This document shows, piece by piece, positions 1 through 64,000 of a stretch of 64,000 bases of DNA. Position 1 is the stretch's first letter; each line of letters begins with the position of its first letter. The position numbers were made by a program, and so were the translations under genes. The notes under the pieces are model-generated. The model made no database searches, was not told where the DNA came from, and was given only the letters and a program-made list of their open reading frames with translations. The stretch is from positions 1 to 64,000 of the IMG/VR virus record IMGVR_UViG_643692013_000008, one strand, 5' to 3'. The stretch comes from a virus (taxonomy: Duplodnaviria > Caudoviricetes).

Positions 1-3
1 ATG

Positions 4-39
4 AAAAAGCCCGCACAACCCATTGATTGTGCGGGCTTG
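4..39 (-). terminator. Intrinsic terminator downstream of the displaced tRNA 3' end
   Basis: AAAAAGCCCGCACAA...TTGTGCGGGCTT hairpin with A-tract (U-tract on the minus strand). Confidence 0.8.
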
Positions 40-42
40 ATT

Positions 43-90
<48 letters not shown>

Positions 91-434
91 AGCCGCGAAA
101 TCTCCCGCAATCGCCCGCCCAGCAACGTTTCCAAGCATTCCGCCCCCAACTCAGTGCTCAAGAAATAAGCACGCTGTCATGCGGAAAGAGCACGGATGAT
201 AGCGCACTTATTGGAGGATCACCTCTGACGATCTCTACCTAAGTGGCATGGTTCCAACGGCGGTCACGCTTGAGGCATCGCGGCAAGGACCTGACGCAGC
301 AGTCCCGGCGCCTCGTCGCTACCACATCGGTCGCGTACAGTGAAGCCCTTCGTAGCTGGCGAGGCATGCACGAGCTTCGTCCAGCTTTCGTAGCTCGGAC
401 GACAAAGGGGATCCAACGGTCGAAAGGAAACTTC

Positions 435-1586
435 CTATGCAAAGTGTGATACCCCAGAATATCTGGGATTTTTAACGACGCTTACGTTCCATCCCATCGA
501 GAAATTCACGCCGTCAACACCCGCCTGGACGGTTCCATACGCACACACTGCGGACACAAGGGTAATCCTCGAAGAAATACGCCCTTTCGCCGCCAACGAC
601 TCGATCGAGGAACGAATTTTCTTTGTAAGCTGTTGATCAAGATGGTTTGCCCCAATCACGACCACACCTCCCGCGTCACCAGTTAATTGCTTGGCCGCCT
701 CTTTTAATTGCCCCTCGATCTTTTCCTCAACTCGACCAAGATCCGGAACAGCATTTGGCCAATGAAATACATTTGGCGCCTTTATCTCGATAGACGCACT
801 CCGAGATGAAGTTAAATTCAAATACAAATCAGCAGATTTTCCCGCTGCACTTTCTGCCTTAGTGATGCCCACACTATTCCCATTTCTTTCCAAATATGAA
901 CAACACAAGAGCATAGCTATAGTGTGATGATATTCGTTACAAAGAGCAGGCCCGATCACATCCTTAAAAAGCGGATGATGCTTCCAACTAGAGGACAATT
1001 CAAGCCACTGCGCGATGTACCTAACCACCATCGCATCGTCCCCTCCGAAATCAAAGCTTTTCCTCTCTACCCCCTGAACGAGGCGATCAACGGCCCACGC
1101 GAGTGGACACCGCATGAAAAATCTATTTCCATTCTTCCTTGCTCGCTCCGCAGTGCCAAGCACACCTAGGAACGCCCCTCCGGTCCAGAATATTAATTCC
1201 GCCTTTAATTTTTCGATCCATTCGACACTTAACTCAAACCCTCCGTGCTGAGGAACAACGCCGGAATTCCTACGCACCCTCTCTATTTCTTGATCACAAG
1301 TTAGTGAATTTTCACCAACACCAAGATCCAGTGTTCCATTTAACCGAAATCGCCCTGAATCTCCCATTGAAATCAAAGCCAATGGCAATGGCTCGATGTC
1401 ACTCCAACTATGAGTAGTAGATATTGCGTGACATTTATAGCACTCAATATCAAGACCAATGAGCCGCCGAGGCTCATATCGCTCGACCAGAACATTTCCA
1501 CACTCTCTGCACACAAAATTACCTTCCCCCGCGCCCCGAAAGAGAGGCCCATCGTTGCACTGCACCAACACCGGTCTTGATTTCAT
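435..1586 (-). CDS. AT-rich accessory protein: N-terminal Zn-finger, C-terminal PD-(D/E)xK-like nuclease motif
   Basis: 383 aa; CRECG and CYKCH pairs; ADL...IEIK motif; visibly lower GC than the phage core. Confidence 0.7.
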   Translation of the reverse strand: MKSRPVLVQCNDGPLFRGAGEGNFVCRECGNVLVERYEPRRLIGLDIECYKCHAISTTHSWSDIEPLPLALISMGDSGRFRLNGTLDLGVGENSLTCDQEIERVRRNSGVVPQHGGFELSVEWIEKLKAELIFWTGGAFLGVLGTAERARKNGNRFFMRCPLAWAVDRLVQGVERKSFDFGGDDAMVVRYIAQWLELSSSWKHHPLFKDVIGPALCNEYHHTIAMLLCCSYLERNGNSVGITKAESAAGKSADLYLNLTSSRSASIEIKAPNVFHWPNAVPDLGRVEEKIEGQLKEAAKQLTGDAGGVVVIGANHLDQQLTKKIRSSIESLAAKGRISSRITLVSAVCAYGTVQAGVDGVNFSMGWNVSVVKNPRYSGVSHFA

Positions 1587-1845
1587 CTTAGAGGTTTAGT
1601 TGCAGATTAATTGTCAGAGAAACAAAATACCCACCCTGCTTAAAATTATCGCCCCCCCAAAAACGCACCGCTCCACTTAGCGCAGCATTATAGAAAGTTA
1701 TCCTGTGCACCATAGCACTTCAAGGCCAACAGTTATAACAACAAAGTTCACGAGGTTGATAGCTCGTTAGGTGCGCTGCAAGTTCTAGACATCGTTGACC
1801 CTCTTTTTTCGCCTTGACGCGTCCATCCTATCTCGAATTGAATAC

Positions 1846-1861
1846 CTGTACATTCATACAG
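1846..1861. promoter_or_regulatory. LexA (SOS) box
   Basis: CTGTACATTCATACAG = CTGT-N8-ACAG, 15 bp upstream of the 1877 start. Confidence 0.82.
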
Positions 1862-1876
1862 GATCAGAGGTAGAAA

Positions 1877-2344
1877 GTGGGCGCGAGGCAGAAACCGAAC
1901 TGGGCCTACATCTGGGAATTCGACTGCCCGATCAGCGGAACGCGCCAGCGCACGTACACCCCGCTGACAGCAGAAGAATTCACGCTCGAAATCTGCCAGC
2001 TCATTCCGGACGTCAACGCAGTCAGGATCGAAGGGACGCAGGTCGATCGGAACGTCGTGCCTGCCGAGCCGGAAGACCCGCCGCCGCTGGAGCGTAAGCG
2101 CTTCCCCGAGTTCCAGCAGCCCACGCGCGCCGAACTGCGAGAGCTGTGGAAGTTGTATCCGGACAATCACGTCGTGCGCCGGACCATCCTTGAGCTGATT
2201 CGAACGCAGGGCCGATTTCATGAGGCCGAGCGGTTGCGGCAGTCCATCCAAGCTGTCTGGCGCGAGGAAGTCGGCGGCCATCTCGTCGCAATGTATCAAC
2301 TGAGACTGCTTCTACAGGAAGAGACAAGGGCCGCCGACTGGTGA
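1877..2344 (+). CDS. SOS-inducible hypothetical protein
   Basis: 155 aa, GAGG RBS, LexA box upstream. Confidence 0.75.
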   Translation: MGARQKPNWAYIWEFDCPISGTRQRTYTPLTAEEFTLEICQLIPDVNAVRIEGTQVDRNVVPAEPEDPPPLERKRFPEFQQPTRAELRELWKLYPDNHVVRRTILELIRTQGRFHEAERLRQSIQAVWREEVGGHLVAMYQLRLLLQEETRAADW

Positions 2345-2373
2345 TGCCCGCACTGCCGGGCGGGCACCTTGGT

Positions 2374-3165
2374 CTAGAACAGCCCCGCCGGCTCCGCCGA
2401 CACATCCCAGCTGAAGACGATCAACTCCCGCCGAGGCACCGAGCGGCCGCCCCCGCTCACCGTGTACTCGATGTCGACCGTCTCGACATGGAAGCCGTCG
2501 AAGATCCGGCGGGTCTCGGGATGGTCGTTCACGCTGAGAATGGCCTTCCCCTTCAAGGCGCGCATGCGGTCTGCGACCGCCCCGTACTCGCTCACGGGAA
2601 ACGGGACGCCATACCCCGTCATCTCGAGATACGGAGGGTCCATGTAGAAAAACGTGTGGCCGCGATCGTACCGATCGACGCAATCCCGCCAGTCCAGTTG
2701 CTCGATGCAGGTCGCCGCCAGCCGGAGATGGGCAGACGACAGCGTCTCCTCAATCCGCCACAGGTTAAGCCCAGGCGGCGACGTTGTGGACGTGCCGAAC
2801 GTCTGCCCTTCCACCTTGCCGCCGAAGCACAGCTGCTGCAAGTAGAAGAACCTGGCCGCTCGCTGGATATCCGTCAGCGTCTCGGGTGGCGTCTTCTGCT
2901 GCCACTCGAACATCGCCCGACTGCTCAGCGCCCACCTGAACTGCCGGACGAACTCCTCGGGGTGGACCTTGACCACCCGGTACAGGTTCACCAACTCGCC
3001 GTTGACGTCGTTGATGATCTCAACGTTCGCGGGCGGCCGCATGAAGTACAACGCGGCCCCGCCAGCAAACACCTCTACATAGCACTCGTGACGCGGAAAC
3101 CGCGGTATGAGCTGATCCGCGAGACGGCGCTTTCCGCCGATCCAGGGAATGATAGGTAAAGCCAT
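2374..3165 (-). CDS. DNA adenine methyltransferase (D12/Dam class)
   Basis: WIGGK, EVFAGGA, NDVN and DPPY motifs; GGAGG RBS. Confidence 0.93.
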   Translation of the reverse strand: MALPIIPWIGGKRRLADQLIPRFPRHECYVEVFAGGAALYFMRPPANVEIINDVNGELVNLYRVVKVHPEEFVRQFRWALSSRAMFEWQQKTPPETLTDIQRAARFFYLQQLCFGGKVEGQTFGTSTTSPPGLNLWRIEETLSSAHLRLAATCIEQLDWRDCVDRYDRGHTFFYMDPPYLEMTGYGVPFPVSEYGAVADRMRALKGKAILSVNDHPETRRIFDGFHVETVDIEYTVSGGGRSVPRRELIVFSWDVSAEPAGLF

Positions 3166-3199
3166 CCGTGACAAACCTCCGATTATTGCTACAATCGGC

Positions 3200-3298
3200 C
3201 CGCCCCCCGGGGGTGGCAGGGCCTTGGCCTGTCACTGGCGCGTTCAGTGATGGGTGGCCACATCGGTGCTGCAACACCGATGCCGGTCGCCCTGTCTT
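3200..3298 (+). ncRNA. Candidate structured small RNA divergent from dam
   Basis: Extended -10 TGCTACAAT (3187-3195), then three stacked hairpins ending in a G-U-containing long stem (3252-3292). Confidence 0.4.
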
Positions 3299-3307
3299 AC
3301 AACTCCC

Positions 3308-4111
3308 TCACGGCATCGCCGCGAGGCTCCTGCTGGTTTCCCTGTACCCGTCGTCGAAGAGCCGCTGCCGGACGGCGGGCGCCATATCTCGGTCGAACGA
3401 GCTCGCGTAGCCGGTCGGCACGCTGACGATCATCGCCCCGCTCTGCTCGTCCGCCGCCATCCTGGCCGCCTCGTTGGACGCCAGCATGAGGTCGATCACC
3501 CGCGACGCGATCGTGCGCAGCCCGTAACGGCCTGGCGCGAGCGGGGCGTCATCGGACCTCAGGAACACGCCCAGACGCGGCACCTCATCCACGGTCAGAT
3601 CGCTCACGGGGATGTTGTCGGCCGTGCCGCCGTCGACGAGCAGCGCGCCAGCGGCGGCCACGGGCGGAAAGACGAACGGAATCGACGCGCTCGCCCGGGC
3701 CGCGAGCGCGATCGGCACTGCCGGCGTCGTGGCGCGCGACAGCTGGAATTCGCGCTCCGTCAGAAGATCGGCCGCAACGATCTTCAATCCGACGTCGATC
3801 TGGTCGAACGTCCGCCCTCCCGTCTGCTGCATGAGGAACGCCAGCATCTCGTCGCCGCTGCAGAGCGCGTTGACCCGGATTACAGACCAGGCCGAGAACC
3901 GCATCATCGGTGACCAGTCGACCGACATGCAGAGTGTGTGCATGTCGGCCAGCGACATGCCGCTGGCGTAGAGCGCAGCGACGATCGAGCCGCCCGACGT
4001 GCCGGCGAGCTCGACGACCTCATACCCGGCATCGGCAACCGCCTGCAGCGCACCGAGGTGCGCCGACAGGCGGAAGCCCGAGCCGCTCAAGGCAACTCGG
4101 ATCTGCTTCAT
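3308..4111 (-). CDS. Patatin-like phospholipase
   Basis: SGSGFR oxyanion loop, GTSGG (GxSxG) nucleophile, ASASIP and DGG motifs; ATGA-coupled to the upstream lipoprotein. Confidence 0.92.
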   Translation of the reverse strand: MKQIRVALSGSGFRLSAHLGALQAVADAGYEVVELAGTSGGSIVAALYASGMSLADMHTLCMSVDWSPMMRFSAWSVIRVNALCSGDEMLAFLMQQTGGRTFDQIDVGLKIVAADLLTEREFQLSRATTPAVPIALAARASASIPFVFPPVAAAGALLVDGGTADNIPVSDLTVDEVPRLGVFLRSDDAPLAPGRYGLRTIASRVIDLMLASNEAARMAADEQSGAMIVSVPTGYASSFDRDMAPAVRQRLFDDGYRETSRSLAAMP

Positions 4112-4587
4112 TGCGCGGCCGCCGAGCTAGCCGGCACTGCTTCGCTGGCCGACGCGGGGGGCGCCGTAGCGGCCGCAGTCGTCGCCGACGCCTGGCCGTA
4201 GACCGACAGGGCCTGCGTAACCGACAGTTGCAGCACCCCGAGTGCCGCGATCGCGATCGGCTTCTGGTTGTCCGGGATCAGCTTCGACGCGAGCACGGCC
4301 GTCTCGATCGCCGGGATGCCGGTGCCGATCAGGGCCTGGGCGGAGGTCACCGTAATCGACGTTGCGGCCGTGCAGAACAGCCCGTTCGCGGCCGCCGCGG
4401 CCGAGACGGCCGGGTCGATCGCGGCCACTGCCACGAGCGTCGGCTGCACCACCGTGCAGCCGTTCTTCACAGCGGTCTGGAGCGTCGCCAGCGCGCCGGC
4501 AACGGATTGCTGGGAGGCGGTCGAGCAACCGGCCAGGGATGCGACGGCCAGCACTGCGCCTGCCGCGAGCAGCATGAGCTTCTTCAT
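4108..4587 (-). CDS. Lipoprotein, possible unimolecular spanin
   Basis: MKK + hydrophobic core + LAGC lipobox, Ser at +2; hydrophobic segment near the C-terminus; 159 aa. Confidence 0.75.
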   Translation of the reverse strand: MKKLMLLAAGAVLAVASLAGCSTASQQSVAGALATLQTAVKNGCTVVQPTLVAVAAIDPAVSAAAAANGLFCTAATSITVTSAQALIGTGIPAIETAVLASKLIPDNQKPIAIAALGVLQLSVTQALSVYGQASATTAAATAPPASASEAVPASSAAAQ

Positions 4588-4660
4588 GGTTAGTACCTTC
4601 GGGAATGCCGCGAGCGCGGCGGGTGGGAAAAGCGTGGGTGCGTGGACGTCAGATGAGGCG

Positions 4661-4984
4661 TTACTGCAGGGTGGGCACCGGCGGCCGGCCAGTGGGCGCC
4701 GACGCCGAGGCCTGATCCGATGCGCCGCTCTGCGGTACCGCGACAGCGACCGATATCCCGGGCGAGGGCTTGATATCGACGGCGTCCGAAGTCGGGGGCG
4801 CCCCGGGCGAGGATGCGCCGCTGTCGCCTGCCCCCCGTCCCTGGGAAACGTGCTTACCCAGGAAGGTGAGGCCCGCGGCCAAGGCCGCGACGTAGCCTGG
4901 CGCATCCGCCTTACCCATCAGGACGAGCGCGCCCCACGCCCCATACAGCAGCACTGCACCAACAAAAACCAGCAGCATGTACAT
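4661..4984 (-). CDS. Small two-TM membrane protein (holin/antiholin-like)
   Basis: GGAGG RBS; two hydrophobic segments, then a Pro/Ser/Ala-rich tail. Confidence 0.65.
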   Translation of the reverse strand: MYMLLVFVGAVLLYGAWGALVLMGKADAPGYVAALAAGLTFLGKHVSQGRGAGDSGASSPGAPPTSDAVDIKPSPGISVAVAVPQSGASDQASASAPTGRPPVPTLQ

Positions 4985-4998
4985 CCGAACCTCCGGCA

Positions 4999-5024
4999 TA
5001 AAAAAAGGCCGCTCGCGGCGGCCG
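4999..5024 (-). terminator. Intrinsic terminator after endolysin
   Basis: GGCCGC-stem hairpin followed by T7 on the minus strand. Confidence 0.7.
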
Positions 5025-5045
5025 GGTGGTGAATTACACGCGACG

Positions 5046-5501
5046 TTAGCCGTCGAGCGCGCTCAGGTTGTGCGACTTGATGATGGCGATGATCTTCGCC
5101 GCATAGTTCGGGTCGGTGGCGTAGCCAGCCGCCGCGACTGCGGTCGCGAACGTCGTGCCGCTGGTGTACGCGAATGCGGCGGCGTAGCGGGGATTGACGA
5201 TCAGGAACTGTGCGTGATCGTTGAGGCTCGCGAGCCAGTCGGAATAGACGCGCCACCTGGCTGTCACGGTGGTCGGCTTCCCCGCCACGTACTCGGTCGT
5301 GGGCAGCATGACCGTCGGCCCCTTCCACGAGCCGTCTGCCTTCACCCCAAACAGGTTGAAGTAGCGCTGGGCGAGCTGCGAGGAAGCCCACCCGGACTCG
5401 AGCGCGGCCTGCGCAACAACGAAGCTCGCCGGGATCTTGGTGGACGTCGCCAGTTGGCACGCCGCCGGCGAGATCGCGTTGATGAAGTCATTCGGTGTCA
5501 T
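5046..5501 (-). CDS. Endolysin, GH73 (FlgJ-like glucosaminidase/muramidase)
   Basis: AQAALESGW, NLFGVKA and GYATDPNY motifs. Confidence 0.92.
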   Translation of the reverse strand: MTPNDFINAISPAACQLATSTKIPASFVVAQAALESGWASSQLAQRYFNLFGVKADGSWKGPTVMLPTTEYVAGKPTTVTARWRVYSDWLASLNDHAQFLIVNPRYAAAFAYTSGTTFATAVAAAGYATDPNYAAKIIAIIKSHNLSALDG

Positions 5502-5503
5502 GG

Positions 5504-5911
5504 TCACCCCAAGAGGAACGTGAAGGCCGCATGCGCCCAGTCGGGCACCGGCTCGTGATGCAGGTAGCGATAAATGACGATGGCGACCAGCGTGAACGCG
5601 GCCAGTTGCCCGACCACGTTGCGCATCAGAAATCGCCATGCATCGGCAATCCGGCAGAGCGCACGCATCACCTTCTGACCGCCCTGCCACGTCTCGACCA
5701 TGGACTGCGTATTGGCCACGACGGTGTCGAGCTTTCCGTCTTGTATCCGGAGGTGTTCGTCCTGCTGCCGAAGGTGTGCGTCCTGGCGCTCGAGGTGACT
5801 CCTGACCTGCGCCTCCATCTGGTTCATTCGTGCTTCCAACTTCGAGAAGCGGCGGTCTCCGCTGCGCAGTCGCTCCTCGACGCCAGCGTTGGTCGATCTT
5901 TGTTCAGGCAT
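5504..5911 (-). CDS. Putative holin (coiled coil + C-terminal TM)
   Basis: Directly upstream of endolysin; hydrophobic VVGQLAAFTLVAIVIY segment. Confidence 0.6.
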   Translation of the reverse strand: MPEQRSTNAGVEERLRSGDRRFSKLEARMNQMEAQVRSHLERQDAHLRQQDEHLRIQDGKLDTVVANTQSMVETWQGGQKVMRALCRIADAWRFLMRNVVGQLAAFTLVAIVIYRYLHHEPVPDWAHAAFTFLLG

Positions 5912-5941
5912 TTGATCCCCGGGAAAGGAAGTGCAGCGCGC

Positions 5942-7912
5942 TCAGGTTCCAGTGCAAACGAACTGCACGACGTCGGTTCCGGTGCCGCTCAAAGCGAACG
6001 AGGTGCCGGAGGTTTGTGAGATGCGCACCGCGTTGGTAGCGGTCGTGTCGGTGGCCGTGCATGCATAGCTGGTCGACGAGGTATAGGCAGCTGCGCCCGA
6101 GAGCGTGACCGTGGCCGCGCCCGAGGCGAGTGTCGCCGTCCCCTTCACCATGTGCGGCGCGTTGGCGGCCGCGCCGGAGGTCGAATACAACGGCATCGCG
6201 CCGGTGCCGGTCGCGGCCAGGTTCCCGTAGACGGCGGCCGAGCCTCCAACCTGCAGCTTGTTAGTGCCGTCGTCCGTGCCGCCGACGAGCAGGCGGCCGC
6301 CGTATTTGGTGAGATTGATGTTGAACTTCGTCCCGGCTGACGCCGTGTTGTATGCCTCGACCGCGAGCTCGGATGCGGTGTCGGAATAGAAGCTCGCCGT
6401 GGCCGAGTTGCTCAGCTTCATCTGCACCGCGCCGCCGCCCTTGGGACTGAGCGTCACGGGAATCGTGGCGTCCGAGCCGATGGCGGCCAGCGCTGGCGAC
6501 GAGCCGGCCGCAGCACTCATCGAGCTCAACGAGTTGCCGCTGTTCACGGACTGGTAGAAGCTTCCCGATCCGGTGAGATTGAACGGCGCGGAGTAGTTCG
6601 ATGCGCTGTCGAGCTGCGCGCCGAAGATCTGGTTTCCGGCAGCGCCGTTGATCTCGGCGACGCACGATGTTGCGTTCGTCACCCCGTATGTCTGGCAGCC
6701 GAGCCCCATGGCGGTATTGTTCGACGAGCCATCCAGCACGAGGCCGCGCTGAAGGCTGTTGATCGACTCGATCCACGTCGATGCGATACGCGTGTATGCG
6801 GAGTTCTTGATGTACAAGACGTCGCCGAGCGCGTTGTCGATCGTGTTGCCAAAGAACCCGAAGTCGTTGTTGTTCCCTGCCAGGCGCACGACGTTGATCG
6901 ACGCGTTGTAGGGATGCGAGTTCTGGATCATCGTGGTCTGCGCGCCGGGGTTGGCGTAGATGCAGTAGTTCACGACGAACCCGCCGTTCATGATGAAGCC
7001 GTCGATCGTCGAGTCGGATGCGAACGCCCCCAACTCGATCCCGGCCTTGCCGGCAGTCGTCGAGTAGATGCGGATGTTCTTCAGCCGCACGTCGTGCATG
7101 TAGACCGACGTCGTCGGGTTGCCGTCGATCTTGATCGACGAATAGCCGGCCGGGACATTGTTGAAGGCCAGGTTCAGCAGGTCGAGCGTCTGCGCGAACG
7201 TGGTGTCGAGCGTGTTCGCGGTGCCGGCGGTGCCGTCGAACTTCAGATCACGGATCGTCGAGTGCGAGTCGAACGTGAAGGCGCCCGCGATCGCCGGATA
7301 GCTGATCGAGCCGCCCGTCTGGATCAGGACACTGTTCGGGCCGTCTCCGTAGAGCGTGAATCCGACGGTCTGCGGCAAGACCAGGCCGCTCTCGCGATAC
7401 TGGCCCGCCGGGATATAGACGGTCTTCGCTCCCGAGTTCAGCGCGGCCTGGATGCAGGCCGTGCTATCGGCTACACCGGTTTTGTCGCAGCCCGGGAAGT
7501 CGAGGATGCTCACCACGTCGCTCAGCTTGCTTGCGACCGAGCGGCCGCCGGCGCCGGACAGCGATGCCTGGAACTGCAGATTGCCGGTCGCGCCCAGCGC
7601 CGTGGTCGCGCCGGTGCCGCCCGAGGCAAACGAAAGAGGCGTCGAGAACGAAACGCTCCCCGTACTGGTCAACGTCGCGAAATTGCCGGTCGAGAAGTTG
7701 CCCGTCGCAAACGACGCCGTGGTGCCGTTGAGCGGCCCCGTGAGGGTTCCACCCGCCACCGGCAATGCGTTTGCGGCAACGCGGCTGAATGCCGTGTTCA
7801 ACTGCTCCGCGGTCAGCACCTGGCCAGGAACAAACTGCCCCATCGCGAGATGGGGCGCACAGACGGCTACCAGCGAGACCGCGAGCAGCAGCGTTTTGAA
7901 AATGCGATTCAT
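5942..7912 (-). CDS. Tailspike-like right-handed beta-helix glycanase with N-terminal signal peptide
   Basis: VSILDF..D.TG..DST..IQAA pectate-lyase-3-type cap, N/G/I-rich rungs, fibre motifs GGTLTGPL and GGTGATT; GAGGA RBS. Confidence 0.85.
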   Translation of the reverse strand: MNRIFKTLLLAVSLVAVCAPHLAMGQFVPGQVLTAEQLNTAFSRVAANALPVAGGTLTGPLNGTTASFATGNFSTGNFATLTSTGSVSFSTPLSFASGGTGATTALGATGNLQFQASLSGAGGRSVASKLSDVVSILDFPGCDKTGVADSTACIQAALNSGAKTVYIPAGQYRESGLVLPQTVGFTLYGDGPNSVLIQTGGSISYPAIAGAFTFDSHSTIRDLKFDGTAGTANTLDTTFAQTLDLLNLAFNNVPAGYSSIKIDGNPTTSVYMHDVRLKNIRIYSTTAGKAGIELGAFASDSTIDGFIMNGGFVVNYCIYANPGAQTTMIQNSHPYNASINVVRLAGNNNDFGFFGNTIDNALGDVLYIKNSAYTRIASTWIESINSLQRGLVLDGSSNNTAMGLGCQTYGVTNATSCVAEINGAAGNQIFGAQLDSASNYSAPFNLTGSGSFYQSVNSGNSLSSMSAAAGSSPALAAIGSDATIPVTLSPKGGGAVQMKLSNSATASFYSDTASELAVEAYNTASAGTKFNINLTKYGGRLLVGGTDDGTNKLQVGGSAAVYGNLAATGTGAMPLYSTSGAAANAPHMVKGTATLASGAATVTLSGAAAYTSSTSYACTATDTTATNAVRISQTSGTSFALSGTGTDVVQFVCTGT

Positions 7913-7927
7913 GGTCCTCTTCCCCGG

Positions 7928-8143
7928 TCAGTTCGACGACGTCGGCGCCACATTGGTCAAGCTGCCGTTCACGACATACCAGCGCTGCCCGTCGTTCGGG
8001 TGCCAGTCAGCGTCGTCGGTGATGGGCAGCATCTGGGACTCCGGGAAAGCCTTGAGCGGATCCTCTGCGTAGCCGTAGGCCTCGGTGTCGATCCAGCCCA
8101 ACACCGCCTTCACCTGCGCGTCGAAATATGCGTATCGAGCCAT
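7928..8143 (-). CDS. Tail fibre assembly/chaperone-like protein
   Basis: Small acidic ORF right after the fibre gene. Confidence 0.6.
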   Translation of the reverse strand: MARYAYFDAQVKAVLGWIDTEAYGYAEDPLKAFPESQMLPITDDADWHPNDGQRWYVVNGSLTNVAPTSSN

Positions 8144-8148
8144 CGTGA

Positions 8149-9789
8149 TCACCATTCAATGAGCATGAAACCGGGCATGCCGGGCGTACCGACGGAGCCG
8201 TTAGTGGTCCCCGTCGTAGTGGTCGGGCCATACGACCCACCCGCGCCGGAGCCGCCGACGCCGTAGCCATAGGAAGCGGACGGGGCGATCAGGTTGGCGA
8301 CGCCGCCAATCGCGCCGCGGCCGGGCGCTCCGCTCGCGCCGAACGGGCCGCCGCCACCGCGGCCACCCGTCGCGCCAGGTCCGTACTGGGACGTGTCTTG
8401 GCCGTATTCGCCGTTCGGGAATCCGTTGCCGCCGGGTTGGCCGGGCCATGCCTGCGTCGGCGCGCCGCTGCTCCCCACTTGGCCACCTGCACCCGCGGGC
8501 AGCACGTCAGATCCCACCGAGGTGTTGCTCCCGTTGCCACCGGTGCCCCCGACGGCGCCGGCTACGCCGCCAGCTCCGATCACGATCGGAACGACCTGGC
8601 CAGGTGTCACCGACATTGGGTTTCGGATCCACGATCGACCGGCACCACCACCAGCAGAACCGGCGACGATGTTGTTGGCGGGGATGTTCGGCGATCCGGC
8701 GCCACCTCCCCCACCGGCACAGCCAGTTCGATAGATCGTCGTCACCCCGGGCGGCACGGTGAAGTTGCCGCTCGATGTAAAAATCTGGAAGCGCGGTGCT
8801 CCCAACTGCACACTGCCAGTACAGGTGATCAGCACGTACGAGGAAATGTCGGCACGCCAGAGCAGCAGCGCACGACCGCCCGCGGCGAGCTCGCCGCCCG
8901 TGAGAGCACTCTGGGAAACGCCGACGATGGGCGCAGCCGCGATTACGCCCGGGTTGGGGGTGAAGGTCGCCGCCCCGGTATTCGTGTTCGCCACCTTCAC
9001 CCAGAAGGCCTGGTTGTCGGTGAGAGTCGTAGACGGAACGGGGAAATTCGCCTGCAGCGTGTTGACCGCGCCAACGTCGGTGCCGAAGTTGAGGTTGCCG
9101 GTCTGAACCGATTGAAGAAGGCCGCTCGGCAGAATCGGCGCGCCCGAGTACTGGGCGATGTTCGCCGACGTGATCGAGGTTTGGCCGAACGCGACAGTGA
9201 TCACCCAAAGGCCCACCCAGCCGGTGTCCGGCGACGGCGTCGCCTGGGTCCCGCTCGTCGCAGGGATCCCGGCCTTCACCTGAAATGCGACCACTCCATC
9301 GCGGAATGTGTTGCTCGTCGCACCCGTATTACCGGGCCCTGACCACGGGGTCGCCGGGTTCGCGGCGTTGTAGAACTGCAGCACCACCGGAGCGTTCCCG
9401 GTGGTCGGATCAAGGCTGATATCGCTGTCCTGATACTGCGCCTCGATCAGGTAGCTGATCGACTGCCCGCTCGTACCGGGCGGCGCAAACGCCGAGCTGA
9501 TGTACGTTTCGAGCTGAATGCCCTGTTTGAGGATCTGATCGGTCGTGTCGGCCGGCAACGTGCCGCACGTGGTCGCTTCCAGGTTCTCGAGTTGGTAGAT
9601 CTCGCCCTTCCCGATTTGGACAGTCATGCCGGCCGGCGATGTCGGGGTGCACGCAAGCCCCTGCACGACGGTGTTGGTGCCGAGCACCGCCGAGCTGAGC
9701 TTCGCCAGCCCCACCATGGTTTGCTGCGCCTGAGCGGAGAATGTCCACTCGTAGACTTGCTGCCCGATATACGTTTCGATGCGACGCAT
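8149..9789 (-). CDS. Tail fibre protein with glycine-rich C-terminal domain
   Basis: Follows baseplate genes; FTSSGNFTVPPGVT..GGGGG glycine-rich signature. Confidence 0.85.
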   Translation of the reverse strand: MRRIETYIGQQVYEWTFSAQAQQTMVGLAKLSSAVLGTNTVVQGLACTPTSPAGMTVQIGKGEIYQLENLEATTCGTLPADTTDQILKQGIQLETYISSAFAPPGTSGQSISYLIEAQYQDSDISLDPTTGNAPVVLQFYNAANPATPWSGPGNTGATSNTFRDGVVAFQVKAGIPATSGTQATPSPDTGWVGLWVITVAFGQTSITSANIAQYSGAPILPSGLLQSVQTGNLNFGTDVGAVNTLQANFPVPSTTLTDNQAFWVKVANTNTGAATFTPNPGVIAAAPIVGVSQSALTGGELAAGGRALLLWRADISSYVLITCTGSVQLGAPRFQIFTSSGNFTVPPGVTTIYRTGCAGGGGGAGSPNIPANNIVAGSAGGGAGRSWIRNPMSVTPGQVVPIVIGAGGVAGAVGGTGGNGSNTSVGSDVLPAGAGGQVGSSGAPTQAWPGQPGGNGFPNGEYGQDTSQYGPGATGGRGGGGPFGASGAPGRGAIGGVANLIAPSASYGYGVGGSGAGGSYGPTTTTGTTNGSVGTPGMPGFMLIEW

Positions 9790-9806
9790 GTGATGGCCTG
9801 AAAATG

Positions 9807-9830
9807 AAAAAGCCCGCACGAGGCGGGCTT
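9807..9830 (-). terminator. Intrinsic terminator before the fibre gene
   Basis: AAGCCCGC...GCGGGCTTTTT hairpin. Confidence 0.7.
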
Positions 9831-9858
9831 GGTGGAGGTGAATGCGGCCCTTGCCGCA

Positions 9859-10605
9859 TCAGTCGAGTGTTGATTGATCCAGTACGAAATTCGCGCCGAG
9901 CACCGGCGTGGGCACACCGAAGTTCGTGATGCACACGCCAATCTTCGTGGCCGCCGGCCGAGTCGCATTCACGGCGGCGAAAATGTCTGCATCCGTCGCC
10001 TGGGTGACTTCCTGGGTAAGGGAGCCAGTGTAGCCGTGCGACGTCGGTGCCGAGAGCGCGGACCACGTGGGCGCATTCGCGTAGGCGGCCCCCAATGAGC
10101 CGCCCGTCACCTGAGGTCGGTAGACCGTGATCAGGGCAGTGAACGGAGCCGCAATGGACCCCATCCGGGCCACGCCACAGAAGCTGTTCGGACCGGTGTT
10201 CGCACCGCAGCAACCCGTGTCGAGCGGCCGCGCGGGCTCAAAAATGACCGGGTGCCGCCCTGTTAATTGCGTGAGCACCGCATCCATAGCCGGCCGCGTT
10301 GCTCGCCGTTGGAACAACGTCAGCTTGATCCGTGCGATGTAGGAGGCGTCCGTTTCTCCCGCCTTGCGTAGCAGGCTGTCGCCGAAGAAGTCTGCCGCCC
10401 ACAGGTCGATCCAACCGCCAGTCGACGCCTGGAGCCTGGTTTGCGCCCATGCGAATTGCACGAGCAAGTAGATGGTCGAGAGCACTGCGGCGACTCCCGA
10501 CAGCACCGCGCTGATGATCGGTGCTTCCGCCCAGTCGCCGAACCACCCGCGCGGCATGTAAGACTTCAGCCGCGACAAGATATCTGTCGAATCTCCCGTT
10601 GCCAT
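9859..10605 (-). CDS. Baseplate wedge subunit (gpI/DUF2313-like)
   Basis: Position after baseplate J; WIDLWAADFFG..R..GETDASY..RI motif. Confidence 0.8.
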   Translation of the reverse strand: MATGDSTDILSRLKSYMPRGWFGDWAEAPIISAVLSGVAAVLSTIYLLVQFAWAQTRLQASTGGWIDLWAADFFGDSLLRKAGETDASYIARIKLTLFQRRATRPAMDAVLTQLTGRHPVIFEPARPLDTGCCGANTGPNSFCGVARMGSIAAPFTALITVYRPQVTGGSLGAAYANAPTWSALSAPTSHGYTGSLTQEVTQATDADIFAAVNATRPAATKIGVCITNFGVPTPVLGANFVLDQSTLD

Positions 10606-11727
10606 TCAGTTCACCGTGATGGTTCCAGGCATGACGCGCTGGGTGTTGGTGACCGTGATGTCGCTCGTGCCGCCGTTCAGCAGCACCCCGGTCACATTCG
10701 TGACGCCAGCGACGCCGTAAGCAATCGAGGCGAGGATGGTGTACGGAAGCGAGACGCCGTCGCCCAGGCCTTCGATGTAGGACGAGAGCGCAGCAGTCAC
10801 CTGCTCGACCGCGGTGGCGTGCGTCACGCCGGTTGTGGTGATAGCCATGGTCACGTTGGCGGTCACATCCTGCGGACCGTGCACGCTGTACGTCGAACAG
10901 AGCGGCCGCGCCACTTCAACCGCTGCACCGACAGCATCCAGCGTGCTGCTCGGCGGATCTCCCGTCCCGTCGTCCGTGATGACCGTGAAGTAGCCGTTCT
11001 GCGGCTGGCCGTTGTACTGCTGGTTCTCGAGGATCGTGCTCTTGACGTTCAGCGCGACGCTGTTGGCAGCCGCCTTCACTGCGGCCAGCGTGGCGCCCCC
11101 GATCGCAGCCACCCACAAGACGAACCGAGCGCGCGCTGCAGCGTCGGATTCGGCGTCGACGCCGTTCTGGACGGCCAACGAGTTTGAGACGAAATCGACG
11201 CCGGGAATCGCGGTGCCCAGCGTGTTCAGTGCCCCGGCGGAGACGTTCCCGATCGTGCCTGCAACCGTGCATTGCACCGTCACCGACACGCTCGCCTGGC
11301 CGGCCGGAATCACGTAGCCGCCTTGAGCCGCGCTGTATGCCGGATTGGTCGTATCGGCCACGACAGCGAACTGGACCGTGCCGTCGGCGGTCTGGACGAT
11401 ACCTCCAACCTCCACGAGCGCCTGACTCGTCGGCGTGAAGCGAGAAAACGTCTCCTGCGTCGTTGCAGCGTCCGCCGGCAACCGCGCGAAGCCGAATTGC
11501 GCGAACCAGCTATCCAGGTCAGCGCCTGTCGACGTCGAGGCCCGCGTCAGCGCCAACACCTGGAGCACCAGCCCTTGCAGCCAGAGCGCAACACCGCCGG
11601 TGGCCTCCGCAATGGCGAGCAGCACCGAGCCAACGGTGAAGTCGATGAGCTGCGACGCCGCCCCCTGAACCGCGGTGGCGAAGTTCTGAACGATCGTCGC
11701 GAACGACTGGGTAGACAGATTTGCCAT
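10606..11727 (-). CDS. Baseplate J/gp47 family protein
   Basis: GTIGNV, GVDAESDAAARAR and VAGVTNV motifs. Confidence 0.9.
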   Translation of the reverse strand: MANLSTQSFATIVQNFATAVQGAASQLIDFTVGSVLLAIAEATGGVALWLQGLVLQVLALTRASTSTGADLDSWFAQFGFARLPADAATTQETFSRFTPTSQALVEVGGIVQTADGTVQFAVVADTTNPAYSAAQGGYVIPAGQASVSVTVQCTVAGTIGNVSAGALNTLGTAIPGVDFVSNSLAVQNGVDAESDAAARARFVLWVAAIGGATLAAVKAAANSVALNVKSTILENQQYNGQPQNGYFTVITDDGTGDPPSSTLDAVGAAVEVARPLCSTYSVHGPQDVTANVTMAITTTGVTHATAVEQVTAALSSYIEGLGDGVSLPYTILASIAYGVAGVTNVTGVLLNGGTSDITVTNTQRVMPGTITVN

Positions 11728-12135
11728 TTAGGGCTCTTGTGAGATATCGAACGACACCAGTTGCGTCTGCGCCGTGTTCGCGTCGGTATAGGAGATCGAC
11801 GTGCTGACGACGTTCTGCGTCTGCGTCAGGCTGATCTGCGGTTGAGGCTGTCGAGCGACAGCCGCCTCGAGCAGCATCTGCCCTTTGATCAGCGCCGTCG
11901 TCACCGGGACGTTGCCAGGCGAGCCAATCTTCCTCGGCACGCCGGCACCGTACTGCGGCTGCCACGTGTAGTCGGCCGAGGCGATCGGATTTCCGGCCGC
12001 ATCTGAGAGGGCTGGATTCGTCAGCAGACGTCGATAGACCCGCTGCACGCCCGTCGTCGGGCCATCGGCGACCACGAGATCGCCGGACGGCGACGCGGAG
12101 AGGTCCGTGCCGTAGTAGTGGTAGAGATCGACCAT
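11728..12135 (-). CDS. Baseplate wedge/sheath initiator (gp25/gp46-like)
   Basis: GDL..ADG, RRLLT and PQYGAG motifs; synteny. Confidence 0.78.
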   Translation of the reverse strand: MVDLYHYYGTDLSASPSGDLVVADGPTTGVQRVYRRLLTNPALSDAAGNPIASADYTWQPQYGAGVPRKIGSPGNVPVTTALIKGQMLLEAAVARQPQPQISLTQTQNVVSTSISYTDANTAQTQLVSFDISQEP

Positions 12136-12854
12136 CAGCTCACCGGAGTCCCTGTATTCGCGCCGCCGTTGCCATTCGAATGCACGTGCGTGCTGTCCAC
12201 GTGCTTCCCGTTGTTCGTGATCGAGCCGGTCGAATCGATGTCGCCGACGATCTTGAAATCGCCGGTGATGGTCGATGCCGCCCCGGTCGGGTTCTCACCC
12301 GTGATCGTGATACCGGCCTCGCCGGTGATCGTCTCGGTCACGGTCAACGTGCCATTGATGATCGTGTCCGCGTTGACCTTCAGGCCGCCCGCGAACGCCA
12401 CGGTTCCAGTGCCATCGCCATTCATCACCACCGTCGAGCCTGCCGCATCGTTCGCGGTGAGCTTTCCGTCGTTGGTCAGCTTCAGGAACTGCCCTTTCTC
12501 GTGCACTGCCCAGATCTCGCCAGACGGTACCGCGGGTGCCGGCTGTGCAATCGAGAAGACGCGCGCCACAACCGTGCCAGACGAGAAATCGCCACCCTCG
12601 TACACCACCAGCACCTGGTCGCCGAGCTTCGGCCCGACGGCGACGCCCCAGCCGCTGCCGATGCCGATCGCGCCGAGCGGCATCCAGTTCGACTCCGCCT
12701 CGCCTACCGTGGGATCGACGGGCTGAATGACCACCTTCACAGCGTGCCGATTCGGGTCATAGCTGCTGATCGTCGCCAGTTGAGGCAGTGAGGCCAAACC
12801 ATGAGTGCCAAGGGCCTGTTGCCGAATCGCGTTTGCCAGAGCCGGATAGCTCAT
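12135..12854 (-). CDS. Baseplate spike (gpV/gp45-like)
   Basis: OB-fold N-terminus (SNWMP, P..GDQVLV), C-terminal HxH metal tip. Confidence 0.9.
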   Translation of the reverse strand: MSYPALANAIRQQALGTHGLASLPQLATISSYDPNRHAVKVVIQPVDPTVGEAESNWMPLGAIGIGSGWGVAVGPKLGDQVLVVYEGGDFSSGTVVARVFSIAQPAPAVPSGEIWAVHEKGQFLKLTNDGKLTANDAAGSTVVMNGDGTGTVAFAGGLKVNADTIINGTLTVTETITGEAGITITGENPTGAASTITGDFKIVGDIDSTGSITNNGKHVDSTHVHSNGNGGANTGTPVS

Positions 12855-13969
12855 AGGGTCACCTCGGAGTCTGGGGAGTGGTTCTTCGCACCGATGATCA
12901 TGTCGTAGCCGCCCTCGAAACTGAGCGTGCGCCGGATGTTGTCGGTGTAATACGCCTGGTCGAACTTCGTCCCGGTGCCGGTGAGCGACAGCATCGACGG
13001 GATGTCGAGGTCGTTGTCACCGGGCAGCGCGACACCTTCCAGCTTCATCTCGTGCGCAACGATCTGCTGGTACCACTTCTGCGCATACTGCAGCGCCTGG
13101 TCCTGCGTCAGGTTCGGCACGGTCCGCGAATAGATCTGCGCGCCGGCGCCAACTGCCGACGATCCAACGCGAATCGTCTTCACGTTCGACGGATAGGCGA
13201 CCGTGAACCCCTTCGCGTAGCTCTTGTTCCAACTGCGGATCTTCACCTGGATGCCGCGCGATATCGTCAGCGCGCGCGTGAACCGTGCGGCCTCGAAGTT
13301 CGCCTTCGCGCCGGCTGTCGTGCCCGGCGGCACGTAGACGATCGGGTAAGGCGTCGTCTTCGCAGGATCGAGCGGCGCCTGGAAGTACAGCGACTGCCCG
13401 CGCACCCACACCTTGAATCCTTCGATGTTGGCCAAGTAGTTGAGAATGTCCCACTCCGATCGCTCGTCCGCCATGTTGACGTGGTCGATCTCGTAGTACT
13501 TCCCGACCTGCGTCGTGGTCGCGGTCACCACCGGCGTCAGGCCGTGCGACTTCGCGAGAGCAGTAGCGATCTCGCTCGACGTCTTGTTCGGCCACTTCTG
13601 CGTCGTCTTGTTGTCGATGAACACCCGCGACAGATCACGCCCATCGACACTGACGGTGTAGGCGGCCGGATCGATCACGACGTGGTCGACCTGGCCGTAG
13701 ATGAAGCTCTTGAGGTCCGACGGGCTGAAATTCAGCGGATCGGCAGGAAACCCGATGAACAGCTCCACGTACATGTCCTGCTGTTCGGAGAACCAAGCGA
13801 CATTGCGGCCCGGCGGCAGCTGCGCGCCGGCGAATGTGCAGCGAAACGTGTCCGCCGCGTAGTACGCGTTGTTGTCGACCTCCAGCTCGATCCACCCCTT
13901 GATCAGTTCGCCGTTCAACTTCACCGCCCCGCGCGGCGAGCGTGCGGTCGGTTGGAGGAATGAAGTCAT
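12851..13969 (-). CDS. Baseplate hub (gpD/gp44-like)
   Basis: 372 aa between LysM initiator and spike; ADTF motif. Confidence 0.82.
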   Translation of the reverse strand: MTSFLQPTARSPRGAVKLNGELIKGWIELEVDNNAYYAADTFRCTFAGAQLPPGRNVAWFSEQQDMYVELFIGFPADPLNFSPSDLKSFIYGQVDHVVIDPAAYTVSVDGRDLSRVFIDNKTTQKWPNKTSSEIATALAKSHGLTPVVTATTTQVGKYYEIDHVNMADERSEWDILNYLANIEGFKVWVRGQSLYFQAPLDPAKTTPYPIVYVPPGTTAGAKANFEAARFTRALTISRGIQVKIRSWNKSYAKGFTVAYPSNVKTIRVGSSAVGAGAQIYSRTVPNLTQDQALQYAQKWYQQIVAHEMKLEGVALPGDNDLDIPSMLSLTGTGTKFDQAYYTDNIRRTLSFEGGYDMIIGAKNHSPDSEVTL

Positions 13970-13972
13970 GGA

Positions 13973-14938
13973 TCAGGAAGAAAGGACGCCGCCGCTCGCG
14001 CTGGCCACGTAAGGCGGGATGATCAGCGTCGAGATGCCCGCCAGCGTCGGGTCGGTCAGGTTGTTGGCATTCGCGATGAGCGTCCACGCCGTAGGGTCGC
14101 CGTACTCCTTCGACGCGATATCGAACAGGTTTCCTCCCGGCACGGTCGTCGTGCGCACGCTCGAGTTCACCAGGCCCAGATTCGTCTTAATGCGCCCGAG
14201 CAGGCCGCTGAGCTGCAGCAGTTGGGTCTGCTGGCCGCACGCCCCGAGCTGCGACGTGAAGACCGAGATATTGGACAGGAGCGGTACCGACGGCAGCACG
14301 CCGGCCGGCACGCCCACGCTGGCCAGAACCGAGTCGGTCGACGCGATCAGCGACGACACGCGCTGGGCCGCAGCATTCAGTGGCTGGAGCACCGACGCGA
14401 CCGTGCTCTGCGCCGCACCAACGAACGTCGAAACCGAGCCCACTGCGCTCGATACCGTGTCCATCAGGCCGCTCAGCGTGCTGTCGCCGATGCCTTCCGT
14501 CAGCGAGTTGGCGGAATCCAGATCGCCGTCGATGAGGTCGTCCGCATCGGGCTCACCGGCCTCGTAGACCGGCGCCGTCAGATCGGCGACCACCTCGCAC
14601 GAGATCCGGTACGGGATGCGCGCGAACCGATAATCCGGGTCGAAGCTGCGGATGAACACCTGCAGGTAGATCTCGTCCCACGACAGGTAGAGCGGCTGCG
14701 CCGCGTCCATCATCTGCTTGAGCGTCAGAGCCCTGTCGAGCGCCGTCTGGCCGTCCTGGGTCGGGAAGAACTGCCCGGCCCACTCGATCGGCCGCGGGTC
14801 CGTCCCGAGCGCCTGCACATCGCGCACGCCGCCCAGCATTTTCTTGATCGAGAGGCGTTGGTCTCCACCGAACCCGATAACTTCCGGGACCTCGAAATCT
14901 TGAAACTCAAAGTCGCCGAGGATGAGAGTCGTAGCCAT
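13973..14938 (-). CDS. Tail tube initiator with C-terminal LysM
   Basis: LFDIASKEYGDPTAWTLIANAN LysM motif. Confidence 0.85.
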   Translation of the reverse strand: MATTLILGDFEFQDFEVPEVIGFGGDQRLSIKKMLGGVRDVQALGTDPRPIEWAGQFFPTQDGQTALDRALTLKQMMDAAQPLYLSWDEIYLQVFIRSFDPDYRFARIPYRISCEVVADLTAPVYEAGEPDADDLIDGDLDSANSLTEGIGDSTLSGLMDTVSSAVGSVSTFVGAAQSTVASVLQPLNAAAQRVSSLIASTDSVLASVGVPAGVLPSVPLLSNISVFTSQLGACGQQTQLLQLSGLLGRIKTNLGLVNSSVRTTTVPGGNLFDIASKEYGDPTAWTLIANANNLTDPTLAGISTLIIPPYVASASGGVLSS

Positions 14939-14939
14939 A

Positions 14940-16847
14940 TCAACCGCCCTTGATACCAGGCATCGGGACCGCCACCGTCGGATCGACGCCCAAGCCATAC
15001 ATTCCGGACCCGAGCGCGCCGGCCATGTACGGCGTCACGGCCTGAGCGATCTTGCGACCGTCCAGGTTGATCGTCGTGTGGACGTTGCCAGTGGAGGCGT
15101 CCTTCTTCGGGACAGTCGGGTCCGGAGTCGCTTGCTTGTCTCCGCCGAACATGCTGCCAATGAGGTGCCACGGCCACGCAGCAGCCCCCGTGATCATCGA
15201 ACCCATGGACTGAATTGCCTTACCCGCGTCGCTATTTGCAAATGCGGCAATGGCGCGGAGCACCTCCGTACCGGTCCTGAGAATTTCGGTCACCTGGGGC
15301 AGCATGGAGTTTCCAAACTGCGTCTTGAAGTCCGTCCACGCGGCTTCGAAGTCTTTCTCAGCGCCAGTCGCCGTGCCTTTCGCTAGATCTAGCGCCGGAT
15401 CTAGTCCTTTGGTCTTCTGGAACGCCTCCAGGGCAGATCGAATCACGGGTTCCTGCTGATCGATCTTCGAAAACAGATTCCCGCCAGTGCTCCCGAAGAA
15501 CATAGCGTTCATACGATCGCGATCGGTATCTTTGTAGCCCTGCTTGTCGTAGTAAGGCCGAACGTATTTGAAATAATATTCAGCCGCGTTGTTGGCATAC
15601 TCGTCCGAGTGCTGAAGAGGATTTCCAAGGAATCGTTTTATTCCTCCGTTCCCGTTCAACTCGACTTTCGACTTGTCCCAGATCCCGGCTTTAATCAGTT
15701 CATGCACTGCCTGATTGGGAAGCTTGATAATGCCGTTCATGCGGTTGTACGCAGTCCGCATCGCCGTTGCGAATGAGCCACCCTTGAACTCGCCGATAAT
15801 CGGCTCCAGCTCGGCGATCGCGTCCATGCCCATGCGCTGTACTGCCACGCCGCCAGTGCGGTACATCTGCCGAAGTTGCTCCCAGTTCACCTGGCCGCCC
15901 GAGGTCTGGGTCATCCGGAACCCGAAGTCGGCCAGCTCCGCGAAGCGCTGCGAGTCGCGCGCGCCGCCCTGTAGCTCGACCGCCCGCAACATCGCGAGCG
16001 ACTCGTGCTTCAACTTCGCCTGCGACTCCTCGGACAGGATCGAGCTGGCCGCCATCATCTTCGCGAGGAACGGCGCCGCCATCTTGGCGCCGGCCAGGGC
16101 CTTCTCGCCGGTTTCGCCCGACTCGCGGAAGACCGCCTGCGCCTCGTTCATGTAATGCATCGCCTCGTTCTCGGACGTTGCATAGGCGTGCAGGTTGTGG
16201 GCGAAATCGAACGCGCTCTTGTTCTGGGCGTCGTCCATGCCGAACAGCTTGAATCGGGCGTGCTCGGTCTGGAGATTCTTGGCGGACTCGTAGAATTGCT
16301 TGCCCACATAGCCGGCGACCATGGCCGCGCCCAGCGGCACCAGGGCGTCGCTCATCAGGCCCATGCCCACGCCGCCGATGCCAATACCGTGCGAGCCGAA
16401 ATGCAGGTTGCCGCCGTGAATCCGGCCGCCGTGGCCCCCACGTCCCGCGCCGCCACCTCCACCGCCTCCGCCGCCCGGGCCCGGCAACCAGCGGCCACCG
16501 CGCATGCCGGCGAGCGTGGTGGCCAGCGTCTTCGCCTGCACGTTCGCTGCGGTCAACTCCGCCTCGATGCCGATCTTCCCGGTCGGGATGGCGCCCTTGA
16601 TGCCGCGCAGGTTCCGCTCGGCCAGCGCTGCCTGGTTGCCGACCGCCTTCAGGCTGGAATCGAGCGCCTTCGACGCGGCTGCCACGTTGCGGACCCCGCC
16701 GGCTTCCGCGCCGATCTTCTGCAAGCGCTTCCCGAGCTGGAGCGCCATCGCGTCGACCTTCGAGAACTCGCGCGAGAGCTTGAGCAGCTCGGGCGACACC
16801 CGGTCAACCAGCTTCAGGGTCGTGCCGATGTCGTAGACGTTGATCAT
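14940..16847 (-). CDS. Tape measure protein
   Basis: 635 aa Ala/Gly-rich helical protein after the chaperone genes. Confidence 0.85.
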   Translation of the reverse strand: MINVYDIGTTLKLVDRVSPELLKLSREFSKVDAMALQLGKRLQKIGAEAGGVRNVAAASKALDSSLKAVGNQAALAERNLRGIKGAIPTGKIGIEAELTAANVQAKTLATTLAGMRGGRWLPGPGGGGGGGGGAGRGGHGGRIHGGNLHFGSHGIGIGGVGMGLMSDALVPLGAAMVAGYVGKQFYESAKNLQTEHARFKLFGMDDAQNKSAFDFAHNLHAYATSENEAMHYMNEAQAVFRESGETGEKALAGAKMAAPFLAKMMAASSILSEESQAKLKHESLAMLRAVELQGGARDSQRFAELADFGFRMTQTSGGQVNWEQLRQMYRTGGVAVQRMGMDAIAELEPIIGEFKGGSFATAMRTAYNRMNGIIKLPNQAVHELIKAGIWDKSKVELNGNGGIKRFLGNPLQHSDEYANNAAEYYFKYVRPYYDKQGYKDTDRDRMNAMFFGSTGGNLFSKIDQQEPVIRSALEAFQKTKGLDPALDLAKGTATGAEKDFEAAWTDFKTQFGNSMLPQVTEILRTGTEVLRAIAAFANSDAGKAIQSMGSMITGAAAWPWHLIGSMFGGDKQATPDPTVPKKDASTGNVHTTINLDGRKIAQAVTPYMAGALGSGMYGLGVDPTVAVPMPGIKGG

Positions 16848-16881
16848 TTCGCTATAAAATCAATGGCTTCTGGGAGGGAAC

Positions 16882-17133
16882 ATGCGAATTTCGTACCGCA
16901 TCCACGAATGGCTGGCCGATCACATTTCGTGGGTCCAATACCCCAAGCCGCGGCTCCGCAGCTTGAGCGGCCACCCGCACGGGTTCCGCGCCTGGTGGGC
17001 GCACCGGCCGCCGATCAACCGGTTCGTGGCGATCTTCGGGCCGACGGCCCTGCTGTTCGTGCCGCGGATCGGCGTGTACCTGACGATCTGCAGCATCCTG
17101 TTCCTGTTCGCCTACTTCAACCGCCGCTGGTAA
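16882..17133 (+). CDS. Antisense moron, small membrane protein
   Basis: GGAGG RBS; two C-terminal hydrophobic segments; opposite strand inside the tail operon. Confidence 0.65.
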   Translation: MRISYRIHEWLADHISWVQYPKPRLRSLSGHPHGFRAWWAHRPPINRFVAIFGPTALLFVPRIGVYLTICSILFLFAYFNRRW

Positions 17134-17599
17134 GGCGACCGCGCCGCCAGCCGCGGCCGGACACCCATGCGAAGGTCGTCCAGGCCGCCATCGCCATGAT
17201 CCGCGGCGTCGCGTGAATGGCGGCCGGCCCGAACACCGGGCGCGGGGGCTGCTTGGACGTCCCCAGATCGAACCAGACCAGGTTCTGGTCGCTCGACCCG
17301 ACGACAGCGTGCCCGTGCTCCACGTGCCGTCCGATCGACGCCTGCGCCTCACCCGAACGAAAGCCCGGGTCGTTCTCCGAATAGCCCAGCCGCGCCCGCT
17401 CTGCCTGGGTGGATTCGGCCAGTTCTTCCCACGCGGGAAACTGGCCAACGGCGGACTGGTACTCGCCGAGCATCCCCTTGGCGTTCTTCTCGATGTCTTC
17501 TGCCGCGCGGTCCGCGATGAAGTGGACCACCTCCGGGCCGGCCAGCGCGAGACGCTCGAGGTGGGCGGCAAACGCGCCGAAGCTGTTGAACCGTTTCAT
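17117..17599 (-). CDS. HK97 gp10-like tail completion/morphogenesis protein
   Basis: GTSKQPPRPVFGPA motif. Confidence 0.8.
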   Translation of the reverse strand: MKRFNSFGAFAAHLERLALAGPEVVHFIADRAAEDIEKNAKGMLGEYQSAVGQFPAWEELAESTQAERARLGYSENDPGFRSGEAQASIGRHVEHGHAVVGSSDQNLVWFDLGTSKQPPRPVFGPAAIHATPRIMAMAAWTTFAWVSGRGWRRGRLTSGG

Positions 17600-17778
17600 G
17601 CGCCCCCCTCGAACTGCCCTGTCGAAAAGTTGTAGGTCTTCCCGGTTTCCTGCTCCGAGAAGATCACCGACCACGCGAATCGCGTCGTGTCGTCCATGCC
17701 GAAGGCGACGTCGAACGGCACGCCGTGACGCACCAGCCAGAGGCACCGGCGCGTCTCGGGGTCACCTACGATTTTTTT
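17596..17778 (-). CDS. -1 frameshift extension of the chaperone (GT)
   Basis: A AAA AAA at 17778-17772; -1 frame IVGDPETRRCLWLVRHGVPFDVAF...GGA* with stop overlapping the next ATG. Confidence 0.75.
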   Translation of the reverse strand, partial: KKIVGDPETRRCLWLVRHGVPFDVAFGMDDTTRFAWSVIFSEQETGKTYNFSTGQFEGGA

Positions 17779-18176
17779 GCGAGATCCTCGTCGACGCTGG
17801 ACTGCTCAGCGCTGAAGTGCGCGCTGACGCCCTCCGAGAGCGCCTCGTACCCGTGCTCGTCGAGCCGCTGATACAGCGCCTCGATTTGCGCCTTCTGGGC
17901 CGGCGGCGGCACCGGGACGCCGTCGATCGACACGACGAACATCAGCGGCCACACCGTGCCGGCCCACAGCTTGTTGGCCGATGACTCGCCCATCGCGTCG
18001 ATGAATCGCAGCCGAGCGAGCGGGCCGGGCTTGCGCAGGACGATCGCGCGCCCCGCGGTGTCGACGACGGTCACTTCGCTCGCGCCCTGCGAGATCACGG
18101 TCTGGGACGGCGTCAGCGGTGCTGCGGGCGCTTCTCCGGCGGCGCCCTGCGGGCGAACGATCACTTTCTGGTTCAT
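17766..18176 (-). CDS. Tail assembly chaperone (G)
   Basis: Between tube and tape measure; ends ...AKKS over a slippery A7. Confidence 0.82.
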   Translation of the reverse strand: MNQKVIVRPQGAAGEAPAAPLTPSQTVISQGASEVTVVDTAGRAIVLRKPGPLARLRFIDAMGESSANKLWAGTVWPLMFVVSIDGVPVPPPAQKAQIEALYQRLDEHGYEALSEGVSAHFSAEQSSVDEDLAKKS

Positions 18177-18185
18177 GTGGCTTCC

Positions 18186-18626
18186 TTATGCGAGTCGGAT
18201 CTTGCGCCCGGCCTCGGCGCTGAATTTCTGGGTGACCTTCGCCTGCCCTTCCCAGCTGCCGTCGTCATCCGGCGCGAGCGCCATATCGAGGTACTGGTAC
18301 TGGGAGACGGTCCCGTCCGGATTGTTGATCGTGTGAGTCAGAAAAATCGCCGCGGCCGGCAGCCCGGCATAGTACGCAGCCTCCGCGTCGGCGAAGTACT
18401 GCTCGTACGAGGGATCTTGGCGGTCGATCTCGAACGAGAGCGCATGGCCGTCAGGGACGGTTTTATGCAGAATCCGGCCGCGGATCTGCACGCTCTTGAG
18501 CTTCACGACGGCCGGCTTGGCCTCGAACTTCGTGATGCCGTTGATGGTCACCGTCCCGAAGTTGGAATCGATGATCGTGAGTTGCGCCCCGTCGCGCCCT
18601 ACGGAAAAATCGTTGGTGCCAGCCAT
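18186..18626 (-). CDS. Tail tube protein
   Basis: 146 aa immediately after sheath. Confidence 0.82.
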   Translation of the reverse strand: MAGTNDFSVGRDGAQLTIIDSNFGTVTINGITKFEAKPAVVKLKSVQIRGRILHKTVPDGHALSFEIDRQDPSYEQYFADAEAAYYAGLPAAAIFLTHTINNPDGTVSQYQYLDMALAPDDDGSWEGQAKVTQKFSAEAGRKIRLA

Positions 18627-18720
18627 TTGCGGCTCCTGATGTGAAAAAGCCGGCGCGTGGCCGGACAGAAGAAATGGACCGAACGACGACCGGCCAGCGG
18701 CATTCGCCGGCCGGTCGAAC

Positions 18721-20721
18721 TCAGGAGCCGTTGCTGACGGTCACCTGCACCGTCGAGCCGCCTTGTAGCGAGATCAGGAACTCCCGAACGATCGACTGGA
18801 ACTTGACCACCACCAGGCACTGCATCAGGCCGATCGCGACCTGCGCATCCGGGTTGTTCGACGCATCCAGCGTGACCTTGAACGGCACCGCCTGCGGGTT
18901 GTTCACGTCGCCGATGTACTGGCTTACCAGCCACAGGTTCGTCAGGAACGAGGTGATCGAATCCCTCACCTCCGTGCGCAGGTTGTCCGTCTGCGGGTTG
19001 CCCACCACGAATCCGTAATTCGCCGCCAGCGTCAGCGCCAGGAAGTTCGTCATCGTGGTGTACGCCTCGCTGTTCGTCGCGGCGTCGCTCGACACGTTGC
19101 GGTCCGTCTGGAAGGCGAAGTAGTTGCCGCCCGGCGCCGGGTTGGCCAGGAAGTCGAGCCGGGCCTGCACCGCCGAGAGGGTTTCCGGACCGGAGTACGG
19201 GACCTCCTGCACCGAGCGCTGCGTGCCCACGATGCCGAGAACCGGCTTGTTCAGCGTCGACTGGTTCGGCGCCAGGTTCGCGCGCATCGGCCCCCAGATC
19301 GTCGCCGGGCCGACCAGCCGCTGCACGTTGTTCAACGTGTCCTGCCAGTACACCCAGTCGCCGACCAGGCACTTCAGGCCGTAGGTGTCGACGCCGGCGG
19401 TGTTCAGGTTGGTCGAGACCGTCGCGATGGACTGCCCCGGTTGGCCTTGCGCCGCACCGAACAACCCGAACTGCTGGGCGAAGGCCGCCATCGTGCTCCA
19501 CTGGCTCGAGGTCGAGTGGTCCACGAGGTTCATGGTCTGCACGCCGGCGCTCTGCAGCGCGTACATGCCGGTCGGCGGCGTCGTGTTGGTGCCCACGAGC
19601 GTCGCGTCCGTCACGCCAGCCGCGCCGTCCGTGCCACCGCTTAGCGTCACCGCGGTCAGCGCCGGCGCGGCCGCCGACGTGCCGATGGTGGCCACCACCA
19701 GCTGCGACGGCCCGCGCACCCCCGACTGGCCCTGGTTGATCGCGTTGACCAGGTTCAACCAGATGCTGGTGGCGAGCGTGACTGCGCCGCCCGTCCCCGC
19801 GCCGCCGCCTGAGAGGGTCGCCGTGGCGCTCGTGTAGCCGTTGCCCGGGTTCGTGATCGACACGGGACCGAGGCCCCAGACGAGGTTGATCAGCGCGCCG
19901 GTGCCGGCTCCAGACGTCGACTGCGGCGCGGACGGATTGGTCGGCACCGAGCCGCCCGTCAGCGTGCCGCCGTTCGTCACGGACAGGGCCGTGATGGCGC
20001 CGGACGAGGCCGTCACGCCGAGCACCACGCCGTTTGCCAGCGTCACCGTATCGCCGGTGACGAACCCGCTCCCACCATTCGCGCCGCCGCCCGACACGTT
20101 CGCCGACACAACCTTCAGCGATGCGTTGCCAGCGGCCTGCACGCCGCCAGCCGCCTGCGGCGCCGAGATCGCCAGGTTCGGCACCGACGTGAAGCCGGTG
20201 CCGGGCGTGACGGTCGCGCCGCTGACGCCCTGCGTGATGTTGTCGAAGATCTCCGGCTGGAAGCCGGGCAGCGCCAGCGTCACCTTGTAGCTGTTCGGCT
20301 TGGTCCCGGTCGAGGGGGTCGCCACCAGGCTGTTGCCGAGCGAGCCCGTGTAGTAGCCCGTCAGGGTCGCTCCCACCGCGTTGGACGCATCCTTCAGCGT
20401 GCCCGTCGCCGCGGTGTCGGTGCCGTCCGTGACACGCACCGCGACGTTGTTGTACTGGCCGATCGCGAACGCGATGGCGATCGCCGTCGCGAGATCCCGC
20501 TGCCGGTTCGTGACGGCGCCCCAGTTCGACTGGTTCGCTTGCGGCGAGCCGGTCACCACCGGGCTGTTCACGGGGCCCCACGAGGCCACGCCGACCAGGC
20601 CGTAACCGTTCGTCGCGACGCCGGCAACCACCGGCGGCGGCTTGACGATCTGGACGTAGGCGCCCGGCGCCATCGCGCCAGCGGTGTTGAGCTGGCCATA
20701 CTGGTAAATCATCGTGCCCAT
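18721..20721 (-). CDS. Tail sheath protein
   Basis: PGAYV, GVASWGPVN and LSGGTDG motifs; inserted Gly/Thr-rich domain. Confidence 0.92.
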   Translation of the reverse strand: MGTMIYQYGQLNTAGAMAPGAYVQIVKPPPVVAGVATNGYGLVGVASWGPVNSPVVTGSPQANQSNWGAVTNRQRDLATAIAIAFAIGQYNNVAVRVTDGTDTAATGTLKDASNAVGATLTGYYTGSLGNSLVATPSTGTKPNSYKVTLALPGFQPEIFDNITQGVSGATVTPGTGFTSVPNLAISAPQAAGGVQAAGNASLKVVSANVSGGGANGGSGFVTGDTVTLANGVVLGVTASSGAITALSVTNGGTLTGGSVPTNPSAPQSTSGAGTGALINLVWGLGPVSITNPGNGYTSATATLSGGGAGTGGAVTLATSIWLNLVNAINQGQSGVRGPSQLVVATIGTSAAAPALTAVTLSGGTDGAAGVTDATLVGTNTTPPTGMYALQSAGVQTMNLVDHSTSSQWSTMAAFAQQFGLFGAAQGQPGQSIATVSTNLNTAGVDTYGLKCLVGDWVYWQDTLNNVQRLVGPATIWGPMRANLAPNQSTLNKPVLGIVGTQRSVQEVPYSGPETLSAVQARLDFLANPAPGGNYFAFQTDRNVSSDAATNSEAYTTMTNFLALTLAANYGFVVGNPQTDNLRTEVRDSITSFLTNLWLVSQYIGDVNNPQAVPFKVTLDASNNPDAQVAIGLMQCLVVVKFQSIVREFLISLQGGSTVQVTVSNGS

Positions 20722-20738
20722 CTAGCGGCTCCCAAATG

Positions 20739-20762
20739 CAAAAAGCCGCCGAAAGGCGGCCA
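20739..20762 (-). terminator. Intrinsic terminator before sheath
   Basis: GCCGCC-TTTC-GGCGGC + T5 on the minus strand. Confidence 0.72.
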
Positions 20763-20782
20763 GTTTGGCGGTGTGAGGTGGA

Positions 20783-20998
20783 TTACTGCGGGATTACCTT
20801 GCGACAGTGGTTGGCGTTCTCGCTGGCGAGCACGGCGGCCACCTCGCGGGGATCGGTGATTGCGTCGCCGCGACGGTAGTCGCCGAACGCGTGCACGACG
20901 ACGAGCGGACGATCCGCGAGGGGCTTCTTGTTGTTGACGTCGGGTTGTCCTTCGGCGGACTCAACAGCCTCGCCTTCCGTCTGATCATTCTTTGCCAT
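20783..20998 (-). CDS. Hypothetical virion protein
   Basis: 71 aa, AGGAG RBS. Confidence 0.65.
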   Translation of the reverse strand: MAKNDQTEGEAVESAEGQPDVNNKKPLADRPLVVVHAFGDYRRGDAITDPREVAAVLASENANHCRKVIPQ

Positions 20999-21006
20999 GC
21001 TGGCTC

Positions 21007-21849
21007 CTAATAAGTGCGTGTGAAGACCGGCGTGCCGGCCTGGGTTTCGACCTCGACTTTCGTGGCCACCACCGTCGCCACCTGCTCCGTTGCCGTCGTC
21101 GCGTACTCGATCTCGTAGTACAGATCGCGCCGGTAGACGTGCACCTTCTCAGCGACGTCGGACAGCACGTTGCGGACATAGCGAATCCGCGCGCCGTAGC
21201 CGTCAGGCATGGTGATGAACGTGATCGGCGCGAGCGCTTCTTTGATGGCGGCGCCGATCGCCTTGCGCGTCGCCGGGTCCGGCGCCCACACCGTGATCTG
21301 GAACAACTGCGCCTGCCGCTCCCACTCGGTGGTGACGGTGCCGGTCGTGCCCACGCGCGCCACCGCGGCCTCAACGCCGGCGGCCAGCGTGATCACCGGG
21401 CCGCTGTTCGTCGTTCCCGGGTACTGGGAGGCGATCAGGTTGGCGAGCCCGGTCGCGACCGAGGTCAGCGAATCAGTCGGCTGCACCGGATAGATGAACG
21501 CCTGGCCGTTGATCAGCGCGGCAACGTTGTGCGGCGTGAAGGGAGACGGCATCACGCCCCCGACGGTCAGCGTGCCGCCGGCTGCCGTGAGGGTCACTGT
21601 CGCGGCCGCGATCGACATGACCTTCTGCTTGGGCTGGTACCGCGTCGTGTTGCGCTCGGTCGGCGTCGCATACACGCTGACGTCGGCCACCCCCGTCGGC
21701 ATGTCGACGTCGATCTGGTTCGGCATCGGCCAGCCCGGGAAGACGTTGATGGCCTTCCCTGACACCGAGGGTTGCCCGGTGCCGTTCGGGTACACGAACC
21801 CGGCGACCTGCGCGGCCACGGTGTCGAGCACGTCCTGCACGTCTGCCAT
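21007..21849 (-). CDS. Tail terminator/completion protein
   Basis: Position upstream of sheath; 280 aa. Confidence 0.65.
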   Translation of the reverse strand: MADVQDVLDTVAAQVAGFVYPNGTGQPSVSGKAINVFPGWPMPNQIDVDMPTGVADVSVYATPTERNTTRYQPKQKVMSIAAATVTLTAAGGTLTVGGVMPSPFTPHNVAALINGQAFIYPVQPTDSLTSVATGLANLIASQYPGTTNSGPVITLAAGVEAAVARVGTTGTVTTEWERQAQLFQITVWAPDPATRKAIGAAIKEALAPITFITMPDGYGARIRYVRNVLSDVAEKVHVYRRDLYYEIEYATTATEQVATVVATKVEVETQAGTPVFTRTY

Positions 21850-22203
21850 TTACGCCTCCAGCCGCTCCACGAGCAGGTTCGGTCCCAGCGAATTCACGTA
21901 CGGCGCCCAGACCTGGTAGCGCTGGCCGGCGTCGTCCGTGACGATGTCGCCGCGCAGCACCGCGCCGGCCGGCACGCCGGCGGACAGCGGCATGAACACG
22001 CGCCAGATCGATCGGCTACGGGCGTCCGCCGGCAGGTTGGCGTCCGGCTTCGCGCTGGTGCTGGTCTGCTGGATCGACGCCGGCAGGCCGCTGAACAGCA
22101 CCTGCTCAGCCACCGGATCGGCGCCACTGTAGGGCTTCAGGCCGCCGGCCGTCGAGACCGCCTGCCGGCTGATCGAGATGGTTCTCGGGTACATGAAGCT
22201 CAT
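21850..22203 (-). CDS. Head closure (stopper) protein
   Basis: 117 aa beta-rich, GDIVTD...Y motif; synteny. Confidence 0.65.
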   Translation of the reverse strand: MSFMYPRTISISRQAVSTAGGLKPYSGADPVAEQVLFSGLPASIQQTSTSAKPDANLPADARSRSIWRVFMPLSAGVPAGAVLRGDIVTDDAGQRYQVWAPYVNSLGPNLLVERLEA

Positions 22204-23138
22204 GACCAGGCCTTCGCCATGTAGGGAGCCAGCATCGCCTTCGTGTCGTCATCGATCAGCGTCGCCGCGAACCGCTCGAGCGAAGTGTCGCCAGCCTGGT
22301 ACTTCTTCGTCGCGCCGAGCTGCATCGAATTCGCCTTCGCCTGGATGATGTTGGCGCACGCCATCTTCACCGCCGGCGGCAGGCCGGACGCCGGGAAGCC
22401 GGCGACGTACCAGAGGTTGACCTCGCTGTAGTACGCCAGCATCACGCCGGCCGGCACCCAGACCTGCCCCGTCTCGAAGTCCACGCCGGTGTTCACCATC
22501 GGGAAGAACTCCCACACCGGCGGGCCGCCGAAGTGCGACAGCGACGCTATGAGGTTGAACTCGTCCACCTGGTATCGCGAGGATGCACCGCGCCGCCCGT
22601 AGGCGTACCGTCCTTGGCCGGCCAGCAGTCGGGCGATTGGGGTGAAAGCCAAGTTCGTGAGCGGCCGGCCCTCCGGCAGGTACTTGTGCTGCTTCACGAC
22701 CATGCCGGCATCGAGCGTGCACGGGCCCGGGTGGTCGAACACCACGTTCTGGAGGATCACGGTCACGGGCGGCTTCACGCCGGCGATCGACTGCAGCCCG
22801 TCGCCGAAGGAGACGATCGCCACCGGCTCGGCCAGTTGACTGTTCTCGCGGTCCAGAATCACCACGTCACCCACCTGCAGCGCGGCCACGCCACCCGTTA
22901 TCTCGACTTGCACGTTCTGCCCCGCCGGGATCGGGCCGGCCGCCTGGTAGGTGATCGTCGGCGACATCGCCGCCATCCACCCCGGCGCGCCAGTGCCGTC
23001 GGGCATCCACACGAGGCCGTCCGGGCGCTTCAGGTACAGATCGATGATGGTCGAGGCCTGCGTCACCTGGTTGGCCGTCGTCGACGCGGGAAGGCCGTAG
23101 GTCGTGTAATCGGCATCCGAGAGGTAGGAAGACGGCAT
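22200..23138 (-). CDS. Head-tail adaptor/connector
   Basis: YVAGF...LPPAVKMAC...LAPY motif. Confidence 0.72.
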   Translation of the reverse strand: MPSSYLSDADYTTYGLPASTTANQVTQASTIIDLYLKRPDGLVWMPDGTGAPGWMAAMSPTITYQAAGPIPAGQNVQVEITGGVAALQVGDVVILDRENSQLAEPVAIVSFGDGLQSIAGVKPPVTVILQNVVFDHPGPCTLDAGMVVKQHKYLPEGRPLTNLAFTPIARLLAGQGRYAYGRRGASSRYQVDEFNLIASLSHFGGPPVWEFFPMVNTGVDFETGQVWVPAGVMLAYYSEVNLWYVAGFPASGLPPAVKMACANIIQAKANSMQLGATKKYQAGDTSLERFAATLIDDDTKAMLAPYMAKAWS

Positions 23139-23139
23139 G

Positions 23140-23532
23140 TCAGGAAGCCTGGAAAAGCCCTTGGACTGCGGAGAGCGTCGCGGCCGAGCCGCTGGAGTTC
23201 GTCACCGTGACCTGCACGCTGGCGAACGGGAGGCCGTCCGTGCCGACGGTCGCAGACGCTGCGGTGTTGGCGGTCAGCGCAGCCGTCACCGCCGCCCCTT
23301 GAGGTATGGTGCCCGCGAGGTCGAGGAAGCGCTGGACGCTGATCTGGCCGGCCTGCGTGCTCTTCAGACCGACCGAGAACAGCTTCCAGCCGTTCGACAC
23401 CAGGGCGGGACCTGCCAGACTGCCGTTGGGCGGCACGTTGCCGGTGAGGCCGAGCTGCGCAGCGCTCTGCAAGCACTGCAGCGCGGGCCCGAGTTCGCCA
23501 CCGACGCCAGAGATATCGGATCGTTGCGTCAT
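23140..23532 (-). CDS. Hypothetical virion protein
   Basis: 130 aa, ATGA-coupled in the head operon. Confidence 0.65.
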   Translation of the reverse strand: MTQRSDISGVGGELGPALQCLQSAAQLGLTGNVPPNGSLAGPALVSNGWKLFSVGLKSTQAGQISVQRFLDLAGTIPQGAAVTAALTANTAASATVGTDGLPFASVQVTVTNSSGSAATLSAVQGLFQAS

Positions 23533-23813
23533 TGCGAGGCCAGCATGATGTGGGTGCGGACGCGCTCGTCGTGCACCTCGAGCCGCTTCGCCATCGCGAG
23601 GTCCGTCATGATCGGCGAGCGCTGCGCGACGCCCTTGTCGATCAGGTAGTTGCCAACGTTGGTCGGCACGTCCTTCGCCTTCCCGTCGATGAACTGGACC
23701 GTGAAGGTGATCGGATTCCCGTTTTCGGCGAGGAAATCCGACGTCGGGAATTCCTTGCCGGGCTGGCAGATCACGAGGTGATCACGCTTGCCGGTGGTGA
23801 GGTAGAGGTTCAT
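23529..23813 (-). CDS. Hypothetical protein downstream of capsid
   Basis: 94 aa, GAAGGG RBS. Confidence 0.65.
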   Translation of the reverse strand: MNLYLTTGKRDHLVICQPGKEFPTSDFLAENGNPITFTVQFIDGKAKDVPTNVGNYLIDKGVAQRSPIMTDLAMAKRLEVHDERVRTHIMLASQ

Positions 23814-23894
23814 GTCGCCCTTCAGGGGAGAGAAAAGAAAACGGGCGCCTGCTCGCACAGGCGCCCGATTCGACCGCTGCTACTGCTGGGCCGG

Positions 23895-24953
23895 TCAGTT
23901 GCTGACGACCGCCACCACCGCGTGGGCGTAGCTGTAGCCCTTGAACAGCAGCGCGTCGAACTGCACGCCGACGAACTGGCCGGCCAGGTTGCCGGTCAGG
24001 CCGAGCTGGAAGATGCGCGGCTGGCCGTTGGTGCCCTTGCCGATGTACACCACCTCGACCATCGGCATCGTCAGGATCGCCGCGTAGTAGTTGCTCAGGC
24101 CATTCGGCGGATTCGCGAAGCCATACTTGCCGGTCGTGTCGGTCGGCATGTACGGATCCGGGATCAGCGGCAGCTCGCCCGCCTGCGTGGCCAGGTACTT
24201 CACGGTCACGCCCGCGACGATCTCCTTCGTGCGCAGCTCGATGTGGGACGCTTTCGCTTCCTTCTCGATCTTGTCGATCAGCAGCGGGTTCAGCCCGATC
24301 GCCGTCGGCTTCGGCTTGAAGATCTTGTTCGCCATCATCGTGGCGACCATCGTCTTCAGGCCGTCGATGATCGAGGAGCCGTACGGGATCGTGGCCTGCT
24401 GCGTGATCTGCTCCAGGCCGCCGACCCATTGCAGCGTGGTCGGCATCAGCAGCGACGTGTCCGTGCCGGCCCAGTACATGTTGGCGCGCCAGACGATGAT
24501 CGCCGTGAGGATGTCCTCGACGTCCTTCGCCTGCAGCGTCGCGAACTGGCCCTGCTGCTCGGTCACGTCGCGGTCGAACAGCGAGAGGTTCGACTGGGCG
24601 ACGGTCGCCTTGATGAACGCCGCACGCTCGACGCGCGTCGGGCCCGTCGGGGTGGCCGCGAGGTTGCGCGGATCGTTCGAGCTCGCGGTGGCGATCGCGA
24701 TCTGCTCGAAGTAGCGGTGCGGGTGGCCCGTCGCCGGGTTGTGCTCCGTGATGGCCAGCATCGGCGATTCGCGACGGATCAGGTCGACGATCTCGCGTTC
24801 GAACACCGGCACTTCGAGAGCGCCGGGGCCGCTGTAGTCGGCCGCGGCCGACAGTGCTTGCACGGTGTTGCCGCTGGCGCCGAGCACGTTGCCCAGTGCG
24901 AGCAGCGCGTCGTCGGTGGACGTGTCCGCCGAACGTGCGATGAGTTTGCTCAT
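23895..24953 (-). CDS. Major capsid protein
   Basis: 352 aa after scaffold/protease, strong RBS, followed by a terminator-like hairpin (23833-23867). Confidence 0.82.
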   Translation of the reverse strand: MSKLIARSADTSTDDALLALGNVLGASGNTVQALSAAADYSGPGALEVPVFEREIVDLIRRESPMLAITEHNPATGHPHRYFEQIAIATASSNDPRNLAATPTGPTRVERAAFIKATVAQSNLSLFDRDVTEQQGQFATLQAKDVEDILTAIIVWRANMYWAGTDTSLLMPTTLQWVGGLEQITQQATIPYGSSIIDGLKTMVATMMANKIFKPKPTAIGLNPLLIDKIEKEAKASHIELRTKEIVAGVTVKYLATQAGELPLIPDPYMPTDTTGKYGFANPPNGLSNYYAAILTMPMVEVVYIGKGTNGQPRIFQLGLTGNLAGQFVGVQFDALLFKGYSYAHAVVAVVSN

Positions 24954-25002
24954 GACTTTTCCTGTAGCTGTAGGGGCTGGATTGAGGGCGAACGAGCCGC
25001 GC

Positions 25003-26466
25003 TTACTTGCGCAGCAAGCCGTCGGCGGCGATCTTCTGCTTCGCGGCGATGCGGGCGGTGATGCTCGTCACCCCGGCCGCCTTCAGCGTCGCGTCGATCT
25101 GCTCTTCGGTGATGCCCTCCTTCTTCTGCTCGTCCGTGAGCGTGAGACCGCCCTTGGCCAGCAGCGCGATCGTCTCCGACGAGATCGTGCGGCGCTGCGG
25201 TGCCTCGGCGCCCTTGAACGCCGCGGCCTTGAGATCGGTCAGTTGCGTGCCCAGCGCGGCGAGCGTGTCGGTGATGCCCTTGATCACCGGGTTCTCGGCG
25301 GTGAGGCCCGACGCGTCGGCCGGCTTCGCGCGCGCGGCTGCAGCCGCCGCAGCGGCCGCGAGTTCGGCCGGATCGCTCGAGGCGGAGAAGCCCCAGTCGT
25401 GGTCGCGGTAGATGTGCGGCAGGTGGCCGCCGGCCGCCTCGGCTTCCATGCTCGCCGCCATGTGGTGCAGCACCTTCACGTGCCCGCGCGCGCTGTGCAG
25501 GCCGATGCCGGCCGCTTCCATCGCGGCCGCGCAGTTGCGCAGCGCCGTCGCGTGCGGCGCGACGCGCTCGCGCATCGCGGCGTTCGCGTGCACGGCGGTT
25601 TCCGTCGAAGCCTTCAGCGCGGCGACCTGCGCGGTCACGTCGGTGATCTGCTTCGTGATCGGACCCAGCGCGCCGGCGAGCAGCGCTTCCATTTCTTCCT
25701 TGTTCATCTCGATATCCTGTTCGGCCTGAGCGGCCAGAGACGTTGACTGATAGGCGGCCTTGTCCTTGTAGAGGACGGCGGCCCCGGTGAACACGCAGCT
25801 CACGATCTGAAGCAGGTCACCCATCGGGCGAGTTTGAGCCCGGACTTCGTAGCTGAAGCCCAGGTCCTCTTTCTCTTCCTGAATGCGGGCGCATTCCTGC
25901 GGAAAGTCCGCGGCGTAGAAAAAGCCTTCGATCCGCACCTCGTCGCCGACGATCTCAGCGCTCGTGATGACCCCGATCTTCTGGGTGACGTCGTGGGCGC
26001 TTAGGTCGTCGGAGAAATCGACAGCCATGCCGAGCAGGCTCCCGAGAGCCTTCTCGGCAACATCCTTCGGCAGGTAGGTGCGCTTGCCGCCAGATCCACC
26101 CGGAGGCAGATCGGACGGCTGGTTGACGAACGTGAGCACGCCGGAGAACGGCATGCGGTTCGGGTGGTCGGTGACCTCGGGAACATTCAGCGACATGCCC
26201 CAGAGCGTCATCGCTGTAGCAGCGGCCAGCGCAGCAGCGCGGACCGCGTGCCAGCCGGTGGTGTCGATGCCGAGTTCCTTCGCGCGCCGCCGGATGTTGT
26301 CTCGCGCCTCACGGCGCTCGGTATCGCTCAGGCCTTGCGTGCGGTCGACCATGTCCCATGCGAGCCGCGTATGCGGCGCATCATGGATCGGCAACTTGCG
26401 CTTGCCCGGCACCGCGAACTGGTCGGCGGGGAGCTTGTCCCGTTCTTCTTTCGACAGCGACATCAT
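25003..26466 (-). CDS. Prohead protease/scaffold with DUF6582-like N-terminus
   Basis: ERDKLP..FA.P..RKLPIHD N-domain; GFSYE/FTGAAVL protease-like core; Ala-rich scaffold tail. Confidence 0.75.
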   Translation of the reverse strand: MMSLSKEERDKLPADQFAVPGKRKLPIHDAPHTRLAWDMVDRTQGLSDTERREARDNIRRRAKELGIDTTGWHAVRAAALAAATAMTLWGMSLNVPEVTDHPNRMPFSGVLTFVNQPSDLPPGGSGGKRTYLPKDVAEKALGSLLGMAVDFSDDLSAHDVTQKIGVITSAEIVGDEVRIEGFFYAADFPQECARIQEEKEDLGFSYEVRAQTRPMGDLLQIVSCVFTGAAVLYKDKAAYQSTSLAAQAEQDIEMNKEEMEALLAGALGPITKQITDVTAQVAALKASTETAVHANAAMRERVAPHATALRNCAAAMEAAGIGLHSARGHVKVLHHMAASMEAEAAGGHLPHIYRDHDWGFSASSDPAELAAAAAAAAARAKPADASGLTAENPVIKGITDTLAALGTQLTDLKAAAFKGAEAPQRRTISSETIALLAKGGLTLTDEQKKEGITEEQIDATLKAAGVTSITARIAAKQKIAADGLLRK

Positions 26467-26474
26467 CGGCTCCG

Positions 26475-26729
26475 TTACAGCGACTTGACGCGTTCCAGCA
26501 GCTCGAGCGCATCCTGAGCTGCGGGCGTGCGAGCAGCCTGGCCGGCTGCAAACTTCGCGCCGGCCAGCGCCACCACCACCGGGTGGAGCACCTGGTACGC
26601 CGCGTGATCGCCGTCCGTCAGCGCCTTTTCCGCGACCTTCTCCAGCGCCTGGTACAGGCTCGACGCCTTCTCGGGCTGTTTCGCCTCGGCGGCCGCGCCC
26701 TTCGCGGCATCGGAATTAGCTTTCGCCAT
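26475..26729 (-). CDS. Hypothetical protein
   Basis: 84 aa, AGGAG RBS. Confidence 0.65.
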   Translation of the reverse strand: MAKANSDAAKGAAAEAKQPEKASSLYQALEKVAEKALTDGDHAAYQVLHPVVVALAGAKFAAGQAARTPAAQDALELLERVKSL

Positions 26730-26779
26730 GGAAGCTCCTATTGGCGCGCCCGGTCAGGCGCGCGTGTCGACGTGGTGGA

Positions 26780-26989
26780 TCAGGTCAGCGCGGTGATCTG
26801 CGCGTTGATCGCGGTCAGGTTCGAGCCGGCCGGCAGGAAGTCGGCGATCGCGTTGAGCACCTGAATCGCGTCGGCGACCTTCTCGGCGGCGAAATTCAGC
26901 ATGCCGGGCAGATCCTGGCCGTTGGCAGCGGCCGTCGAGGTTTCCGCCGTGAGCGGCGTGATGGCGAGGATGGAAGTACGGACGCCCAT
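26780..26989 (-). CDS. Hypothetical protein
   Basis: 69 aa, AGGAG RBS. Confidence 0.65.
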   Translation of the reverse strand: MGVRTSILAITPLTAETSTAAANGQDLPGMLNFAAEKVADAIQVLNAIADFLPAGSNLTAINAQITALT

Positions 26990-27046
26990 GGCGTTCTCCT
27001 GTGCGTGGAAGATGAAACGAAGGGGCGCGCACGAGGCGCGTGGGGG

Positions 27047-27355
27047 TTACGCGAAGATGGTGATGTCGACGGTGCCGGCGGCCAGGGTGTTCGCCGCCAG
27101 GCGCGGGTTCAGCACCACGCTGAAGCCAGTCTGGCTCTTGCTCGTCACGTAGGCGACGGCGTCCTGGTTCGGCGTGACCTGCACGCTGTACGTGGCCGGC
27201 AGCGCCAGACCGGTGATTGCGGTGGTCACAGCCGCACCTGCGCCCGAGCCGGCCGCGGTGGCGACAGCCGTGAGCAGCGCCACGGCGACGCGATCCGGCT
27301 GCGCCGGGGGATTGCTGCCGGGCAAGACTTCGACGGTATGGATGGGAAGGCCCAT
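27047..27355 (-). CDS. Possible capsid decoration protein
   Basis: 102 aa beta-rich, AGGAG RBS, head operon. Confidence 0.6.
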   Translation of the reverse strand: MGLPIHTVEVLPGSNPPAQPDRVAVALLTAVATAAGSGAGAAVTTAITGLALPATYSVQVTPNQDAVAYVTSKSQTGFSVVLNPRLAANTLAAGTVDITIFA

Positions 27356-27420
27356 GAATGCTCCTGTGAGGGCGAACGCCCGAGGGGTTGCCTTGCGGCG
27401 GGGTGCAGGCGTTCGGCCTG

Positions 27421-28780
27421 CTACTCGATGTTGGTCAGCTCAGGATTGACCTGCTTGGCGCCCCGCGCCGCCTCGATGGCGATCTGGGCGTCGGCAAAGA
27501 CCATGTCGCCGAACTTGCTCTTCAGCGGCGGCATGTTGCGGCGGGCGCGGTACTCGTTCGGGGTGATCGCGTTGCCCTTGTATTCGAGCGTGTAGATGTC
27601 GGCCGTGGCCTTCTCGTCCTCGCGGTCGAGGCCGCCGGGCGTCAGCTCGATCTGCGTGTGGCCGAGCAGCCCCCAGATCACCTCGCGATTGAGGTACGAG
27701 GCGATCGCGCGCGCCATCGGCTTGATGGACAGATCCCAGTCGCGGTCTTCGGCCACCTCACCGTTGTTCCGGTTGATGTTCTGCTCCACCCCGAGGTTCT
27801 GGGCGCTGATGCCGAAGGCCACCGCGATCTCGCGGATGACGAACTCCTGGTACTTCAGGTACAACGCCTCGTCGCTTGCGCCACGGAGATTCAGTACCTT
27901 CGCGTCCTTGCCGCCGATGATCGGCACCTGGCCCTGCCCTTCGATTTCGTTCCGCCAGTAGCCGCGGAAGGCTTCGATGGTTTCCTGCGAGGCCTCCTGC
28001 AGGAAGATCAGGTTCTCCGGGTGGGCGTTGGCCGCGATGTCGCCGGCGTACTCCGCCACGCCCAGCAGCCGATTGATCGACTCGAAGGCGATCTCCAGCA
28101 TGCCGAAGGAGAACGGCGAATCGGTCGTCACCCGGTCCCGGATGTACACCAGCTCCCGGTTCAGCAGGTTGACGCCCTGCGCCACGCCGACATTCCCGTA
28201 GCCGTAGGTCTGGCAGTACCGGGGCTTCGCCTCGTCCCCGTCCCAGTCGGCGTAGATCTGGATCGAGAGCGCGTCGACCGGCCACATCCAGAGCGGACGC
28301 AGCTTGTCGCCGCCCAGCTCGGGCTCGATCGCGCCGGCGCCGCACACGCATAGGTCCTCGATCACCGCCTGCAGCAGCGTCGTGAACGTGTCCTGGTTGT
28401 TCGGGCTGAACAGGCAGGCGGACGTCACCTCGAGCTGGCGCTTGATCTCGCTGTTCTCGGCGACGTCCTTCTTCACCTTGACCGCCCATTCCAGCGAGGT
28501 GATCGAGCGCGTGTAGATCTGGATCGCGCGCGAGGCGTACGGGGTCTTCGAGAAGTACCGGAGGTTCGCCGGCACCGGCTTGATCAGCGGCCGGGCATCG
28601 CGCAAGCCCCATGAGCCGGTCTGCCGCAGGCGCGCGAATGCCGAGGTCCGCCGCTGCGGCTCGTGCTTCGGGCGCCCCCACGCGCCCGGCGCGGATCGCC
28701 CGCACCGCGCCGGCGATCGCCCGCTTCATGCGCGTCCAGCGCGACGGCGGCGGTCGCTGATGCAGCTTCGTGTGATCCAT
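27421..28780 (-). CDS. Portal protein, apparently frameshifted near its 5' end (intact frame 27421-~28690)
   Basis: HK97-like portal motifs (MWPVDA, REIAVAFGIS, ITPNEYRAR..MPP); natural ATG at 28780 is out of frame by 1 nt. Confidence 0.85.
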
Positions 28781-28790
28781 GAGGGTTCCG

Positions 28791-30350
28791 TTAGAGAGAG
28801 CCGAACGCGAATCCACCGCTGCGCTCGGGAAGCGCATACACCGCGCTGTCGCCCCTGTCGGGCGAGCGGCCAATGCGCTTCTTGATTTCTTCCTTCGACT
28901 CGACCAGGATGCCGCGCGGTGCCTTCCGGTACCGGGGCGCGCACAGGTCGGCCGCCAAGGCGGGATCCGGCGGAATTGCCAGGTCCTCGCCGTTGATCGG
29001 GTCGAGCGCCTCGCGCATGCGCCACCAGAGCAAGGCGCGCAGGTTCACGAAGCCGAACTGGCCGCTCATGTCCAGCTCATCCGTGCGGGCCGCGCCGGAG
29101 ATGCCCCAGATCTTGTCGCCGATCACCTGGTGGATGATGTCGAACGGGCTGGCGCCGACGCCGACCACGTCCAGGTTGACCAGCGTGCTCGGCTCGCGCA
29201 GGTTGAACACCTGCTGCGCGACGACGAAGCCGTCCGGCGTCGCGAGGCCCGGCTGGCACACCTGCTCGTCGAACCAGTTGCCGTACCGCGGCGTGTAGAT
29301 CGACTGGTCCTGGCCACCGCGCGCGACGTCGACGCCGAGGGCGGTCATCGGGATGCGCGGCCGGGACCTGGCGCGCCACCGTTCCTGCGCCAGCCGCACC
29401 CACTCGCTCGGGATCACCTGCCACGGATCATCCTCGCGACCGGCGGCGAAGTCGCCGTACAGCATCTTCGAGCGCAGCGGCTCGGGCAGCGCCTGCAGCT
29501 TCGCCACGTAGCCGGACTGCGCGTAGAAGGGGTTGTCCGTCACGCGCGCCGGGATGAAGGTGCGCGTCAGCGGCCGGATGATGTCCACCGCGTCGACCGT
29601 CGTCGGGTCGAACTCGTAGACCAGCACCTGGTCGCCGTTCTCCTGCTCGGCGATGATGAACGGGCGCCCGTCAGCGCACTCGATCTGCCGGCCCGCGACC
29701 GAGGCGAAGTAGCGCAGCTCGCCGGGCGCGGCCGGATTCGGGTGCATCGGGTCGAGCCATGGCGCGAACCAGCGGATCAGCCAGTCGCCGGTTGCATCGG
29801 TCGGCGGGTTCGAGCAGAGCAGCACCTGGCAGAGCTGGTTCGGATCCTCGCTCCGGTTCCAGCCGGCGATGAACTCCACCTGCGACTCGAGGAAGTTGGC
29901 CGCCTCGTCGAATACCTTCAGGTCATGCGGCCGCCCCTGGTACTTCAGCTTGTCGTCCTCGTACTGGACGGAGCCGAACTCGATCAGGCGCTTCTTTCCG
30001 GCGAACTCGCACCGCCAGACGCCCTTCTGGTTGAAGGCGCCGTACTCGCTGTAGATCTCACGCGACCGATCGATCATCCCCGACAGTTGGGGGTACTCGC
30101 GGCGCAGGATCAGCGCCCGCTGGTGCTGGGTCAGCGCCTTGCCGAGCGCCAGGTCGGTCTTCCCGCCTCCAGCCGCGCCGCCGTACAGGATCACGTCCGC
30201 CCGGCAGGCGTAGGCCTGCGACTGCGGCCCGGGCAGCGGCTTCCAGCTCAGCCGGTTACGCGCCTTCAGCGTCTGGAGCAGTGCCAGCTTGTCGGCTGCG
30301 CTCCAGGTACGCCAGTTCGGCTTCGATGGCGGCGTCGAGGTCGGCTGCAT
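28791..30350 (-). CDS. terL: Terminase large subunit
   Basis: Walker A GGAAGGGKT, Walker B FDEA, SNP coupling motif, GVDVARGG and SPDRGDS nuclease motifs. Confidence 0.94.
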   Translation of the reverse strand: MQPTSTPPSKPNWRTWSAADKLALLQTLKARNRLSWKPLPGPQSQAYACRADVILYGGAAGGGKTDLALGKALTQHQRALILRREYPQLSGMIDRSREIYSEYGAFNQKGVWRCEFAGKKRLIEFGSVQYEDDKLKYQGRPHDLKVFDEAANFLESQVEFIAGWNRSEDPNQLCQVLLCSNPPTDATGDWLIRWFAPWLDPMHPNPAAPGELRYFASVAGRQIECADGRPFIIAEQENGDQVLVYEFDPTTVDAVDIIRPLTRTFIPARVTDNPFYAQSGYVAKLQALPEPLRSKMLYGDFAAGREDDPWQVIPSEWVRLAQERWRARSRPRIPMTALGVDVARGGQDQSIYTPRYGNWFDEQVCQPGLATPDGFVVAQQVFNLREPSTLVNLDVVGVGASPFDIIHQVIGDKIWGISGAARTDELDMSGQFGFVNLRALLWWRMREALDPINGEDLAIPPDPALAADLCAPRYRKAPRGILVESKEEIKKRIGRSPDRGDSAVYALPERSGGFAFGSL

Positions 30351-30783
30351 CTGCTGGGTTCGGGGTGTCGAGGCCCCGAATCTTTCGGATGCCGCTGATG
30401 GCGAGGGATGCCGCCTCGGTGATCGTCTTGATGATCTTCGGGTCGGCCACATTCTTGACCGCGACTTCAAGCCGTACCAGGCAGGCGCGGTGCACGGCCA
30501 GCCCGCGCTCCATGTCCTGGATGTCGGCAGTCGCTGCGGTGGCGATCTGCTCGTGCGCGATCTGCGCACCCTCCTGCGAACTCCCCTGCGTACCGCCAGC
30601 CATGTGCGCATTGACCATGGCGCGCTTCGTGCCGCCCGGATCACGGCTCCAGCCAAGCTGCTTGGCCTTCTTGCGGATCATGGCTTCCGAGATACCGTGC
30701 GCACTCGCGATGGTGCGCACCGAATCCACGCCGGCTAGGTACGCACCCTCTATCGCGAGCCAGTCGACGCTCTTTACTGCCAT
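30256..30783 (-). CDS. terS: Terminase small subunit
   Basis: DW.AIE..Y.AG..S.R.IA..HGISE..IRK.AK..GW HTH; upstream of terL. Confidence 0.88.
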   Translation of the reverse strand: MAVKSVDWLAIEGAYLAGVDSVRTIASAHGISEAMIRKKAKQLGWSRDPGGTKRAMVNAHMAGGTQGSSQEGAQIAHEQIATAATADIQDMERGLAVHRACLVRLEVAVKNVADPKIIKTITEAASLAISGIRKIRGLDTPNPADAADLDAAIEAELAYLERSRQAGTAPDAEGA

Positions 30784-30898
30784 CTCTTACTCCCTGACTT
30801 CCAAGGGTTTACCCATTATTGATTCGATGAGCGGAGCCGCTATCTTCGTAGTCGGCATTCGACAGGATGCCGCCCTTAACCACACTGAGAGACCAGCC

Positions 30899-31192
30899 AT
30901 GCCGTATTTCACAGTCCGAGTCGTTTTGCACGACATCCCGAACAAGCATCACGCGACGTACGTCACACTCCATGAAGAGATGGAGAAAGGCGGATTCGAA
31001 CGCGAGATCGTCGGCAAGAACGGCACCTATCAATTGCCCCCAGCGGAATACCTCTTCAATGGCACCTTGACCGCCGTCCAGGTCCAAGAAAAAGCCACCG
31101 CTATCGCAAACAAGGTACACGCCAAGAACGGGGTCCTCGTCACTCAGGCCGCTCCCAACGGCCATGCCTGGTGCGGGCTAGACACCGTCTAA
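30899..31192 (+). CDS. GhoS/DUF2622-like (Cas2-fold) protein, antisense moron
   Basis: FTVRVVLH...Y..LHEEM...GF.R.I....G.YQLP.AEY pattern; 97 aa. Confidence 0.75.
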   Translation: MPYFTVRVVLHDIPNKHHATYVTLHEEMEKGGFEREIVGKNGTYQLPPAEYLFNGTLTAVQVQEKATAIANKVHAKNGVLVTQAAPNGHAWCGLDTV

Positions 31193-31226
31193 CCACCACG
31201 CCTCGCATATACCGTTCAAGCACGCG

Positions 31227-31263
31227 AAAAGAAAAAGCCCGCAACCGGTTTCCCGGTGCGGGC
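31227..31263 (-). terminator. Intrinsic terminator
   Basis: GCCCGCA...TGCGGGC stem plus long U-tract on the minus strand. Confidence 0.72.
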
Positions 31264-31305
31264 GAATCGTCGAGCGCGGGCCCGGCGAGAGGAGACCCGG
31301 TTCGA

Positions 31306-31578
31306 TTAGTCCGGCGCTTCGGTGAAGGTGACGTAGTACTTCTTGCCGGGAACGAGCGCGTCAACCACGACGCCGTTCTGAATCGTCGCCTTGAACTCGG
31401 CCATCGGCGTCGCTTCGCCGAAGATCGCGTTTTCGCTCGCTGCCTGCTTCTCGGTCGATCCTTCCCAAACCGCGCCGAATCGGACGGTCGCACCTGCTCG
31501 CTTCGAGGTGTCCTGACCGGCATAGCGCACCGTGGTGATGTCGTGAAGTTGCAGCTTGCATCGCATTACAGTGGACAT
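31306..31578 (-). CDS. Conserved phage hypothetical protein
   Basis: 90 aa, AGGAG RBS; EN..F..ATP...PGKKYYV.F pattern. Confidence 0.75.
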   Translation of the reverse strand: MSTVMRCKLQLHDITTVRYAGQDTSKRAGATVRFGAVWEGSTEKQAASENAIFGEATPMAEFKATIQNGVVVDALVPGKKYYVTFTEAPD

Positions 31579-31906
31579 GGTGATACTCCTGAAAATCGCC
31601 GTACGGCGTTGACAGGCATTGGCGTTGCAGTCTTACAGCCTGAGATGAACGAGTCGAGGGAATCCGCAAACAGCACTGACGTTATTTCGCGTCCTAGCCT
31701 AAGAAGCGGCGGCACAACCTTTCGGCCGACTTGCAGTGCGGCGCACCCGTTGTCACCCTCCGCGGGCCGGGCGAAATGCGATGGTCGGTTGTGGCTATCA
31801 CCCTCATGTGTGGCCCCGCCGCGATCCACGCATCCAGGCAGCGCCTGGAAACTCCCGCCGAAGGGTCACACATGAGGGGGCCCGTATCGCAGGGCCAGTG
31901 TCCGAG

Positions 31907-32041
31907 CTATGGGTGTCTTGCGAGAAAGCTGACAAATCCCCATACCAGCCCGCAGACGAAGATCACCGCGCCAGTTGAGGCGAGCAAGCAGGGCAATCGC
32001 TTGGCCAGCGCCCTTTTCAGGGAAAGCGCTCGTGTGTGCAT
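31907..32041 (-). CDS. 44-aa single-TM peptide (below ORF-track cutoff)
   Basis: GAGGTG RBS; MHTRALSLKRALAKRLPCLLASTGAVIFVCGLVWGFVSFLARHP. Confidence 0.55.
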   Translation of the reverse strand: MHTRALSLKRALAKRLPCLLASTGAVIFVCGLVWGFVSFLARHP

Positions 32042-32050
32042 CGATTCACC

Positions 32051-32350
32051 TCAATCTTGGCTTCGCTCCTCCTCGAGCTTGGCCTGCGTCATGCCGGTGA
32101 TGGAGACGATACGGCCGCCGGGCACGGCGCGATTCGCGGCCACGTCGGCCGCCAGGACGTCGCGAGCCCACGCCAGCGCCTTGCAGGCGTGCTGCCGGCA
32201 GCTGGACGCGTTCTTGAACTCGAAGCCGTCGACCGTGATCTCGACGCCGTCCTTCCCCATCTCGATCGTCACCCGGCCGACCGCAGTCAGGTCCGAGTAG
32301 TCGAGATCCCGGCCTTGTAGGGCGAAGCCGTGCGGCACGGGATCAGCCAC
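32051..32350 (-). CDS. Hypothetical protein
   Basis: 99 aa, GTG overlaps the upstream stop. Confidence 0.6.
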   Translation of the reverse strand: MADPVPHGFALQGRDLDYSDLTAVGRVTIEMGKDGVEITVDGFEFKNASSCRQHACKALAWARDVLAADVAANRAVPGGRIVSITGMTQAKLEEERSQD

Positions 32351-32612
32351 GGCGGCGACGGCGGCCGGTGGCCACCAGCAGGCTGACGATCGACAGCGCG
32401 GCCAGGCCACCGGCGACGAACTTCATCACCTTCAGCTCGGCGGCCTGGTCGTCCAGACGCTGGGCGGCGTCGCCGAAGTTCTGGTTCAGTTGCTGGGCGG
32501 TCAGCACCTGGCCGCTCTTGAACTGGACCATTTCGGCGCGAGCGGCGCCGGCGCCGAGCGACGCGGCGGCCACCACGACGGCGGCCGCGATCATGCGGTA
32601 GCGAGCATTCAT
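32343..32612 (-). CDS. Exported, C-terminally membrane-anchored mini-protein with tail-fibre-type GQVLTAxQLN motif
   Basis: AAGGA RBS; signal peptide ending ARA; QFKSGQVLTAQQLNQNF; short coiled coil; TM + RRRRR. Confidence 0.75.
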   Translation of the reverse strand: MNARYRMIAAAVVVAAASLGAGAARAEMVQFKSGQVLTAQQLNQNFGDAAQRLDDQAAELKVMKFVAGGLAALSIVSLLVATGRRRRRG

Positions 32613-32664
32613 CAGACGTTCCTTGGGACGGTTCGGAGGGTTCGGCCCGCGCCGTCCCGGAAAC

Positions 32665-32700
32665 GAAAAAGCCCCGCTCGACATAGTCGGCGGGGCTTTG
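32665..32700 (-). terminator. tR'-like terminator after the late promoter
   Basis: AAAGCCCCGC...GCGGGGCTTTTT hairpin. Confidence 0.78.
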
Positions 32701-32726
32701 GACACAACGCGTGCAGAATGACAACA

Positions 32727-32755
32727 AGTATACGTCTCTGTAACAGCGCGGTCAA
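32727..32755 (-). promoter_or_regulatory. Late promoter (pR'-like)
   Basis: TTGACC-17 bp-TATACT, downstream of the Q-like gene and just ahead of a terminator. Confidence 0.78.
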
Positions 32756-32759
32756 ACCA

Positions 32760-33224
32760 TTACAGCGTGACGGTGAATTCGTCTGCTTTCCTGCGGCGCC
32801 ATTGGTCGGCAGAGCTTTTCAGTTCGTCAATCACTGCTTGAACAGTCGCATGGTCGCCAGGGGTGGTTTTGCCATCCCAAAACCTATTCAGGCCGAGCGA
32901 GAGGAAAAGCCCGCTACCCGTTGCTCTTGCGTGAATCGGAATATCCACTCGCACCTTGCCCAAAACAATTTGAACATTGCATTTGATAGAGGGACCCTCC
33001 CTAACCGGCATGCTCGAAGCTTCGGAATCAGATGCGTTCCCGTAAACTGCGAGATCATCCTCTCCCCACAAAATGACCATTCCGCCGGCGTTAAGCTTAA
33101 GCTCAATTCCAGCTTTTAGTTGGTCAATAATCTTGCGAAGCTCTTCGACCTCAATATCGTATCTACCCTGCGCCACATCGAATTTGTGGAGCAGCTCTGC
33201 ATGGGAAACTTGCTCTTGGGCCAT
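32760..33224 (-). CDS. AT-rich moron, hypothetical protein
   Basis: GAGGAG RBS; low GC; between the Q-like gene and pR'. Confidence 0.65.
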   Translation of the reverse strand: MAQEQVSHAELLHKFDVAQGRYDIEVEELRKIIDQLKAGIELKLNAGGMVILWGEDDLAVYGNASDSEASSMPVREGPSIKCNVQIVLGKVRVDIPIHARATGSGLFLSLGLNRFWDGKTTPGDHATVQAVIDELKSSADQWRRRKADEFTVTL

Positions 33225-33265
33225 CTGCGCGATTCTCCTCAAAAAAATAATCCGCCGCAGCAGGA

Positions 33266-33919
33266 TTATGCATGAGACTGTTGCTGCCCGATAAGCCCCG
33301 TAGCTTCGAAATATGGTGTGAGAATACCAGCGGCCCGATTCTCCACTTCTCGAATTCGAGCTTCAATCTTGTCGAACGCTCGCTTGTAAGTCATGTGGTT
33401 CGCACCGAATGACTTCGCGAGATCACGAAAACTGATTTCAACTCGCGCGTGGTTGGCATACCGGCGCGCAAGCATGCAGTCGAGCGCGAGCGTCGAAATC
33501 CCATCGAACGACGGCGCCAGCCATCCAGACAAACTCCGGATCGCCTCCGCCCGCTCCCGCAGGAAGAAGAACCTCTTCGTGCCCTCAGGCGTACGCTCGT
33601 CGCCCAGTTGCCCATAGCGTGCCAGCACGGCCCAGCGCTCGATGTCCGGCAGCTTCGTGCGCACTGCGCTTACGACAACTGCGCACTGCGCGCGGACGTC
33701 GTCCATCCCAAGGCCGGCGAAGTTCACTGTCGATTCGACGACATCGCCGATGAGTTGGTTGAGCCAGATGCGCTGGCGCGCGGTAAGTGTCGGCTGCATC
33801 TCCATGATCTGGATCAGGGCCAGGCGGAAGGTGTTCTTCTCCCGGACCGGCTGCGCCATCACGAGGAAGGAGACGTGCAGTGCTTGCGAGGTCGATTGGA
33901 AGACGGCGTCCATGGTCAT
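33266..33919 (-). CDS. Late antiterminator Q-like protein
   Basis: Last early gene before pR'; C-terminal HTH (SFRDLAKSFG). Confidence 0.65.
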   Translation of the reverse strand: MTMDAVFQSTSQALHVSFLVMAQPVREKNTFRLALIQIMEMQPTLTARQRIWLNQLIGDVVESTVNFAGLGMDDVRAQCAVVVSAVRTKLPDIERWAVLARYGQLGDERTPEGTKRFFFLRERAEAIRSLSGWLAPSFDGISTLALDCMLARRYANHARVEISFRDLAKSFGANHMTYKRAFDKIEARIREVENRAAGILTPYFEATGLIGQQQSHA

Positions 33920-34182
33920 TGCGATCCAGTTTCAGTTACGGGGGGGTCTTTCTGCAGGTGATACAGGGCGCACCGGCGGCTGTCGGCCACCGACTTCGCC
34001 GGCCGGCGGACGCGGACGTCGCAGGCGACCTCAGGACCGCCAAGCGGCGAGCCGATCAGGTGCTTGCAGCCGGCGCACGTCCGCGTCGCGGCCCGACGGT
34101 CCGCCTCCTGCCGGCGCGCGCAGACTTCGGCCGGGTCCCGGAACGTCCAGCGCTCGCCCTCGTCCTTCCGACGTGTCTTCAA
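33916..34182 (-). CDS. Small Cys-rich hypothetical protein
   Basis: RDPAEV, CAGCKH; coupled on both sides. Confidence 0.6.
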   Translation of the reverse strand: MKTRRKDEGERWTFRDPAEVCARRQEADRRAATRTCAGCKHLIGSPLGGPEVACDVRVRRPAKSVADSRRCALYHLQKDPPVTETGSQ

Positions 34183-34598
34183 TCCCACTCGACACCTCGC
34201 TGGGCGGCCCACGCTTGCGCGCGCGTGATGAGGTCCGAGTACTCGCCGATCGTGATCTTCCCGCGGGCGGTCGACCGGCGCTGGCGGCGGATCTTGCCGC
34301 TCTCGCTCGCGGTCTCGGTCATGCCGAGGAACTCGAGCACCAGGTACTCGTGCCAGTAGGTGACATCGCGCAGGCAGCCGTCCTCGTCGGCTATGTGCTC
34401 GGCGATCTGCGGGAGCACCACGCTGTGCCAGTACGCGCGCTGGCTGTCCAGCGCGTCGTGCTCGGGGCTGGTGATGATCACCACCAGCGGCGTGCCGCGA
34501 TCGATGTACGCCTTGGCGTGCGCGCGAACCACCTCCACGATCGCTTCCCAGACCATCGGCGTCCGCAGGGAGAACGCCCGAAACACTCGCTCGCTCAT
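34179..34598 (-). CDS. NinB/Orf-like recombination protein
   Basis: Q..YW...L..IA and RST......EYSDLI....AWAA..GV motifs. Confidence 0.75.
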   Translation of the reverse strand: MSERVFRAFSLRTPMVWEAIVEVVRAHAKAYIDRGTPLVVIITSPEHDALDSQRAYWHSVVLPQIAEHIADEDGCLRDVTYWHEYLVLEFLGMTETASESGKIRRQRRSTARGKITIGEYSDLITRAQAWAAQRGVEWD

Positions 34599-34930
34599 TG
34601 CTTGCCCACCTCCAGGAGGCCGCGCTCCATCAGCGCGATGTAGGTCAGTGCCACCATCTCGATCTCGAATAGCCGCCGTTCGGATTTCGTCATCACGCCG
34701 CCCTGGTCGAGCATCGCGTGGCAACCGCGGATGCCCGGACGGTCGCAGCACAAGGCTGCGATCGCCGCGTCGCTCGCCTTCAGCGCGCCGCCCTTGCCAA
34801 GGTTCATGTGCGCGGCCTGCGTGTACCGCTCGACGCCGCAGTTCATGCAGGGGAGCGTCACCACCAGGCGCCGCAGATCCTCCGACCGGAAGGTGAGCAC
34901 TTTCGGGAATCCAATCAGGCGCGCCGTCAC
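34595..34930 (-). CDS. DUF968/DUF1364-like Zn-binding nuclease
   Basis: LPCMNCG...AAH...KASD...LC...CH. Confidence 0.72.
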   Translation of the reverse strand: MTARLIGFPKVLTFRSEDLRRLVVTLPCMNCGVERYTQAAHMNLGKGGALKASDAAIAALCCDRPGIRGCHAMLDQGGVMTKSERRLFEIEMVALTYIALMERGLLEVGKQ

Positions 34931-35217
34931 GTCCCCTCCCCGCGCGCGGCCGCGCACCGTTGGCAAACAGCAAATTCGCCGCGCTCGTGCAGCGCCGCAT
35001 TCCCGACTTCGAACCGCGTGTGCCCGCAGGCGGTGGCCACCGGGGTGATGAGCTGCGGCACGCCGTCGATCGACACCGGGCGCGCCGCCTCACGGCGAAA
35101 CCAGTGCGCACGTCGGCCGAAGGCGAGGAGCACCGCATACCCCTCAGTCCAATGCGCCGGCACGGATGCGCCCGGATGGGTATCGGGCAGCGGGCCGTCG
35201 ATGAACAGTCGCTCCAT
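34927..35217 (-). CDS. Zn-finger hypothetical protein
   Basis: H...CG...CQRC; coupled. Confidence 0.6.
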   Translation of the reverse strand: MERLFIDGPLPDTHPGASVPAHWTEGYAVLLAFGRRAHWFRREAARPVSIDGVPQLITPVATACGHTRFEVGNAALHERGEFAVCQRCAAARGEGT

Positions 35218-35585
35218 CAGGCGTCCGCGCCTCCACCCGCATCCATGTCCTGCCGATAAACACGTCCGATGACGGTCTGCAATGGAGCAACGGCGCCTGC
35301 GGCGACGGCAAACGGGCTTGACACCAGCATTCGCCAGTGCGGATCTCGCGGCGCGGCGGGAGAGAGTTCAGGGACGCCGGCGGTGTACAGGGCCCAGACC
35401 GAGGCTTGCGGCCCTTTGGTCTTTCGGCTCTGGACGACGCGCACCTCGTCGCAATGACGGGTCAGCGCGTCATGAACAGTCGTCAGCGGAATGCCGCTCG
35501 CCACGCTGATATCGCGCACGGACATGCCGTCGCTGCCCAGAAGCACCACTCGGATGCGGTTCCACGACGCGTCATGGCAGCTCAT
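35217..35585 (-). CDS. HTH protein
   Basis: MSVRDISVASGIPLTTVHDAL HTH. Confidence 0.62.
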   Translation of the reverse strand: MSCHDASWNRIRVVLLGSDGMSVRDISVASGIPLTTVHDALTRHCDEVRVVQSRKTKGPQASVWALYTAGVPELSPAAPRDPHWRMLVSSPFAVAAGAVAPLQTVIGRVYRQDMDAGGGADA

Positions 35586-36121
35586 TGGATGCCCTCCATC
35601 GACATGCCGAGGTGCATGATGGCCAGCGCGTCGGCCGTGTCGTCTTCCTCGGCCCCCACCCGGAAACCGCGCCGACGAGCCTCGTCGATCATGGCCTCCT
35701 TGCTCGCCTTGCCGTTGCCGGTCCAGGCCTTCTTCACGGTCCCGACCGACACCGCGACCAGGCGAACGCGCTGGACATCGCACCACGCCTCCAGGTGCGC
35801 GAGGAACCCGCCGTACACGTGTGCGGCGATCGTGTTCGGATGATCCTTCGTGCCGTGGGCCATGACGTGCTCGTAGTAGATCGCGTGGATCTCGCCGGCC
35901 GCGGCAAAGTGATTGCCGAGCATGGCGCGGAACTTCAGCCACCGTTGCCCGGGCCCGTCGGTCCGCTTCGCGGAGAAGTTCTTCGTCCCGTAGGTCAGGA
36001 CGCCGCCTTTCGAAAGCGCCCAGCCGCACTGCGTGCCGAGGTCGAGCGCCAGCAGGTTCAGACCGCCCAGCGCCGGCGGCGCCTCCGCGACGTCGAACTC
36101 GGTGGTGATGTCAGTCGTCAT
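35582..36121 (-). CDS. RuvC-like Holliday junction resolvase
   Basis: LALDLG..CGWA, YE, TVKK..TGNGKASK and DTADALA motifs. Confidence 0.85.
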   Translation of the reverse strand: MTTDITTEFDVAEAPPALGGLNLLALDLGTQCGWALSKGGVLTYGTKNFSAKRTDGPGQRWLKFRAMLGNHFAAAGEIHAIYYEHVMAHGTKDHPNTIAAHVYGGFLAHLEAWCDVQRVRLVAVSVGTVKKAWTGNGKASKEAMIDEARRRGFRVGAEEDDTADALAIMHLGMSMEGIQ

Positions 36122-37505
36122 TGAAGCCTCGCGATTTAACAGGCGCCGAGCGCGGTTGCGGGTAGTAGCCCATGGCGAGGTCGCCGAACTTCGCCTGCTC
36201 ATGGATGAATGCGAGATAGGCCGTGCCGAGTGCGCCGTTGCGTTGCTTCGCGATGATTGCCTCGGCGGTACCGGCTTCTGGCGAGTCCTCGTGATAGACC
36301 TCGTCCCGGTACAGGAAGATGATCGTGTCGGCGTCCTGCTCGATTGCGCCGGAGTCGCGCAGGTCGGCCATGATCGGGCGCTTATTCGGCCGCTGCTCGA
36401 GCTGCCGGTTCAGTTGGGACAGCGCGATGACGGGCACGTCGAGCTGCTTCGCGAGCATCTTCAGGCCGCCGGAATAGCTGGCGATCCGAAGGTCGTGCCG
36501 CTCGTCCGTGCCGCCAGTCATGAGCTGCAGGTAATCCACGACGATCAACTTTAGGCCGTGCTTCCGCTTGACGGAGCGCGCGCGGCTCGCGATCTCGGCC
36601 ATCGTCAGGCCGGGCGTCTCGTCGATCATCAGTGGCAGCTCGGACAGATAGCTGACGACGTTGGTCAGCTTCGGCCAGTCGGCGTCCGTCATGTGAGAGC
36701 CGTTACGGACGCTCCGCAGTTGGATGCTTCCCTGCCGCGCGATCGCGCGCTGCGTAAGCTGCGTGCCAGGCATCTCCAATGAGAAGATCAGCGCGGTGCC
36801 CTGGGTCTGCGCAACGTATTCGGCAATGCCCTGCGCCATCGCGGTCTTACCCATCGAAGGCCGCGCAGCGACGACGATCAGATCACCACCGCGCACGCCG
36901 CCGCCCAGCTTGAAGTCGAGCTCACGGTAACCCGTCGCCGTAGCGAGCGGCGCGTTCCCGTGATGCTCCTGATCCATCTGCGTGACCACGGGGCTCAGGA
37001 AGGTGCCGATGAATTTCGGCCCGTCTGTGCGCCCTTCCGAAAGTGGCTCGAACTGCGATTGCGCAAAGGCTGTCAGCTCGTCAGCCGTCCGACCGTTCCG
37101 GTTTTGAACCTCGGCGCTCACTTTGTCTGCGGCCGCCATGATGTACCGCAGCTTCGCGCGCTCCACAACGATCTCGGCATAGCGCGCCATGTTGGCGGAG
37201 CCGGGCGTGCTCTGAACAATCGAGTTGAGGTAAGGCAGGCCGCCGGTCTTCTCGACATGGCCATGCGCTTGCAGCCATTCGTAGACCGTCACGGCGTCAG
37301 CGGAACGGCCGACGGCAATCAGCTTGGTGGCGCCCTCGAAGATGATCCGGTGCTCGTAGCGGAAGAAGTGTTCCTGTTGCAGGGCGCCAATGCGGTCGAT
37401 CGAGTCGTTGTCGATCATCAGCGCACCGAGGACCGATTGCTCGGCCTCGATGCTGTGCGGCACATCGATCGCCCCGTCGCCGAAATAGTTTTCGACAGCG
37501 TTCAT
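36111..37505 (-). CDS. dnaB: Replicative helicase
   Basis: PHSIEAEQSVLG, ARPSMGKT, VDYLQL and DLRDSGAIEQDAD motifs. Confidence 0.96.
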   Translation of the reverse strand: MNAVENYFGDGAIDVPHSIEAEQSVLGALMIDNDSIDRIGALQQEHFFRYEHRIIFEGATKLIAVGRSADAVTVYEWLQAHGHVEKTGGLPYLNSIVQSTPGSANMARYAEIVVERAKLRYIMAAADKVSAEVQNRNGRTADELTAFAQSQFEPLSEGRTDGPKFIGTFLSPVVTQMDQEHHGNAPLATATGYRELDFKLGGGVRGGDLIVVAARPSMGKTAMAQGIAEYVAQTQGTALIFSLEMPGTQLTQRAIARQGSIQLRSVRNGSHMTDADWPKLTNVVSYLSELPLMIDETPGLTMAEIASRARSVKRKHGLKLIVVDYLQLMTGGTDERHDLRIASYSGGLKMLAKQLDVPVIALSQLNRQLEQRPNKRPIMADLRDSGAIEQDADTIIFLYRDEVYHEDSPEAGTAEAIIAKQRNGALGTAYLAFIHEQAKFGDLAMGYYPQPRSAPVKSRGFNDD

Positions 37506-37510
37506 GGCGG

Positions 37511-38308
37511 TCAATCCTGGCCCAGAACCCAACGCAGCGTGGCAGCGCACTCGCTGTCCGCAGGCTCCCCCGCCAGCTTCGCCTCGATCGTCGCGCGTGA
37601 GCGCATCCGGGGCGCGCCGCCGTCGATCACGGCCCGCTGCGCGGCCGCCTTGGCGCGGCCCTTGACGCCAGAACCAGCCGCGATAAGCGCCCTCACCTTC
37701 TCGCGCTGCTCGGCGGGTGACAACTTGGCCAGTGCCTTCGCGTGCGTCAGGTTGATCTGCTCGGCCTCGATGGCCTTCTGCACGTCGGCGCAGCATTCGA
37801 GCAGGCTGAGGGAGGCTCGCACGGTCTGCACGGTGCAGCCGAAGATCGTCGCCACATCATCTTCCGAGCGGTAGGCCAGCTGGCGTGCCATTTTTTCGGC
37901 GCGAGAAATCGGCGTCTCCTGCTGGCGGATCGCGTTCTCGCTGGCCGTCGCTGCCGAAAGCACCTTGTCGCGCTCCTCGCGACCAAGCCGACGCACGAAG
38001 CCTTGGATCAGCCGCGGCGGGTCGCCACGATCCCGGCGCCGGCGGTTCGCCTCACGGCAGTTTTTGACCCGCTGCCGGCCGGTCACGACCTCGATTTCCC
38101 CGGTCTCCGGGTTCTTCGTCACCTCGATGGGCTGGAGGACGCCCTGGAAGTCGATGTTGCGCACCATGGCCTCGTCGAGCGGAAGGTGCACGCGCGAGTC
38201 GTACAGCGGGTGGGCCTCGTCCACGACGAGCGTCAGGTCATCTGGATCGAAGTCGAGCAGGTTGCCCTTCCCCTTCGCGCCGTATGCATCGATCGAATTC
38301 TTTGCCAT
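37511..38308 (-). CDS. ParB/Srx-like protein
   Basis: GVLQPI.V, GRQRV, SEN..R motifs followed by HTH. Confidence 0.82.
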   Translation of the reverse strand: MAKNSIDAYGAKGKGNLLDFDPDDLTLVVDEAHPLYDSRVHLPLDEAMVRNIDFQGVLQPIEVTKNPETGEIEVVTGRQRVKNCREANRRRRDRGDPPRLIQGFVRRLGREERDKVLSAATASENAIRQQETPISRAEKMARQLAYRSEDDVATIFGCTVQTVRASLSLLECCADVQKAIEAEQINLTHAKALAKLSPAEQREKVRALIAAGSGVKGRAKAAAQRAVIDGGAPRMRSRATIEAKLAGEPADSECAATLRWVLGQD

Positions 38309-38330
38309 TTACCTCTCCTTCTCAGTTGGA

Positions 38331-39305
38331 TCACTCACACAAACCGTAGGCAGACGAGCAGGCCGTGGCCGGCTCCGCGTCCGCGAGTAAGTCGTATTGC
38401 CGGCCGCCGCGCGTGGTCTTCGACCATTCGACAACCTGAAGCACCGTCGTGGCCTGCCCCATGTGCCCCGTGGTGCCCATGTGAAAGAACGAAACCGGGC
38501 TGAGAGGCCGGCATACCTCCGAAACGAGGCGCTCCCACGCTGCGACGCGCTCAACGTGCTCGGGGAAGCGGCGCGCGATCTCCCGGATCTCCGCTTTCTG
38601 CGCGTTGATGCAGGGCATGCAGCCGACGCGCGACATGCCCTCGCGATACAGCGGGTTCGGCTCGATGCCGGCGGCCGCGTGCGCCTCGAACACGTTGGCG
38701 ACGTTCCAGCGCAGGATCGGACGGAGCACGGCGTAGTGACCACCGCGCCATTCGTAGTGCGGCAGCCACCTGCGTGCCTCGCTCTCGTCGGCGCGCACGC
38801 CTTGCCACGATTCGACGAAATAGCCGTCATCGATCAACCCGATCGCGTATTCGGTGAGCGGGTTGCGCTTCAGGTACTCGGTGCAGAACTGCCGCTTGCG
38901 CGACGGGAACCCGCCGCGTACAAGGCAGAGGTCCAGGAATGGATTACCCGTCGGATGCAACAGCTCCAATGCGCGCGCAGCCGCCTCGGGCGTCCAGGCG
39001 TACATGAACTCGCGCTTGCCGTAGACCGCCGACTCGGGCTCGCCGGCGGCGAGCCGCGCCAGGTTCGCGCGCTTCGTCGCGAACTCGTCCGCAAAATCGG
39101 CCCGCACCACGTCGACGGTGATGCCGAGCGCGCCGGGCAGGTAATCAAGCGCGTAGGCGTAGGTGGCCTCGTGCTCGTTGCCGGTGTCCGCGAACACGGC
39201 GCGCACGTTCGCGCTGCCGTGCAGCTCGAGCGCGACGAGCAGCGTCGCGGTGCTGTCCTTGCCGCCCGACAGCGACACCACGTGCAGGGTCTGGCGATCG
39301 GTCAC
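38331..39305 (-). CDS. PAPS-reductase family (PP-loop) protein
   Basis: SGGKDS, FADTG, CT..LK, GVRADES..R and RVGCMPC motifs. Confidence 0.9.
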   Translation of the reverse strand: MTDRQTLHVVSLSGGKDSTATLLVALELHGSANVRAVFADTGNEHEATYAYALDYLPGALGITVDVVRADFADEFATKRANLARLAAGEPESAVYGKREFMYAWTPEAAARALELLHPTGNPFLDLCLVRGGFPSRKRQFCTEYLKRNPLTEYAIGLIDDGYFVESWQGVRADESEARRWLPHYEWRGGHYAVLRPILRWNVANVFEAHAAAGIEPNPLYREGMSRVGCMPCINAQKAEIREIARRFPEHVERVAAWERLVSEVCRPLSPVSFFHMGTTGHMGQATTVLQVVEWSKTTRGGRQYDLLADAEPATACSSAYGLCE

Positions 39306-39778
39306 GATGCCTCCCACAGCAGCTTCTGCCCGCGCAGGTGCGCAGCCGTATCGATACGCGGCCGTGCGGGCGTGTTCCAATTACCGCCGCCGCGGGCGCC
39401 AACGAGCCGCCAGCCGGCGCCCCGCAAACTGGCGCCGCCTTCGGCCGGCAGCGTGTACGTGATGAGGCGGCGGTAGCCAAGCGCGCGGGCCGCGCGCCAG
39501 GCCGCGCCGTAGAGCGCCGAGCATGCATTGCGCGTGCCGTCGGTGCAGCAGCGCGTCACCTCGAGCGTCAGCCCGTCGTCGTTCCCGCGCGCAACAGGGC
39601 GCCCAACGATCACCACGCCGCAGACGCAAGGCTCCTGCGCGGCAATCGAATCGAGCGACAGCGGATCGACGACGGCGATGCTGAACTTGTGGCCGATCAC
39701 CGGCCGGTGGTGTCGGTGATGGGTGGCGACGAAGGCGTTTGCCTCGTCGAACGATATCGGTGCGATGACCAGGCTCAC
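39302..39778 (-). CDS. XF1762-family / Mom-like GNAT protein
   Basis: EANAFV..HHRHH, GRPVAR, LEVTRCCTDG..NACS.LY and ITYTL..E.GASL..AGW motifs. Confidence 0.78.
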   Translation of the reverse strand: MSLVIAPISFDEANAFVATHHRHHRPVIGHKFSIAVVDPLSLDSIAAQEPCVCGVVIVGRPVARGNDDGLTLEVTRCCTDGTRNACSALYGAAWRAARALGYRRLITYTLPAEGGASLRGAGWRLVGARGGGNWNTPARPRIDTAAHLRGQKLLWEAS

Positions 39779-40845
39779 GAGGCCTCCCGGTGGTATTTGT
39801 CCTCGAGGCACTTCGTGAAGCCGTCGGGCGAGATCAGGAAATCGATGTCGGCGAGGAACGGCGGCTGCCCGGGCCTGGGCTTGGCTTTCCCGGTCAGGAA
39901 GTCCGAATCGGCGCAAACGCGGAAGAACCGGCACCAGGCCTGCATGCCCGCCTCGACGGTCGAGTAGCCGAACGGCTTGCAGGTGAGCGTGGCGGCCTCG
40001 CGCCAGCGCGCGGCGATCGCCCGGCGCCGCTTGGCGTTGAGCAGCCGCACCCTGGGATTCAGCGGCATCAGCTCGTGATACGCCTCGACGATCCGCTCGA
40101 CGGGGCACGGCAGTTCCGCCGGCTTGCGACGTGCCCCCTTGCCGCCAGCGTCAGCGTCGCTGTCGCCATCGCCGAGCAGATCCCTGTTGGGGCCATCAGG
40201 TTCGGCAGCACCGGCCGGTCCGGCTGGCTCGGCAGCGACCGGGGTGGCCGGCGTCGCGTCAGCGGCGCTGGGCACAGGGGCGTTAGCCCCCGTCTTTTTC
40301 TCCTGCTCCTGCTCCTGCTCCTGATTCCCGATAGCCTTCGGGGAAGGCTTTCCGGAAGGCTTAGGCGATGGCTTGTCGAAAGTCTCATGGAAAGCCTTGG
40401 CGAAAGCCTCTCCACGCCCGCAGATATTGGCTCTCAGCGATTCGTATGCCTCGCGTTTCAAGTCGCATTCGGGGATCAACTCCCACTCCGAGCCCCACGA
40501 CTTCACCACGTTCGGCGACTCGGGCAGGTTGCAGGCGATGGCCTTCGGGATCCACACGACCTTGGCTTTCCAGTCGGCTTTCGCCATGCCTTGCTGAAAG
40601 ACTTCCCGGAAGGCTTCGTCGAAGGCTTCCTGATCCCAGTCCAGCTCTTCAGCCATCGCCGCGCGGCCGCTCCGAAAAATGCCGGGGATCGGGCCGGTGT
40701 GAGGCCCGGTCAGCAGGTAGACCCAGAGGCCCGCGCCGCACGGCGGAATCGGTGTCAGCTCGCGGAATTTCTCGTCGCCCCACATGCGCACCTGGATTTT
40801 CCGGAACCGCGCCTTTTTCTCGTCGGGCTTGGTCGGTTCACTCAT
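39775..40845 (-). CDS. Phage replication initiator (O-like)
   Basis: N-terminal wHTH-like region, internal iterons, EQEQEQE linker, C-terminal ADIDFL motif. Confidence 0.82.
   Translation of the reverse strand: MSEPTKPDEKKARFRKIQVRMWGDEKFRELTPIPPCGAGLWVYLLTGPHTGPIPGIFRSGRAAMAEELDWDQEAFDEAFREVFQQGMAKADWKAKVVWIPKAIACNLPESPNVVKSWGSEWELIPECDLKREAYESLRANICGRGEAFAKAFHETFDKPSPKPSGKPSPKAIGNQEQEQEQEKKTGANAPVPSAADATPATPVAAEPAGPAGAAEPDGPNRDLLGDGDSDADAGGKGARRKPAELPCPVERIVEAYHELMPLNPRVRLLNAKRRRAIAARWREAATLTCKPFGYSTVEAGMQAWCRFFRVCADSDFLTGKAKPRPGQPPFLADIDFLISPDGFTKCLEDKYHREAS
40332..40412. repeat. Putative replication-origin iterons inside the initiator gene
   Basis: ~12-bp periodic GAAGGCTT/GAAAGCCT units; a second cluster at ~40596-40630. 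Confidence 0.65.
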
Positions 40846-41083
40846 GACTTTGATTCCTGACTTCCATGCTGAAGGCGCGCAGCAGCGCCAGCGCGTCGCC
40901 GGCATACCAGCGCGCGACAGGCAGCGATTCAGCGTCGCAAATTCGGTGGAGCAGCTCCGATATATCGGCGAGCTGCGGGTGGTCGATCGGATACGCGGAC
41001 CGCGTGCGCGCGAGCCGCTCGCTGCGCGCCGCGAGCTCGCGGTCGGTCGTCGACTCGGGGAGTGGTGCGGGCCGGCGTTTCAT
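40838..41083 (-). CDS. Hypothetical protein
   Basis: 81 aa between cII-like gene and initiator. Confidence 0.6.
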   Translation of the reverse strand: MKRRPAPLPESTTDRELAARSERLARTRSAYPIDHPQLADISELLHRICDAESLPVARWYAGDALALLRAFSMEVRNQSHE

Positions 41084-41092
41084 GGCGACCGG

Positions 41093-41476
41093 CTACCCCT
41101 GGGGGCCTTGCATGCGGTCGAGCATCCGCAGCGCGTTCGACAGCGTCGATGTCGCTCGCTCGATGACCGTGGTGATACGGTTCACTTCCTCGGCTTTGTT
41201 CGCCGGCTTCGCCTCGAAGCCGATCTCCAGCGCGAACCATTGGAACGGGGCGAAGTAGCCCGCGTCGCGTGCCAGCCGGAAGACCATCATCGTCTGGGAC
41301 AGGTCGAGCTTTTCCGAGCGCGCGGGATTGAGGCAATCGAGCAACAGGCGTGCGGCCGTGTCGGTGGACTTGTCCGGCCAAAGCATCGGACCGATCTTCT
41401 TCGCACCGCCCAAGGCTTGTACGGCGGCCTTGAGCGCGTCTTCCGGTCCTTCGTAAAACGGGATGTCGAGCTGCAT
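41093..41476 (-). CDS. CII-like regulator
   Basis: ALGGAKKIG..LWP...L.DCLNP.R.EKL; position after cro. Confidence 0.7.
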   Translation of the reverse strand: MQLDIPFYEGPEDALKAAVQALGGAKKIGPMLWPDKSTDTAARLLLDCLNPARSEKLDLSQTMMVFRLARDAGYFAPFQWFALEIGFEAKPANKAEEVNRITTVIERATSTLSNALRMLDRMQGPQG

Positions 41477-41617
41477 TTCCGAGGTTCCCCGAAAAATTCG
41501 GACGCGTTCGGAAAGACACCGTCCGGCGGAAAAAATAGAGTTCGGTCATGGACACGAACTCTCTTCTCGCCCCTCACTGCGGCCGGCCGCACAACACGCG
41601 TGCAACCGGATCAGGCG

Positions 41618-41644
41618 TAAAAAAGCCCAGCCCGGAGGCTGGGC
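41618..41644 (-). terminator. tR1-like terminator
   Basis: GCCCAGCC...GGCTGGGC + T6 on the minus strand. Confidence 0.7.
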
Positions 41645-41752
41645 GAAACCACACTGCACGGGGGTTTGCAGGTGGAGACCACTGGGTGCGAACCGCCGTC
41701 GTGCCAGAATCGAGGTATCTCACCTCCTCAACCCTTTTCCGACGGGGTTCGC

Positions 41753-42046
41753 ATGACCTTTCAATTCATCTGCGATGCGATTGCCAATCGGCACCTGCTC
41801 CGGTTTCACGATCGCTTCGGCCATACCCGCCTCGTCGAGCCTCACCTTTACGGGGCGCGCGGCGGAGACGGTGTGGTGATCTGCTATCAAATCGACGGTG
41901 GGCACCGAGCAGCGCACGAAGAACTATGGAAGTGCCTGCCAGCCACGGGATTCGGTATCCCCGCTGGGAAGCCAAGTTCCTTTCGCCCAAGATCGATCCC
42001 CGAACACTTGCGAAGCAGTATTTCCACCACCTACGCTCAAACTTGA
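41753..42046 (+). CDS. Stand-alone WYL-like domain protein, antisense moron
   Basis: ICDAIANR..L.F.....R.VEPH.YG......CYQ......WK pattern; 97 aa. Confidence 0.7.
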   Translation: MTFQFICDAIANRHLLRFHDRFGHTRLVEPHLYGARGGDGVVICYQIDGGHRAAHEELWKCLPATGFGIPAGKPSSFRPRSIPEHLRSSISTTYAQT

Positions 42047-42272
42047 AACGGGCACTGCAGTTGCAGGGATGCGGCATATCGAAGCCCCAGATATGCCGAT
42101 GGACGTCGCACAACAGGTCATGCCCATGGCTGTCCAGCCGCAATTTGCGAAGCCTCACGCATGCTGCGCACGGACACGGCGCCTTCCCCTCGTACTCGGC
42201 GGCAAACCGCACAGACCAGTGCAGCCGCAAGTCGATGAAGTCGGCAACACGCCGCGCAAACCAATGCTTCAT
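41766..42272 (-). CDS. Cys/His-rich ORF after cro that runs antisense across the WYL gene
   Basis: GGGGGA RBS 1 nt after the cro stop; CPCAAC...LLCD..R.IWG.....PCNC. Confidence 0.5.
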   Translation of the reverse strand: MKHWFARRVADFIDLRLHWSVRFAAEYEGKAPCPCAACVRLRKLRLDSHGHDLLCDVHRHIWGFDMPHPCNCSARFKFERRWWKYCFASVRGSILGERNLASQRGYRIPWLAGTSIVLRALLGAHRRFDSRSPHRLRRAPRKGEARRGGYGRSDRETGAGADWQSHRR

Positions 42273-42273
42273 C

Positions 42274-42510
42274 TCATCCCCCTTCGGCCTGGGCCGGCTC
42301 GGCCAAGGGCGGATCGGAGTAGATCTGGTCCAGCGTCCAGGTCGCGCCCAGCGAGCCGGCGTACACGATCATTCGCCGCGCGGTTTCGATAACCGGATCG
42401 CAAAGCTGCCGTTCGTACTGGGACAGGGCGGATTGAGTCACGCCAATCTGCTCGGCCATTTCGGCCTGGGAGAGGCTGAGACTCTTGCGAAGGTGGCGGA
42501 TGTTGTTCAT
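42274..42510 (-). CDS. cro: Cro-like XRE HTH
   Basis: LSQAEMAEQIGVTQSALSQYE; divergent from cI. Confidence 0.88.
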   Translation of the reverse strand: MNNIRHLRKSLSLSQAEMAEQIGVTQSALSQYERQLCDPVIETARRMIVYAGSLGATWTLDQIYSDPPLAEPAQAEGG

Positions 42511-42516
42511 GGCCGA

Positions 42517-42596
42517 ATATTAGAACTTCTTCTTTTCATGGTCAAGAGAAGTTCTAATGCTGTCGGCCAGCGGATATTAGTAGCCCTTTTTATGAT
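42517..42596. promoter_or_regulatory. OR region: three 15-bp operators, pR and pRM
   Basis: ATTAGAACTTCTTCT (42519), AAGAGAAGTTCTAAT (42544), ATTAGTAGCCCTTTT (42576); pR TTGACC-17-TAATAT (minus); pRM -10 TATGAT (42591). Confidence 0.78.
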
Positions 42597-42602
42597 TGCC
42601 GC

Positions 42603-43034
42603 ATGGCTACCGTAAAGAAACGACCTCTCACATCCGAAGAAATCGAAGAGTGCCGCCGCTTGGCCCAGGCTTGGGAGCGGCACAAGCAAGACAATCCGGG
42701 AGCGTCACAGAACTGGTTGGGCCAAGTGACAGGACTTGGTGGTCAGAGCCTGATCTCGCAGTATTTCCGCGGCGTCATCCCGCTCAACGTCCGGGCTCTC
42801 CTGACGATCTGTAAGCACATCAACGCCGATCCTCAGGCAATCAGCCCGCGGCTCATGAGTCAGATCATGCCGGCCGGTCTGAAGGAAATCCTGGCCGACG
42901 TCCGTCCTGCAGCACGGGATGCGATTGAAGCTATTCTTCGTGCAGAACAGGCGGGCGAATCGGACGAAGTGTTTCGGCTGGTGCTTCGGCTGTTTCCGCC
43001 TCGCGATGAGGCAGGCGAACTCGAGCGATCATAG
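42603..43034 (+). CDS. cI: CI-like repressor lacking the S24 autoprotease domain
   Basis: N-terminus resembles lambda CI (KKRPLT.E..E...RL; SQ..L....G.GQS; ISPRL); only 143 aa. Confidence 0.85.
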   Translation: MATVKKRPLTSEEIEECRRLAQAWERHKQDNPGASQNWLGQVTGLGGQSLISQYFRGVIPLNVRALLTICKHINADPQAISPRLMSQIMPAGLKEILADVRPAARDAIEAILRAEQAGESDEVFRLVLRLFPPRDEAGELERS

Positions 43035-43305
43035 CCGCGATCGCCACCTGTTTCTCCTCATCGGTAAGGGGTTCCAGCGAGGAATCCTTCGCCTTGAGGC
43101 GCCGAGTAACCACGTATCCCGGTCCTGTAGAGCGCACCGTGAAAGCGGGATCCCCCACCAGGTGGGTCATCCAGCGGCCGTCCGGCAACGCGTGGTTCAC
43201 AATCACAAGTTCCCCGACCAACAGGCGGTTCCAGGCAGAGGTAATACGAGCCAGGTCCCCCGGCTTGCAGCGCAAACTCCCACGCCCATCGCTGACCCGT
43301 CGCAT
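42931..43305 (-). CDS. LexA-controlled protein, candidate antirepressor
   Basis: AGGAGGT RBS; RCKPGDLA.I SH3-like start; SOS box upstream; 3' end overlaps cI by 104 bp. Confidence 0.68.
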   Translation of the reverse strand: MRRVSDGRGSLRCKPGDLARITSAWNRLLVGELVIVNHALPDGRWMTHLVGDPAFTVRSTGPGYVVTRRLKAKDSSLEPLTDEEKQVAIAAMIARVRLPHREAETAEAPAETLRPIRPPVLHEE

Positions 43306-43331
43306 GACACCTCCTGTTGCTCGGCAAACAA

Positions 43332-43347
43332 CTGTATATGTGAACAG
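43332..43347. promoter_or_regulatory. LexA (SOS) box
   Basis: CTGTATATGTGAACAG = CTGT-N8-ACAG, near-consensus, flanked by A/T. Confidence 0.88.
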
Positions 43348-43442
43348 TAGTTTGCCGCGTTTCGAAACCCGGTTCAACCGGATTCAGCACCGCAACATCG
43401 GTAAAAGGCTTGCGTGAGCCGCTCGTCCTCCAGCCCCGTTCG

Positions 43443-43982
43443 TCAGGGCAGACGCCCTTCTTTCACCCGCACATCGAGCACGGTTTTGTTGTCGGCCGCC
43501 AGATCACACTCGTATATGACTGGGGTGTAAGCGCCGAATCCGTTCTGGAATAAGGCCTTGTCGCCCACATACGTGATCACTCCGGCGGCCTGATCGGCCC
43601 AACGGAATCGGCTGAATTTCAGCTCGAAGGTTCGGTCAGTCCACTTGACGTCGTACTTAGCAAGTTTGGTGACTGGATTTTTACAGTACACGCTGGCGCC
43701 GACTATGCCCTTGTCGCCAAGGCACTGCAGATCGGTCTTGGCGCAGTCCGAAGCGCTTTCCTTCGTGCCTGACCTCTCCGCCGCTGCCGGCGGTGCTCCG
43801 CCCTCCTGCTTCGGCGCGGTCACCGCAAGGTAAGCAGCCACGCCGCACACGACGACAACTCCAGCCGTGATCCAGGCGGCCCGCTTCGAGAGATTTTTCT
43901 TGATCGGAGCGCCGCAGCGCACGCACGCGTCCGCCTTGTCGCTTATCTCTGCTCCGCACTCCCCACATTTCACCAGCGCCAT
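43443..43982 (-). CDS. Zinc-ribbon + TM + periplasmic domain protein (possible exclusion factor)
   Basis: C..CG..ISDKA..C..CG.P, then TM, then Cys-containing domain; immunity region. Confidence 0.78.
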   Translation of the reverse strand: MALVKCGECGAEISDKADACVRCGAPIKKNLSKRAAWITAGVVVVCGVAAYLAVTAPKQEGGAPPAAAERSGTKESASDCAKTDLQCLGDKGIVGASVYCKNPVTKLAKYDVKWTDRTFELKFSRFRWADQAAGVITYVGDKALFQNGFGAYTPVIYECDLAADNKTVLDVRVKEGRLP

Positions 43983-44092
43983 CCGGCCACCCCGTCGAGT
44001 TTCGTTGTCCAGGAAGCATACCGAACCGTCTATTTCAGGCCAACGCTGCGCCTTGTGCTGTCGATCGGCTGTTACAAATTTTCCTCGAAAAT

Positions 44093-44134
44093 ATTAGAAG
44101 TTCTCTTGCTTTGAAAAAGAAGAACTTCTAATAT
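44093..44134 (+). promoter_or_regulatory. OL operators and pL
   Basis: ATTAGAAGTTCTCTT (44093), AGAAGAACTTCTAAT (44118); TTGCTT-17-TAATAT; near inverted copy of OR. Confidence 0.8.
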
Positions 44135-44291
44135 TCGGTCCATCGCAGCACACAACACGCTGCACGGCGGAAGCCGGCGATCTTTGACAACTTGGGGATT
44201 CGAGAGAGGGCGTGGCGGTGCTGGCGAGTTGCTGGCTCAGTTCGCCTGCTCTGTTAGGAGGCGCGGCCCGGCGCGAACCGGGCCGCAAATC

Positions 44292-44384
44292 CTAGGTCAC
44301 GACGGTCCAGACGATCAGGAACAGGTACCAGAGGCACTTGGCCAGATCGACCTTAACGTCCACCTTCACAGTTACTTTCACCAT
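44292..44384 (-). CDS. 30-aa hydrophobic peptide, type I toxin-like
   Basis: MVKVTVKVDVKVDLAKCLWYLFLIVWTVVT*; weak RBS; hairpin right after the stop. Confidence 0.5.
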   Translation of the reverse strand: MVKVTVKVDVKVDLAKCLWYLFLIVWTVVT

Positions 44385-44708
44385 GTGTTGCGCACCGGAG
44401 AAAGCCTGTGGCCACAGGCGTTAAGCCCGTTGAGTACTTGTAGCGCGCCCTAGCTGGCGCGTGCGAGTGGCTGCCTAGGATGACCACCCGCCCGACAAGT
44501 TGCTGTCGGTCGGCTCGGCGCGGGTCGGTACACCGGATTTGATACCGGCTCCGACACTGGCGTCACCTTCGGCGTCTTGCCAGACGCCGTGCTGGCGATG
44601 CAATACGCCAGCGCGCCGAGCATAGCAGAACCGTTCGCGCCCTCCCTCAAACCCCAAGTGTCGAGATCGCCTGTCTTCCGATTCGCTTTAGAAATCGAGG
44701 AGTCAGAC

Positions 44709-45023
44709 GTGATCAAGAACAGCAAGCAATCGTGGGAAGCAGGCTCGACCGTGAAGGTCGGTTTCCTGTCGCTGACCGTGAAGGCGGTCGTGCCGACGCC
44801 CGGCGACCACGCGCCGGACGCCTACATCCTCGTCAACGCTGCGGGCACGCAGCTCTACAAGTTCGTTCCCCACAACGGCGTCGAGAAGGTCACGCCGCTC
44901 GAAGCGCGCGAGCTGCTCGACGCAGCGCACGTTGCTGCGGAGCGCGAAGCGGCGCGCGCGATCGCGCGCTCGAAGCAGACGGTGGCCGACATGGCCGCGA
45001 TCAACAAGCTGGTTTTCGCCTGA
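44709..45023 (+). CDS. First pL gene, hypothetical
   Basis: GAGGAG RBS, GTG start, 104 aa. Confidence 0.75.
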   Translation: MIKNSKQSWEAGSTVKVGFLSLTVKAVVPTPGDHAPDAYILVNAAGTQLYKFVPHNGVEKVTPLEARELLDAAHVAAEREAARAIARSKQTVADMAAINKLVFA

Positions 45024-45030
45024 GCCCGTG

Positions 45031-45150
45031 ATGACCTCGGACTGGTTCATTGCCGGCTTGGTCATCGTCGGGACGATCGTCGGCTTCGTTGTACTCGGCC
45101 TGATTGGTGGCATCAAGGGCAAGCAGGACGACAACAAAGACCACAACTGA
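45031..45150 (+). CDS. 39-aa single-TM peptide
   Basis: MTSDWFIAGLVIVGTIVGFVVLGLIGG... Confidence 0.5.
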   Translation: MTSDWFIAGLVIVGTIVGFVVLGLIGGIKGKQDDNKDHN

Positions 45151-45269
45151 TTCGCGTGCCGCTCGGCACGAAGGCTCTCAGCTCCAGGCACGGCCCTCGG
45201 AAATGGCCTGGAGTTTTTCGGCGAGGCGGCCGGTAAGGCGCCTCCCACTTTTCGGATCTGGGGATAGCG

Positions 45270-45533
45270 ATGCACACGGACCTCATGTCGGACCTGAAGC
45301 AAGAGTACGCCGTCGCCCGCGAGCACGGCGAGCGCAAGGCGATGGATCAACTGGCGCGCGGCATCAGCTACGCGGCGGCCGGCGAGCTCACCCTGGCGCG
45401 CGAGATCGCGCTCTACCACCGGGGCTGGCACGACGAGATGTTCGACCGGCCCGCGCCGTACGCCGAGCCGGAGCTGCATTACCTCGCGGGGCGCCTCGAC
45501 GCACGCCGTCAGCGCGCCGCCGCCACGCATTAA
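45270..45533 (+). CDS. Hypothetical protein
   Basis: 87 aa, GGGGA RBS. Confidence 0.65.
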   Translation: MHTDLMSDLKQEYAVAREHGERKAMDQLARGISYAAAGELTLAREIALYHRGWHDEMFDRPAPYAEPELHYLAGRLDARRQRAAATH

Positions 45534-45617
45534 CCGCTGGGCGTCGCGGCGAATGCGCCGCGGGTCGAACTCCGGGCCTTCAGCAAGCCCGCTTCGAAAT
45601 CACCACGAGAGGTAGAC

Positions 45618-45920
45618 ATGCAAGCCACGGCAACCGCAGCAGTGTCCACGGCCCCCATCGCCGTGAAGGAAGTCGAATCGTCGCAGATCTTCGCGATCGG
45701 CCATGACGCCGCAACGAACACGCTGGCGATCCGCTTCCGCAGCTACAAAACGAACGGCCCGACGTCGCTCTACCACTACGCGAACGTGCCGGCCGCCTTG
45801 TTCGCCGAGTTCGCGTCGGCCGAGTCGATCGGCACGTACTTCAGCCAGAACATCAAGCCGTACGACAAGAAGTACCCGTACGTGCAGATCGAGAAGATGC
45901 CGGCGACCGCGCCGGCGTAA
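45618..45920 (+). CDS. KTSC domain protein
   Basis: VESS.I.AIGHD....L.I.F...YHY.NVP...F..AESIG.YF..NIK. Confidence 0.9.
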   Translation: MQATATAAVSTAPIAVKEVESSQIFAIGHDAATNTLAIRFRSYKTNGPTSLYHYANVPAALFAEFASAESIGTYFSQNIKPYDKKYPYVQIEKMPATAPA

Positions 45921-46297
45921 CGCAACCCCCGGAGGGCCGCACGCCGCAGAAGTTTGCGGCGGCCGCATCAAGCGCGAGAGCTGCGCGACATGCGGTTAGG
46001 CCCATAGCGCTGCAGGTCGGCTGAGCCTCCAGTCGGTTGGAAACACCCTGCTTCACCCCGCGGCGAGCGCGGGGCACCTGACTAGCAGTGGCGCGTCATG
46101 TGGCGCGTGGCTGGCGAGTCGCCGGACGCGAGTACCCGGCACCTTGATGGGAGCCCACTGCCGCAACAGACGACACGAGGTCTAGCTCGTGAGCGCGGTG
46201 AGCGGGCTAGACAGCGGGCTCCCATCAGGAGTCAGAACACGACGCCGGCCAGGTCATCGCAGTCGGCGCCCACACAGGCGATTCACCGAGGTGCGAC

Positions 46298-46597
46298 ATG
46301 AAAGTAACCATCAATGGCTTCATCTTCGCGCGGCCGGCGCGTGACGGTTCGTTGAATTTCGAGTTCTCGGAATACGACGTGACGAAGTACGACAACCACG
46401 CCGCCAAAGTCCGGGAGCACTCGATCGAGGTCGACGTGCCCGACGACTTCGACCCGCGCCCGGGCATCGTCGAGAACCTCGAGCGCGAGAAGACCCAGAT
46501 CCTCGCCGAGGCCAATCTCAAGGTCACCGACATCAATCGGCTGATCCAGACGCTGCTCGCGATCGACAACGCCCCGACGGACAGGACGCCGGCATGA
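46298..46597 (+). CDS. Hypothetical protein
   Basis: 99 aa, GAGGTG RBS. Confidence 0.7.
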   Translation: MKVTINGFIFARPARDGSLNFEFSEYDVTKYDNHAAKVREHSIEVDVPDDFDPRPGIVENLEREKTQILAEANLKVTDINRLIQTLLAIDNAPTDRTPA

Positions 46598-46767
46598 GCC
46601 CGATGTCCCTTCGCCCCTCCCTGCGCCGCTACGGCGCGCACCTCAACCGCGAGCAGCGGCGCGCCTGGATGGTTCAGCGCCTCACGCGCTCGCCGCGCGT
46701 GCCCATCAGCTCCGGCTTTGTGCCGCGCGGGATCGCGCGCGTCTACACCTACTGCAAGGTCGCCTGA
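46594..46767 (+). CDS. 57-aa basic protein
   Basis: ATGA-coupled; fills the gap between neighbours. Confidence 0.5.
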   Translation: MSPMSLRPSLRRYGAHLNREQRRAWMVQRLTRSPRVPISSGFVPRGIARVYTYCKVA

Positions 46768-46768
46768 C

Positions 46769-47053
46769 ATGACCACCGACAAACGGAAAAAACGCGTCCC
46801 GATGCCGAAGATGGTCGATCGCAAATGCAACCGGTGCGGCAGGTCGTTTCAAGCGCGCGCTGCTGACGTAAAGCGCGGCTGGGGCCGCTTTTGCTCGAAG
46901 TCGTGCAAAGCGATCAAGCAAGAGCAGCGCACCGGGCAGCACCGGGCGTTCGTGGATCGCCGCGACGCCTACGAAGACGGCGAAGGCCCTACCGAGTTTT
47001 CCGACGCGCACTTGTTCAGCAACGAAGAACACGACTGCAACAAGGACCTGTGA
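46769..47053 (+). CDS. Zn-finger hypothetical protein
   Basis: C..CG..F.AR.ADVKRGWG.FCSKSC. Confidence 0.72.
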   Translation: MTTDKRKKRVPMPKMVDRKCNRCGRSFQARAADVKRGWGRFCSKSCKAIKQEQRTGQHRAFVDRRDAYEDGEGPTEFSDAHLFSNEEHDCNKDL

Positions 47054-47208
47054 TGCGCTGGCTCGACCGACTCCACTCCAAGCACCCTCGCCTGACGATG
47101 GCAGCGGCGATCCTGATCGCCTTCGCCGTCCTCTACGTCGCACGCGAGATCGACCACACCAACTCCGACCTGCTGCGCTGGCAACTGGCCAGCGTGCGCC
47201 AGGTGTAA
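47053..47208 (+). CDS. Small single-TM protein
   Basis: MAAAILIAFAVLYV; coupled. Confidence 0.55.
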   Translation: MRWLDRLHSKHPRLTMAAAILIAFAVLYVAREIDHTNSDLLRWQLASVRQV

Positions 47209-47225
47209 CCGCCCCGGAGCATTTC

Positions 47226-48128
47226 ATGCAGACCGCCACCATGGCCGACGTCATCGACGCCGACATCACCGCCCCACGCCCCGAGCAGCCCCTGGCCAAC
47301 GTCCAGTCGTCGCCGCCCGCGCCAGTTCGCGCCGCTTCGACCATCACGGCGCGGGATCTCCTCCGCCTGTCGGTCGAACGCGGGGCGAGCCTCGAGCAGA
47401 TCGAGAAGCTGATGGATCTGCTGGATCGAAACGAAGCGCGCGACGCACGGCTCGCGTTCGTTGAGGCGATGGCCGCCTTCAAGAAGGAACCGCTCGATAT
47501 CTTCAAGCGCAAGCAGGTCGAGTTCCAGACTCGGGACGGCGAATGGACGCGCTACAAGCACGCCGAGCTGTCGGACATCACCGACGTCGTCGGGCCGGCC
47601 ATGGCGAAGTATGGCCTGTCGTTCGACTGGGACATCCACCAGAGTAACGGCCTCATTACCGTCGACTGCGTCGTGACGCACGTTCAGGGACATTTCAAGA
47701 AGGTCACGATGTCCGGCGCACCAGACGCGAGCGGCAAGAAGAACGCCATCCAGCAGGCGGCCAGCACGATCACTTATCTGCAGCGCTACACGCTGCTCGC
47801 CGCGACTGGCATGTCCACGAAGGGCGAGGACGACGACGGCGCAGGCGGCGCAGATCCCGACGGCGATCCTGGCGCCGGCCAGCAGCCGGCCGGCGAGGCC
47901 CAGCAAAACGGCGCCCGGAGCGCGCGCGCCGCAGGCCAGAACCAGCCCGCTCGCCCTGCCTTCTACGACCAGGCGAAGTTCGACGCCAACAAAGCCGAAT
48001 GGAGAAAGGTCGTCACGTCGAAGCGTAAGACCCCGGCCAAGATGATCGCCTTCATCGAATCCCGTGGCGCCCCGCTCACTGAAGCCCAGAAGAACACCAT
48101 CGACTCTTGGAGCCATGAAAATGACTGA
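47226..48128 (+). CDS. ERF-family single-strand annealing protein
   Basis: YKHAEL.DI, GLSF, Q..ASTITY.QRY.L and DDDG motifs. Confidence 0.9.
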   Translation: MQTATMADVIDADITAPRPEQPLANVQSSPPAPVRAASTITARDLLRLSVERGASLEQIEKLMDLLDRNEARDARLAFVEAMAAFKKEPLDIFKRKQVEFQTRDGEWTRYKHAELSDITDVVGPAMAKYGLSFDWDIHQSNGLITVDCVVTHVQGHFKKVTMSGAPDASGKKNAIQQAASTITYLQRYTLLAATGMSTKGEDDDGAGGADPDGDPGAGQQPAGEAQQNGARSARAAGQNQPARPAFYDQAKFDANKAEWRKVVTSKRKTPAKMIAFIESRGAPLTEAQKNTIDSWSHEND

Positions 48129-49755
48129 ACGCATCATCCACGACCTCATCCAAGGTACTCCCGAATGGGAGGCTTTCCGCCTCGAACACTTCGGCGCCAG
48201 CGAGGCGGCCGCCATGCTCGGCATCTCGCCGAAGGTCAAGCGCAACGAGCTGCTGCACATGAAGCACACAGGCACGCCGAAGGAATTCAGCGACTGGGTG
48301 CAGGAGCACATCCTCGATCGCGGCCACGAAGTCGAAGCGCTCGCGCGCCCATTCGCCGAGGAAGTAATCGGCGAAGACCTGTATCCCGTGACCTGCTCGT
48401 TCGGCGTGCCGTCGGCATCCTGCGACGGCCTGACGATGGACCACAGCACCGCGTGGGAACACAAGCAATGGAATGAGGATCTGGCGAAATCGCTGCGCGC
48501 CGGCGTGCTTCCCGACGAGCACCAGCCGCAGGTGCAGCAGAACATGCACGTCACCGGTGCGTCCCGCCTGCTGTTCACCTGCTCCAATGGCACCGAAGAG
48601 AAGATGGTCCACCTGTGGGTGGCACCCGATCCGGAATGGGTCGCGCGCATCAACGCCGGCTGGGAACAGTTCGCGAAGGATCTCGCCACGTACCAACCGC
48701 GCGATATCCGCGAAGCCCCGAAGGGCGAAGCGATTCTCAGCCTGCCGACGCTGGCCGTGCAGATTCGCGGCGAAGTGGTGTCGAGCAACCTGCCCCGCTT
48801 CAAGGCGGCGGCCGAATCGTTCATCGCCAACATCAAGACCGACCTCAAGACCGACGAGGACTTTGCCAACGCCGCGTCGACGGTTTCGTTCTGCGAGAAA
48901 GCCGAGAAGGAACTGGAGATGGCGAAGAACGCGGCCATCGGCCAGACGGCGAGTATCGACGAGCTGATGCGCACGCTCGACCACATCAGCGCGCAGCTGC
49001 GCGAAAAGCGCTTGGCGCTCGACAAGCTCGTGACGAAGCGCAAGGGCGAGATCAAGGACGAGATCATCCTCGGTGGCAAAAGCGCCTACGCCGCCCACAT
49101 CAAGTCGCTGAACGACGAGCTGGCCGACGTGACGCTCGTCGTCGCCGTACCGGATTTCGTCACCGCCGCGAAGAACAAGCGCACGCTGGCCAGCCTGCAC
49201 GAAGCGATCGACACCGCCGTGGCCAACGGCAAGATCGCCGCCGACGCGGCCGCGCGCGACATGCGCGCCAAGCTCGACTGGTACCGCAAGCAGGCCGCCG
49301 AGCACACCTTCCTGTTCCGCGACCTGCAGCAGCTCATCCAGAAGCCGGCTGAGGACTTCCACCTCGCCGTCGACGCCCGCATCGAGCAGCACAAGAAGCA
49401 GCAGGCCGAGGAAGCCGAACGCAAGCGCGCCGCTGAGCGGGCAGCAGCCGATGAGGCAGCGGCGGCCGCAGCAGCGAAGGCGAACGCCGCCCCCGCGGTT
49501 GACGAGCCGGCTCCCGCAGCCGCCCAGGCGACCCGGCAACCGGCACCGCAGACCACGTCGGTTCCTGCAGCAGCGTCTGCCGGCCCTCGGCGCGGCACCG
49601 GCGGCTCCATGCGTACCCAGCCGTCGCGCCCGAGCGACGACGAGATTGTCGGCGTGCTCGCCCTGCACTACCGCCAGCACGAATCGAAGATCGTCGAATG
49701 GCTCCTCGCCATGGACCTGAAAGCGGCGAGCGAGCGGCTTGCCGCTGCGTTCTAA
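48121..49755 (+). CDS. YqaJ/lambda-exonuclease-like recombinase with long coiled-coil tail
   Basis: QGTPEW..FR, ASEA, GH..E, SCDG, WEHK and Q.QQ motifs. Confidence 0.9.
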   Translation: MTERIIHDLIQGTPEWEAFRLEHFGASEAAAMLGISPKVKRNELLHMKHTGTPKEFSDWVQEHILDRGHEVEALARPFAEEVIGEDLYPVTCSFGVPSASCDGLTMDHSTAWEHKQWNEDLAKSLRAGVLPDEHQPQVQQNMHVTGASRLLFTCSNGTEEKMVHLWVAPDPEWVARINAGWEQFAKDLATYQPRDIREAPKGEAILSLPTLAVQIRGEVVSSNLPRFKAAAESFIANIKTDLKTDEDFANAASTVSFCEKAEKELEMAKNAAIGQTASIDELMRTLDHISAQLREKRLALDKLVTKRKGEIKDEIILGGKSAYAAHIKSLNDELADVTLVVAVPDFVTAAKNKRTLASLHEAIDTAVANGKIAADAAARDMRAKLDWYRKQAAEHTFLFRDLQQLIQKPAEDFHLAVDARIEQHKKQQAEEAERKRAAERAAADEAAAAAAAKANAAPAVDEPAPAAAQATRQPAPQTTSVPAAASAGPRRGTGGSMRTQPSRPSDDEIVGVLALHYRQHESKIVEWLLAMDLKAASERLAAAF

Positions 49756-49791
49756 CCCCCGCTCGCCGCCATCACCGAAGGAGTCATCGAC

Positions 49792-50436
49792 ATGCCGGAA
49801 TTCCGTTTCACCAAGATCAAGATGAAGGTCACCAGCATCAACGTGCGCCAGGAGCTGCACGGCGAGGAGCACTGCCTCGCGATGGACATTCATCTGGAAT
49901 TCAACCAGTCGAACCGCGCGCTGGACAAGCTCGACGGGCGGCTGGTCGAGGCCTTCTACTGGAAGAGTCCGACGGGCAACACCGAGGCGCTCGAAGGCGT
50001 CGAGCGCGTCACCGATTTGCCGAACCTGCGCTTCGAGCACCTGGTCACGCCGCTTAAGTGGGCCGAGAAGTACGAGGAGGGTCTGTTCCGCGTCCACCAC
50101 GGAAACAAACCGTCCGACGACATCGTCATGCTGGAAGCGAAGATCAACGAGATCAAGTTCCACCCGAAGGAAGGCGGCACGACGCTCTTCAATGTGCGCG
50201 TCCAGTGCAACCCCGACGAGGCGCAAGTCGCGCGGATGTGCGCTCTCCTGCAGAGCGAGATCACCGGAACGATCGACAGCGACCCGGATGAGGACGACAC
50301 CGCGCCGCCGACCGACGCTGAGAAGCTTGAAAAGCCGGCCGCCGCGAAGACCGGTCGCAAGCCGCGCCGAGGCAAGCAGACGGACGCCTTTGCCGACGCC
50401 GCACAGCAGATCGCCGACGGCGCCAGCGCCGAGTAA
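49792..50436 (+). CDS. Conserved phage hypothetical protein
   Basis: 214 aa, AAGGAG RBS. Confidence 0.75.
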   Translation: MPEFRFTKIKMKVTSINVRQELHGEEHCLAMDIHLEFNQSNRALDKLDGRLVEAFYWKSPTGNTEALEGVERVTDLPNLRFEHLVTPLKWAEKYEEGLFRVHHGNKPSDDIVMLEAKINEIKFHPKEGGTTLFNVRVQCNPDEAQVARMCALLQSEITGTIDSDPDEDDTAPPTDAEKLEKPAAAKTGRKPRRGKQTDAFADAAQQIADGASAE

Positions 50437-50529
50437 CCGAACGGGCGAAGCCGCCGGCCGACCGGAATTGGCGCCAGGCGCGGTTCTCCGACAGAGCCGG
50501 CGGCAGAGCCCCCTATCCCCTTCAGGAGC

Positions 50530-51201
50530 ATGACCATGAGGGACGAAATCGTGAAGTACTTGGGCACGGTGATGGACTCCACGGCCAAGACGATCGCCGC
50601 GCGGATCGCGCAACCCCACTTCGACGTCGCGAAGGAACTGAACAAGATGCACGCCGACGGCGTCGTCGAGCGGCAGAAGCGAACCGGCGGCGGCAACGAA
50701 TACCTGTATTGGCTCGCCGGCACCCCGCGCGCTACCGGCCCGTCGCCGGCCGAACTCGCCGCGAAGAACTCTGTCCCGTTCCCGCCTGCCGCGCCTGCCG
50801 CCGCAATTCCGATCGCCGGCGAGCAACCGCCGGCCGATCCCGTCGTCGTTCAGGAGCTGCTCGCCGAGCTCGAGGCGGAGCGCAGCACCAGCGCGCGGCT
50901 GCGGCAAGAAGCCGAGACCGCCCTCACCAGCCTCCAAGCCGCGATCGCGACCGTCGAGCGCCTCAAGCAGAACAACGCCCAGCTCGAGCGAAAGATCGAC
51001 GATCTGACGCTCGGGCCTCCCGGTTCTAAGGGCCCGGTGTTCTTTACCGTCGGCCGCAACTGCGACAGCAAGCGCCACACCTCGATCGAGAAGGCCCGCA
51101 AGCGCGCGAACGCCCTGGTGCGAAGCGAGCGCGAGACCGAGGTCCACGTCTGCGCTCCGGTGGGCCGCGTCGTCCGTGGCGTCGAATGGGTGGGCAAATG
51201 A
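50530..51201 (+). CDS. wHTH + coiled-coil protein
   Basis: AGGAG RBS; TAKTIA.RI......V.KELNKM...G.V. Confidence 0.7.
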   Translation: MTMRDEIVKYLGTVMDSTAKTIAARIAQPHFDVAKELNKMHADGVVERQKRTGGGNEYLYWLAGTPRATGPSPAELAAKNSVPFPPAAPAAAIPIAGEQPPADPVVVQELLAELEAERSTSARLRQEAETALTSLQAAIATVERLKQNNAQLERKIDDLTLGPPGSKGPVFFTVGRNCDSKRHTSIEKARKRANALVRSERETEVHVCAPVGRVVRGVEWVGK

Positions 51202-51665
51202 CCCAGCTCGCCGAAGCCTTCGACCGGGCCACGGGCGACAAGACCCCGTGGAACCCCTCGCGGCGCGCCGTCCGCCGCGTTCTCAACCCGCTGCCGGCGC
51301 CCACCGTCTGCCGCTTCTGCGGCGGCTCCGTGCACATCGTCCGGAACAGCGAAATCTATGGCCGCGAATACGGGGAATGGCCGTGGGCCTTCCTGTGCCG
51401 TAAATGCGGGGCCTATGTCGGCATGCATCCGCAAACCGGCATCCCGCTCGGCACGCTCGCCGACGGTCCGACGCGTGCGGCGCGCAAGCGCGCGAAGGCA
51501 GCGTTTCAGCCCCTCTGGCAAACGCGCGTCATGACCAGATCCGCTGCGTACTCGTGGCTCGCAGGGCGTCTCGGGATAGCCGTCGGCGAGTGCCACGTCG
51601 GCTGGTTCGATGTCGCCATGTGCGACCGCGTCGTCGAGATCATCAACGAGGGACGCCCGCAATGA
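51198..51665 (+). CDS. DUF3268-like Zn-finger protein
   Basis: CRFCG, C..CGAYVG.H, PLGTLA and CH.GWFD motifs. Confidence 0.82.
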   Translation: MTQLAEAFDRATGDKTPWNPSRRAVRRVLNPLPAPTVCRFCGGSVHIVRNSEIYGREYGEWPWAFLCRKCGAYVGMHPQTGIPLGTLADGPTRAARKRAKAAFQPLWQTRVMTRSAAYSWLAGRLGIAVGECHVGWFDVAMCDRVVEIINEGRPQ

Positions 51666-51856
51666 CCGCGACCCAAGAACCCGTGTGGCGCGCCCTGCTG
51701 CGCCTTGAGCACGCCGACCTGGCCGACGCCGATCGCAACCTGCTCCGTCCCGCGTTCGCGGTGATGCACGTCAGCCACGCGATGCAACTCCCCGAGCGCG
51801 TGGTGGCCCGCATCCGGCACCTCGACGCCACGTTACCGAAGTCCAAGGAGGCTTGA
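51662..51856 (+). CDS. Hypothetical protein
   Basis: 64 aa, ATGA-coupled. Confidence 0.6.
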   Translation: MTATQEPVWRALLRLEHADLADADRNLLRPAFAVMHVSHAMQLPERVVARIRHLDATLPKSKEA

Positions 51857-51858
51857 CC

Positions 51859-52269
51859 ATGCTGCTCAACAAGATCGAAGGCGCGGACGCTGCCTATCGC
51901 GGCCACATCGAGAAAACGTACTGGGGTGGTCCTGTCGGAACCGAGCCGGACCCGACTCGGCATTACGGCTGCGACATGCTCCCGAGCGGTTGGGTCGAGA
52001 TCACCTGGGAGGAATTCGCGAAGTCGAAGTTCTTCATGTACACGCCGAAGGCCGTGGGCTGGATCCGCACGACGATCGGTGACGCCAAGCTGTTCTTCAT
52101 GCACGACCAGAACGGCTACGCCCTGATCAACGACTACTGGGCCGGCACGGTGAAGGTGTTCCGGTTCGGTTGCGAGCACCAGATGAAGTCCGAGACCGTC
52201 GGCAACTGCCTGCACCGTTACACGTGCCAGGCCTGCGGCTTCTCCGAAGTCGTGGATTCGTCCGACTGA
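51859..52269 (+). CDS. Hypothetical protein with C-terminal Zn ribbon
   Basis: AAGGAGG RBS; CEH...C..CG. Confidence 0.7.
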   Translation: MLLNKIEGADAAYRGHIEKTYWGGPVGTEPDPTRHYGCDMLPSGWVEITWEEFAKSKFFMYTPKAVGWIRTTIGDAKLFFMHDQNGYALINDYWAGTVKVFRFGCEHQMKSETVGNCLHRYTCQACGFSEVVDSSD

Positions 52270-52284
52270 CCGCCGAGGGCCGAC

Positions 52285-54195
52285 ATGCATAGGGTCTACA
52301 ACAACTTCAGTTTCTGCGCCGGCCTCGGCGGCGGCGCCAAGGGCTTCACGAAGGCGATGTCGCGCGTCGGCGCGATGACGGCCTCGTGGCGTTGCATCGG
52401 CGGTATCGACAACGATCCCGCCGCGGCTCGCGATTTCCGGCGCTTGGTCGGTACCGACTGCACCGTGATGGACCTGTTCACGCGCGAGCAGTACACGGCG
52501 TTCCACGGCGCGCCGCCGCCGGCCGGCTGGAAGGAAGCGACGGCCGCCGACGTGCGCGCCGCTGCCGGCCACGAGCATCCGCACTGCGTGTTCATCTCGT
52601 CGCCGTGTAAGGGTGCCTCCGGGCTACTGTCGGAGACGCTCAGTCGAACGCCGAAGTACCAGGCGCTCAACGAGCTGACGCTGCGCTGCGTGTGGCTCAT
52701 GTGCGAAGCCTGGAAAGACGATCCGGTCGAGCTGATCGTGTTCGAGAACGTGCCGCGGCTCGCGACGCGCGCCGGCCACCTGCTCAGCCAGATCGACCAA
52801 CTGTTTCAGCACTACGGGTATGTCACTGCCGACACGACGCACGACTGCGGCAAGATCGCGAAGCGCGGCATGGCACAAAGCCGGAAACGCTATCTGAAAG
52901 TCGCGCGGCACGTCGCGAAGGTGCCAGCGTTCTTGTACGAGCCGGAGCAGAATCGCCTGCAGGGAGTCGGCACGCTGCTCGGCCGCATGCCGCTGCCCGG
53001 TGATCCGGCGGCCGGCCCCATGCACCGCATCCCGTCGTTGCAGTGGAAGACCTGGGTGCGCTTGGCCTTCGTCGAGGCCGGCAGCGACTGGCGCAGCCTC
53101 AATAAGCTCGCCGTCGAGAACGGCCAGCTGCGCGACTACCTGATTGTGCCGGAGCGTCGCGGTGGCCACCTCGGGGTGGTCGACTGGAGCGAGCCGGCAG
53201 GCACCGTCGCCGGCGAGTCGCTGCCGACGAACGGCTCCTTCAGCGTCGCCGATCCGAGGTTCACCCAGAGCGCGAAGTGGAACGACGGACACGCATACGG
53301 CGTGCTCCCCTGGGACGATCACAGCGGCACGATCGCCGGCCAGCAGACCCCGGGCCAAGGCTATTACAGCGTCGCTGATCCGCGCCACGCTGGCCCGGCG
53401 AAGCACAACAACGAATTCCGCATCATCCCGTGGTCCGATGCCGCTGGCGCGGTCACCAGCGCGCACGGTACCGGCCAGTGCGTGCAGGATCCCCGCGCCG
53501 CCAGCGAGTACCACGCGAACGCGTATCGCGTCACCCCGTGGGATTCCCACTCGGGCACCGTGACGGGCGATTTCAAAGCGTCTGGTGGTGGCGGTGTCGC
53601 CGATCCACGCCCAGCGCCCGGGCCGCTGTTCAGCAAATACGCGGTGACGCACTTCGACGAGCCGGCCGGCACAGTGATCGCGCGCAGCGACAGCGGCCAG
53701 GGCGCTTTCGCTGTCGCCGACCCGCGCCCGGGCATGCGCCGCGAACGCGGCGATGCCTACCTGACCGGCGGACATTACGGCGTGGTCGGTTGGAGCGAGC
53801 CCAGCGGCGCCGTTTCGGCCGCCGCCGGCCACGACAACGGCCGATGGTCCGTTGCCGATCCGAGATTGCCGGCGCAGAACGAGAAGATCGTCGCCATCAT
53901 CCGCGCGCTCGACGGCACCTGGCATCGCCCGTTCACGACTCTGGATCTCGCCGTCCTGCAGTCGCTCGTCGAGCCGGAGGAATACCTGCAGCTCGACGGC
54001 CTGTCCGACCAAGCCTGGCGCGAACGCATCGGCAACGCGGTGCCGCCGGATGCCGCCGAGGCAATCGGCGAGGTCATGGGCACAACGCTGCTGCTCGCCG
54101 AATCCGGCGAGACCTTTCGCCTGTCATCGACGCCGATCTGGGTCCGCGACATCGCGATCGCTCTGTCCGTCACGCCCCTCCCCGCCAACGTCTAG
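52285..54195 (+). CDS. C5 cytosine DNA methyltransferase with six internal repeats
   Basis: FCAGLGG (I), SPC (IV), ENV (VI), QSRKR (VIII), GNAV (X); six W/F..P.GTV...(A/Q)DPR repeats. Confidence 0.9.
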   Translation: MHRVYNNFSFCAGLGGGAKGFTKAMSRVGAMTASWRCIGGIDNDPAAARDFRRLVGTDCTVMDLFTREQYTAFHGAPPPAGWKEATAADVRAAAGHEHPHCVFISSPCKGASGLLSETLSRTPKYQALNELTLRCVWLMCEAWKDDPVELIVFENVPRLATRAGHLLSQIDQLFQHYGYVTADTTHDCGKIAKRGMAQSRKRYLKVARHVAKVPAFLYEPEQNRLQGVGTLLGRMPLPGDPAAGPMHRIPSLQWKTWVRLAFVEAGSDWRSLNKLAVENGQLRDYLIVPERRGGHLGVVDWSEPAGTVAGESLPTNGSFSVADPRFTQSAKWNDGHAYGVLPWDDHSGTIAGQQTPGQGYYSVADPRHAGPAKHNNEFRIIPWSDAAGAVTSAHGTGQCVQDPRAASEYHANAYRVTPWDSHSGTVTGDFKASGGGGVADPRPAPGPLFSKYAVTHFDEPAGTVIARSDSGQGAFAVADPRPGMRRERGDAYLTGGHYGVVGWSEPSGAVSAAAGHDNGRWSVADPRLPAQNEKIVAIIRALDGTWHRPFTTLDLAVLQSLVEPEEYLQLDGLSDQAWRERIGNAVPPDAAEAIGEVMGTTLLLAESGETFRLSSTPIWVRDIAIALSVTPLPANV

Positions 54196-54208
54196 CCAGG
54201 AGCCAACC

Positions 54209-54688
54209 ATGAGACGCGTTCTCTACGCCATCAGCAGCCGACTGCCCTGCCGGATCATCGCCGACGGCAATAAACCGTACCTCGAAAGGTACTACCTGGC
54301 GACGGTGTTCGGCGTGCGCTTCTACCTGCACCGGTTCGTCGCCAGCGACCCGGATCGAGGCCTGCACGACCATCCGTGGCCCTGGGCCTTCTCCGTGATC
54401 CTGGCCGGCTGGTATTGGGAGGTCACACGCGGAAATTGCGCGCGCGTGCGCTGGTTCAACTTCCTGATCGGCGACAGCTTCCACCGCGTCGTGCTGCCGC
54501 TCGACCGCGGCGTAGACAACGTCTGGACGCTGTTCGCTCACCGCGCCAAGCGCTCGAAGCCCTGGGGCTTCCTCCGTGACAAAGGGCAGATCGGCACGAT
54601 CTACGTCGAGCACCGACGGTCGCCCGAAGACGCGTGGTGGAAGTCGGCACCGCGCGGGCGCCACGAGCCGCGCCGCATGCCCCGCTGA
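54209..54688 (+). CDS. Cupin-fold protein
   Basis: LHRF..SD.DR.LHDHPW...S.IL.G.Y.E...FHRV; AGGAG RBS. Confidence 0.75.
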   Translation: MRRVLYAISSRLPCRIIADGNKPYLERYYLATVFGVRFYLHRFVASDPDRGLHDHPWPWAFSVILAGWYWEVTRGNCARVRWFNFLIGDSFHRVVLPLDRGVDNVWTLFAHRAKRSKPWGFLRDKGQIGTIYVEHRRSPEDAWWKSAPRGRHEPRRMPR

Positions 54689-54789
54689 ACTACTGAACAG
54701 AGCCTCCCGCGTAGGTTTCCTCGACCGCGCGGTTACGTGAGGCGGCCAGCAACGGCGCCTCATCTTTTTCGGATACCTGAGACACCATC

Positions 54790-56388
54790 ATGACCGATCC
54801 CAACACCACCACGCCCGCGACTCTCCGAGCCGATGCGCTCGATCTGCTTCGCGAGATCGCCGCGCGCAAGCGATACGACCCGAACGTCCCGGCGCCTTGG
54901 GGCAACAACTCCGGTTGGAATACGATCATCTTGAAGAGCGAACTGCTCGCCCGTGTCGATGCGCTGCTCGACGCGACTGCTGCCGCCCCAGCCGTCGAGC
55001 CGATCCGGCTCGTCCACGTCGCCTTGGCCGAGGATGGTGGGAATCTTCGCTGGATGACGGGACGCAAGCCGCGGGACTGCGAGCTGTACATGATGCCTGA
55101 CGGCGGCCGGGCGCCGGCTGTCGTGTACGCCACTCGCTCCGCCCCGGTCGCCGAGGCCGAGCCGATCGATAAGCTTGAGCCGGCATTGATCCTCACCGGA
55201 GCGCAGTTGCTCGAAGCGCTGGATCTCGTCGCGCCGGATCGCACGGCTGACCAGTTCGAAAGCGAGGTGTCGTTCCAATACGGGAATGGCCATTCCGGCA
55301 AGGGCATGTACTGCTGGATCACCGACTATCCCGACGAAGGCGCGTCGCTGCTCGACGGCTCGACCGTCGCCGCTCAGGCTGTCGCCGCTGATGGGGATGC
55401 GTTGAAAGAAGCCGTGACGCGCACGATCGATACGATCAGACGGCAGCTTGAATTGATTTTTGAACGCGCCCCGGGAAACTTCCTCGACAAGGTGCCAGTC
55501 GTGCAGTCGTTGACCGCACACAAACATCGCTTGGAGAAGGCCCTCGCGATCACCGTGCCGCGCGCAGCAGTATCGCCGGCCACGGCTGAGACCTCCACGG
55601 GGATGCCCGACGAGGTGCGCGAGTCGCTGATGGACAGCCAATACCTCGCGGGCGTCAAAGCGGGCTGGAATGCTGCGAACGCAGCCGATCCGAATGCGGC
55701 GCTGGAGAAGATTCACGCCAGCCGCGCCGGCTACTTGCGGCCCCTGCGTGATTGGCAGAAAGCCGGACGCCCCGGCGTTCCCGCGACGCCGGCCACGGCC
55801 GACGAGCGGGCGGCGCTGCTCCAATGGGCCACGGAGCGATGGGATGCGGAAGTGAAGCACCGGCCGCTCATCAACGTCCATCGCCGCTCCCTTGACGATA
55901 CGTGGCGTCAGGTCATCCGGCATTGCGGCGGCGATGACGTGTCGCTGCTCGGGCCGCGACACGATGCCCTGCTCGCGGCAAATCCGATCAATACGACCGA
56001 GCGCGATCCCGCGTTCATCGATAACGACCTCGATTTCGAGCCGGATGCGCAGCACGCCGTCGCGGACATGGCGAACATCGGCTACGCGCTGATGCAGACG
56101 ATCGAGCGCATGGTGCCGGGCTACTGCTGGAACGAATCGCCGACCGAAATCGTGAGCGACCTCCTCAACGAACGCGACGAGGCCCGCGCATCGCAGGCCC
56201 CCGCACCGGCCGATACGCGCGACGTAGCGGCGTTCATCCGTGAAGTAGCTACGCAGAAGCCGGAGAAGCCAGATCACTGGAGCCCGTGTGGTCAGTGCCA
56301 GCGCAATGCAGAGCGCGCTCAGGATTTGCTCGATGCCGCCTGCGCACAGAGTATCGACCTGCCGGACAGCGAAGGGGGTGAAGCGTGA
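54790..56388 (+). CDS. Mosaic multi-module hypothetical protein
   Basis: 532 aa; short domains joined by Ala/Pro linkers. Confidence 0.75.
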   Translation: MTDPNTTTPATLRADALDLLREIAARKRYDPNVPAPWGNNSGWNTIILKSELLARVDALLDATAAAPAVEPIRLVHVALAEDGGNLRWMTGRKPRDCELYMMPDGGRAPAVVYATRSAPVAEAEPIDKLEPALILTGAQLLEALDLVAPDRTADQFESEVSFQYGNGHSGKGMYCWITDYPDEGASLLDGSTVAAQAVAADGDALKEAVTRTIDTIRRQLELIFERAPGNFLDKVPVVQSLTAHKHRLEKALAITVPRAAVSPATAETSTGMPDEVRESLMDSQYLAGVKAGWNAANAADPNAALEKIHASRAGYLRPLRDWQKAGRPGVPATPATADERAALLQWATERWDAEVKHRPLINVHRRSLDDTWRQVIRHCGGDDVSLLGPRHDALLAANPINTTERDPAFIDNDLDFEPDAQHAVADMANIGYALMQTIERMVPGYCWNESPTEIVSDLLNERDEARASQAPAPADTRDVAAFIREVATQKPEKPDHWSPCGQCQRNAERAQDLLDAACAQSIDLPDSEGGEA

Positions 56389-56654
56389 TCCCTCCGATGA
56401 CCGATCCGCTGGGGCGGCACTGGCGGCATCCGTCGCCCCAAGAAATCCTCGTTGACGACGAGCACGCCGTTATGTCGCGCTTGACCTACGACGAGCTGCT
56501 CGAGTACTCCACCACCATCCCCGCCGGGGTCTATCCGGGAAAGATGTGGAAGGCCGTCTACGGCGACCGCGCCTTTCTCCGCTGGTTCGGCATCGTCGAC
56601 GGCCGGACCGACGTGTGCTCGAACAACCAGCGCTTGATCCTGCTCTGCGACTAG
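56385..56654 (+). CDS. Conserved phage hypothetical protein
   Basis: IPPMTDPLG.HW..P, LLEYS.T.P.GVYPGKMWK. Confidence 0.75.
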   Translation: MIPPMTDPLGRHWRHPSPQEILVDDEHAVMSRLTYDELLEYSTTIPAGVYPGKMWKAVYGDRAFLRWFGIVDGRTDVCSNNQRLILLCD

Positions 56655-56663
56655 GAGGACCTC

Positions 56664-57056
56664 ATGAACGACCAACTCATCGAGGCGCGCAAGTTGATCG
56701 CACACGCCAGCGAGTACGCGATCTCGGCTTTGGGAAACGACTGGCACGAGCGCGCGACCGCCCTGCTCGCCCGGCCTGCGCCCGCTATCTCGGAAAGTCC
56801 CGAGGCGCACGACGAGGCAACACCAGCCTGGATGACGTGCGAATCGCGGCGCCCGTTCGTAGTCAACAGCCTGCGCTCACGTGCTGAAGACCTGCGCGCC
56901 GCCGAGAAACGCTGCCGGAACGCTTATCGCAAGGACTTCATGGGCTCCCCGGCGTGCTATCTCGCAGATGCCTACGGCGAAGCGGCCACGGCGCTGGAGG
57001 CGCGGCTCGCCGCGATCGACTCTGTCCTCGGAGGAGGTAGCCGTGCGGACCGCTGA
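56664..57056 (+). CDS. Hypothetical protein
   Basis: 130 aa, AGGAGG RBS. Confidence 0.7.
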   Translation: MNDQLIEARKLIAHASEYAISALGNDWHERATALLARPAPAISESPEAHDEATPAWMTCESRRPFVVNSLRSRAEDLRAAEKRCRNAYRKDFMGSPACYLADAYGEAATALEARLAAIDSVLGGGSRADR

Positions 57057-57153
57057 AGTAAATGCCGCGCTACGCGCTTCCGCTCACCCGAATGGGTGCT
57101 CCCATTCGAAGTGGCCGACGCCACCGGCGCGCGACCCGGATGCTGGTCCGACG

Positions 57154-57381
57154 TTAAAAAAGGCCTTCGTCCTGCTTCTTCTGCTCTGGCACCAAGTTGA
57201 TCGTAATCGCTGCGTCAGTCGCGTACTTCCCGACAAGCGTTTCAACTGCCGAGGTCGGCTGAATAGCCAACTGCGTTATCGCCGCCTGGTATTTGTGCCC
57301 TGTCAAATCGCTTATCGCCTTCGCCAGCGCTTGTTCAAGGTCTTCAATCGAAACCGACTTCAATGGATTCACATTGGACAT
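57154..57381 (-). CDS. AT-rich antisense moron, 75 aa
   Basis: GGAGGAG RBS; low GC. Confidence 0.7.
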   Translation of the reverse strand: MSNVNPLKSVSIEDLEQALAKAISDLTGHKYQAAITQLAIQPTSAVETLVGKYATDAAITINLVPEQKKQDEGLF

Positions 57382-57416
57382 GAACTGCTCCTCCAGAAAT
57401 TTCGGGACATCCTAAC

Positions 57417-58361
57417 ATGAGCGAGAACAGCAAAATCGAGTGGTGCGACCACACATTCAACCCGTGGATCGGTTGCACGAAGATTTCACCCGGCTGCGAT
57501 AACTGCTACGCCGAGGCGATGATGGACAAGAGAATGCACAAGGTGAAGTGGGGAGCGTCAGCACTGCGCGCCCGCACGACCCCCGAGAACTGGCGGCTGC
57601 CGGTGCGGTGGAACGCGCGACACGACGAGTTCATGGCCGCTCACGGGCGCCGGCAGCGCGTCTTCTGCTCATCGCTTGCCGATGTATTCGATAACCGCGT
57701 GCCGTCCTCCTGGCGTCGCGACCTTTTCGCGCTGATCAAGGCCACCCCGAATCTCGACTGGCTCCTTCTGACGAAGAGAACCGGCAACGCGCGCGAAATG
57801 CTCATCGGCAGCCCGCTATCGCCCATCCCGGACAACGTCTGGCTCGGCGCGACGATCGTCAACCAGGAGGAAGCTGACCGCGATATCCCGAAGCTCCTCG
57901 CGGTGCCAGCGCGCGTGCGCTTCCTGTCGATCGAGCCGATGCTCGGGCCGATCGATCTCAACCAGGCGCTCCCGCCGTTTCATTGTGACACCTGCGACGC
58001 CGACTATGGCGCGCTGTCGGCCCACGCATCTGGAACGCCGATTGGCATCGACTGGGTGATCGCTGGCGGCGAAAGCGGCCACCGCGCGCGGCCCGCCCAT
58101 CCCGACTGGTTCCGGTCGCTGCGCGACCAATGCGCCGAGGCGCACGTGGCGTTCTTCTTCAAGCAGTGGGGGCAATGGGCGCCAGGTTCGAACTGGCCTG
58201 AGGACGTCCCGATCCCAAGCGGCGAGCGAGCTTACCTTGACGGGCAGGAGACGGACGACAACGAATCGGTTTGGAGCGTCGGCAAGCGCGCTGCCGGCCG
58301 GCTGCTCGACGGCCGCACGCATGACGAATTCCCCGTGATCGAGGATACGAAATGCGCTTAG
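57417..58361 (+). CDS. DUF5131 (Gp37/Gp68) radical-SAM-like protein
   Basis: SKIEWCD.TFNPW.GC..IS.GC.NCYA, LLTKR, FLS.EP, GGESG and FFFKQWG motifs. Confidence 0.92.
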   Translation: MSENSKIEWCDHTFNPWIGCTKISPGCDNCYAEAMMDKRMHKVKWGASALRARTTPENWRLPVRWNARHDEFMAAHGRRQRVFCSSLADVFDNRVPSSWRRDLFALIKATPNLDWLLLTKRTGNAREMLIGSPLSPIPDNVWLGATIVNQEEADRDIPKLLAVPARVRFLSIEPMLGPIDLNQALPPFHCDTCDADYGALSAHASGTPIGIDWVIAGGESGHRARPAHPDWFRSLRDQCAEAHVAFFFKQWGQWAPGSNWPEDVPIPSGERAYLDGQETDDNESVWSVGKRAAGRLLDGRTHDEFPVIEDTKCA

Positions 58362-58933
58362 CTATTTGCGACCACCGCCGCCTCGATTTCCAGAGTTTCG
58401 CTGGCCCCAACCAATTCCCTGGCCAGCTCTTTCAGCTTATCGCCCCAGCCAACGTGAAATTCCGCACTGGGCATCGGGACAATTCCCGCGCATCCCGCGA
58501 TGGCTGTCTGGACCCTCAGCAACGCGCCCACGGTATTAGGGGTAGGCGCCTGTTCTGGCCTAATCAGGCTCACGATATTCATCGCGGCTCGCACGGCATT
58601 TACTTGGTCGGGATGCGGCCACTTCAAGCCATTGGTGGCAGGAAGCCGCTGAATCTGTTCATCCAACGTGAGCACGACGTCTCTGCACTGCGACACGAGG
58701 ACCGCCACGCATTGGACTCGCTCATGCAGTTCATCACGACGCAGCTTCCTGTCGCGATCCGCCTGTTGGGACGCGATCTTAGTCGCCGCGACGATGGCGC
58801 CGATCGAGCCCACCGCCTGAACCCATGCCGCCCAGTCCGAACTTTGCGCAGGTGGCCAGCGCAACACTGCCGTGACGAGTATCCCTGCTGCAAACGCCCC
58901 TATGAACATTGCCAGACCGGAGTAGCGACCCAT
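58358..58933 (-). CDS. Antisense moron, membrane protein
   Basis: TM + WAAWVQAVGSI.AI motif + helical tail; GGGAG RBS. Confidence 0.72.
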   Translation of the reverse strand: MGRYSGLAMFIGAFAAGILVTAVLRWPPAQSSDWAAWVQAVGSIGAIVAATKIASQQADRDRKLRRDELHERVQCVAVLVSQCRDVVLTLDEQIQRLPATNGLKWPHPDQVNAVRAAMNIVSLIRPEQAPTPNTVGALLRVQTAIAGCAGIVPMPSAEFHVGWGDKLKELARELVGASETLEIEAAVVANS

Positions 58934-59570
58934 GCGTGAACTCCCGATATTGTTTTCTGCGCCGATGGTACGGGCGATATCGCAGGGTCGCAAGTCGCAG
59001 ACGCGCCGCCCGATGACCCCGCAACCGTATGACGACTACCGCCGGCTCGCCTGGATGTTCGCGAAGAACCGCGGAAGCTGGGGACCGCCCGGTGGTGCTC
59101 CCGATCCGGCATGGCTGGCTCGCTGCCCCTACGGCGGACCGGACGACCAGCTCTGGGTCCGCGAGACGTTCGTGGCATTCGGCCGCTGGGAGACGCGCTT
59201 CAGCGTGAAGAAAGGCCGGGACCAATGGCACTTCGTCGACATGACGCTCGACACCGGCCGGCAGTACCGCTACGGCGGCGACTTGCCGAACGCGCAGCGT
59301 GCGGGCGCGACGCCGACCTGGTGGCGCCGGCCGGCGATCTTCATGCCACGCGCCGCCTCGCGCACGCAGCTCGAGGTGGTCCGCACCAGGATCGAACGCG
59401 TGCAGCAGATCAGCGAGGCCGATGCGATCGCGGAAGGAATGAGCACCGGCGACATCAATCCGGTGGGCTCATACGCCGAACTCTGGGATGGCCTCAACGC
59501 GGAGCGCGGCCTAGGTTGGAAGGCGAACCCGTGGGTGTGGGTGGTGGAATTTCGGAGGATGGAAGGATGA
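58932..59570 (+). CDS. ASCH/PUA-like phage protein
   Basis: PILFS.PMV.AI..GRK.QTRR, LWVRE, I.MPR.ASR and NPWVWV.EF motifs. Confidence 0.85.
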   Translation: MRELPILFSAPMVRAISQGRKSQTRRPMTPQPYDDYRRLAWMFAKNRGSWGPPGGAPDPAWLARCPYGGPDDQLWVRETFVAFGRWETRFSVKKGRDQWHFVDMTLDTGRQYRYGGDLPNAQRAGATPTWWRRPAIFMPRAASRTQLEVVRTRIERVQQISEADAIAEGMSTGDINPVGSYAELWDGLNAERGLGWKANPWVWVVEFRRMEG

Positions 59571-59815
59571 GCACGGGACTGATGACGCCTGAGGACCTGG
59601 TGAAGGTCACCCACAAGAAACGATACAGCGCGCAAGCGAAGTGGTTCAAGGCGCAGTACGGCGTCGACGTGCCGCAGCGGACCGACGGCAGCATCGTGCT
59701 GACGTGGGAGACCCTCGACGCTCTCGCCGAGGCCAAGCTCGGGATTCGGGCTGTCGACCGGCGGATCGATGCGTCGCCCGATCGCCCACCGATCCACGTG
59801 CTGCGAAAAGCATGA
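59567..59815 (+). CDS. Excisionase-like (DUF4224)
   Basis: L...DL...T..KR..AQ..W; ATGA-coupled to int. Confidence 0.75.
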   Translation: MSTGLMTPEDLVKVTHKKRYSAQAKWFKAQYGVDVPQRTDGSIVLTWETLDALAEAKLGIRAVDRRIDASPDRPPIHVLRKA

Positions 59816-60948
59816 CGCCCCGCCGCCGAAAGAGCCCAGATGGGCTCCCGAGCCGCGTCTACATTCGCGACGGGTCGTTCTATTGGGTCCGGCCGGACAG
59901 CAACAAGTGGATCCGGCTATGCCGCGTCAGCGAGGGCGACGCGCTGATGCTCGAGCGCCTGGCCGCTGAGAAGCGCCAGTTCACGGCGGCCGCCGGTGGC
60001 GGCAACCTGCCCAGGCTGGTCGGCGAATTCATGGACACGCACAAGATGCGCTACGCCCCATCCTTCCGCGACGAGTGGGTGCGTCGCGGCGAGGCGGTAA
60101 TCGAATCGCTCTGCGAGTGGAACGTCGAGCGCGTCGACGCTGGAGCCGTCGAGGACTTCCTCATGAAGAACTGGGCGGACCGGCTGCCAATGCAGCGGGC
60201 GATGAAAGCGTGGCTGTCGACGTTCTTCAACTGGATCATCCGCCGGAAGAAACTGATGCAGGTGAACCCCTGCCGCGAGGTCATCGTCAAGAAGCCGAAG
60301 GCCCGCGACGTCTACATCCCGGACCGGGATTTCGTCGCCATTCGCGATGCGCTGATGACCTACACCTACACGAAGAACGCCGGCACGCCGAAGGAGAAGA
60401 CCTTGGTCGGTAAGGTACAGACGGGGCCGATGATGCAGTGCTTCATCGACCTCTGCTACCTGACCTGCCAGCGCTCGACGGACATCCGGCTGCTGCGGTG
60501 GGACCAGATCGACAGGGATGCCGGCGTTATCCACTTCGTGCCGACGAAGACGGAGGATTCGAGCGGCGAGGCCGTGGACTGGCCCCTGACGCCCGATATC
60601 GAGGCGGTGCTGGCGCGCGCGAAGCTGCTGGACCCGGCTTTCGGGCAGACCTACGTTATCCGGGACAGGAAAGGCAAACCGAAGACGGATCAGTCGTGCC
60701 GCGACGCGTGGGACGGGGCGATCGATCGCGTCGCCAAGCTCGACCCGAGCATCGCGGGTAAACCCTACACGATCAAGGATATTCGCGCGAAGGCGCTGAC
60801 GGACGCGAAGCGCGCCGGGTATGCAATCGAGGATCTGAGGGTGGCCGGGGCGCACACGGATACTGCGACGACCGAGACCTACCTGAAGGCGCGGGAGGTA
60901 CCCCGCTCCAAGGTCGTCCTGCACCTTCCGATGCCGAAATCGGCATAA
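59812..60948 (+). CDS. int: Tyrosine integrase of prophage 1
   Basis: CQR..D, KT, KDIRAKA (HxxR variant), AH and TETY catalytic motifs; adjacent to att. Confidence 0.93.
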   Translation: MTPRRRKSPDGLPSRVYIRDGSFYWVRPDSNKWIRLCRVSEGDALMLERLAAEKRQFTAAAGGGNLPRLVGEFMDTHKMRYAPSFRDEWVRRGEAVIESLCEWNVERVDAGAVEDFLMKNWADRLPMQRAMKAWLSTFFNWIIRRKKLMQVNPCREVIVKKPKARDVYIPDRDFVAIRDALMTYTYTKNAGTPKEKTLVGKVQTGPMMQCFIDLCYLTCQRSTDIRLLRWDQIDRDAGVIHFVPTKTEDSSGEAVDWPLTPDIEAVLARAKLLDPAFGQTYVIRDRKGKPKTDQSCRDAWDGAIDRVAKLDPSIAGKPYTIKDIRAKALTDAKRAGYAIEDLRVAGAHTDTATTETYLKAREVPRSKVVLHLPMPKSA

Positions 60949-60960
60949 CCTGGGCGGCGA

Positions 60961-60991
60961 TATTGGAGAACCTCCAATATGGTCTCCAATA
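60961..60991. promoter_or_regulatory. Putative integrase arm-type sites of prophage 1
   Basis: TATTGGAG/CTCCAATA three times here and once at 209-216 near the left att. Confidence 0.6.
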
Positions 60992-61013
60992 TGCACAAAA
61001 AATAGGCACAAAC

Positions 61014-61049
61014 GAAAAACCCGCGTCAGCCTTAACTGACGCGGGTTTG
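61014..61049 (-). terminator. Phage-supplied terminator after tRNA 3' end (probably bidirectional, also ends int)
   Basis: AAAAACCCGCGTCAG...CTGACGCGGGTTT hairpin. Confidence 0.8.
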
Positions 61050-61052
61050 ATA

Positions 61053-61100
<48 letters not shown>

Positions 61101-61141
61101 TGAATTGCATCACCAGCACAATCAGATACTTAGGCCATTTT

Positions 61142-61213
61142 GTCTAACTTGATGCCTAATTCTTAATCAGCTTCTGGTGCGGCTTTGCGATGGGATTTCA
61201 CCCCAAGTTAGAC
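61142..61213. promoter_or_regulatory. Putative integrase arm-type sites of prophage 2
   Basis: GTCTAACT (61142) and inverted AGTTAGAC (61206), plus degenerate GCCTAATT, between att and int2. Confidence 0.45.
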
Positions 61214-61221
61214 GACAAAAA

Positions 61222-62328
61222 TCAACTGGTGCGACGCATCGGAACGGGTGTCACACGCTCCACTTCGCGAGCTTTGGTGTAGTGCGCGGTCATTTCCGCC
61301 GTGGTGTGTCCTGCGAGTGCCTGCGCCGCTCTCGCACCCTCGAGCCGCTGCTTGTCGGTAAGGGCTTTCGCTCTCAGGTCATGGAAATGCATACCGACGA
61401 GAAACCGAGGATCCGGCTCCGTGCCCTTCGCAGCGCACTCGCCCTCATAGGACTTGCGCGCGCGCTTAATCGCCCGTTTCCATGCTGTCTGTGCGCCGCT
61501 GTAGGTATAGCGCGCGCCGTCCTGCGTGCAGATGATCGGTCCGATTGCTTTCACCTTGCCGGCCTTCGCCGCGTCGAGCGTGGCGCGCAAGTCCGGCGTC
61601 AATTGAATCAGGAGGCGCACGCCACTGCTGTTTACCGTTTTCGAGGGATGGAAGAAGAGTCCGTCGTTGCTGACATCTTGCCAGTTCAGCGCAAGCAGAT
61701 CGCCGATGCGTTGTGCGGTCTGATAGGCCAGGTCGATAAGGCAGACGATCGTCGTTCCGGATGCGGTCGGGCGTCCGTCCAACCCAACGAGCGCGGCAGC
61801 GCGGACAGCCTCCAGCTCCATGTCCGTGATGTAGCGGTCGCGCGCCTTCTCCTCGGCGCCGGCGACCTCGCGCGCCGGATTGCGATCGCGCAGCCCCTTG
61901 CGCACGGCGTGCGCGAAGATCAGCGACAGGAGCGCCTTGTATTTGTTGCTGGTGTTCGGTTTCGTCGAGAAGTGCTTGTCGAGGAACCGGGCGATGTCGG
62001 CCGGGCGCACGTCCTCGACTGTCCACTGCGGCCCGAACTCCGATTTGACGAATGTCGCCATGCGCCGGTATTCCTCGCGCGTCTTCAGCGCATACTTCGG
62101 GAGCTTTACCAGCAGCCAGTCGTCGATGAGCGCAGGCATCGTGTCGGCAATACCTCGTTCATCCGCCTCGCGGTTGAACTTTGCGAGTTGCTCATAGAGG
62201 CGCGTGAGCCCATCGGTCGTACTGCAAAGGCGGTGCCACTTCCGGCGCATATCGACGAAGTACCACGAACCGTGCTTCTCGTAGACGCGCGCGGGCAGCG
62301 GTGACGCCTTCTTCCGTCGCCCGATCAT
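61222..62328 (-). CDS. int: Tyrosine integrase of prophage 2
   Basis: AQRIGD, HDLRAKA, AGH and HY catalytic motifs. Confidence 0.94.
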   Translation of the reverse strand: MIGRRKKASPLPARVYEKHGSWYFVDMRRKWHRLCSTTDGLTRLYEQLAKFNREADERGIADTMPALIDDWLLVKLPKYALKTREEYRRMATFVKSEFGPQWTVEDVRPADIARFLDKHFSTKPNTSNKYKALLSLIFAHAVRKGLRDRNPAREVAGAEEKARDRYITDMELEAVRAAALVGLDGRPTASGTTIVCLIDLAYQTAQRIGDLLALNWQDVSNDGLFFHPSKTVNSSGVRLLIQLTPDLRATLDAAKAGKVKAIGPIICTQDGARYTYSGAQTAWKRAIKRARKSYEGECAAKGTEPDPRFLVGMHFHDLRAKALTDKQRLEGARAAQALAGHTTAEMTAHYTKAREVERVTPVPMRRTS

Positions 62329-62556
62329 CTACGCCGCCTTCATGTCGGAAGTGAGTTGCGGACGGCGCCGGCTTCGCTCCTGATTCTTCGGGATGCTGAT
62401 GCCTGCGATATGGTGTCGCCACACGCGCACGCTGCCGTCGGGCCGGCGATCTGCCGGGATGCCAGCGCGCATCAGGGCCTGCAATTGCCGGCACGGCTGG
62501 CGGTAGCCTGTTGCCTCGACGATCTCCTGCTCGCTGAGTGTGAGAGATTCGCTCAC
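62329..62556 (-). CDS. Excisionase-like (DUF4224)
   Basis: LS..EI.E.TGY.QP..Q...L...GIP...R.DG. Confidence 0.8.
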   Translation of the reverse strand: MSESLTLSEQEIVEATGYRQPCRQLQALMRAGIPADRRPDGSVRVWRHHIAGISIPKNQERSRRRPQLTSDMKAA

Positions 62557-62744
62557 TTCCCGTCCTCCGTATTAGTGCGCGCCCGGCGTTCATAGCTCGC
62601 CCAATACGCTATTGCTTCGTCTATCGCTGGCTCGGTGTGGCCGAGTTGCGCCGCGCGTTCCCTGCATGCCTTGAGGGTCCTGATATTTTCGTTTCGGGAC
62701 ACGTTCACCAAAGCCTTCAGCGCGTTAAATACTTCTTCGTTCAC
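62553..62744 (-). CDS. Hypothetical protein
   Basis: 63 aa, GTGA-coupled. Confidence 0.6.
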   Translation of the reverse strand: MNEEVFNALKALVNVSRNENIRTLKACRERAAQLGHTEPAIDEAIAYWASYERRARTNTEDGK

Positions 62745-63109
62745 GCTTCCCCTCCGGTATCAGTAGTGCGTGCGATCTCGGCAGCAGCGCGGGTGATGGC
62801 GCGGCGCAGTGCTTCGGCCGAGTCGCCGGGCTTTTCAACGATGAACACGCGCTCGTCAGGCTCACGATGAGCGGTGACGCTGACGTAGCCCGCGTTGATG
62901 CTGATATCGATGTCCATGCGCAGCTTCACCGCCAGCCGCAGCGCGTCGCCGTCGTCGGTGAGAGGGTTCCATCCTTCCGCAATGCCGGGCGTCTTTGAGT
63001 GCTTCGGTGAAAGAAGCATGTCACGCCAAAGCGGGTCATCCAATCGTGATCGGAGTATCTCGATCTCCGCCGCCTTCGCCGCCAGTTCCAACAGTTCTTT
63101 GTCGGTCAC
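62741..63109 (-). CDS. Conserved phage hypothetical protein
   Basis: MTD.ELLELAAKAA...WNPL.DDGDALRLAV.L...RRAI.RAAAEI. Confidence 0.75.
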   Translation of the reverse strand: MTDKELLELAAKAAEIEILRSRLDDPLWRDMLLSPKHSKTPGIAEGWNPLTDDGDALRLAVKLRMDIDISINAGYVSVTAHREPDERVFIVEKPGDSAEALRRAITRAAAEIARTTDTGGEA

Positions 63110-63813
63110 GATCTCTCTCCCTCGACGCGCTTGAACTCGACGACCCATACCCAGGGGTTGGCTTCCCAGAGCCCCGGACCCTTGAGGTTCCAGTTCTCGC
63201 CGCCGTGAAGTCGGTTGATAAAGTTGGCGAACGCATAGCGCGCGGAGCCCATACAACGGGTATGGCTGGTGGCGTCGCCCATGTGCCAGCCTTTGCGTTG
63301 AGTGCCGCGGACGACGGGATGGAAGGTCCGGCCGCCATCGACGCTGATGGAGCCTTTCGGCGGCTCGATACCGAAGTCGGTGAAAACTGCACCTTCGGCG
63401 ATCGCATCTCCCTCGCTGATGTCATGCAACCGCTCGACGCGCACGCCGGTGATTTCGAGCGTGATGCGCGAAAGGGTGCGTGGCATGTGGATCGAGGGCG
63501 TCCACCCCGCACCCCTGGCATCGCCACTCGGATCAGAATCGGCGCGATAGATCGTATGAGCTCGACGGCAAGGGATGCTGACTGATGCTGCCCAGCAATA
63601 ATCGGCCGGCTCATGAATGAACGCTTCGCGCACCCACAGGCGGTCGCCGGGCTCGCCATGCGGACATCCCTGCTGGTTCGGGAAGCGGCGCAGAATCGCG
63701 TCGAGGTTATCTTTCCCGGCGAATTCTTTCGCGACGCGCCGCGTCTGAGTCTTGCGCCCGTCGAGAATGGCGCGCACCATCGGTGCGCTGAAAATGATCG
63801 GCCGCTCTTTCAC
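63106..63813 (-). CDS. ASCH/PUA-like phage protein, paralog of 58932-59570
   Basis: MKERPIIFSAPMVRAILDGRKTQTRR...NPWVWVVEF. Confidence 0.85.
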   Translation of the reverse strand: MKERPIIFSAPMVRAILDGRKTQTRRVAKEFAGKDNLDAILRRFPNQQGCPHGEPGDRLWVREAFIHEPADYCWAASVSIPCRRAHTIYRADSDPSGDARGAGWTPSIHMPRTLSRITLEITGVRVERLHDISEGDAIAEGAVFTDFGIEPPKGSISVDGGRTFHPVVRGTQRKGWHMGDATSHTRCMGSARYAFANFINRLHGGENWNLKGPGLWEANPWVWVVEFKRVEGERS

Positions 63814-64000
63814 GATTGATTCTCCTTGCGTGCGGCGTCGATCACCCGATCGAGAATTGCCTCGGGCGTCTCGTCCTGAACCTTGAATACCTCGACCTGC
63901 CGGTCGAACGCGATCGACATAGCGAGATCCATGCGGTCGTCATCGGGCACGTCGGATAGGATCAGCCGATACCGCGCAGCATCCCGCGCATCCTCGCTTT
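63810..64000 (-). CDS. Hypothetical protein, 3' part only
   Basis: Open frame ...DAARYR...ENQS* coupled to the next GTG; truncated by the window edge. Confidence 0.55.
   Translation of the reverse strand, partial: SEDARDAARYRLILSDVPDDDRMDLAMSIAFDRQVEVFKVQDETPEAILDRVIDAARKENQS

Follow-up and report, generated by a model that had tools for sequence, protein, structure and literature searches.

The locus analyzed here raises the question of how a prophage would break the envelope of its Gram-negative host when its endolysin gene is followed by genes for a small membrane protein, a lipoprotein, and a patatin-like phospholipase. A spanin census found that 91 of 677 phages of Gram-negative hosts have no recognizable spanin (PMC6139136), and the proportion of such phages is put at about 13–15% (PMC6139136; bioRxiv 10.1101/515445). 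Apart from one cationic peptide, the means by which spanin-less phages open the outer membrane are not known, and the module described below is a concrete, testable candidate. The window, that is, the whole stretch of 64 kb that was analyzed, originates from a Burkholderia glumae prophage, the provirus record of which is 107 kb long.

Results

Organization of the lysis cassette

The features of the cassette, all encoded on the minus strand within positions 3308–5911, are listed in Table 1. Open reading frames, profiles, and motifs confirmed the inventory given in a preliminary description of this DNA, namely a holin-like gene, a GH73 endolysin, a hairpin, a membrane protein, a lipoprotein, and a patatin coupled to the latter by an ATGA junction. 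The holin-like gene belongs to no Pfam family and gave only weak PHROG matches. Its product shares 43% identity with gp47 of phage BgManors32, whose gene precedes the endolysin of that phage, and a holin role is assigned putatively, by position. The GTG start of the endolysin gene overlaps the stop of the holin-like gene. The hairpin downstream of the endolysin is the sole such site within positions 2000–6200 and may act as a terminator or an attenuator. It separates the endolysin gene from the three following genes, and transcripts of the late operon would have to read through it, or be antiterminated, to cover this module. Within 2000–6200 the coding strand showed no sigma70-like promoter, and Rfam and ARAGORN searches over 1–6500 gave no matches. 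The module is located at the prophage end, beside cargo genes (a Dam methylase gene and a low-GC gene), which is a typical position for morons and, like the hairpin, counts against a lysis module.

Table 1. Lysis-cassette features in the 64-kb window.
Feature	Position	Strand	Characteristics
Putative holin, 135 aa	5504..5911	-	N-terminal coiled-coil-like region and single C-terminal TM segment
GH73 endolysin, about 153 aa	5046..5507	-	Pfam PF01832 (Glucosaminidase), 8.7e-36; PHROG endolysin families, to 2e-52
Terminator-like hairpin	5000..5023	-	GGCCGC-CGCGA-GCGGCC + T7 (6 G-C pairs, 5-nt loop, run of 7 T); between endolysin and small membrane gene
Small membrane protein, 107 aa	4661..4984	-	ORF; GGAGG Shine-Dalgarno 5 nt before ATG
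Lipoprotein, 159 aa	4108..4587	-	Signal peptide and LAGC lipobox, Ser at +2
Patatin-like phospholipase, 267 aa	3308..4111	-	PF01734, 3.5e-28; ATG overlaps lipoprotein TGA

The three proteins of the module

The patatin matched PF01734 over residues 7–171 with 99.6 bits (cut-off, 27.7). The catalytic dyad Ser39/Asp160 is intact (G-T-S39-G-G and D160-G-G), an oxyanion loop, S-G-S-G-F-R, is present at residues 9–14, and S39, D160, G161, and G162 are invariant across 22 homologs. We regard the protein as a predicted lipolytic enzyme. No signal peptide was found, and the gene shares a 4-nt overlap with that of the lipoprotein. A sequence-profile search identified the patatin domain of Pseudomonas aeruginosa PlpD as the closest solved structure (5FQU, E = 1.2e-32), and a CapV-like structure, 9IOM, scored only 1.6e-8. 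PlpD (5FQU/5FYA) has the same Ser-Asp dyad, but is exported by a dedicated route, as the passenger of a type Vd autotransporter, whereas the phage patatin is a stand-alone protein. A tblastn search over 50,697 deposited phage records gave no match to the patatin. Some homologs of the phospholipase are named "exotoxin" by NCBI.

The lipoprotein starts with the signal peptide MKKLMLLAAGAVLAVASLAGC, followed by Ser at +2. It has a positively charged N-region, a hydrophobic core, and a lipobox of the form L-[AS]-[GA]-C, the Cys of which is invariant in 31 homologs, and the protein is predicted to be exported and lipid-anchored. Two further Cys residues, C44 and C72, are invariant, and the C-terminal part is a disordered Ala/Ser/Pro tail. 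In the AlphaFold2 model, the core is a four-helix bundle (pLDDT 80–90 over residues 30–135). The preliminary description had noted a hydrophobic stretch near the C-terminus and had named a u-spanin among the possible roles. The hydrophobic stretch at residues 109–131 has a Kyte-Doolittle mean of about 1.5 (by hand count). In the model, this stretch packs as helix 4 of the bundle, homologs have Arg, Asn, Asp, or Gln within it, and a polar tail of 25 aa follows. The lipobox is present but a conserved C-terminal TMD is not, and a u-spanin of the T1 gp11 type was therefore rejected.

The lipoprotein belongs to no Pfam or PHROG family. A Foldseek search of the PDB with the model returned nothing at E ≤ 0.001, VIA-align against 48,161 chains gave nothing beyond generic helical hairpins (Z of about 8, a score under the noise level of helical proteins), and the clusters retrieved from the ESM Atlas were all unnamed. 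When 1.84 billion representative proteins were searched with a profile, 143 lipoprotein clusters (50% identity) were found at E ≤ 1e-3, and the only match among deposited phage records was in BgManors32. A related lipoprotein family, A3, aligned with the window lipoprotein at an hhalign probability of 99.5% (E = 3e-23; HMM E = 2.5e-17).

The small membrane protein consists of a hydrophobic hairpin and a Pro/Ala/Ser-rich tail ending in PTLQ, and has no family in Pfam, PHROG, or PADLOC. An inner-membrane location is predicted. The two TM segments assigned to it earlier are likely rather than certain, since the second hydrophobic stretch is short. The relatives encode a membrane protein of 60–130 aa, often only 60–70 aa, at the same position, and these proteins fall into at least two sequence types.

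A lipase slot coupled to the lipoprotein

In about 150 related phage loci, such a lipoprotein is paired with one of three unrelated phospholipases. A frame-by-frame ORF search of 79 viral loci with a homologous lipoprotein found a lipolytic gene directly downstream in 71, encoding a class-3 lipase (Lipase_3) in 41 loci, a DUF1353 protein in 23, and a patatin in 7. In 69 of the 79 loci, the lipoprotein stop lies within a 4- or 1-nt overlap with the ORF that follows. In the reverse test, a coupled lipobox lipoprotein was found upstream of patatin homologs in 44 of 59 viral loci and in 21 of 22 species-representative genomes, nearly always overlapping, and these lipoproteins belong to the same superfamily as that of the window. 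The catalytic motifs of the alternative enzymes are kept as well: GHSxG, D148, and D181-H182 in 36 distinct Lipase_3 sequences, and HDxxY in 20 distinct DUF1353 sequences. A signal peptide was found in none of the three enzyme classes, so that the enzymes would depend on the holin, as soluble endolysins do.

Just upstream of the module, the related loci usually carry an endolysin (GH19, GH24, GH73, or GH108 type) or an HNH ORF that itself follows an endolysin. From this ORF down to the module, the genes of most relatives are closely spaced or overlap, and the trio closes the late operon in two isolated phages, Raharianne and BgManors32. The alternation of three unrelated families with intact catalytic residues in one coupled slot, behind one lipoprotein superfamily and downstream of varied endolysins in prophages as well as isolated phages, supports a conserved, selected arrangement and not a chance neighborhood.

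At least 10 switches between enzyme classes are required to explain the distribution of the enzymes on the lipoprotein tree. Patatin alone needs 6 changes, 5 of which are forced by strongly supported branches. The nearest relatives of the window have a 94% identical lipoprotein and carry a lipase, not a patatin; the lipoprotein cores of the window (patatin) and of locus L002 (Lipase_3) are 94–95% identical, and the lipoprotein tails show no specificity for an enzyme class. This comparison of sequences indicates that the window patatin is a cassette swap relative to its nearest relatives. The slot holds a class-3 lipase in the closest relatives, and the patatin is therefore not part of an old core. 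The preliminary description had concluded from GC content and codon usage that the module is no recent moron. The match in composition holds (GC3 is 0.88 for both patatin and lipoprotein, and 0.78–0.88 for the endolysin and tail genes), whereas the conclusion needs qualifying in view of the swap. With no co-variation between lipoprotein and enzyme class, there is no support for a direct and specific partnership, and the roles of specific activator or immunity partner, suggested earlier for the lipoprotein, are unlikely: nearly identical cores precede enzymes of different folds.

Search for conventional spanins

Two lipobox scans of the entire 64 kb found no other credible lipoprotein, and the complete genomes of phages BgManors32 and Raharianne likewise have none besides that of the module. 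PF03245 (Rz) and PF10721, two profiles from among many spanin families that are only partly profiled, gave no match in the 107-kb provirus record. In agreement with the preliminary description, a conventional spanin pair could not be detected in the window. The further claim, that the module stands in place of Rz/Rz1, goes beyond what these results support. About 21 related loci have an additional small (lipo)protein gene upstream of the module, and canonical spanin genes are directly followed by a DUF1353 gene in two phages, Bas80 of E. coli and gmqsjt-1 of Salmonella. The lysis cassettes of a virulent coliphage and of a Salmonella phage end with DUF1353, an argument for a role of such enzymes in the lytic cycle. 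In Campylobacter phages, DUF1353 genes lie outside the lysis genes.

Discussion

Proposed role in envelope breakage

We consider it somewhat probable that the trio at 3308–4984 is the terminal module of the late lysis cassette of the prophage and attacks envelope lipid. The tie to the lysis cassette, which the preliminary description had proposed as phospholipase-assisted lysis, is strengthened by the coupled slot behind endolysins, although of its suggestions for the lipoprotein the u-spanin was rejected and the activator and immunity roles are unlikely. The module would comprise a small inner-membrane protein, an exported four-helix-bundle lipoprotein stabilized by a disulfide, and a phospholipase that lacks a signal peptide and is translationally coupled to the lipoprotein. 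We infer its time of expression, localization, substrate, and effect on lysis as follows. Late in infection, the patatin would build up in the cytoplasm while the lipoprotein would be exported and lipid-anchored in the envelope. After the holin has opened the inner membrane and the GH73 endolysin has cut the wall, the patatin would gain access to the periplasmic membrane leaflets and hydrolyze phospholipid there. The resulting lysophospholipids and fatty acids may weaken the outer membrane and complete or speed the rupture of the envelope. An active phospholipase in the cytoplasm should harm the inner membrane early, and hence some control would be needed. The lipoprotein would be the constant, envelope-anchored partner. 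It may form a non-canonical, spanin-like tether together with the upstream small membrane protein or, alternatively, may provide a generic membrane perturbation or docking that lets any of the three unrelated lipases act.

A more far-reaching proposal, which we regard as possible but doubtful, is that spanins and disruptin peptides are joined by a third class of outer-membrane disruption system, an enzymatic one, made up of the lipoprotein-phospholipase pair and the small membrane protein. In phages without spanins, it would suffice to carry out the final step of lysis. If so, the stand-alone genes for DUF1353 proteins, patatins, and lipases that other lysis cassettes contain would join the same functional class.

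Comparison with spanins and other explanations

The module resembles the spanins of lambda (Rz/Rz1) and T1 (gp11) in several respects. It directly follows the endolysin, an inner-membrane protein precedes a cysteine-bearing lipoprotein that is the only one of the phage, and the outer membrane is the presumed site of action. It is conceivable, though rather unlikely, that the small membrane protein and the lipoprotein are a non-canonical two-component spanin able to open the outer membrane unaided, and that the phospholipase is a post-lysis accessory, for example for the digestion of membrane debris and vesicles in which progeny would be trapped, or for the next infection. The gene order of small TM protein, lipoprotein, and lipase mirrors that of i-spanin/o-spanin and DUF1353 in Bas80 and gmqsjt-1, no second lipoprotein was found in the window or in the two complete phages, the lipoprotein has conserved periplasmic cysteines and no co-variation with the enzyme, and both proteins have flexible Pro/Ala/Ser tails. 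Several features of the module differ from spanins, however. There is no embedded or overlapping spanin gene pair and no match to an Rz-family Pfam profile, and the lipoprotein is a helical bundle of 138 aa and not a short unstructured chain. The upstream protein has a hairpin and a tail but no coiled-coil periplasmic domain as in an i-spanin and is often only 60–70 aa long, and by its gene neighborhood the lipoprotein does not qualify as a canonical o-spanin. Furthermore, the upstream protein can be swapped for an unrelated family while the lipoprotein core is still 95% identical, whereas interacting spanin subunits should co-vary. Only about 8 of the 79 lipoproteins lack one of the three enzymes, and translational coupling is kept across all three classes; this obligatory coupling fits an obligate pair better than an optional accessory.

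Lysogenic conversion would explain the pair as cargo, with the phospholipase as a toxin or competition factor and the lipoprotein as self-protection. Such a layout, in which a lipoprotein adjoins a lipase, is that of the Tle/Tli pairs of lipase effectors and immunity proteins of type VI secretion. The location at the prophage end after a terminator-like hairpin is consistent with cargo, as is the fact that the nearest solved relatives are the patatins ExoU, VipD, and PlpD. On the other hand, the enzyme has no signal peptide and no secretion-system genes are nearby, and an immunity protein should track its effector, which is not the case for the lipoprotein cores preceding different folds. The coding strand has no promoter-like site upstream, the genes of most relatives overlap back to the endolysin or HNH gene, and the isolated phages end their late operon with the same module. 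We therefore consider the cargo explanation improbable. Membership in the Tle/Tli pairs was rejected, as the neighbors are phage late genes and the lipoprotein is not effector-specific.

A role in defense or exclusion, with the lipoprotein blocking superinfection and the phospholipase as an abortive-infection effector, is very improbable: patatins do serve CBASS and other defense systems as effectors, prophage ends are defense hotspots, and the best PADLOC match of the patatin is a CBASS phospholipase effector, but this match is weak (8e-6), PADLOC gave no match for the lipoprotein, lipase, or DUF1353, PlpD and not CapV is the nearest solved relative, and the linkage to endolysins and late operons over about 150 loci is unexpected for a defense island. 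A CapV-type CBASS effector was likewise rejected, since no CD-NTase or other cyclase or sensor gene is adjacent, the neighbors being the lipoprotein and the Dam methylase.

Relation to known lipolytic systems

Colicin lysis lipoproteins, which function in bacteriocin release, activate the outer-membrane phospholipase A and permeabilize the Gram-negative envelope for release of the product. The module is similar in combining a small lipoprotein with a phospholipase. The colicin system, however, uses a barrel phospholipase of the host and a lipoprotein of about 30 aa, whereas the module combines two phage-encoded components, a soluble cytoplasmic enzyme and a lipoprotein that folds as a helical bundle.

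The lipid-ester hydrolase LysB of mycobacteriophages is encoded in the lysis cassette, acts on the outer lipid layer after the endolysin, and is accepted as the functional counterpart of spanins in that host group (PMC8309991). Its substrate is the mycolyl-arabinogalactan ester and its fold that of a cutinase-like alpha/beta hydrolase, while the enzyme here is a patatin, a class-3 lipase, or a DUF1353 protein, the host is Gram-negative, and a conserved lipoprotein is the partner. We did not assign the patatin-fold enzyme of the window to the LysB-type esterases, and the resemblance is functional only. In Wolbachia phage WO, a patatin gene adjoins a holin-like gene where the structural genes end, and its product has been proposed as a lysis factor (PMC9203015). 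The WO patatin replaces the endolysin, is accompanied by an ankyrin protein, and occurs in a host without detectable peptidoglycan, in contrast to the window patatin, which has a lipoprotein as its coupled neighbor and is preceded by an ordinary GH73 endolysin.

TtaP, a DUF1353 protein with measured PLA2 activity, is encoded with the muramidase TtsA in the typhoid toxin islet; its authors drew a link to prophage DUF1353 genes and suggested a perturbation of the outer membrane beside the phage-type muramidase (PMC11525133). TtaP differs from the module in that it belongs to a chromosomal toxin-secretion islet, with no lipoprotein partner reported and no phenotype found so far (PMC11525133). The module suggests a possible origin of this phospholipase, and would speak against the label "tail assembly chaperone" that DUF1353 genes widely carry.

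Our literature searches found no account of a lipoprotein-lipase lysis module, and the arrangement points to a previously undescribed lipid-digesting step in phage envelope breakage. It would also supply the first functional context for the unnamed lipoprotein family. In terms of application, lipid-cutting helpers of this kind could let endolysins act from outside on Gram-negative bacteria.

Gene order in the window

The preliminary description ended the lysis cassette with a membrane protein, a lipoprotein, and a patatin, and comparison with the window ORFs, Pfam matches, and motifs showed this gene anatomy to be correct in all main points. The genes of interest all lie on the minus strand. 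The patatin carries G-T-S39-G-G and D160-G-G, and its SGSGFR loop is located at the extreme N-terminus, so the protein has no signal peptide. The neighboring upstream gene, before the lysis genes, encodes a tailspike-like protein with a Sec-type signal peptide at its start (MNRIFKTLLLAVSLVAVCAPHLAMG), suggesting that several late proteins of the window phage go to the envelope. Downstream of the patatin gene are a Dam methylase gene, a 155-aa ORF, a low-GC gene with no match in Pfam, PHROGs, or PADLOC, and a tRNA 3' end, which indicates that the prophage ends here. Neither ARAGORN nor Rfam found a whole tRNA at the latter position, which probably marks the attachment-site core. Proteins recorded from the host, Burkholderia glumae, are identical or 96-98% identical to those of the window.

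Features of the lysis region and prophage end in the window
Feature	Position	Strand	Observations
Tailspike-like gene	5942-7912	minus	Sec-type signal at product start (translation)
135-aa protein	5504-5911	minus	N-terminal coiled-coil-like region; one C-terminal hydrophobic segment
GH73 endolysin	5046-5507	minus	Pfam Glucosaminidase 8.7e-36; PHROG endolysin 2e-52
Hairpin GGCCGC-CGCGA-GCGGCC, then seven T	between endolysin and small membrane gene	minus	sequence scan
107-aa hydrophobic-hairpin protein	ATG at 4984	minus	GGAGG site before start
159-aa lipoprotein	4108-4587	minus	signal peptide and LAGC lipobox
267-aa patatin	3308-4111	minus	PF01734 3.5e-28; ATG overlaps lipoprotein TGA
Low-GC (48%) 383-aa gene	435-1586	minus	between att site and Dam methylase
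tRNA 3' end (reverse complement)	40-95		acceptor and T-arm, CCA-less; ends ...CGCCCCGACCA

Across many loci, glutamine is very frequently the last residue of both the small membrane protein and the lipoprotein (PTLQ, AASQ, APLQ, and PQQ); the positions concerned in the window are 4661-4666 (small membrane protein) and 4111-4113 (lipoprotein). An ending in CAA-TGA is compatible with the ATGA overlap in the case of the lipoprotein gene; no such reason was seen for the small protein.

Exchange of the enzyme behind the lipoprotein

A lipoprotein-based scan of viral contigs yielded 79 loci, in 69 of which an ORF overlapped the lipoprotein stop codon by 4 nt (ATGA/GTGA) or 1 nt. Clustering and Pfam assigned the downstream ORFs to three unrelated families: class-3 lipase (PF01764; 41 loci and gp42 of the isolated phage BgManors32), DUF1353 (PF07087; 23 loci), and patatin (7 loci and the window). 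Catalytic motifs are kept in the module members of each family (S39/D160 in patatin; G-H-S-x-G, D148, and D181-H182 in the lipase; H-D-x-x-Y in DUF1353), and a signal peptide is absent from all three. On a maximum likelihood tree of 80 lipoprotein sequences, the enzyme class changed at least 10 times, compared to a mean of 26.6 after shuffling; patatin required six changes, five of which are imposed by branches with strong support. The window lipoprotein grouped with those of two related loci, L002 and L003 (100% support, 94% identity), whose enzyme is a lipase, unlike the patatin of the window. The 95% DNA identity between the window and L002 is restricted to 4626-4189, the lipoprotein core; the flanking genes, for the small membrane protein upstream and for the enzyme downstream, both differ. 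The lipoprotein is thus the constant element, and the enzyme occupies a swappable slot.

These swaps beside a 94% identical lipoprotein indicate that the window patatin results from a cassette exchange between compositionally similar phages. The earlier statement that the patatin is not a recent moron therefore stands as to composition, the GC3 of patatin and lipoprotein (0.88) matching that of the endolysin and tail genes of the phage core, but not as to the replacement relative to L002 and L003. The Ala/Ser/Pro tails of the lipoproteins showed no specificity for enzyme class. Together with the recurrent swap, this makes it unlikely, as judged from the sequences, that the lipoprotein serves one particular enzyme as its activator, chaperone, or immunity protein; the activator and immunity roles had been proposed initially.

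A survey starting from patatin gave a consistent arrangement. The patatin clade (344 clusters; Burkholderia, Paraburkholderia, Ralstonia, Janthinobacterium, Candidimonas, and others) is larger than the lipoprotein family. The gene immediately preceding the patatin homolog codes for a lipobox lipoprotein in 44 of 59 viral loci, and in nearly all of these it overlaps the start of the patatin gene. Most of these lipoproteins form a second sequence family, which aligned with that of the window (hhalign 99.5%, E 3e-23) and whose HMM matched the window lipoprotein (E 2.5e-17). In species-representative genomes, a set without pre-selection as viral, the coupling was present at 21 of 22 patatin loci, and an endolysin was located within 2 kb upstream at 18 of the 22.

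Lysis context in related phages

In the relatives, the lipoprotein gene is preceded by a gene for a membrane protein of 60-130 aa, and this by an endolysin gene (GH24, GH73, GH19, or GH108-like). Spacing is tight: among 53 distinct loci, 39 have the preceding gene overlapping the small membrane gene or no more than 30 nt away from it. An HNH-type ORF (phrog_8048) stands between endolysin and small membrane gene in 17 of 51 distinct loci, as it does in BgManors32; it occurs in Burkholderia, Ralstonia, and 'Shewanella' phages (6734-7378 in L001, 3246-3815 in L140, the locus of Ralstonia phage Raharianne, and 3171-3785 in L141) and is absent from the window. The trio is also found in isolated phages: BgManors32 (gp44-gp42) and Raharianne (gp56-gp58), where it is the end of the late, lysis-gene operon, and vB_Sb_QDWS (gp16-gp14), where a minor tail protein gene separates it from the endolysin. 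Just ahead of its lysis genes, Raharianne has a second, GDSL-type esterase/lipase gene (gp51, L140 1218-2024), which is encoded on the other strand. About 21 related loci encode, just upstream of the lipoprotein, an additional beta-rich protein of 62-72 aa, with or without a lipobox, having the C-terminal motifs VEHVQVLP and GAKWRF and no PHROG or Pfam family (e.g., 5738-5953 in L030, 5767-5973 in L027, and 1174-1371 in L057).

The lipoprotein and spanins

No spanin pair had been visible at first reading, and our searches agreed. Strict and relaxed lipobox scans of the entire 64 kb found no lipoprotein besides that of the module, the relaxed scan adding two implausible antisense ORFs. The provirus record of 107,572 bases containing the window had no match to Pfam Rz (PF03245) and none to DUF2514, the latter a weak absence as the DUF2514 control matched nowhere. 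The complete genomes of BgManors32 and Raharianne contained no further credible lipoprotein.

The family of the window lipoprotein occurs only in Burkholderia and Paraburkholderia (46 clusters at 90% identity); its lipobox cysteine and two further cysteines are invariant. When 1.84 billion representative proteins were searched with a profile, 143 clusters were obtained for the superfamily, which is therefore modest and lineage-restricted. An AlphaFold2 model based on 31 homologs predicts a four-helix bundle (residues 30-135, pLDDT 80-90) with a disordered tail; Foldseek and exhaustive structural alignment returned no informative structural relative. The hydrophobic stretch flagged in the preliminary description, which considered a u-spanin role, corresponds to helix 4 of the predicted bundle and is polar in many homologs. 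The protein thus lacks the C-terminal transmembrane domain that defines a unimolecular spanin, and that role was abandoned. Nor does the pair qualify as a canonical two-component spanin, since the upstream partner has no coiled coil and does not co-vary.

Possible role of the module

DUF1353 is no longer a family of unknown function, since TtaP, its member in the typhoid toxin islet, was shown experimentally to be a phospholipase A2; its authors note kinship to prophage DUF1353 genes (PMC11525133). A DUF1353 gene closes the lysis cassette of E. coli phage Bas80 (L169 3456-3797) and Salmonella phage gmqsjt-1 (L170 2456-2797), where it immediately follows a spanin gene (Rz-like or DUF2514). In Pseudomonas phage phiPMW (L172 2441-2794), the DUF1353 gene adjoins that of the lysozyme, whereas its neighbors in Campylobacter phage PC14 are DNA-metabolism genes. 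The occurrences in lysis cassettes speak for a function of such phospholipases in the lytic cycle and show that these enzymes can be present alongside spanins and do not have to take their place. The three genes in Bas80, gmqsjt-1, and phiPMW are annotated as 'tail assembly chaperone' (PHROG 1158), a label that looks wrong because TtaP is a phospholipase A2.

Colicin lysis lipoproteins activate outer-membrane phospholipase A. Other concepts nearest to the module are spanins (PMC6139136), the mycobacteriophage esterase LysB (PMC8309991), the phage WO patatin cassette, which is only proposed (PMC9203015), and TtaP with TtsA (PMC11525133). Unlike the module, none of these systems pairs a conserved lipoprotein of the phage with exchangeable phospholipases downstream of an ordinary endolysin, and our literature search found no published description of such an arrangement.

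The best-supported explanation, which we hold with moderate confidence, is a late lysis module. Holin and endolysin action would give the signal-less phospholipase access to the envelope, where it would break down membrane phospholipid, and the exported lipoprotein may serve as a generic partner anchored in the envelope. The main rival, which we consider rather unlikely, is that the small protein and the lipoprotein together constitute a novel type of spanin and that the enzyme plays its part only once the cell has lysed. Lysogenic conversion or immunity, and equally defense, would match a location at the end of the prophage; neither reading fits the absence of co-variation and secretion signals or the operon structure in the relatives, so that we regard the former as improbable and the latter as very improbable.

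Expression of the module

The module of the window stands behind a terminator-like hairpin and adjoins cargo genes, and no promoter-like site was found on its coding strand within 2000-6200. Read-through from the late operon would therefore be the simplest route of expression. The sole promoter-like site in this interval is sigma70-like (3168-3195, plus strand; GTGACA-16-TACAAT with TG) and is directed antisense into the patatin gene.

What the first reader, a model, noticed from the sequence alone, without database searches (positions are those of the whole stretch)
5942..7912. Tailspike with a Sec signal peptide and paired cysteines: a phage spike built in the periplasm?
Seen: the gene sits at the end of the tail operon and has fibre-type N-terminal motifs (GQVLTAEQLN, GGTLTGPL, GGTGATT) and a tailspike beta-helix. 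Yet it begins MNRIFK-TLLLAVSLVAVCAPHLAMG, a basic + hydrophobic + cleavage-type signal, behind a good GAGGA RBS. The mature part has three Cys pairs (PGC..11..AC, LGC..11..SC, YAC...VC at the C-terminus), as expected for disulfides. Known: virion proteins normally fold and assemble in the cytoplasm and lack signal peptides. Inference: the spike is exported and then either docks on virions during lysis or acts as a free or surface glycanase that strips host polysaccharide or receptor. An in-frame Met24 (7843) without an SD could also give a cytoplasmic isoform.
Basis: partly seen in the sequence, partly recalled or inferred. Interest (0 to 1): 0.85.

Follow-up and report, generated by a model that had tools for sequence, protein, structure and literature searches.

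The report
Phage tail spike with export signal
A Burkholderia prophage gene for a sugar-cutting, tail-spike-like protein begins with a bacterial secretion signal. All roughly 130 relatives I examined keep that signal, lytic phages included, so the protein very probably matures outside the cytoplasm where the virus particle is built. Whether it ever joins the particle is unknown.

Summary
Window 5942-7912(-) encodes a 656-aa protein with a 25-residue Sec-type signal, a tail-fibre N-terminal module, a high-confidence beta-helix (Z 34 to phi29 gp12, AlgE, RbmB) and a C-terminal domain. It has three Cys pairs.

In 47/47 database homologs and 85/85 viral contigs with a leader before the QFxxGQxLTAxxLN motif, that leader is 17-34 residues long, basic then hydrophobic, and mostly ends in small residues at -3/-1 (my own rule, no trained predictor). 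Met24 is not conserved.

The family is confined to Burkholderiaceae myophages. It includes isolated phages BgManors32, Bcep1, BcepNY3, Bcep781 and Bcep43, whose GenBank notes already say 'possible signal peptide domain'. The gene always lies inside tail modules. Its start overlaps the upstream gene's stop in 32 of 60 loci, and an ordinary signal-less fibre is present in every locus whose tail genes I could identify.

B. gladioli carries a chromosomal copy with the signal and enzyme but no fibre module.

My odds:
- Export is well supported (about 0.8).
- It acts as a free exported depolymerase: about 0.5.
- It docks on virions at lysis: about 0.28.

This scan has flagged signal-bearing fibres before on other DNA, and once more in this same genome. 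I found no paper that explains them.

The parts
7838..7912 (-). Sec-type (SPase I) signal peptide, residues 1-25, predicted cleavage after A-M-G, before Q26
   Evidence: n-region +2, 13-residue hydrophobic core, small residues at -3/-1. The character is conserved in 47/47 homologs and in all 85 viral contigs with a leader. The sequence is not conserved.
7538..7837 (-). Tail-fibre N-terminal module, residues 26-125 (QFxPGQxLTAxxLN, GGTLTGPL, ASGGTGATTA)
   Evidence: Invariant columns start at Q26. The module is joined to many different C-terminal domains. The same motif lies at the extreme N-terminus of signal-less tail proteins. pLDDT is low as a monomer.
6548..7537 (-). Right-handed beta-helix, putative polysaccharide depolymerase, residues 126-455, with Cys pairs C142/C153 and C406/C417
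   Evidence: AF2 pLDDT is above 90 for residues 130-400 and 75-88 for 400-450. VIA Z is 34.2 to phi29 gp12, 34.1 to AlgE6 and 32.2 to RbmB and K5A lyase. Invariant D274, D300, H333, Y335, N336 and D359. phrog_4775 pre-neck appendage match.
6257..6547 (-). Ser/Ala/Gly-rich middle segment, residues 456-552, no confident fold
   Evidence: pLDDT under 50 for residues 458-586.
5945..6256 (-). C-terminal domain, residues 553-656, with Cys pair C618/C653
   Evidence: phrog_32740 E 3e-34. 58% identity to the C-terminus of Bcep1/BcepNY3 gp51. The pair is kept in P0002-P0016 and in host homologs P0010-12.
8149..9819 (-). Ordinary signal-less tail fibre (556 aa, glycine-rich C-terminus)
   Evidence: phrog_863 and phrog_6202, Pfam PF21722. 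No hydrophobic N-terminus.
7928..8155 (-). 75-aa ORF between fibre and spike, possibly a fibre assembly factor
   Evidence: Position only. Counterparts are BgManors32 gp49 (76 aa) and a 64-aa ORF in L003. No family hit.
9859..11727 (-). Baseplate wedge genes (J-like 10606-11727; Wedge1-like 9859-10605)
   Evidence: phrog_6 E 2e-46 and phrog_26379 E 3e-57.
5504..5911 (-). Holin-like ORF (135 aa, coiled-coil N-terminus, one C-terminal hydrophobic helix)
   Evidence: Hydropathy. Position before the endolysin, as in L002, L004 and BgManors32.
5046..5501 (-). Endolysin (FlgJ-type glucosaminidase), ATG 2 nt after the holin-like stop
   Evidence: NCBIfam TIGR02541 E 7e-45 over the muramidase part. 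Start read from the sequence.
5007..5023 (-). Terminator-like hairpin plus T-run that ends the late operon
   Evidence: No promoter-like site on the minus strand between 11000 and 5000.

Best explanation
The gene encodes a late-expressed accessory spike that is made as a Sec precursor.

Proposed steps, all inferred:
1. It is transcribed with the tail and lysis genes.
2. It is translocated unfolded through SecYEG.
3. Signal peptidase I cuts it after A-M-G, which leaves the fibre motif at the new N-terminus.
4. It folds and trimerises in the oxidising periplasm with up to three disulfides: C142-C153, C406-C417 and C618-C653.

Its beta-helix groove then cleaves a host surface or exported polysaccharide, which may be O-antigen or exopolysaccharide. 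The substrate is unknown.

I commit to the reading that it works mainly unattached to the particle. It acts first on the infected cell's own envelope glycans and, once lysis releases it, on debris and neighbouring cells. Progeny would then be neither trapped nor wasted on debris. This resembles a receptor-destroying enzyme.

What is shown: the signal-peptide features and their conservation, the fold, the gene position and the family's distribution. What is inferred: export, cleavage, disulfides, substrate and the free mode of action.

The gene is one member of a family specific to Burkholderiaceae myophages, both temperate and virulent.
For: Signal conservation:
- 47/47 homologs.
- 85 of the 98 viral contigs fetched by a motif pattern that ignores the leader. 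The other 13 are a different family of roughly 140-280-aa proteins with no leader.
- 19 Burkholderiaceae genomes.

Sequence conservation begins exactly at the predicted cleavage site.

Cys pairs:
- In the beta-helix tree, nearly all signal-bearing proteins fall in one clade (97/88 support, 21 of its 22 rows).
- C142/C153 is Cys/Cys in 18 of the 23 signal-bearing rows, all within that clade.
- It is never Cys/Cys in the 14 signal-less rows, most of which have Ala/Ala.

The enzyme works without a virion:
- P0010-12 have signal plus enzyme but no fibre module (60-63% identity).
- P0010 lies in a B. gladioli chromosomal locus with no phage genes nearby and is common across strains.
- The P0010-12 clade nests among the signal-bearing phage-type relatives in the tree.
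- A widespread B. glumae variant keeps the signal and the enzyme while its fibre motifs decay.

An ordinary signal-less fibre accompanies the gene in the 11 Mu-like and 14 Wedge1-type loci that reach far enough, and in Naesvirus, so the phage has an ordinary fibre without it.

Late operon: no promoter-like site, and a terminator-like hairpin only after the endolysin.

The beta-helix fold is shared with secreted bacterial enzymes such as RbmB, AlgE and AlgG as well as with tailspikes.

Precedent from general knowledge: exported phage proteins encoded beside receptor-binding genes, such as T5 Llp and phi80 Cor. I know of no exported virion protein in a tailed phage.
Against: - A free enzyme has no obvious need for a roughly 100-residue fibre module, yet this one has 31 invariant positions across divergent members.
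- Many family members are short (about 250-400 aa), too short for a full beta-helix like this one, though I did not scan them for domains.
- The start codon overlaps the stop of the upstream gene in 32 of 60 loci. That gene is often the last baseplate wedge gene. In one lineage the gene sits between baseplate genes. This is the behaviour of a structural gene.
- The same N-terminal motif heads signal-less tail proteins, once in the very same slot after the wedge gene (L077).
- No trained signal-peptide predictor, no expression data and no proteomics were available.
Confidence: 0.5

Rival explanations
1. Export-then-dock. The spike is a true virion appendage. It matures in the periplasm because it depends on disulfides. 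It binds the baseplate or the ordinary fibre through its conserved N-terminal module only when holin, endolysin and spanin action merges cytoplasm and periplasm.
For: - The conserved N-terminal module joined to swapped C-terminal domains is the hallmark of receptor-binding proteins.
- Bcep1/BcepNY3 and Bcep781/Bcep43 are near-identical phages with the same signal and motif but different distal domains.
- ATGA coupling to the upstream gene occurs in 32 of 60 loci, and 16 loci place the gene directly after Wedge1 or Mu gp48, the classical fibre slot.
- The gene is present in strictly virulent Naesvirus phages, within the tail-gene region.
- The motif heads signal-less tail proteins, including L077 in the same slot.
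Against: - I found no precedent for a Sec-exported virion part in tailed phages.
- The time window for docking at lysis is short.
- An ordinary fibre is always present too.
- Signal-plus-enzyme relatives and the decayed-module variant work without a virion.
- A later check of a similar claim elsewhere in this scan priced the bold reading at 10/100.
Confidence: 0.28
2. The hydrophobic N-terminus is not used for export. The protein folds in the cytoplasm and joins the tail in the ordinary way, with the leader buried or removed by another protease.
For: - This is the textbook route for all known tail fibres.
- No experimental evidence of export exists, and no trained predictor was run here.
Against: - Selection keeps a positive n-region, a 10-14-residue core too short for a membrane anchor, and small residues at -3/-1 in about 130 proteins while the sequence drifts freely.
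- Conservation starts exactly at the cleavage site.
- The Cys/Cys versus Ala/Ala split follows the leader.
Confidence: 0.08
3. Moron or lysogenic-conversion gene. It is an exported enzyme or adhesin expressed from the prophage that changes the lysogen's surface, for superinfection exclusion or host interaction, like lambda Lom/Bor or Cor.
For: - In this prophage it sits at the tail/lysis boundary, near patatin and methylase cargo.
- Three RNA-seq runs of one organism hold 61-75% of its words. This is weak evidence, since the runs are kept as contigs and cannot show a level.
Against: - The gene is present in strictly virulent phages.
- It has no promoter or terminator of its own, and its G+C matches its neighbours.
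- Half of the loci show translational coupling to structural genes.
Confidence: 0.07

Closest known systems
Bcep1 gp51, BcepNY3 gp51, Bcep781 gp49, Bcep43 gp48 and BgManors32 gp48 (Burkholderia myophages)
   Same: Same signal peptide plus N-terminal motif. BgManors32 gp48 is 89% identical over the full length, and Bcep1 gp51 shares the C-terminal domain at 58%. The GenBank notes read 'possible tail fiber; possible signal peptide domain'.
   Different: These are members of the same family, not an explanation. No function, localisation or virion proteomics is on record that I could find. The 2006 paper describing these phages (PMC1317576) is not held here.
Phage tailspike depolymerases (phi29 gp12, P22/Sf6/HK620 tailspikes, CBA120 TSP2/3, K5A lyase)
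   Same: Right-handed beta-helix of the same size (Z 28-34, rmsd 2.7-3.2 over about 310-330 residues for those that align well), encoded in the tail module.
   Different: None of these is reported to carry a signal peptide, as far as I know. They fold in the cytoplasm and attach through N-terminal particle-binding domains. P0001 itself misses the Pfam PF12708 threshold.
Secreted or periplasmic bacterial beta-helix enzymes (V. cholerae RbmB, AlgE4/6, AlgG)
   Same: Sec signal plus beta-helix acting on the cell's own polysaccharide. Z is 32.0-32.2 to RbmB and 28.2-28.3 to AlgG. RbmB is reported as related to prophage tail proteins (PMC11451748). The host homolog P0010 has this architecture.
   Different: These lack a fibre module and are not encoded in phage tail operons. 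In Vibrio the prophage relatives lack signal peptides, whereas here the phage copy has one.
Exported phage proteins encoded next to receptor-binding genes (T5 Llp, phi80/N15 Cor, lambda Lom)
   Same: A phage-encoded signal-peptide protein beside the fibre genes that acts on the host's receptor or envelope, not in the particle (general knowledge).
   Different: Those are small lipoproteins or outer-membrane proteins, expressed early or from the prophage. This one is a 65-kDa SPase I-type enzyme with a fibre module, late-expressed, and also found in virulent phages.

Membership tests
Sec / signal peptidase I signal peptide | Positively charged n-region, 7-15-residue hydrophobic core, small uncharged residues at -3 and -1 | tested here: met
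   P0001 has +2 charge, a 13-residue core and A/G at -3/-1. The family shows A at -3 in 40/47 and A at -1 in 39/47. This is rule-based, with no trained predictor.
Sec / signal peptidase I signal peptide | Not a lipoprotein (no lipobox Cys at +1) and not Tat (no twin arginine) | tested here: met
   Residue +1 is Gln. C18 is preceded by Val and is not conserved. No RR motif is present.
Sec / signal peptidase I signal peptide | Actual translocation and cleavage | not testable with these tools
   Needs PhoA fusion, fractionation or N-terminal sequencing.
Beta-helix tailspike / polysaccharide depolymerase | Right-handed parallel beta-helix fold | tested here: met
   pLDDT above 90 for residues 130-400 and 75-88 for 400-450. 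Z 34 to phi29 gp12 and AlgE6.
Beta-helix tailspike / polysaccharide depolymerase | Pfam Pect-lyase_RHGA_epim (PF12708) or Beta_helix match | tested here: inconclusive
   P0001 has no Pfam hit at E 0.1. Homologs P0010, P0011, P0022-24 and P0074 do have one.
Beta-helix tailspike / polysaccharide depolymerase | Component of the virion | not testable with these tools
   No proteomics found for any member.
Phage tail fibre N-terminal module (QFxxGQxLTAxxLN type) | Motif at the (mature) N-terminus, followed by GGTLTGPL-type repeats, encoded in a tail module | tested here: met
   Signal-less counterparts carry the motif 2-7 residues after the start.
Moron / lysogenic conversion gene (lambda Lom/Bor type) | Own promoter and terminator, deviant composition, restricted to temperate phages | tested here: not met
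   No promoter-like site, G+C 0.64 like its neighbours, ATGA coupling in relatives, and present in virulent Naesvirus.
Receptor-blocking lipoproteins (T5 Llp, Cor) | Lipoprotein signal, small size | tested here: not met
   No lipobox, and the protein is 656 aa. Only the adjacency to fibre genes is shared.
SAR (signal-anchor-release) lysis proteins | Uncleaved weakly hydrophobic N-terminal helix on a muralytic enzyme | tested here: not met
   A cleavage-type c-region is present, and the fold is a glycan beta-helix, not a muramidase.

The most novel reading that the evidence does not exclude
Burkholderiaceae myophages build part of their host-recognition gear outside the cytoplasm. The signal-bearing fibre or spike is exported, cut by signal peptidase I so that the docking motif becomes the free N-terminus, and disulfide-bonded in the periplasm. 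It is attached to finished particles only in the seconds when lysis joins the two compartments. I found no description of such an assembly route for any tailed phage.
Probability: 0.28. Interest if true: 0.9.

Novelty: new variant of a known kind. Interest (0 to 1): 0.68.

Why it matters
Textbook assembly of tailed phages is wholly cytoplasmic, and tail fibres and tailspikes are not expected to carry signal peptides.

Here the signal is obligatory on a tail-module protein across at least three tail lineages of Burkholderiaceae phages: Mu-like, Wedge1/E217-like and Naesvirus. These include cultured virulent phages, so the question can be tested directly at the bench.

Either answer would be informative:
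- An exported, late-made enzyme with a fibre module that strips the dying cell's coat would be a new kind of phage release or receptor-destroying factor.
- A periplasm-matured virion appendage would be a new assembly route.

There are practical consequences too:
- Recombinant production of such depolymerases for anti-Burkholderia use may need periplasmic, oxidative expression with the signal removed or replaced.
- Gene callers already mis-start some copies.
- The chromosomal signal-plus-enzyme copy in B. gladioli suggests exchange between phage spikes and host secreted glycanases.

Tried and rejected
Searches that gave nothing:
- Pfam and NCBIfam on P0001: no hit.
- ESM Atlas on residues 1-125: scores of 0.81 or less, uninformative.
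- PDB sequence search with the mature N-terminus: nothing significant, only a fibre-repeat resemblance to 7z47 at E 1.5.
- The search for related loci with the N-terminal alignment: only 5 loci, because one pattern was too generic. I replaced it with a DNA pattern scan.

Data I could not reach:
- The RNA-run word shares were never laid and are no evidence of expression level.
- The 2006 paper on these phages (PMC1317576) is not held.
- Literature searches for signal peptides on tail fibres or tailspikes found no description. The nearest is Matrishin 2023 on Porphyromonas phages, which reports signals on capsid, spanin and unknown genes but not tail parts.

Ideas considered and dropped:
- Cysteine parity in 71 non-redundant mature proteins is 46 even, 25 odd and none with zero. 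This is only a weak bias.
- The Cys-pair/signal association rests on few evolutionary events, since there is essentially one signal-bearing clade. The Fisher p of 3e-5 overstates it.
- A membrane-embedded baseplate as docking site: the Wedge1-like protein here has a 27-residue hydrophobic stretch, but relatives lack it.
- Met24 as a conserved alternative start: rejected.
- Positional counterparts in Xanthomonas OP2 and Ralstonia PQ43W have no signal and are unrelated proteins.
Full report
**1. What is there**

Window 5942-7912(-) is a 656-aa ORF. It has five parts.

- Residues 1-25 form a classical Sec-type leader. There are two basic residues in the first six, a 13-residue hydrophobic core and a proline at -6. 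A at -3 and G at -1 precede Gln26. There is no lipobox and no twin arginine.
- Residues about 126-455 fold as a right-handed beta-helix. AF2 pLDDT is above 90 for 130-400 and 75-88 for 400-450.
- Residues 458-586 are not modelled with confidence (pLDDT under 50).
- Residues 553-656 match phrog_32740 (E 3e-34).

The beta-helix matches phi29 gp12 at Z 34.2, AlgE6 at 34.1, and RbmB and K5A lyase at 32.2. Sf6, CBA120 and HK620 tailspikes score 28-32. These rows are effectively tied. The fold is shared by phage tailspikes and by secreted bacterial polysaccharide enzymes.

The three Cys pairs are real: 142/153, 406/417 and 618/653. There is also a lone C317, and C18 lies inside the leader.

**2. Setting**

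The host is a Burkholderia of the glumae/gladioli group. The window lies on an IMG/VR provirus record of 107.6 kb.

On the minus strand the order is:
- baseplate J-like (10606-11727)
- Wedge1-like (9859-10605)
- an ordinary 556-aa fibre (8149-9819)
- a 75-aa ORF
- the spike
- a holin-like ORF (5504-5911)
- a FlgJ-type endolysin (5046-5501)
- a terminator-like hairpin (5007-5023)

No promoter-like site lies in between. The spike is therefore a late gene at the tail/lysis boundary.

The isolated phage BgManors32 has the same order, and its gp48 is 89% identical to the spike. A second copy, 82% identical, lies in the same arrangement at the other end of the record.

**3. The decisive test: is the leader conserved?**

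Yes.

- All 47 database proteins that carry the N-terminal motif have a leader of 17-34 residues. Net charge is positive in 46 of the 47 (the exception is an over-long start call), and each has a strongly hydrophobic core. A is at -3 in 40 and at -1 in 39.
- An unbiased search used only the mature 100 residues against 1.84 billion representatives. In every hit that aligns from the motif, the match starts at residue 19-39 of the hit.
- A DNA pattern for the motif alone pulled 98 viral contigs. Eighty-five have such a leader.
- The other 13 contigs are a different family of proteins of roughly 140-280 aa. Ten are glycine-rich proteins of about 170 aa. The motif follows the start codon within a few residues and there is no leader.
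- In one species-per-genome collection the leader-plus-motif form occurs only in Burkholderiaceae: Paraburkholderia, Burkholderia, Caballeronia, Trinickia and Pararobbsia. That is 19 of 32 hits. The rest are chance hits or signal-less forms.
- In a six-sequence alignment no column between M1 and Q26 is invariant, and 31 columns from Q26 onward are.

A leader whose sequence drifts while its character and end point are fixed is what real signal peptides look like. Met24 is present in only two homologs, so a conserved cytoplasmic isoform is not supported.

This is a rule-based reading. No trained predictor was available.

**4. Cysteines**

In 37 beta-helix homologs the 142/153 positions are Cys/Cys in 18 of 23 signal-bearing proteins and in none of the 14 signal-less ones. 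Ten of those 14 have Ala/Ala. C406 behaves likewise.

The tree of the beta-helix shows that nearly all signal-bearing proteins form one clade (97/88 support). The association therefore rests on few events and is suggestive only. Cysteine parity across 71 non-redundant family members is weakly even-biased, 46 to 25.

**5. The family and its gene positions**

Among 50,697 phage records the module occurs in BgManors32 and in the virulent Naesvirus phages Bcep1, BcepNY3, Bcep781 and Bcep43. The GenBank notes there already say 'possible tail fiber; possible signal peptide domain', so the feature was noticed about twenty years ago. I found no paper that explains it.

Bcep1 and Bcep781 carry the same leader and motif on different distal domains.

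Across the viral contigs:
- The gene is always co-oriented inside a tail module.
- In 16 loci it directly follows Wedge1 or Mu gp48.
- In one lineage it lies between a phrog_7986 protein and the baseplate J-like gene.
- In Naesvirus it lies in the tail-gene region, upstream of the chaperone and tape-measure genes.
- In 32 of 60 distinct loci its ATG overlaps the stop of the upstream gene, and in 16 more the gap is at most 30 nt.
- The 11 Mu-like loci and the 14 Wedge1-type loci that reach far enough also encode an ordinary signal-less fibre, either before or after it. So do the Naesvirus phages.

**6. Relatives without the fibre module**

P0010-12 have the signal, then directly the beta-helix and the C-terminal domain, at 60-63% identity. 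P0010 lies in a B. gladioli chromosomal locus with no phage genes nearby (ferritin, LysR and RecG on one side, UbiA on the other) and is common across strains.

In the tree the P0010-12 clade nests among the signal-bearing phage-type relatives, and the fibre module was gained or lost at least four times.

A widespread B. glumae variant keeps the leader and enzyme, but its fibre motifs are degenerate. Some annotations start it at an internal Met. Signal-less tailspikes with canonical N-termini and a related beta-helix also exist in the same species (P0026, P0029, P0031).

**7. Reading**

Export is well supported. I put it at about 0.8. The destination is not shown.

For a free, exported enzyme:
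- Every known exported protein of a tailed phage that I can name is non-virion (spanins, SAR endolysins, Llp, Cor, Lom). I know of no Sec-exported virion part in a tailed phage.
- The enzyme clearly functions without a virion in the host copy and in the decayed-module variant.
- The phage has an ordinary fibre anyway.

For docking on the virion:
- The conserved N-terminal module is joined to swapped distal domains.
- The gene sits in the fibre slot and is translationally coupled to baseplate genes.
- It occurs in virulent phages.
- The same motif heads signal-less tail proteins. One of these (L077) lies in the identical slot after Wedge1. Another (L054) follows the tape measure.

Weighing a strong prior against this context evidence, I give:
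- free or loosely associated exported depolymerase: 0.5
- export-then-dock: 0.28
- no export: 0.08
- moron-type conversion gene: 0.07

A later check of a similar claim elsewhere in this scan priced the bold reading at 10/100. That made me more cautious, but it is not evidence about this locus.

**8. Novelty**

This is a new variant of a known kind: a tail-fibre/tailspike family with an obligatory Sec signal. It was flagged in old GenBank notes but is unexplained. The scan has noted signal-bearing fibres in other phage groups too. Those are unchecked AI notes and I do not count them as support.

The family includes cultured phages, so the question is directly testable.

Noticed in passing
G000:C1:103294-105252(+) = L014:15295-17259: A second copy of the spike (82% identity, 654 aa) lies at the other end of the 107.6-kb provirus record in inverted orientation. 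It has the same neighbours: J-like, 241 aa, 468-aa fibre, 76-aa ORF, spike, 130-aa holin-like. Its leader ends A-D-A, and three extra residues precede the motif. The record probably joins two related prophages.
   Followed up: partly
L005:8001-9734 (P0010, B. gladioli chromosome): A host chromosomal gene has the signal peptide plus the same beta-helix and C-terminal domain, but no fibre module. It lies between ferritin/LysR/RecG and a methyltransferase/UbiA, with no phage genes nearby, and is present in many B. gladioli strains. It may be a domesticated phage spike or the donor of the enzyme.
   Followed up: partly
P0102/P0106 (645 aa) and P0097-P0099 (613 aa), B. glumae: This widespread variant keeps the leader and enzyme, but its N-terminal fibre motifs are degenerate. 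Several annotations start it at an internal Met, which drops the leader.
   Followed up: no
window 9859-10605(-): The Wedge1-like baseplate protein has a 27-residue strongly hydrophobic stretch (residues 27-53) that ends in an AxA-Q-like junction. The counterparts in L004 and the Mu gp48 of L002 lack it.
   Followed up: partly
window 7837-7856(-): An 8-bp GC-rich hairpin lies inside the signal-peptide coding region and spans the cleavage-site codons and Met24. It has no T-run, so it is not a terminator. It might slow translation of the leader.
   Followed up: no
window 9810-9830(-): A good hairpin followed by a T-rich tail lies between the Wedge1-like gene and the ordinary fibre gene. It may act as a partial terminator or attenuator inside the tail operon.
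   Followed up: no
window 2374-4905(-): Cargo lies after the late-operon terminator. There is a lipoprotein-like ORF (LAGC lipobox, inside 4108-4905), a patatin-like phospholipase (3308-4111) and a Dam-type methyltransferase (2374-3174). Patatin also follows the lysis cassette in the relatives L002, L004, L055 and L058.
   Followed up: no
window 5046-5501(-) versus L002, L004 and BgManors32: The endolysin type is swapped. This prophage has a FlgJ-type glucosaminidase, whereas relatives with the same spike-holin arrangement carry a GH19 chitinase-like enzyme.
   Followed up: no
L054:3578-4102(-), L077, L085, L113 and nine others: Thirteen viral contigs encode signal-less proteins of roughly 140-280 aa, ten of them glycine-rich and about 170 aa. 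They carry the same motif a few residues after the start. In L054 the gene follows the tape measure and a 429-aa protein. In L077 it sits right after Wedge1. They look like the cytoplasmic counterparts of the module.
   Followed up: partly

What the first reader, a model, noticed from the sequence alone, without database searches (positions are those of the whole stretch)
32343..32612. First late gene is a membrane-tethered copy of the spike's N-terminal motif (two-part export/tether system)
Seen: 25 kb from the spike, the first gene after pR'/tR' encodes signal peptide (..AARA) + EMVQFKSGQVLTAQQLNQNF + short coiled coil + TM + RRRRR. The spike reads signal + MGQFVPGQVLTAEQLNTAF. Both therefore place the same QFxxGQVLTAxQLNxxF motif at their predicted mature periplasmic N-terminus. 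Known: similar GQVLTA..LN segments start many tail fibres, where they are thought to trimerise or attach. Inference: the mini-protein co-oligomerises with or anchors the exported spike at the inner membrane until lysis, or acts as a decoy that binds the matching baseplate/fibre site. I know of no description of such a pair.
Basis: partly seen in the sequence, partly recalled or inferred. Interest (0 to 1): 0.8.

Follow-up and report, generated by a model that had tools for sequence, protein, structure and literature searches.

The report
Membrane-anchored mini tail-fibre neck protein
The first late gene of this Burkholderia prophage encodes a small, previously unnamed protein that is probably exported and anchored in the inner membrane, shows a tail-fibre "neck" motif in the periplasm, and is found only in phages whose tailspike-like protein also carries an export signal, although that spike clearly does not need it.

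Summary
Window 32343-32612 (-) is a real 89-aa gene. It has a signal peptide with an invariant AxA site, then F-x-x-G-x-V-L-T-A-x-x-L-N-x-x-F, a helix that runs into a C-terminal membrane segment, and an Arg tail. The spike (5942-7912, -) has a signal peptide followed directly by the same motif.

The gene sits behind a promoter, hairpin terminator and ribosome-binding site. Four sequence variants, including cultured phage BgManors32, keep this layout, so "first late gene" is plausible.

The family is tiny and unannotated: seven clusters of small look-alike proteins among 1.84 billion representatives.

Every anchor whose whole phage could be read (five phage contexts) sits with a signal-peptide spike. 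A second architecture carries the same motif plus helix at the C-terminus of a lysis-cassette lipoprotein next to such a spike.

Against a necessary pair:
- About 25 related spikes, two of them 81-88% identical to this one, have no anchor.
- Anchor motifs resemble each other and tail-collar proteins more than their own spikes.
- Co-occurrence cannot separate the spike from the adjoining lysis genes.
- No interaction could be tested.

Verdict: a real gene family new to annotation. I rate the tether reading at about 0.3. The scan has noted signal-peptide tailspikes on other DNA, but not this anchor.

The parts
32343..32612 (-). Small anchor gene (89 aa, P0001), stop codon included
   Evidence: Homologues 83-97% identical in B. 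glumae/gladioli. Distant family members P0011-P0015 and P0017. dN/dS 0.45-0.6 against close relatives.
32535..32612 (-). Signal peptide, residues 1-26 (n-region R4/R6, h-region of about 12 aa, A-R-A cleavage site)
   Evidence: A24 and A26 are invariant in alignment A2. Hydropathy peak at 5-24. Helix 3-23 in the model. Cleavage itself is inferred.
32475..32525 (-). Tail-fibre neck motif QFKSGQVLTAQQLNQNF, residues 30-46
   Evidence: F31, G34, L37, A39, L42, N43 and F46 are invariant. The DNA pattern occurs only here and in the spike. Weak matches to the junction between the adaptor domain and the neck in solved tailspikes 8x8m, 9m4d, 7xy1 and 9m4c.
32421..32498 (-). Periplasmic helix or short coiled coil, residues 39-64
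   Evidence: Continuous helix from residue 39 in the AlphaFold2 model. Hydrophobic residues L42, F46, A49, L53, L60 and M63 are spaced 3-4 apart (read from the sequence).
32364..32420 (-). C-terminal transmembrane segment, residues 65-83
   Evidence: Hydropathy peak at 62-84, present in 7 of 9 family members.
32346..32363 (-). Basic cytoplasmic tail RRRRRG
   Evidence: A basic tail is conserved across the membrane-anchored members. By the positive-inside rule this puts the C-terminus in the cytoplasm (inference).
32620..32624 (-). Ribosome-binding site AAGGA
   Evidence: Read from the sequence. AGGAG or GAAAGGAA sits at the same place in BgManors32 and B. gladioli prophages.
32660..32702 (-). 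Hairpin plus U-run terminator (tR'-like) between promoter and gene
   Evidence: Fold. Three different hairpin sequences at the same position in relatives. RNA contigs of three studies stop at 32678, 32692 and 32709 (weak hint only).
32727..32755 (-). Sigma-70-like promoter TTGACC-17-TATACT (pR'-like)
   Evidence: TTGACA-17-TAGAAT, TTGCCA-17-TATCAT and TTGCAA-17-TAAATT at the same position in relatives.
32051..32350 (-). 99-aa ORF whose GTG start overlaps the anchor's stop (GTGGCTGA); function unknown
   Evidence: The pair is conserved in B. gladioli prophages (99-108 aa) but absent from BgManors32. No family hit.
33266..33919 (-). 217-aa protein of phrog_17923, presumed late-gene regulator
   Evidence: A homologue lies directly upstream of the anchor gene in BgManors32 and in B. 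gladioli prophages. The regulatory role is inferred from position only.
5942..7912 (-). Spike-like protein (656 aa, P0002): signal peptide (7838-7912), motif QFVPGQVLTAEQLNTAF (7787-7837), a middle segment with a weak pre-neck-appendage match (phrog_4775), and a fibre-type C-terminal domain
   Evidence: 90% identical protein in BgManors32. N-termini of about 25 relatives all read AxA|QF.PGQ.LTA..LN.
4108..4587 (-). Lysis-cassette lipoprotein (LAGC lipobox). Its homologues in B. seminalis, B. cepacia and B. cenocepacia prophages carry the motif plus helix at their C-terminus

Best explanation
**What it is.** P0001 is a late phage protein. It is exported by Sec and cut after A-R-A. A C-terminal transmembrane helix holds it in the inner membrane, with the Arg tail in the cytoplasm. 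About 38 residues are left in the periplasm: a short strand, then the helix-starting tail-fibre 'neck' motif, then about 25 residues of helix. In tail fibres that element begins the trimeric shaft, so the protein most likely forms a membrane-anchored trimeric stub.

**What I think it does.** It is an optional accessory of the phage's exported-spike and lysis block. Through the shared neck element it docks or holds the Sec-exported spike trimer at the envelope until lysis. Relatives do the same with the module hung on a lipoprotein.

**Shown.** The gene is real, the family is conserved, the motif is shared, the anchor co-occurs with a signal-peptide spike, and the promoter-terminator layout is conserved.

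**Inferred.** Export, cleavage, trimerisation, late timing, and above all the contact with the spike.

**How likely.** The architecture and topology part is about 0.75. The spike-tether part is about 0.3.
For: - Architecture.
- The motif is shared with the spike far beyond chance.
- Both proteins have canonical signal peptides ending directly before the motif, so both are predicted to be periplasmic.
- Anchor and signal-peptide spike occur together in all five phage contexts where the whole phage could be read:
  - this window and G024;
  - BgManors32;
  - the prophage carrying P0017, only 33% identical to P0001;
  - B. seminalis and G014, with the lipoprotein-fused form 3-4 kb after the spike.
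- Signal-peptide spikes were found in only 13 of 95 Burkholderia genomes, so this association is unlikely if the two genes were independent.
- Two unrelated anchors (a membrane helix and a lipid) carry the same module.
- The promoter, terminator and ribosome-binding-site layout, kept in four sequence variants, points to late expression together with the spike.
- RNA contigs of lysogens from four studies cover both neighbours but not this ORF (weak).
Against: - Near-identical spikes work without any anchor: 81% identity in the second prophage of the same record and 88% in G021. About 25 other signal-peptide spikes also lack one, and five of those genomes were re-searched with 134-150 candidates scored each.
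- Anchor motifs resemble one another and tail-collar proteins more than their own spikes, and show no co-variation with the cognate spike.
- In the lipoprotein form the motif is internal, so a free N-terminus is not required.
- A mixed anchor-spike trimer would break the spike's threefold symmetry (inference).
- The association is with a whole conserved block of spike, holin-like protein, endolysin, membrane protein, lipoprotein and lipase, so another gene of that block may be the partner.
- In the P0017 prophage and in L013 the gene looks like a self-contained unit with its own terminator, not a late-operon gene.
- No interaction, export or translation data exist.
Confidence: 0.3

Rival explanations
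1. It is a lysis accessory. The protein would be an inner-membrane, coiled-coil lysis factor that works with the lysis-cassette lipoprotein or the holin-like protein, not with the spike. One form of this is a type I (N-out, C-in) counterpart of an i-spanin paired with the outer-membrane lipoprotein. Another is an RI-like periplasmic regulator of the holin.
For: - The motif-plus-helix module is fused to the lysis-cassette lipoprotein in five protein clusters. By gene-fusion (Rosetta-stone) logic this points to the lipoprotein as the partner.
- The lysis cassette matches no holin or spanin family in the libraries searched.
- Kongari et al. 2018 (PMC6139136) state that a type I inner-membrane protein with a C-terminal transmembrane domain could act as an unrecognised i-spanin.
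- The gene occupies the first late position, where lambdoid phages keep their lysis genes (the lambda comparison is from general knowledge).
- T4 RI is a precedent for a small phage lysis regulator with a cleavable signal peptide (PMC8385771, title and abstract).
Against: - The gene lies 27 kb from the lysis cassette.
- Most related cassettes have neither the anchor nor the motif-bearing lipoprotein, so outer-membrane disruption there cannot depend on it.
- The ectodomain, about 38 aa, is far shorter than an i-spanin's periplasmic domain.
- The fused lipoprotein form has no transmembrane segment, so it cannot bridge the two membranes.
- No similarity to any holin, antiholin or spanin family.
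Confidence: 0.2
2. It has an independent envelope function. The protein would be a moron-type membrane protein that acts on its own trimeric stub, for example in superinfection exclusion or another modification of the envelope. The motif would then be only a reused trimerisation element.
For: - In the P0017 prophage the gene is a stand-alone unit, divergent from hicA and followed by its own terminator. In L013 a terminator also follows it.
- It sits in the variable early/late junction among accessory genes: HicAB, an Acb2/Tad1-like gene, and other strongly transcribed small genes.
- Small exported or membrane-anchored prophage proteins are a common form of exclusion factor (general knowledge).
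Against: - In the window-type phages the gene lies behind a terminator with no room for its own promoter.
- It is not covered by lysogen RNA contigs while its neighbours are (weak).
- No match in PADLOC or NCBIfam.
- This reading does not explain why the anchor was found only in phages with a signal-peptide spike.
Confidence: 0.2
3. It is a decoy or a limiter. The stub would compete with the spike for the same binding site, or would form dead-end mixed oligomers with nascent spike chains. Either way it would tune how much free spike accumulates.
For: The two proteins share the motif, the predicted compartment and probably the late timing.
Against: The same objections apply as for the tether. 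In addition, no binding site for the motif is known, and anchor motifs do not track their cognate spikes.
Confidence: 0.1
4. It is a non-functional remnant: a leftover 5' fragment of a fibre gene that happens to stay open.
For: dN/dS is only moderately below 1 (0.45-0.6) and rests on few substitutions.
Against: - The full architecture (signal peptide, AxA, motif, helix, membrane segment, basic tail) is kept at 33-48% identity in different phage backgrounds.
- Codon-position GC is coding-like and a ribosome-binding site is present.
- The C-terminal anchor does not derive from any spike.
Confidence: 0.04

Closest known systems
Hypothetical protein UEW68647.1 of Burkholderia phage BgManors32 (OK665842, 57009-57272), with hypothetical proteins of B. 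glumae and B. gladioli prophages
   Same: These are true homologues of 87-89 aa with the same architecture. They hold the same position after the phrog_17923 gene, behind a promoter and a terminator. The phage also has a spike 90% identical to this one.
   Different: None has a name or a tested function. BgManors32 lacks the overlapping 99-aa ORF.
Neck motif at the end of the T7 gp17-type N-terminal domain of podovirus tail fibres and tailspikes (for example PDB 8x8m residues 95-143; also 9m4d, 7xy1, 9m4c)
   Same: The same F-x-D/S-G-x-x-L-x-A-x-D/Q-L-N pattern, followed by a helix that begins the trimeric shaft (the T7 gp17 comparison is from memory).
   Different: In those proteins the motif follows a cytoplasmic particle-binding domain of about 100 aa. 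Here it follows a signal peptide and is followed by a membrane anchor. The matches are below significance (E 0.45-1) and Pfam PF03906 is not hit.
Prophage lipoproteins of the B. cepacia complex with a C-terminal motif plus helix (P0023-P0027, 212-227 aa)
   Same: The same motif subtype (LNRNF...RRLE.LE), also membrane-tethered and periplasmic, and also next to a signal-peptide spike.
   Different: The anchor is an N-terminal lipid on a roughly 130-aa lysis-cassette lipoprotein domain. The motif is internal. A conserved C-terminal peptide (VPAVNYP..PLAG.PL) replaces the membrane helix.
Spanins: lambda Rz (i-spanin) and T1 gp11 (u-spanin)
   Same: They are inner-membrane anchored, have a periplasmic helical or coiled-coil domain, and are late phage proteins. 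gp11 also has a C-terminal transmembrane domain (PMC6139136).
   Different: P0001 has no N-terminal transmembrane domain (unlike Rz) and no lipobox (unlike gp11). It is not adjacent to an o-spanin gene or the endolysin, and its ectodomain is several times shorter.
T4 antiholin RI
   Same: A small phage protein with a cleavable signal peptide that acts in the periplasm (PMC8385771, title and abstract).
   Different: By that abstract RI is a periplasmic protein; nothing I read gives it a membrane anchor. It has no sequence similarity to P0001. Its partner is the holin's periplasmic domain.
Signal-peptide 'tail spike/fiber' proteins of Naesvirus phages (BcepNY3 gp50, Bcep1 gp51)
   Same: They have the same N-terminus as the window's spike (signal peptide, then QFAPGQILTAAQLN) and a related C-terminal domain.
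   Different: These virulent phages have no anchor. They matter for the spike, not for the small protein.

Membership tests
Sec-exported type I (N-out, C-in) membrane protein | N-terminal signal peptide: basic n-region, h-region of about 12 aa, small residues at -3 and -1 | tested here: met
   R4 and R6, hydrophobic peak at 5-24, and A24/A26 invariant in 12 sequences. No dedicated signal-peptide predictor was available, and cleavage is untested.
Sec-exported type I (N-out, C-in) membrane protein | A single C-terminal transmembrane helix followed by a positively charged tail | tested here: met
   Hydropathy peak at 62-84 and the RRRRRG tail. Seven of nine family members have the C-terminal hydrophobic segment, followed by a basic tail. 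The model has a helix from 39 to 88.
Tail-fibre N-terminal domain (T7 gp17 type, Pfam PF03906) | A significant match to the family profile | tested here: not met
   No Pfam hit. Only the roughly 20-aa motif is shared. PDB tailspike matches have E 0.45-1, and matches to PHROG tail-fibre families have E 0.04-0.06.
Holin (class II / pinholin type) | Two retained transmembrane domains, a charged C-terminus, and a gene next to the endolysin | tested here: not met
   The charged C-terminus is present. But the first hydrophobic segment is short and ends in an invariant AxA, and the endolysin is 27 kb away. No holin family hit.
Two-component spanin (i-spanin) | An N-terminal transmembrane domain with a periplasmic coiled coil, and a gene adjacent to or overlapping an o-spanin lipoprotein gene | tested here: not met
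   The topology is reversed (C-terminal membrane segment), and the downstream overlapping ORF has no lipobox. A periplasmic helix is present.
Unimolecular spanin (T1 gp11 type) | An outer-membrane lipoprotein signal (lipobox Cys) plus a C-terminal transmembrane domain | tested here: not met
   There is no Cys in the protein, and the cleavage site is the AxA type.
Known anti-phage defence or exclusion proteins | A match to a PADLOC or NCBIfam model; expression from the prophage | tested here: not met
   No hits. Lysogen RNA contigs do not cover the ORF, but this is weak because absence of contigs proves nothing.
Lambda-type late operon start (pR' - tR' - first late gene) | A promoter closely followed by an intrinsic terminator upstream of the first late gene, with a regulator gene upstream | tested here: met
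   Promoter at 32755-32727 and hairpin at 32702-32660. The same layout with different sequences occurs in BgManors32 and two B. gladioli prophage types.
Lambda-type late operon start (pR' - tR' - first late gene) | A Q-type antiterminator | tested here: inconclusive
   The upstream 217-aa protein matches only phrog_17923 (function unknown) and nothing in Pfam or the PDB.
   Anchor with spike: five of five phage contexts. Spike with anchor: five of about 30.
   Only single-chain structure prediction is offered.

The most novel reading that the evidence does not exclude
These phages run part of their tail-appendage biology in the periplasm. The spike is Sec-exported and folds there. A dedicated membrane dock captures spike trimers through the shared neck element. 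The dock is this type I mini-protein or, in relatives, the same module hung on a lysis-cassette lipoprotein. It holds the spikes at the envelope until lysis releases them to the particles or onto the cell's polysaccharide. That would be a two-part export-and-tether system that I found described for no tailed phage.
Probability: 0.22. Interest if true: 0.85.

Novelty: new variant of a known kind. Interest (0 to 1): 0.5.

Why it matters
Tailed-phage particles are assembled in the cytoplasm. Yet this phage group, including cultured phages, puts canonical secretion signals on spike-like proteins.

The small protein shows that the same fibre 'neck' module has twice been attached to a membrane anchor in just these phages. 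That gives a concrete, testable handle on what exported spikes do. BgManors32 and its B. gladioli host carry both genes, so export, cleavage, localisation and a deletion phenotype can all be measured.

Even if the tether idea fails, the work defines a new, unannotated family of late phage membrane proteins. It also marks a candidate for the 'other topology' lysis factors that spanin surveys have said they may miss.

Tried and rejected
**Searches for a known family or relatives**
- Pfam, PHROGs, NCBIfam and PADLOC on P0001 gave no family. Only sub-threshold tail-fibre PHROG hits appeared.
- The ESM Atlas gave no usable hit.
- Pattern scans found few loci: one in viral contigs, three in genome contigs.
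- The 'longer proteins' search returned one protein, the tail-collar protein P0019. This is weak because of word crowding.
- A family-level census of 401 genomes scored only 13 candidates per genome, so it may miss anchors. Five spike-only genomes were re-searched with 134-150 candidates scored each and again showed no anchor.
- P0014 was not on record. The L052 genome is not held for whole-genome search, so I walked along the contig with two look-ups instead.
- The contigs carrying P0011, P0012 and P0015 were too short to test for a spike.

**RNA evidence**
- Lysogen RNA contigs from four studies leave 32348-32677 uncovered while both flanks are covered. Absence of contigs proves nothing, and a GC-rich run at the ORF's 3' end may break assemblies. 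I use it only as a weak hint.

**Readings considered and dropped**
- Holin, SAR or pinholin: dropped because of the short h-region and the invariant AxA.
- u-spanin: dropped because there is no lipobox.
- Recent duplication of the spike's 5' end: dropped because anchors resemble each other more than their cognate spikes, and the two signal peptides are unrelated.
- The 120-aa GTG-started version of the ORF: dropped because it would contain the terminator hairpin.

**Other**
- The regulator (33266-33919) has no PDB relative.
- The literature searches found no description of an exported tailspike with a membrane partner.

Full report
**What is there**

The minus-strand ORF 32343-32612 encodes 89 aa. 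Its GC content by codon position is 0.74/0.49/0.89, typical of genes in this 65% GC prophage. AAGGA lies 7 nt before the ATG.

The protein has five parts, in order:
- a basic, then hydrophobic N-terminus ending A-R-A;
- E-M-V-QFKSGQVLTAQQLNQNF;
- a stretch with hydrophobic residues every 3-4 positions;
- a hydrophobic segment at residues 65-83;
- the tail RRRRRG.

Hydropathy finds two hydrophobic segments, 5-24 and 62-84. AlphaFold2, run with the family alignment, gives helix 3-23, a loop at 24-38, and one uninterrupted helix from 39 to 88 that begins at 'TAQQLN'. Mean pLDDT is 68.7.

The spike-like gene at 5942-7912 (-) starts with a signal-like segment followed by QFVPGQVLTAEQLNTAF. A degenerate DNA pattern for the motif core hits the window twice, at these two genes, against 0.03 expected. 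BLASTP of the two proteins gives E = 2e-6 over the N-termini.

**A real, conserved, unnamed family**

Close homologues (83-97% identity) occur in B. glumae and B. gladioli. An exhaustive HMMER search of 1.84 billion representatives found nine hits. Seven are small proteins of 75-89 aa; six share the full plan and one (P0015) lacks the membrane segment.

In the alignment of 12 members the invariant residues, apart from the start Met, are the two Ala of the AxA site and F, G, L, A, L, N, F of the motif. The spacing between the site and the motif is fixed. I take this as strong evidence for a cleavable signal peptide, not a retained helix.

dN/dS against close relatives is 0.45-0.6, based on few substitutions.

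No Pfam, PHROG, NCBIfam, PADLOC or Atlas assignment exists.

The motif itself is the widespread fibre 'neck' element. The family profile weakly matches the end of the N-terminal adaptor domain of solved podovirus tailspikes and fibres, for example 8x8m residues 95-143, where a helix follows. The profile also finds secreted tail-collar proteins built as signal peptide + motif + PF07484 (P0018 and P0019).

**Position and expression**

Upstream of the gene lie:
- a sigma-70-like promoter, TTGACC-17-TATACT, at 32755-32727;
- a strong hairpin with a U-run at 32702-32660;
- the ribosome-binding site.

There is no room for another promoter. BgManors32 and two B. gladioli prophage types have the same order of elements, but with different promoter hexamers and three different hairpin sequences. 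In each of them the layout lies directly after the homologue of the 217-aa phrog_17923 protein. This is the lambda pR'-tR' layout, so 'first late gene' is a reasonable inference. The regulator's nature is unknown.

In lysogen RNA libraries from four studies, contigs cover the 160-aa gene upstream and stop at 32678-32709, at the hairpin. They also cover 30850-32346. None covers the small ORF. This fits a silent late gene, but it is weak evidence.

Not every context is alike. In the prophage carrying P0017 the gene is divergent from hicA and has its own terminator, and in L013 a terminator also follows it.

**The spike class**

The spike's signal peptide is not a local oddity. About 25 spike-like ORFs across Burkholderiaceae begin with a basic, hydrophobic segment ending AxA. 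QF-x-[PS]-G-Q-x-L-T-A-x-x-L-N follows immediately in most of them and within a few residues in the rest. These include the annotated tail spike gp50 of virulent phage BcepNY3.

In the window the matching cut is A-M-G|Q.

In the loci compared, these genes almost always lie directly before a conserved block: a holin-like protein, an endolysin, a membrane protein, one or two lipoproteins, and a patatin or lipase. Other agents of this scan have noted signal-peptide tailspikes in several unrelated phages. Those notes are unchecked and concern the spike, not this gene.

**The co-occurrence test**

Anchors were found with a signal-peptide spike in every case where the whole phage could be read:
- the window and its twin in G024, where the two genes lie 24.5 kb apart;
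- BgManors32, whose spike is 90% identical;
- the prophage of GCA_001755835.1, whose anchor P0017 is only 33% identical and whose spike L058:13808-15562 has AQA|QFVPGQILTAAQLN;
- B. seminalis and G014.

In the last two the module is not a small membrane protein. It is the C-terminal extension of the lysis-cassette lipoprotein, reading FRHGDVLTADDLNRNFEALNKRLEMLEG, and lies 3-4 kb after the spike. Five protein clusters have this fused form.

The converse fails. The following spikes have no anchor:
- the second prophage of the same record (81% identical spike);
- G021 (88% identical spike);
- G050, G088, G013 and G393;
- BcepNY3, and many others.

A re-search of five of these genomes with 134-150 candidates scored each confirmed it.

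So the anchor seems to need the spike block, but the spike does not need the anchor.

**What the anchor is not**

- It is not a recent copy of its own spike's 5' end. Anchors share LN-[QR]-N-F followed by R-L and a helix, and score 42-44 bits against each other across the two architectures. Against spikes they score 20-31 bits. Their signal peptides are unrelated to the spikes'.
- It is not a canonical holin, i-spanin or u-spanin (see the membership rows).

**Mechanism**

I commit to the following, at about 0.3. The protein is exported, cleaved, and held in the inner membrane as a trimeric stub. Its neck element associates with the exported spike and keeps it at the envelope until lysis.

The main rival, at about 0.2, is a lysis role with the lipoprotein or the holin-like protein. 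Two things favour it. The module is fused to that lipoprotein in relatives. And Kongari et al. remark that a type I inner-membrane protein with a C-terminal transmembrane domain could be an unrecognised i-spanin (PMC6139136). Against it, the ectodomain is short, the gene is distant from the cassette, and most related cassettes lack the module.

An independent envelope function such as exclusion (about 0.2) fits the moron-like contexts but not the restriction to spike-bearing phages. A decoy or limiter (about 0.1) and a dead remnant (about 0.04) complete the list.

**Novelty and verdict**

The gene family is new to annotation, and I found no description of an exported spike with a membrane partner. 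The parts themselves are familiar: a signal peptide, the fibre neck motif, a coiled coil and a membrane anchor. The functional pairing is unproven. I therefore file it as a new variant of a known kind (small late phage envelope proteins built from fibre modules).

Interest is 0.5. The bold two-part export-and-tether reading has a probability of about 0.22.

Noticed in passing
window 5942-7912 (-); G000:C1:103294-105270; loci L014, L015, L024-L031, L063-L079, L051: A large class of spike- or fibre-like proteins in Burkholderiaceae starts with a canonical signal peptide ending AxA. QF.PGQ.LTA..LN follows directly in most of them and within a few residues in the rest. The class includes gp50 of virulent phage BcepNY3. 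C-terminal Cys pairs are conserved between P0002 and gp50.
   Followed up: partly
window 3308-5911 (-); L009:8022-11070; L058:15623-18087; L081, L085, L087, L092, L095: A conserved block follows these spikes: a holin-like 135-aa protein (or another membrane protein), an endolysin (glucosaminidase or chitinase-like), a membrane protein, one or two lipoproteins, then a patatin-like phospholipase (Lipase_3 in one prophage). The three cassette proteins I scanned (the 135-aa, the 112-aa and the lipoprotein) match no holin or spanin family.
   Followed up: partly
window 32760-33242 (-): A 160-aa ORF with low third-position GC (0.55) is inserted between the regulator and the late promoter. It has no family hit. 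It is strongly covered by lysogen RNA contigs in four studies (depth up to 271), which end at the hairpin. It is absent from BgManors32 and the B. gladioli relatives.
   Followed up: partly
window 30850-32010: The stretch between the small terminase and the 99-aa ORF is covered at depths up to 545 in lysogen RNA contigs. It holds a plus-strand ORF (about 30899-31192) that matches YmfI-family phage protein and phrog_8894 below the curated cut-off, and a minus-strand 90-aa ORF (31306-31578) matching phrog_6978. BgManors32 has two opposite-strand genes at the same place.
   Followed up: no
window 33266-33919 (-): The 217-aa phrog_17923 protein always precedes the promoter-terminator pair. It has no Pfam or PDB relative. 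Its C-terminal part (DLAKSFGANHMTYKRAFDKIEARI) looks like a helix-turn-helix, so it could be a late activator or antiterminator of a new type.
   Followed up: partly
G000:C1:64001-107572: The virus record holds a second prophage-like region with its own Gly-rich fibre, small 75-aa protein and a spike 81% identical to this one, but no anchor gene.
   Followed up: partly
L096:4179-4523; L013:13796-14095: Acb2/Tad1-hairpin (anti-CBASS/Thoeris sponge-like) genes lie a few genes downstream of the anchor gene in two unrelated phage contexts. HicAB lies next to it in a third (L052:9328-9986).
   Followed up: no
L068, L069 (genomes of about 2 Mb); L016; P0018, P0019: Signal peptide followed by the same motif also occurs outside this phage group: in 279-288-aa proteins of small-genome Burkholderiaceae, in a 130-aa protein on a MAG contig, and in tail-collar (PF07484) proteins. 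The exported 'neck' module is therefore older and wider than these phages.
   Followed up: no
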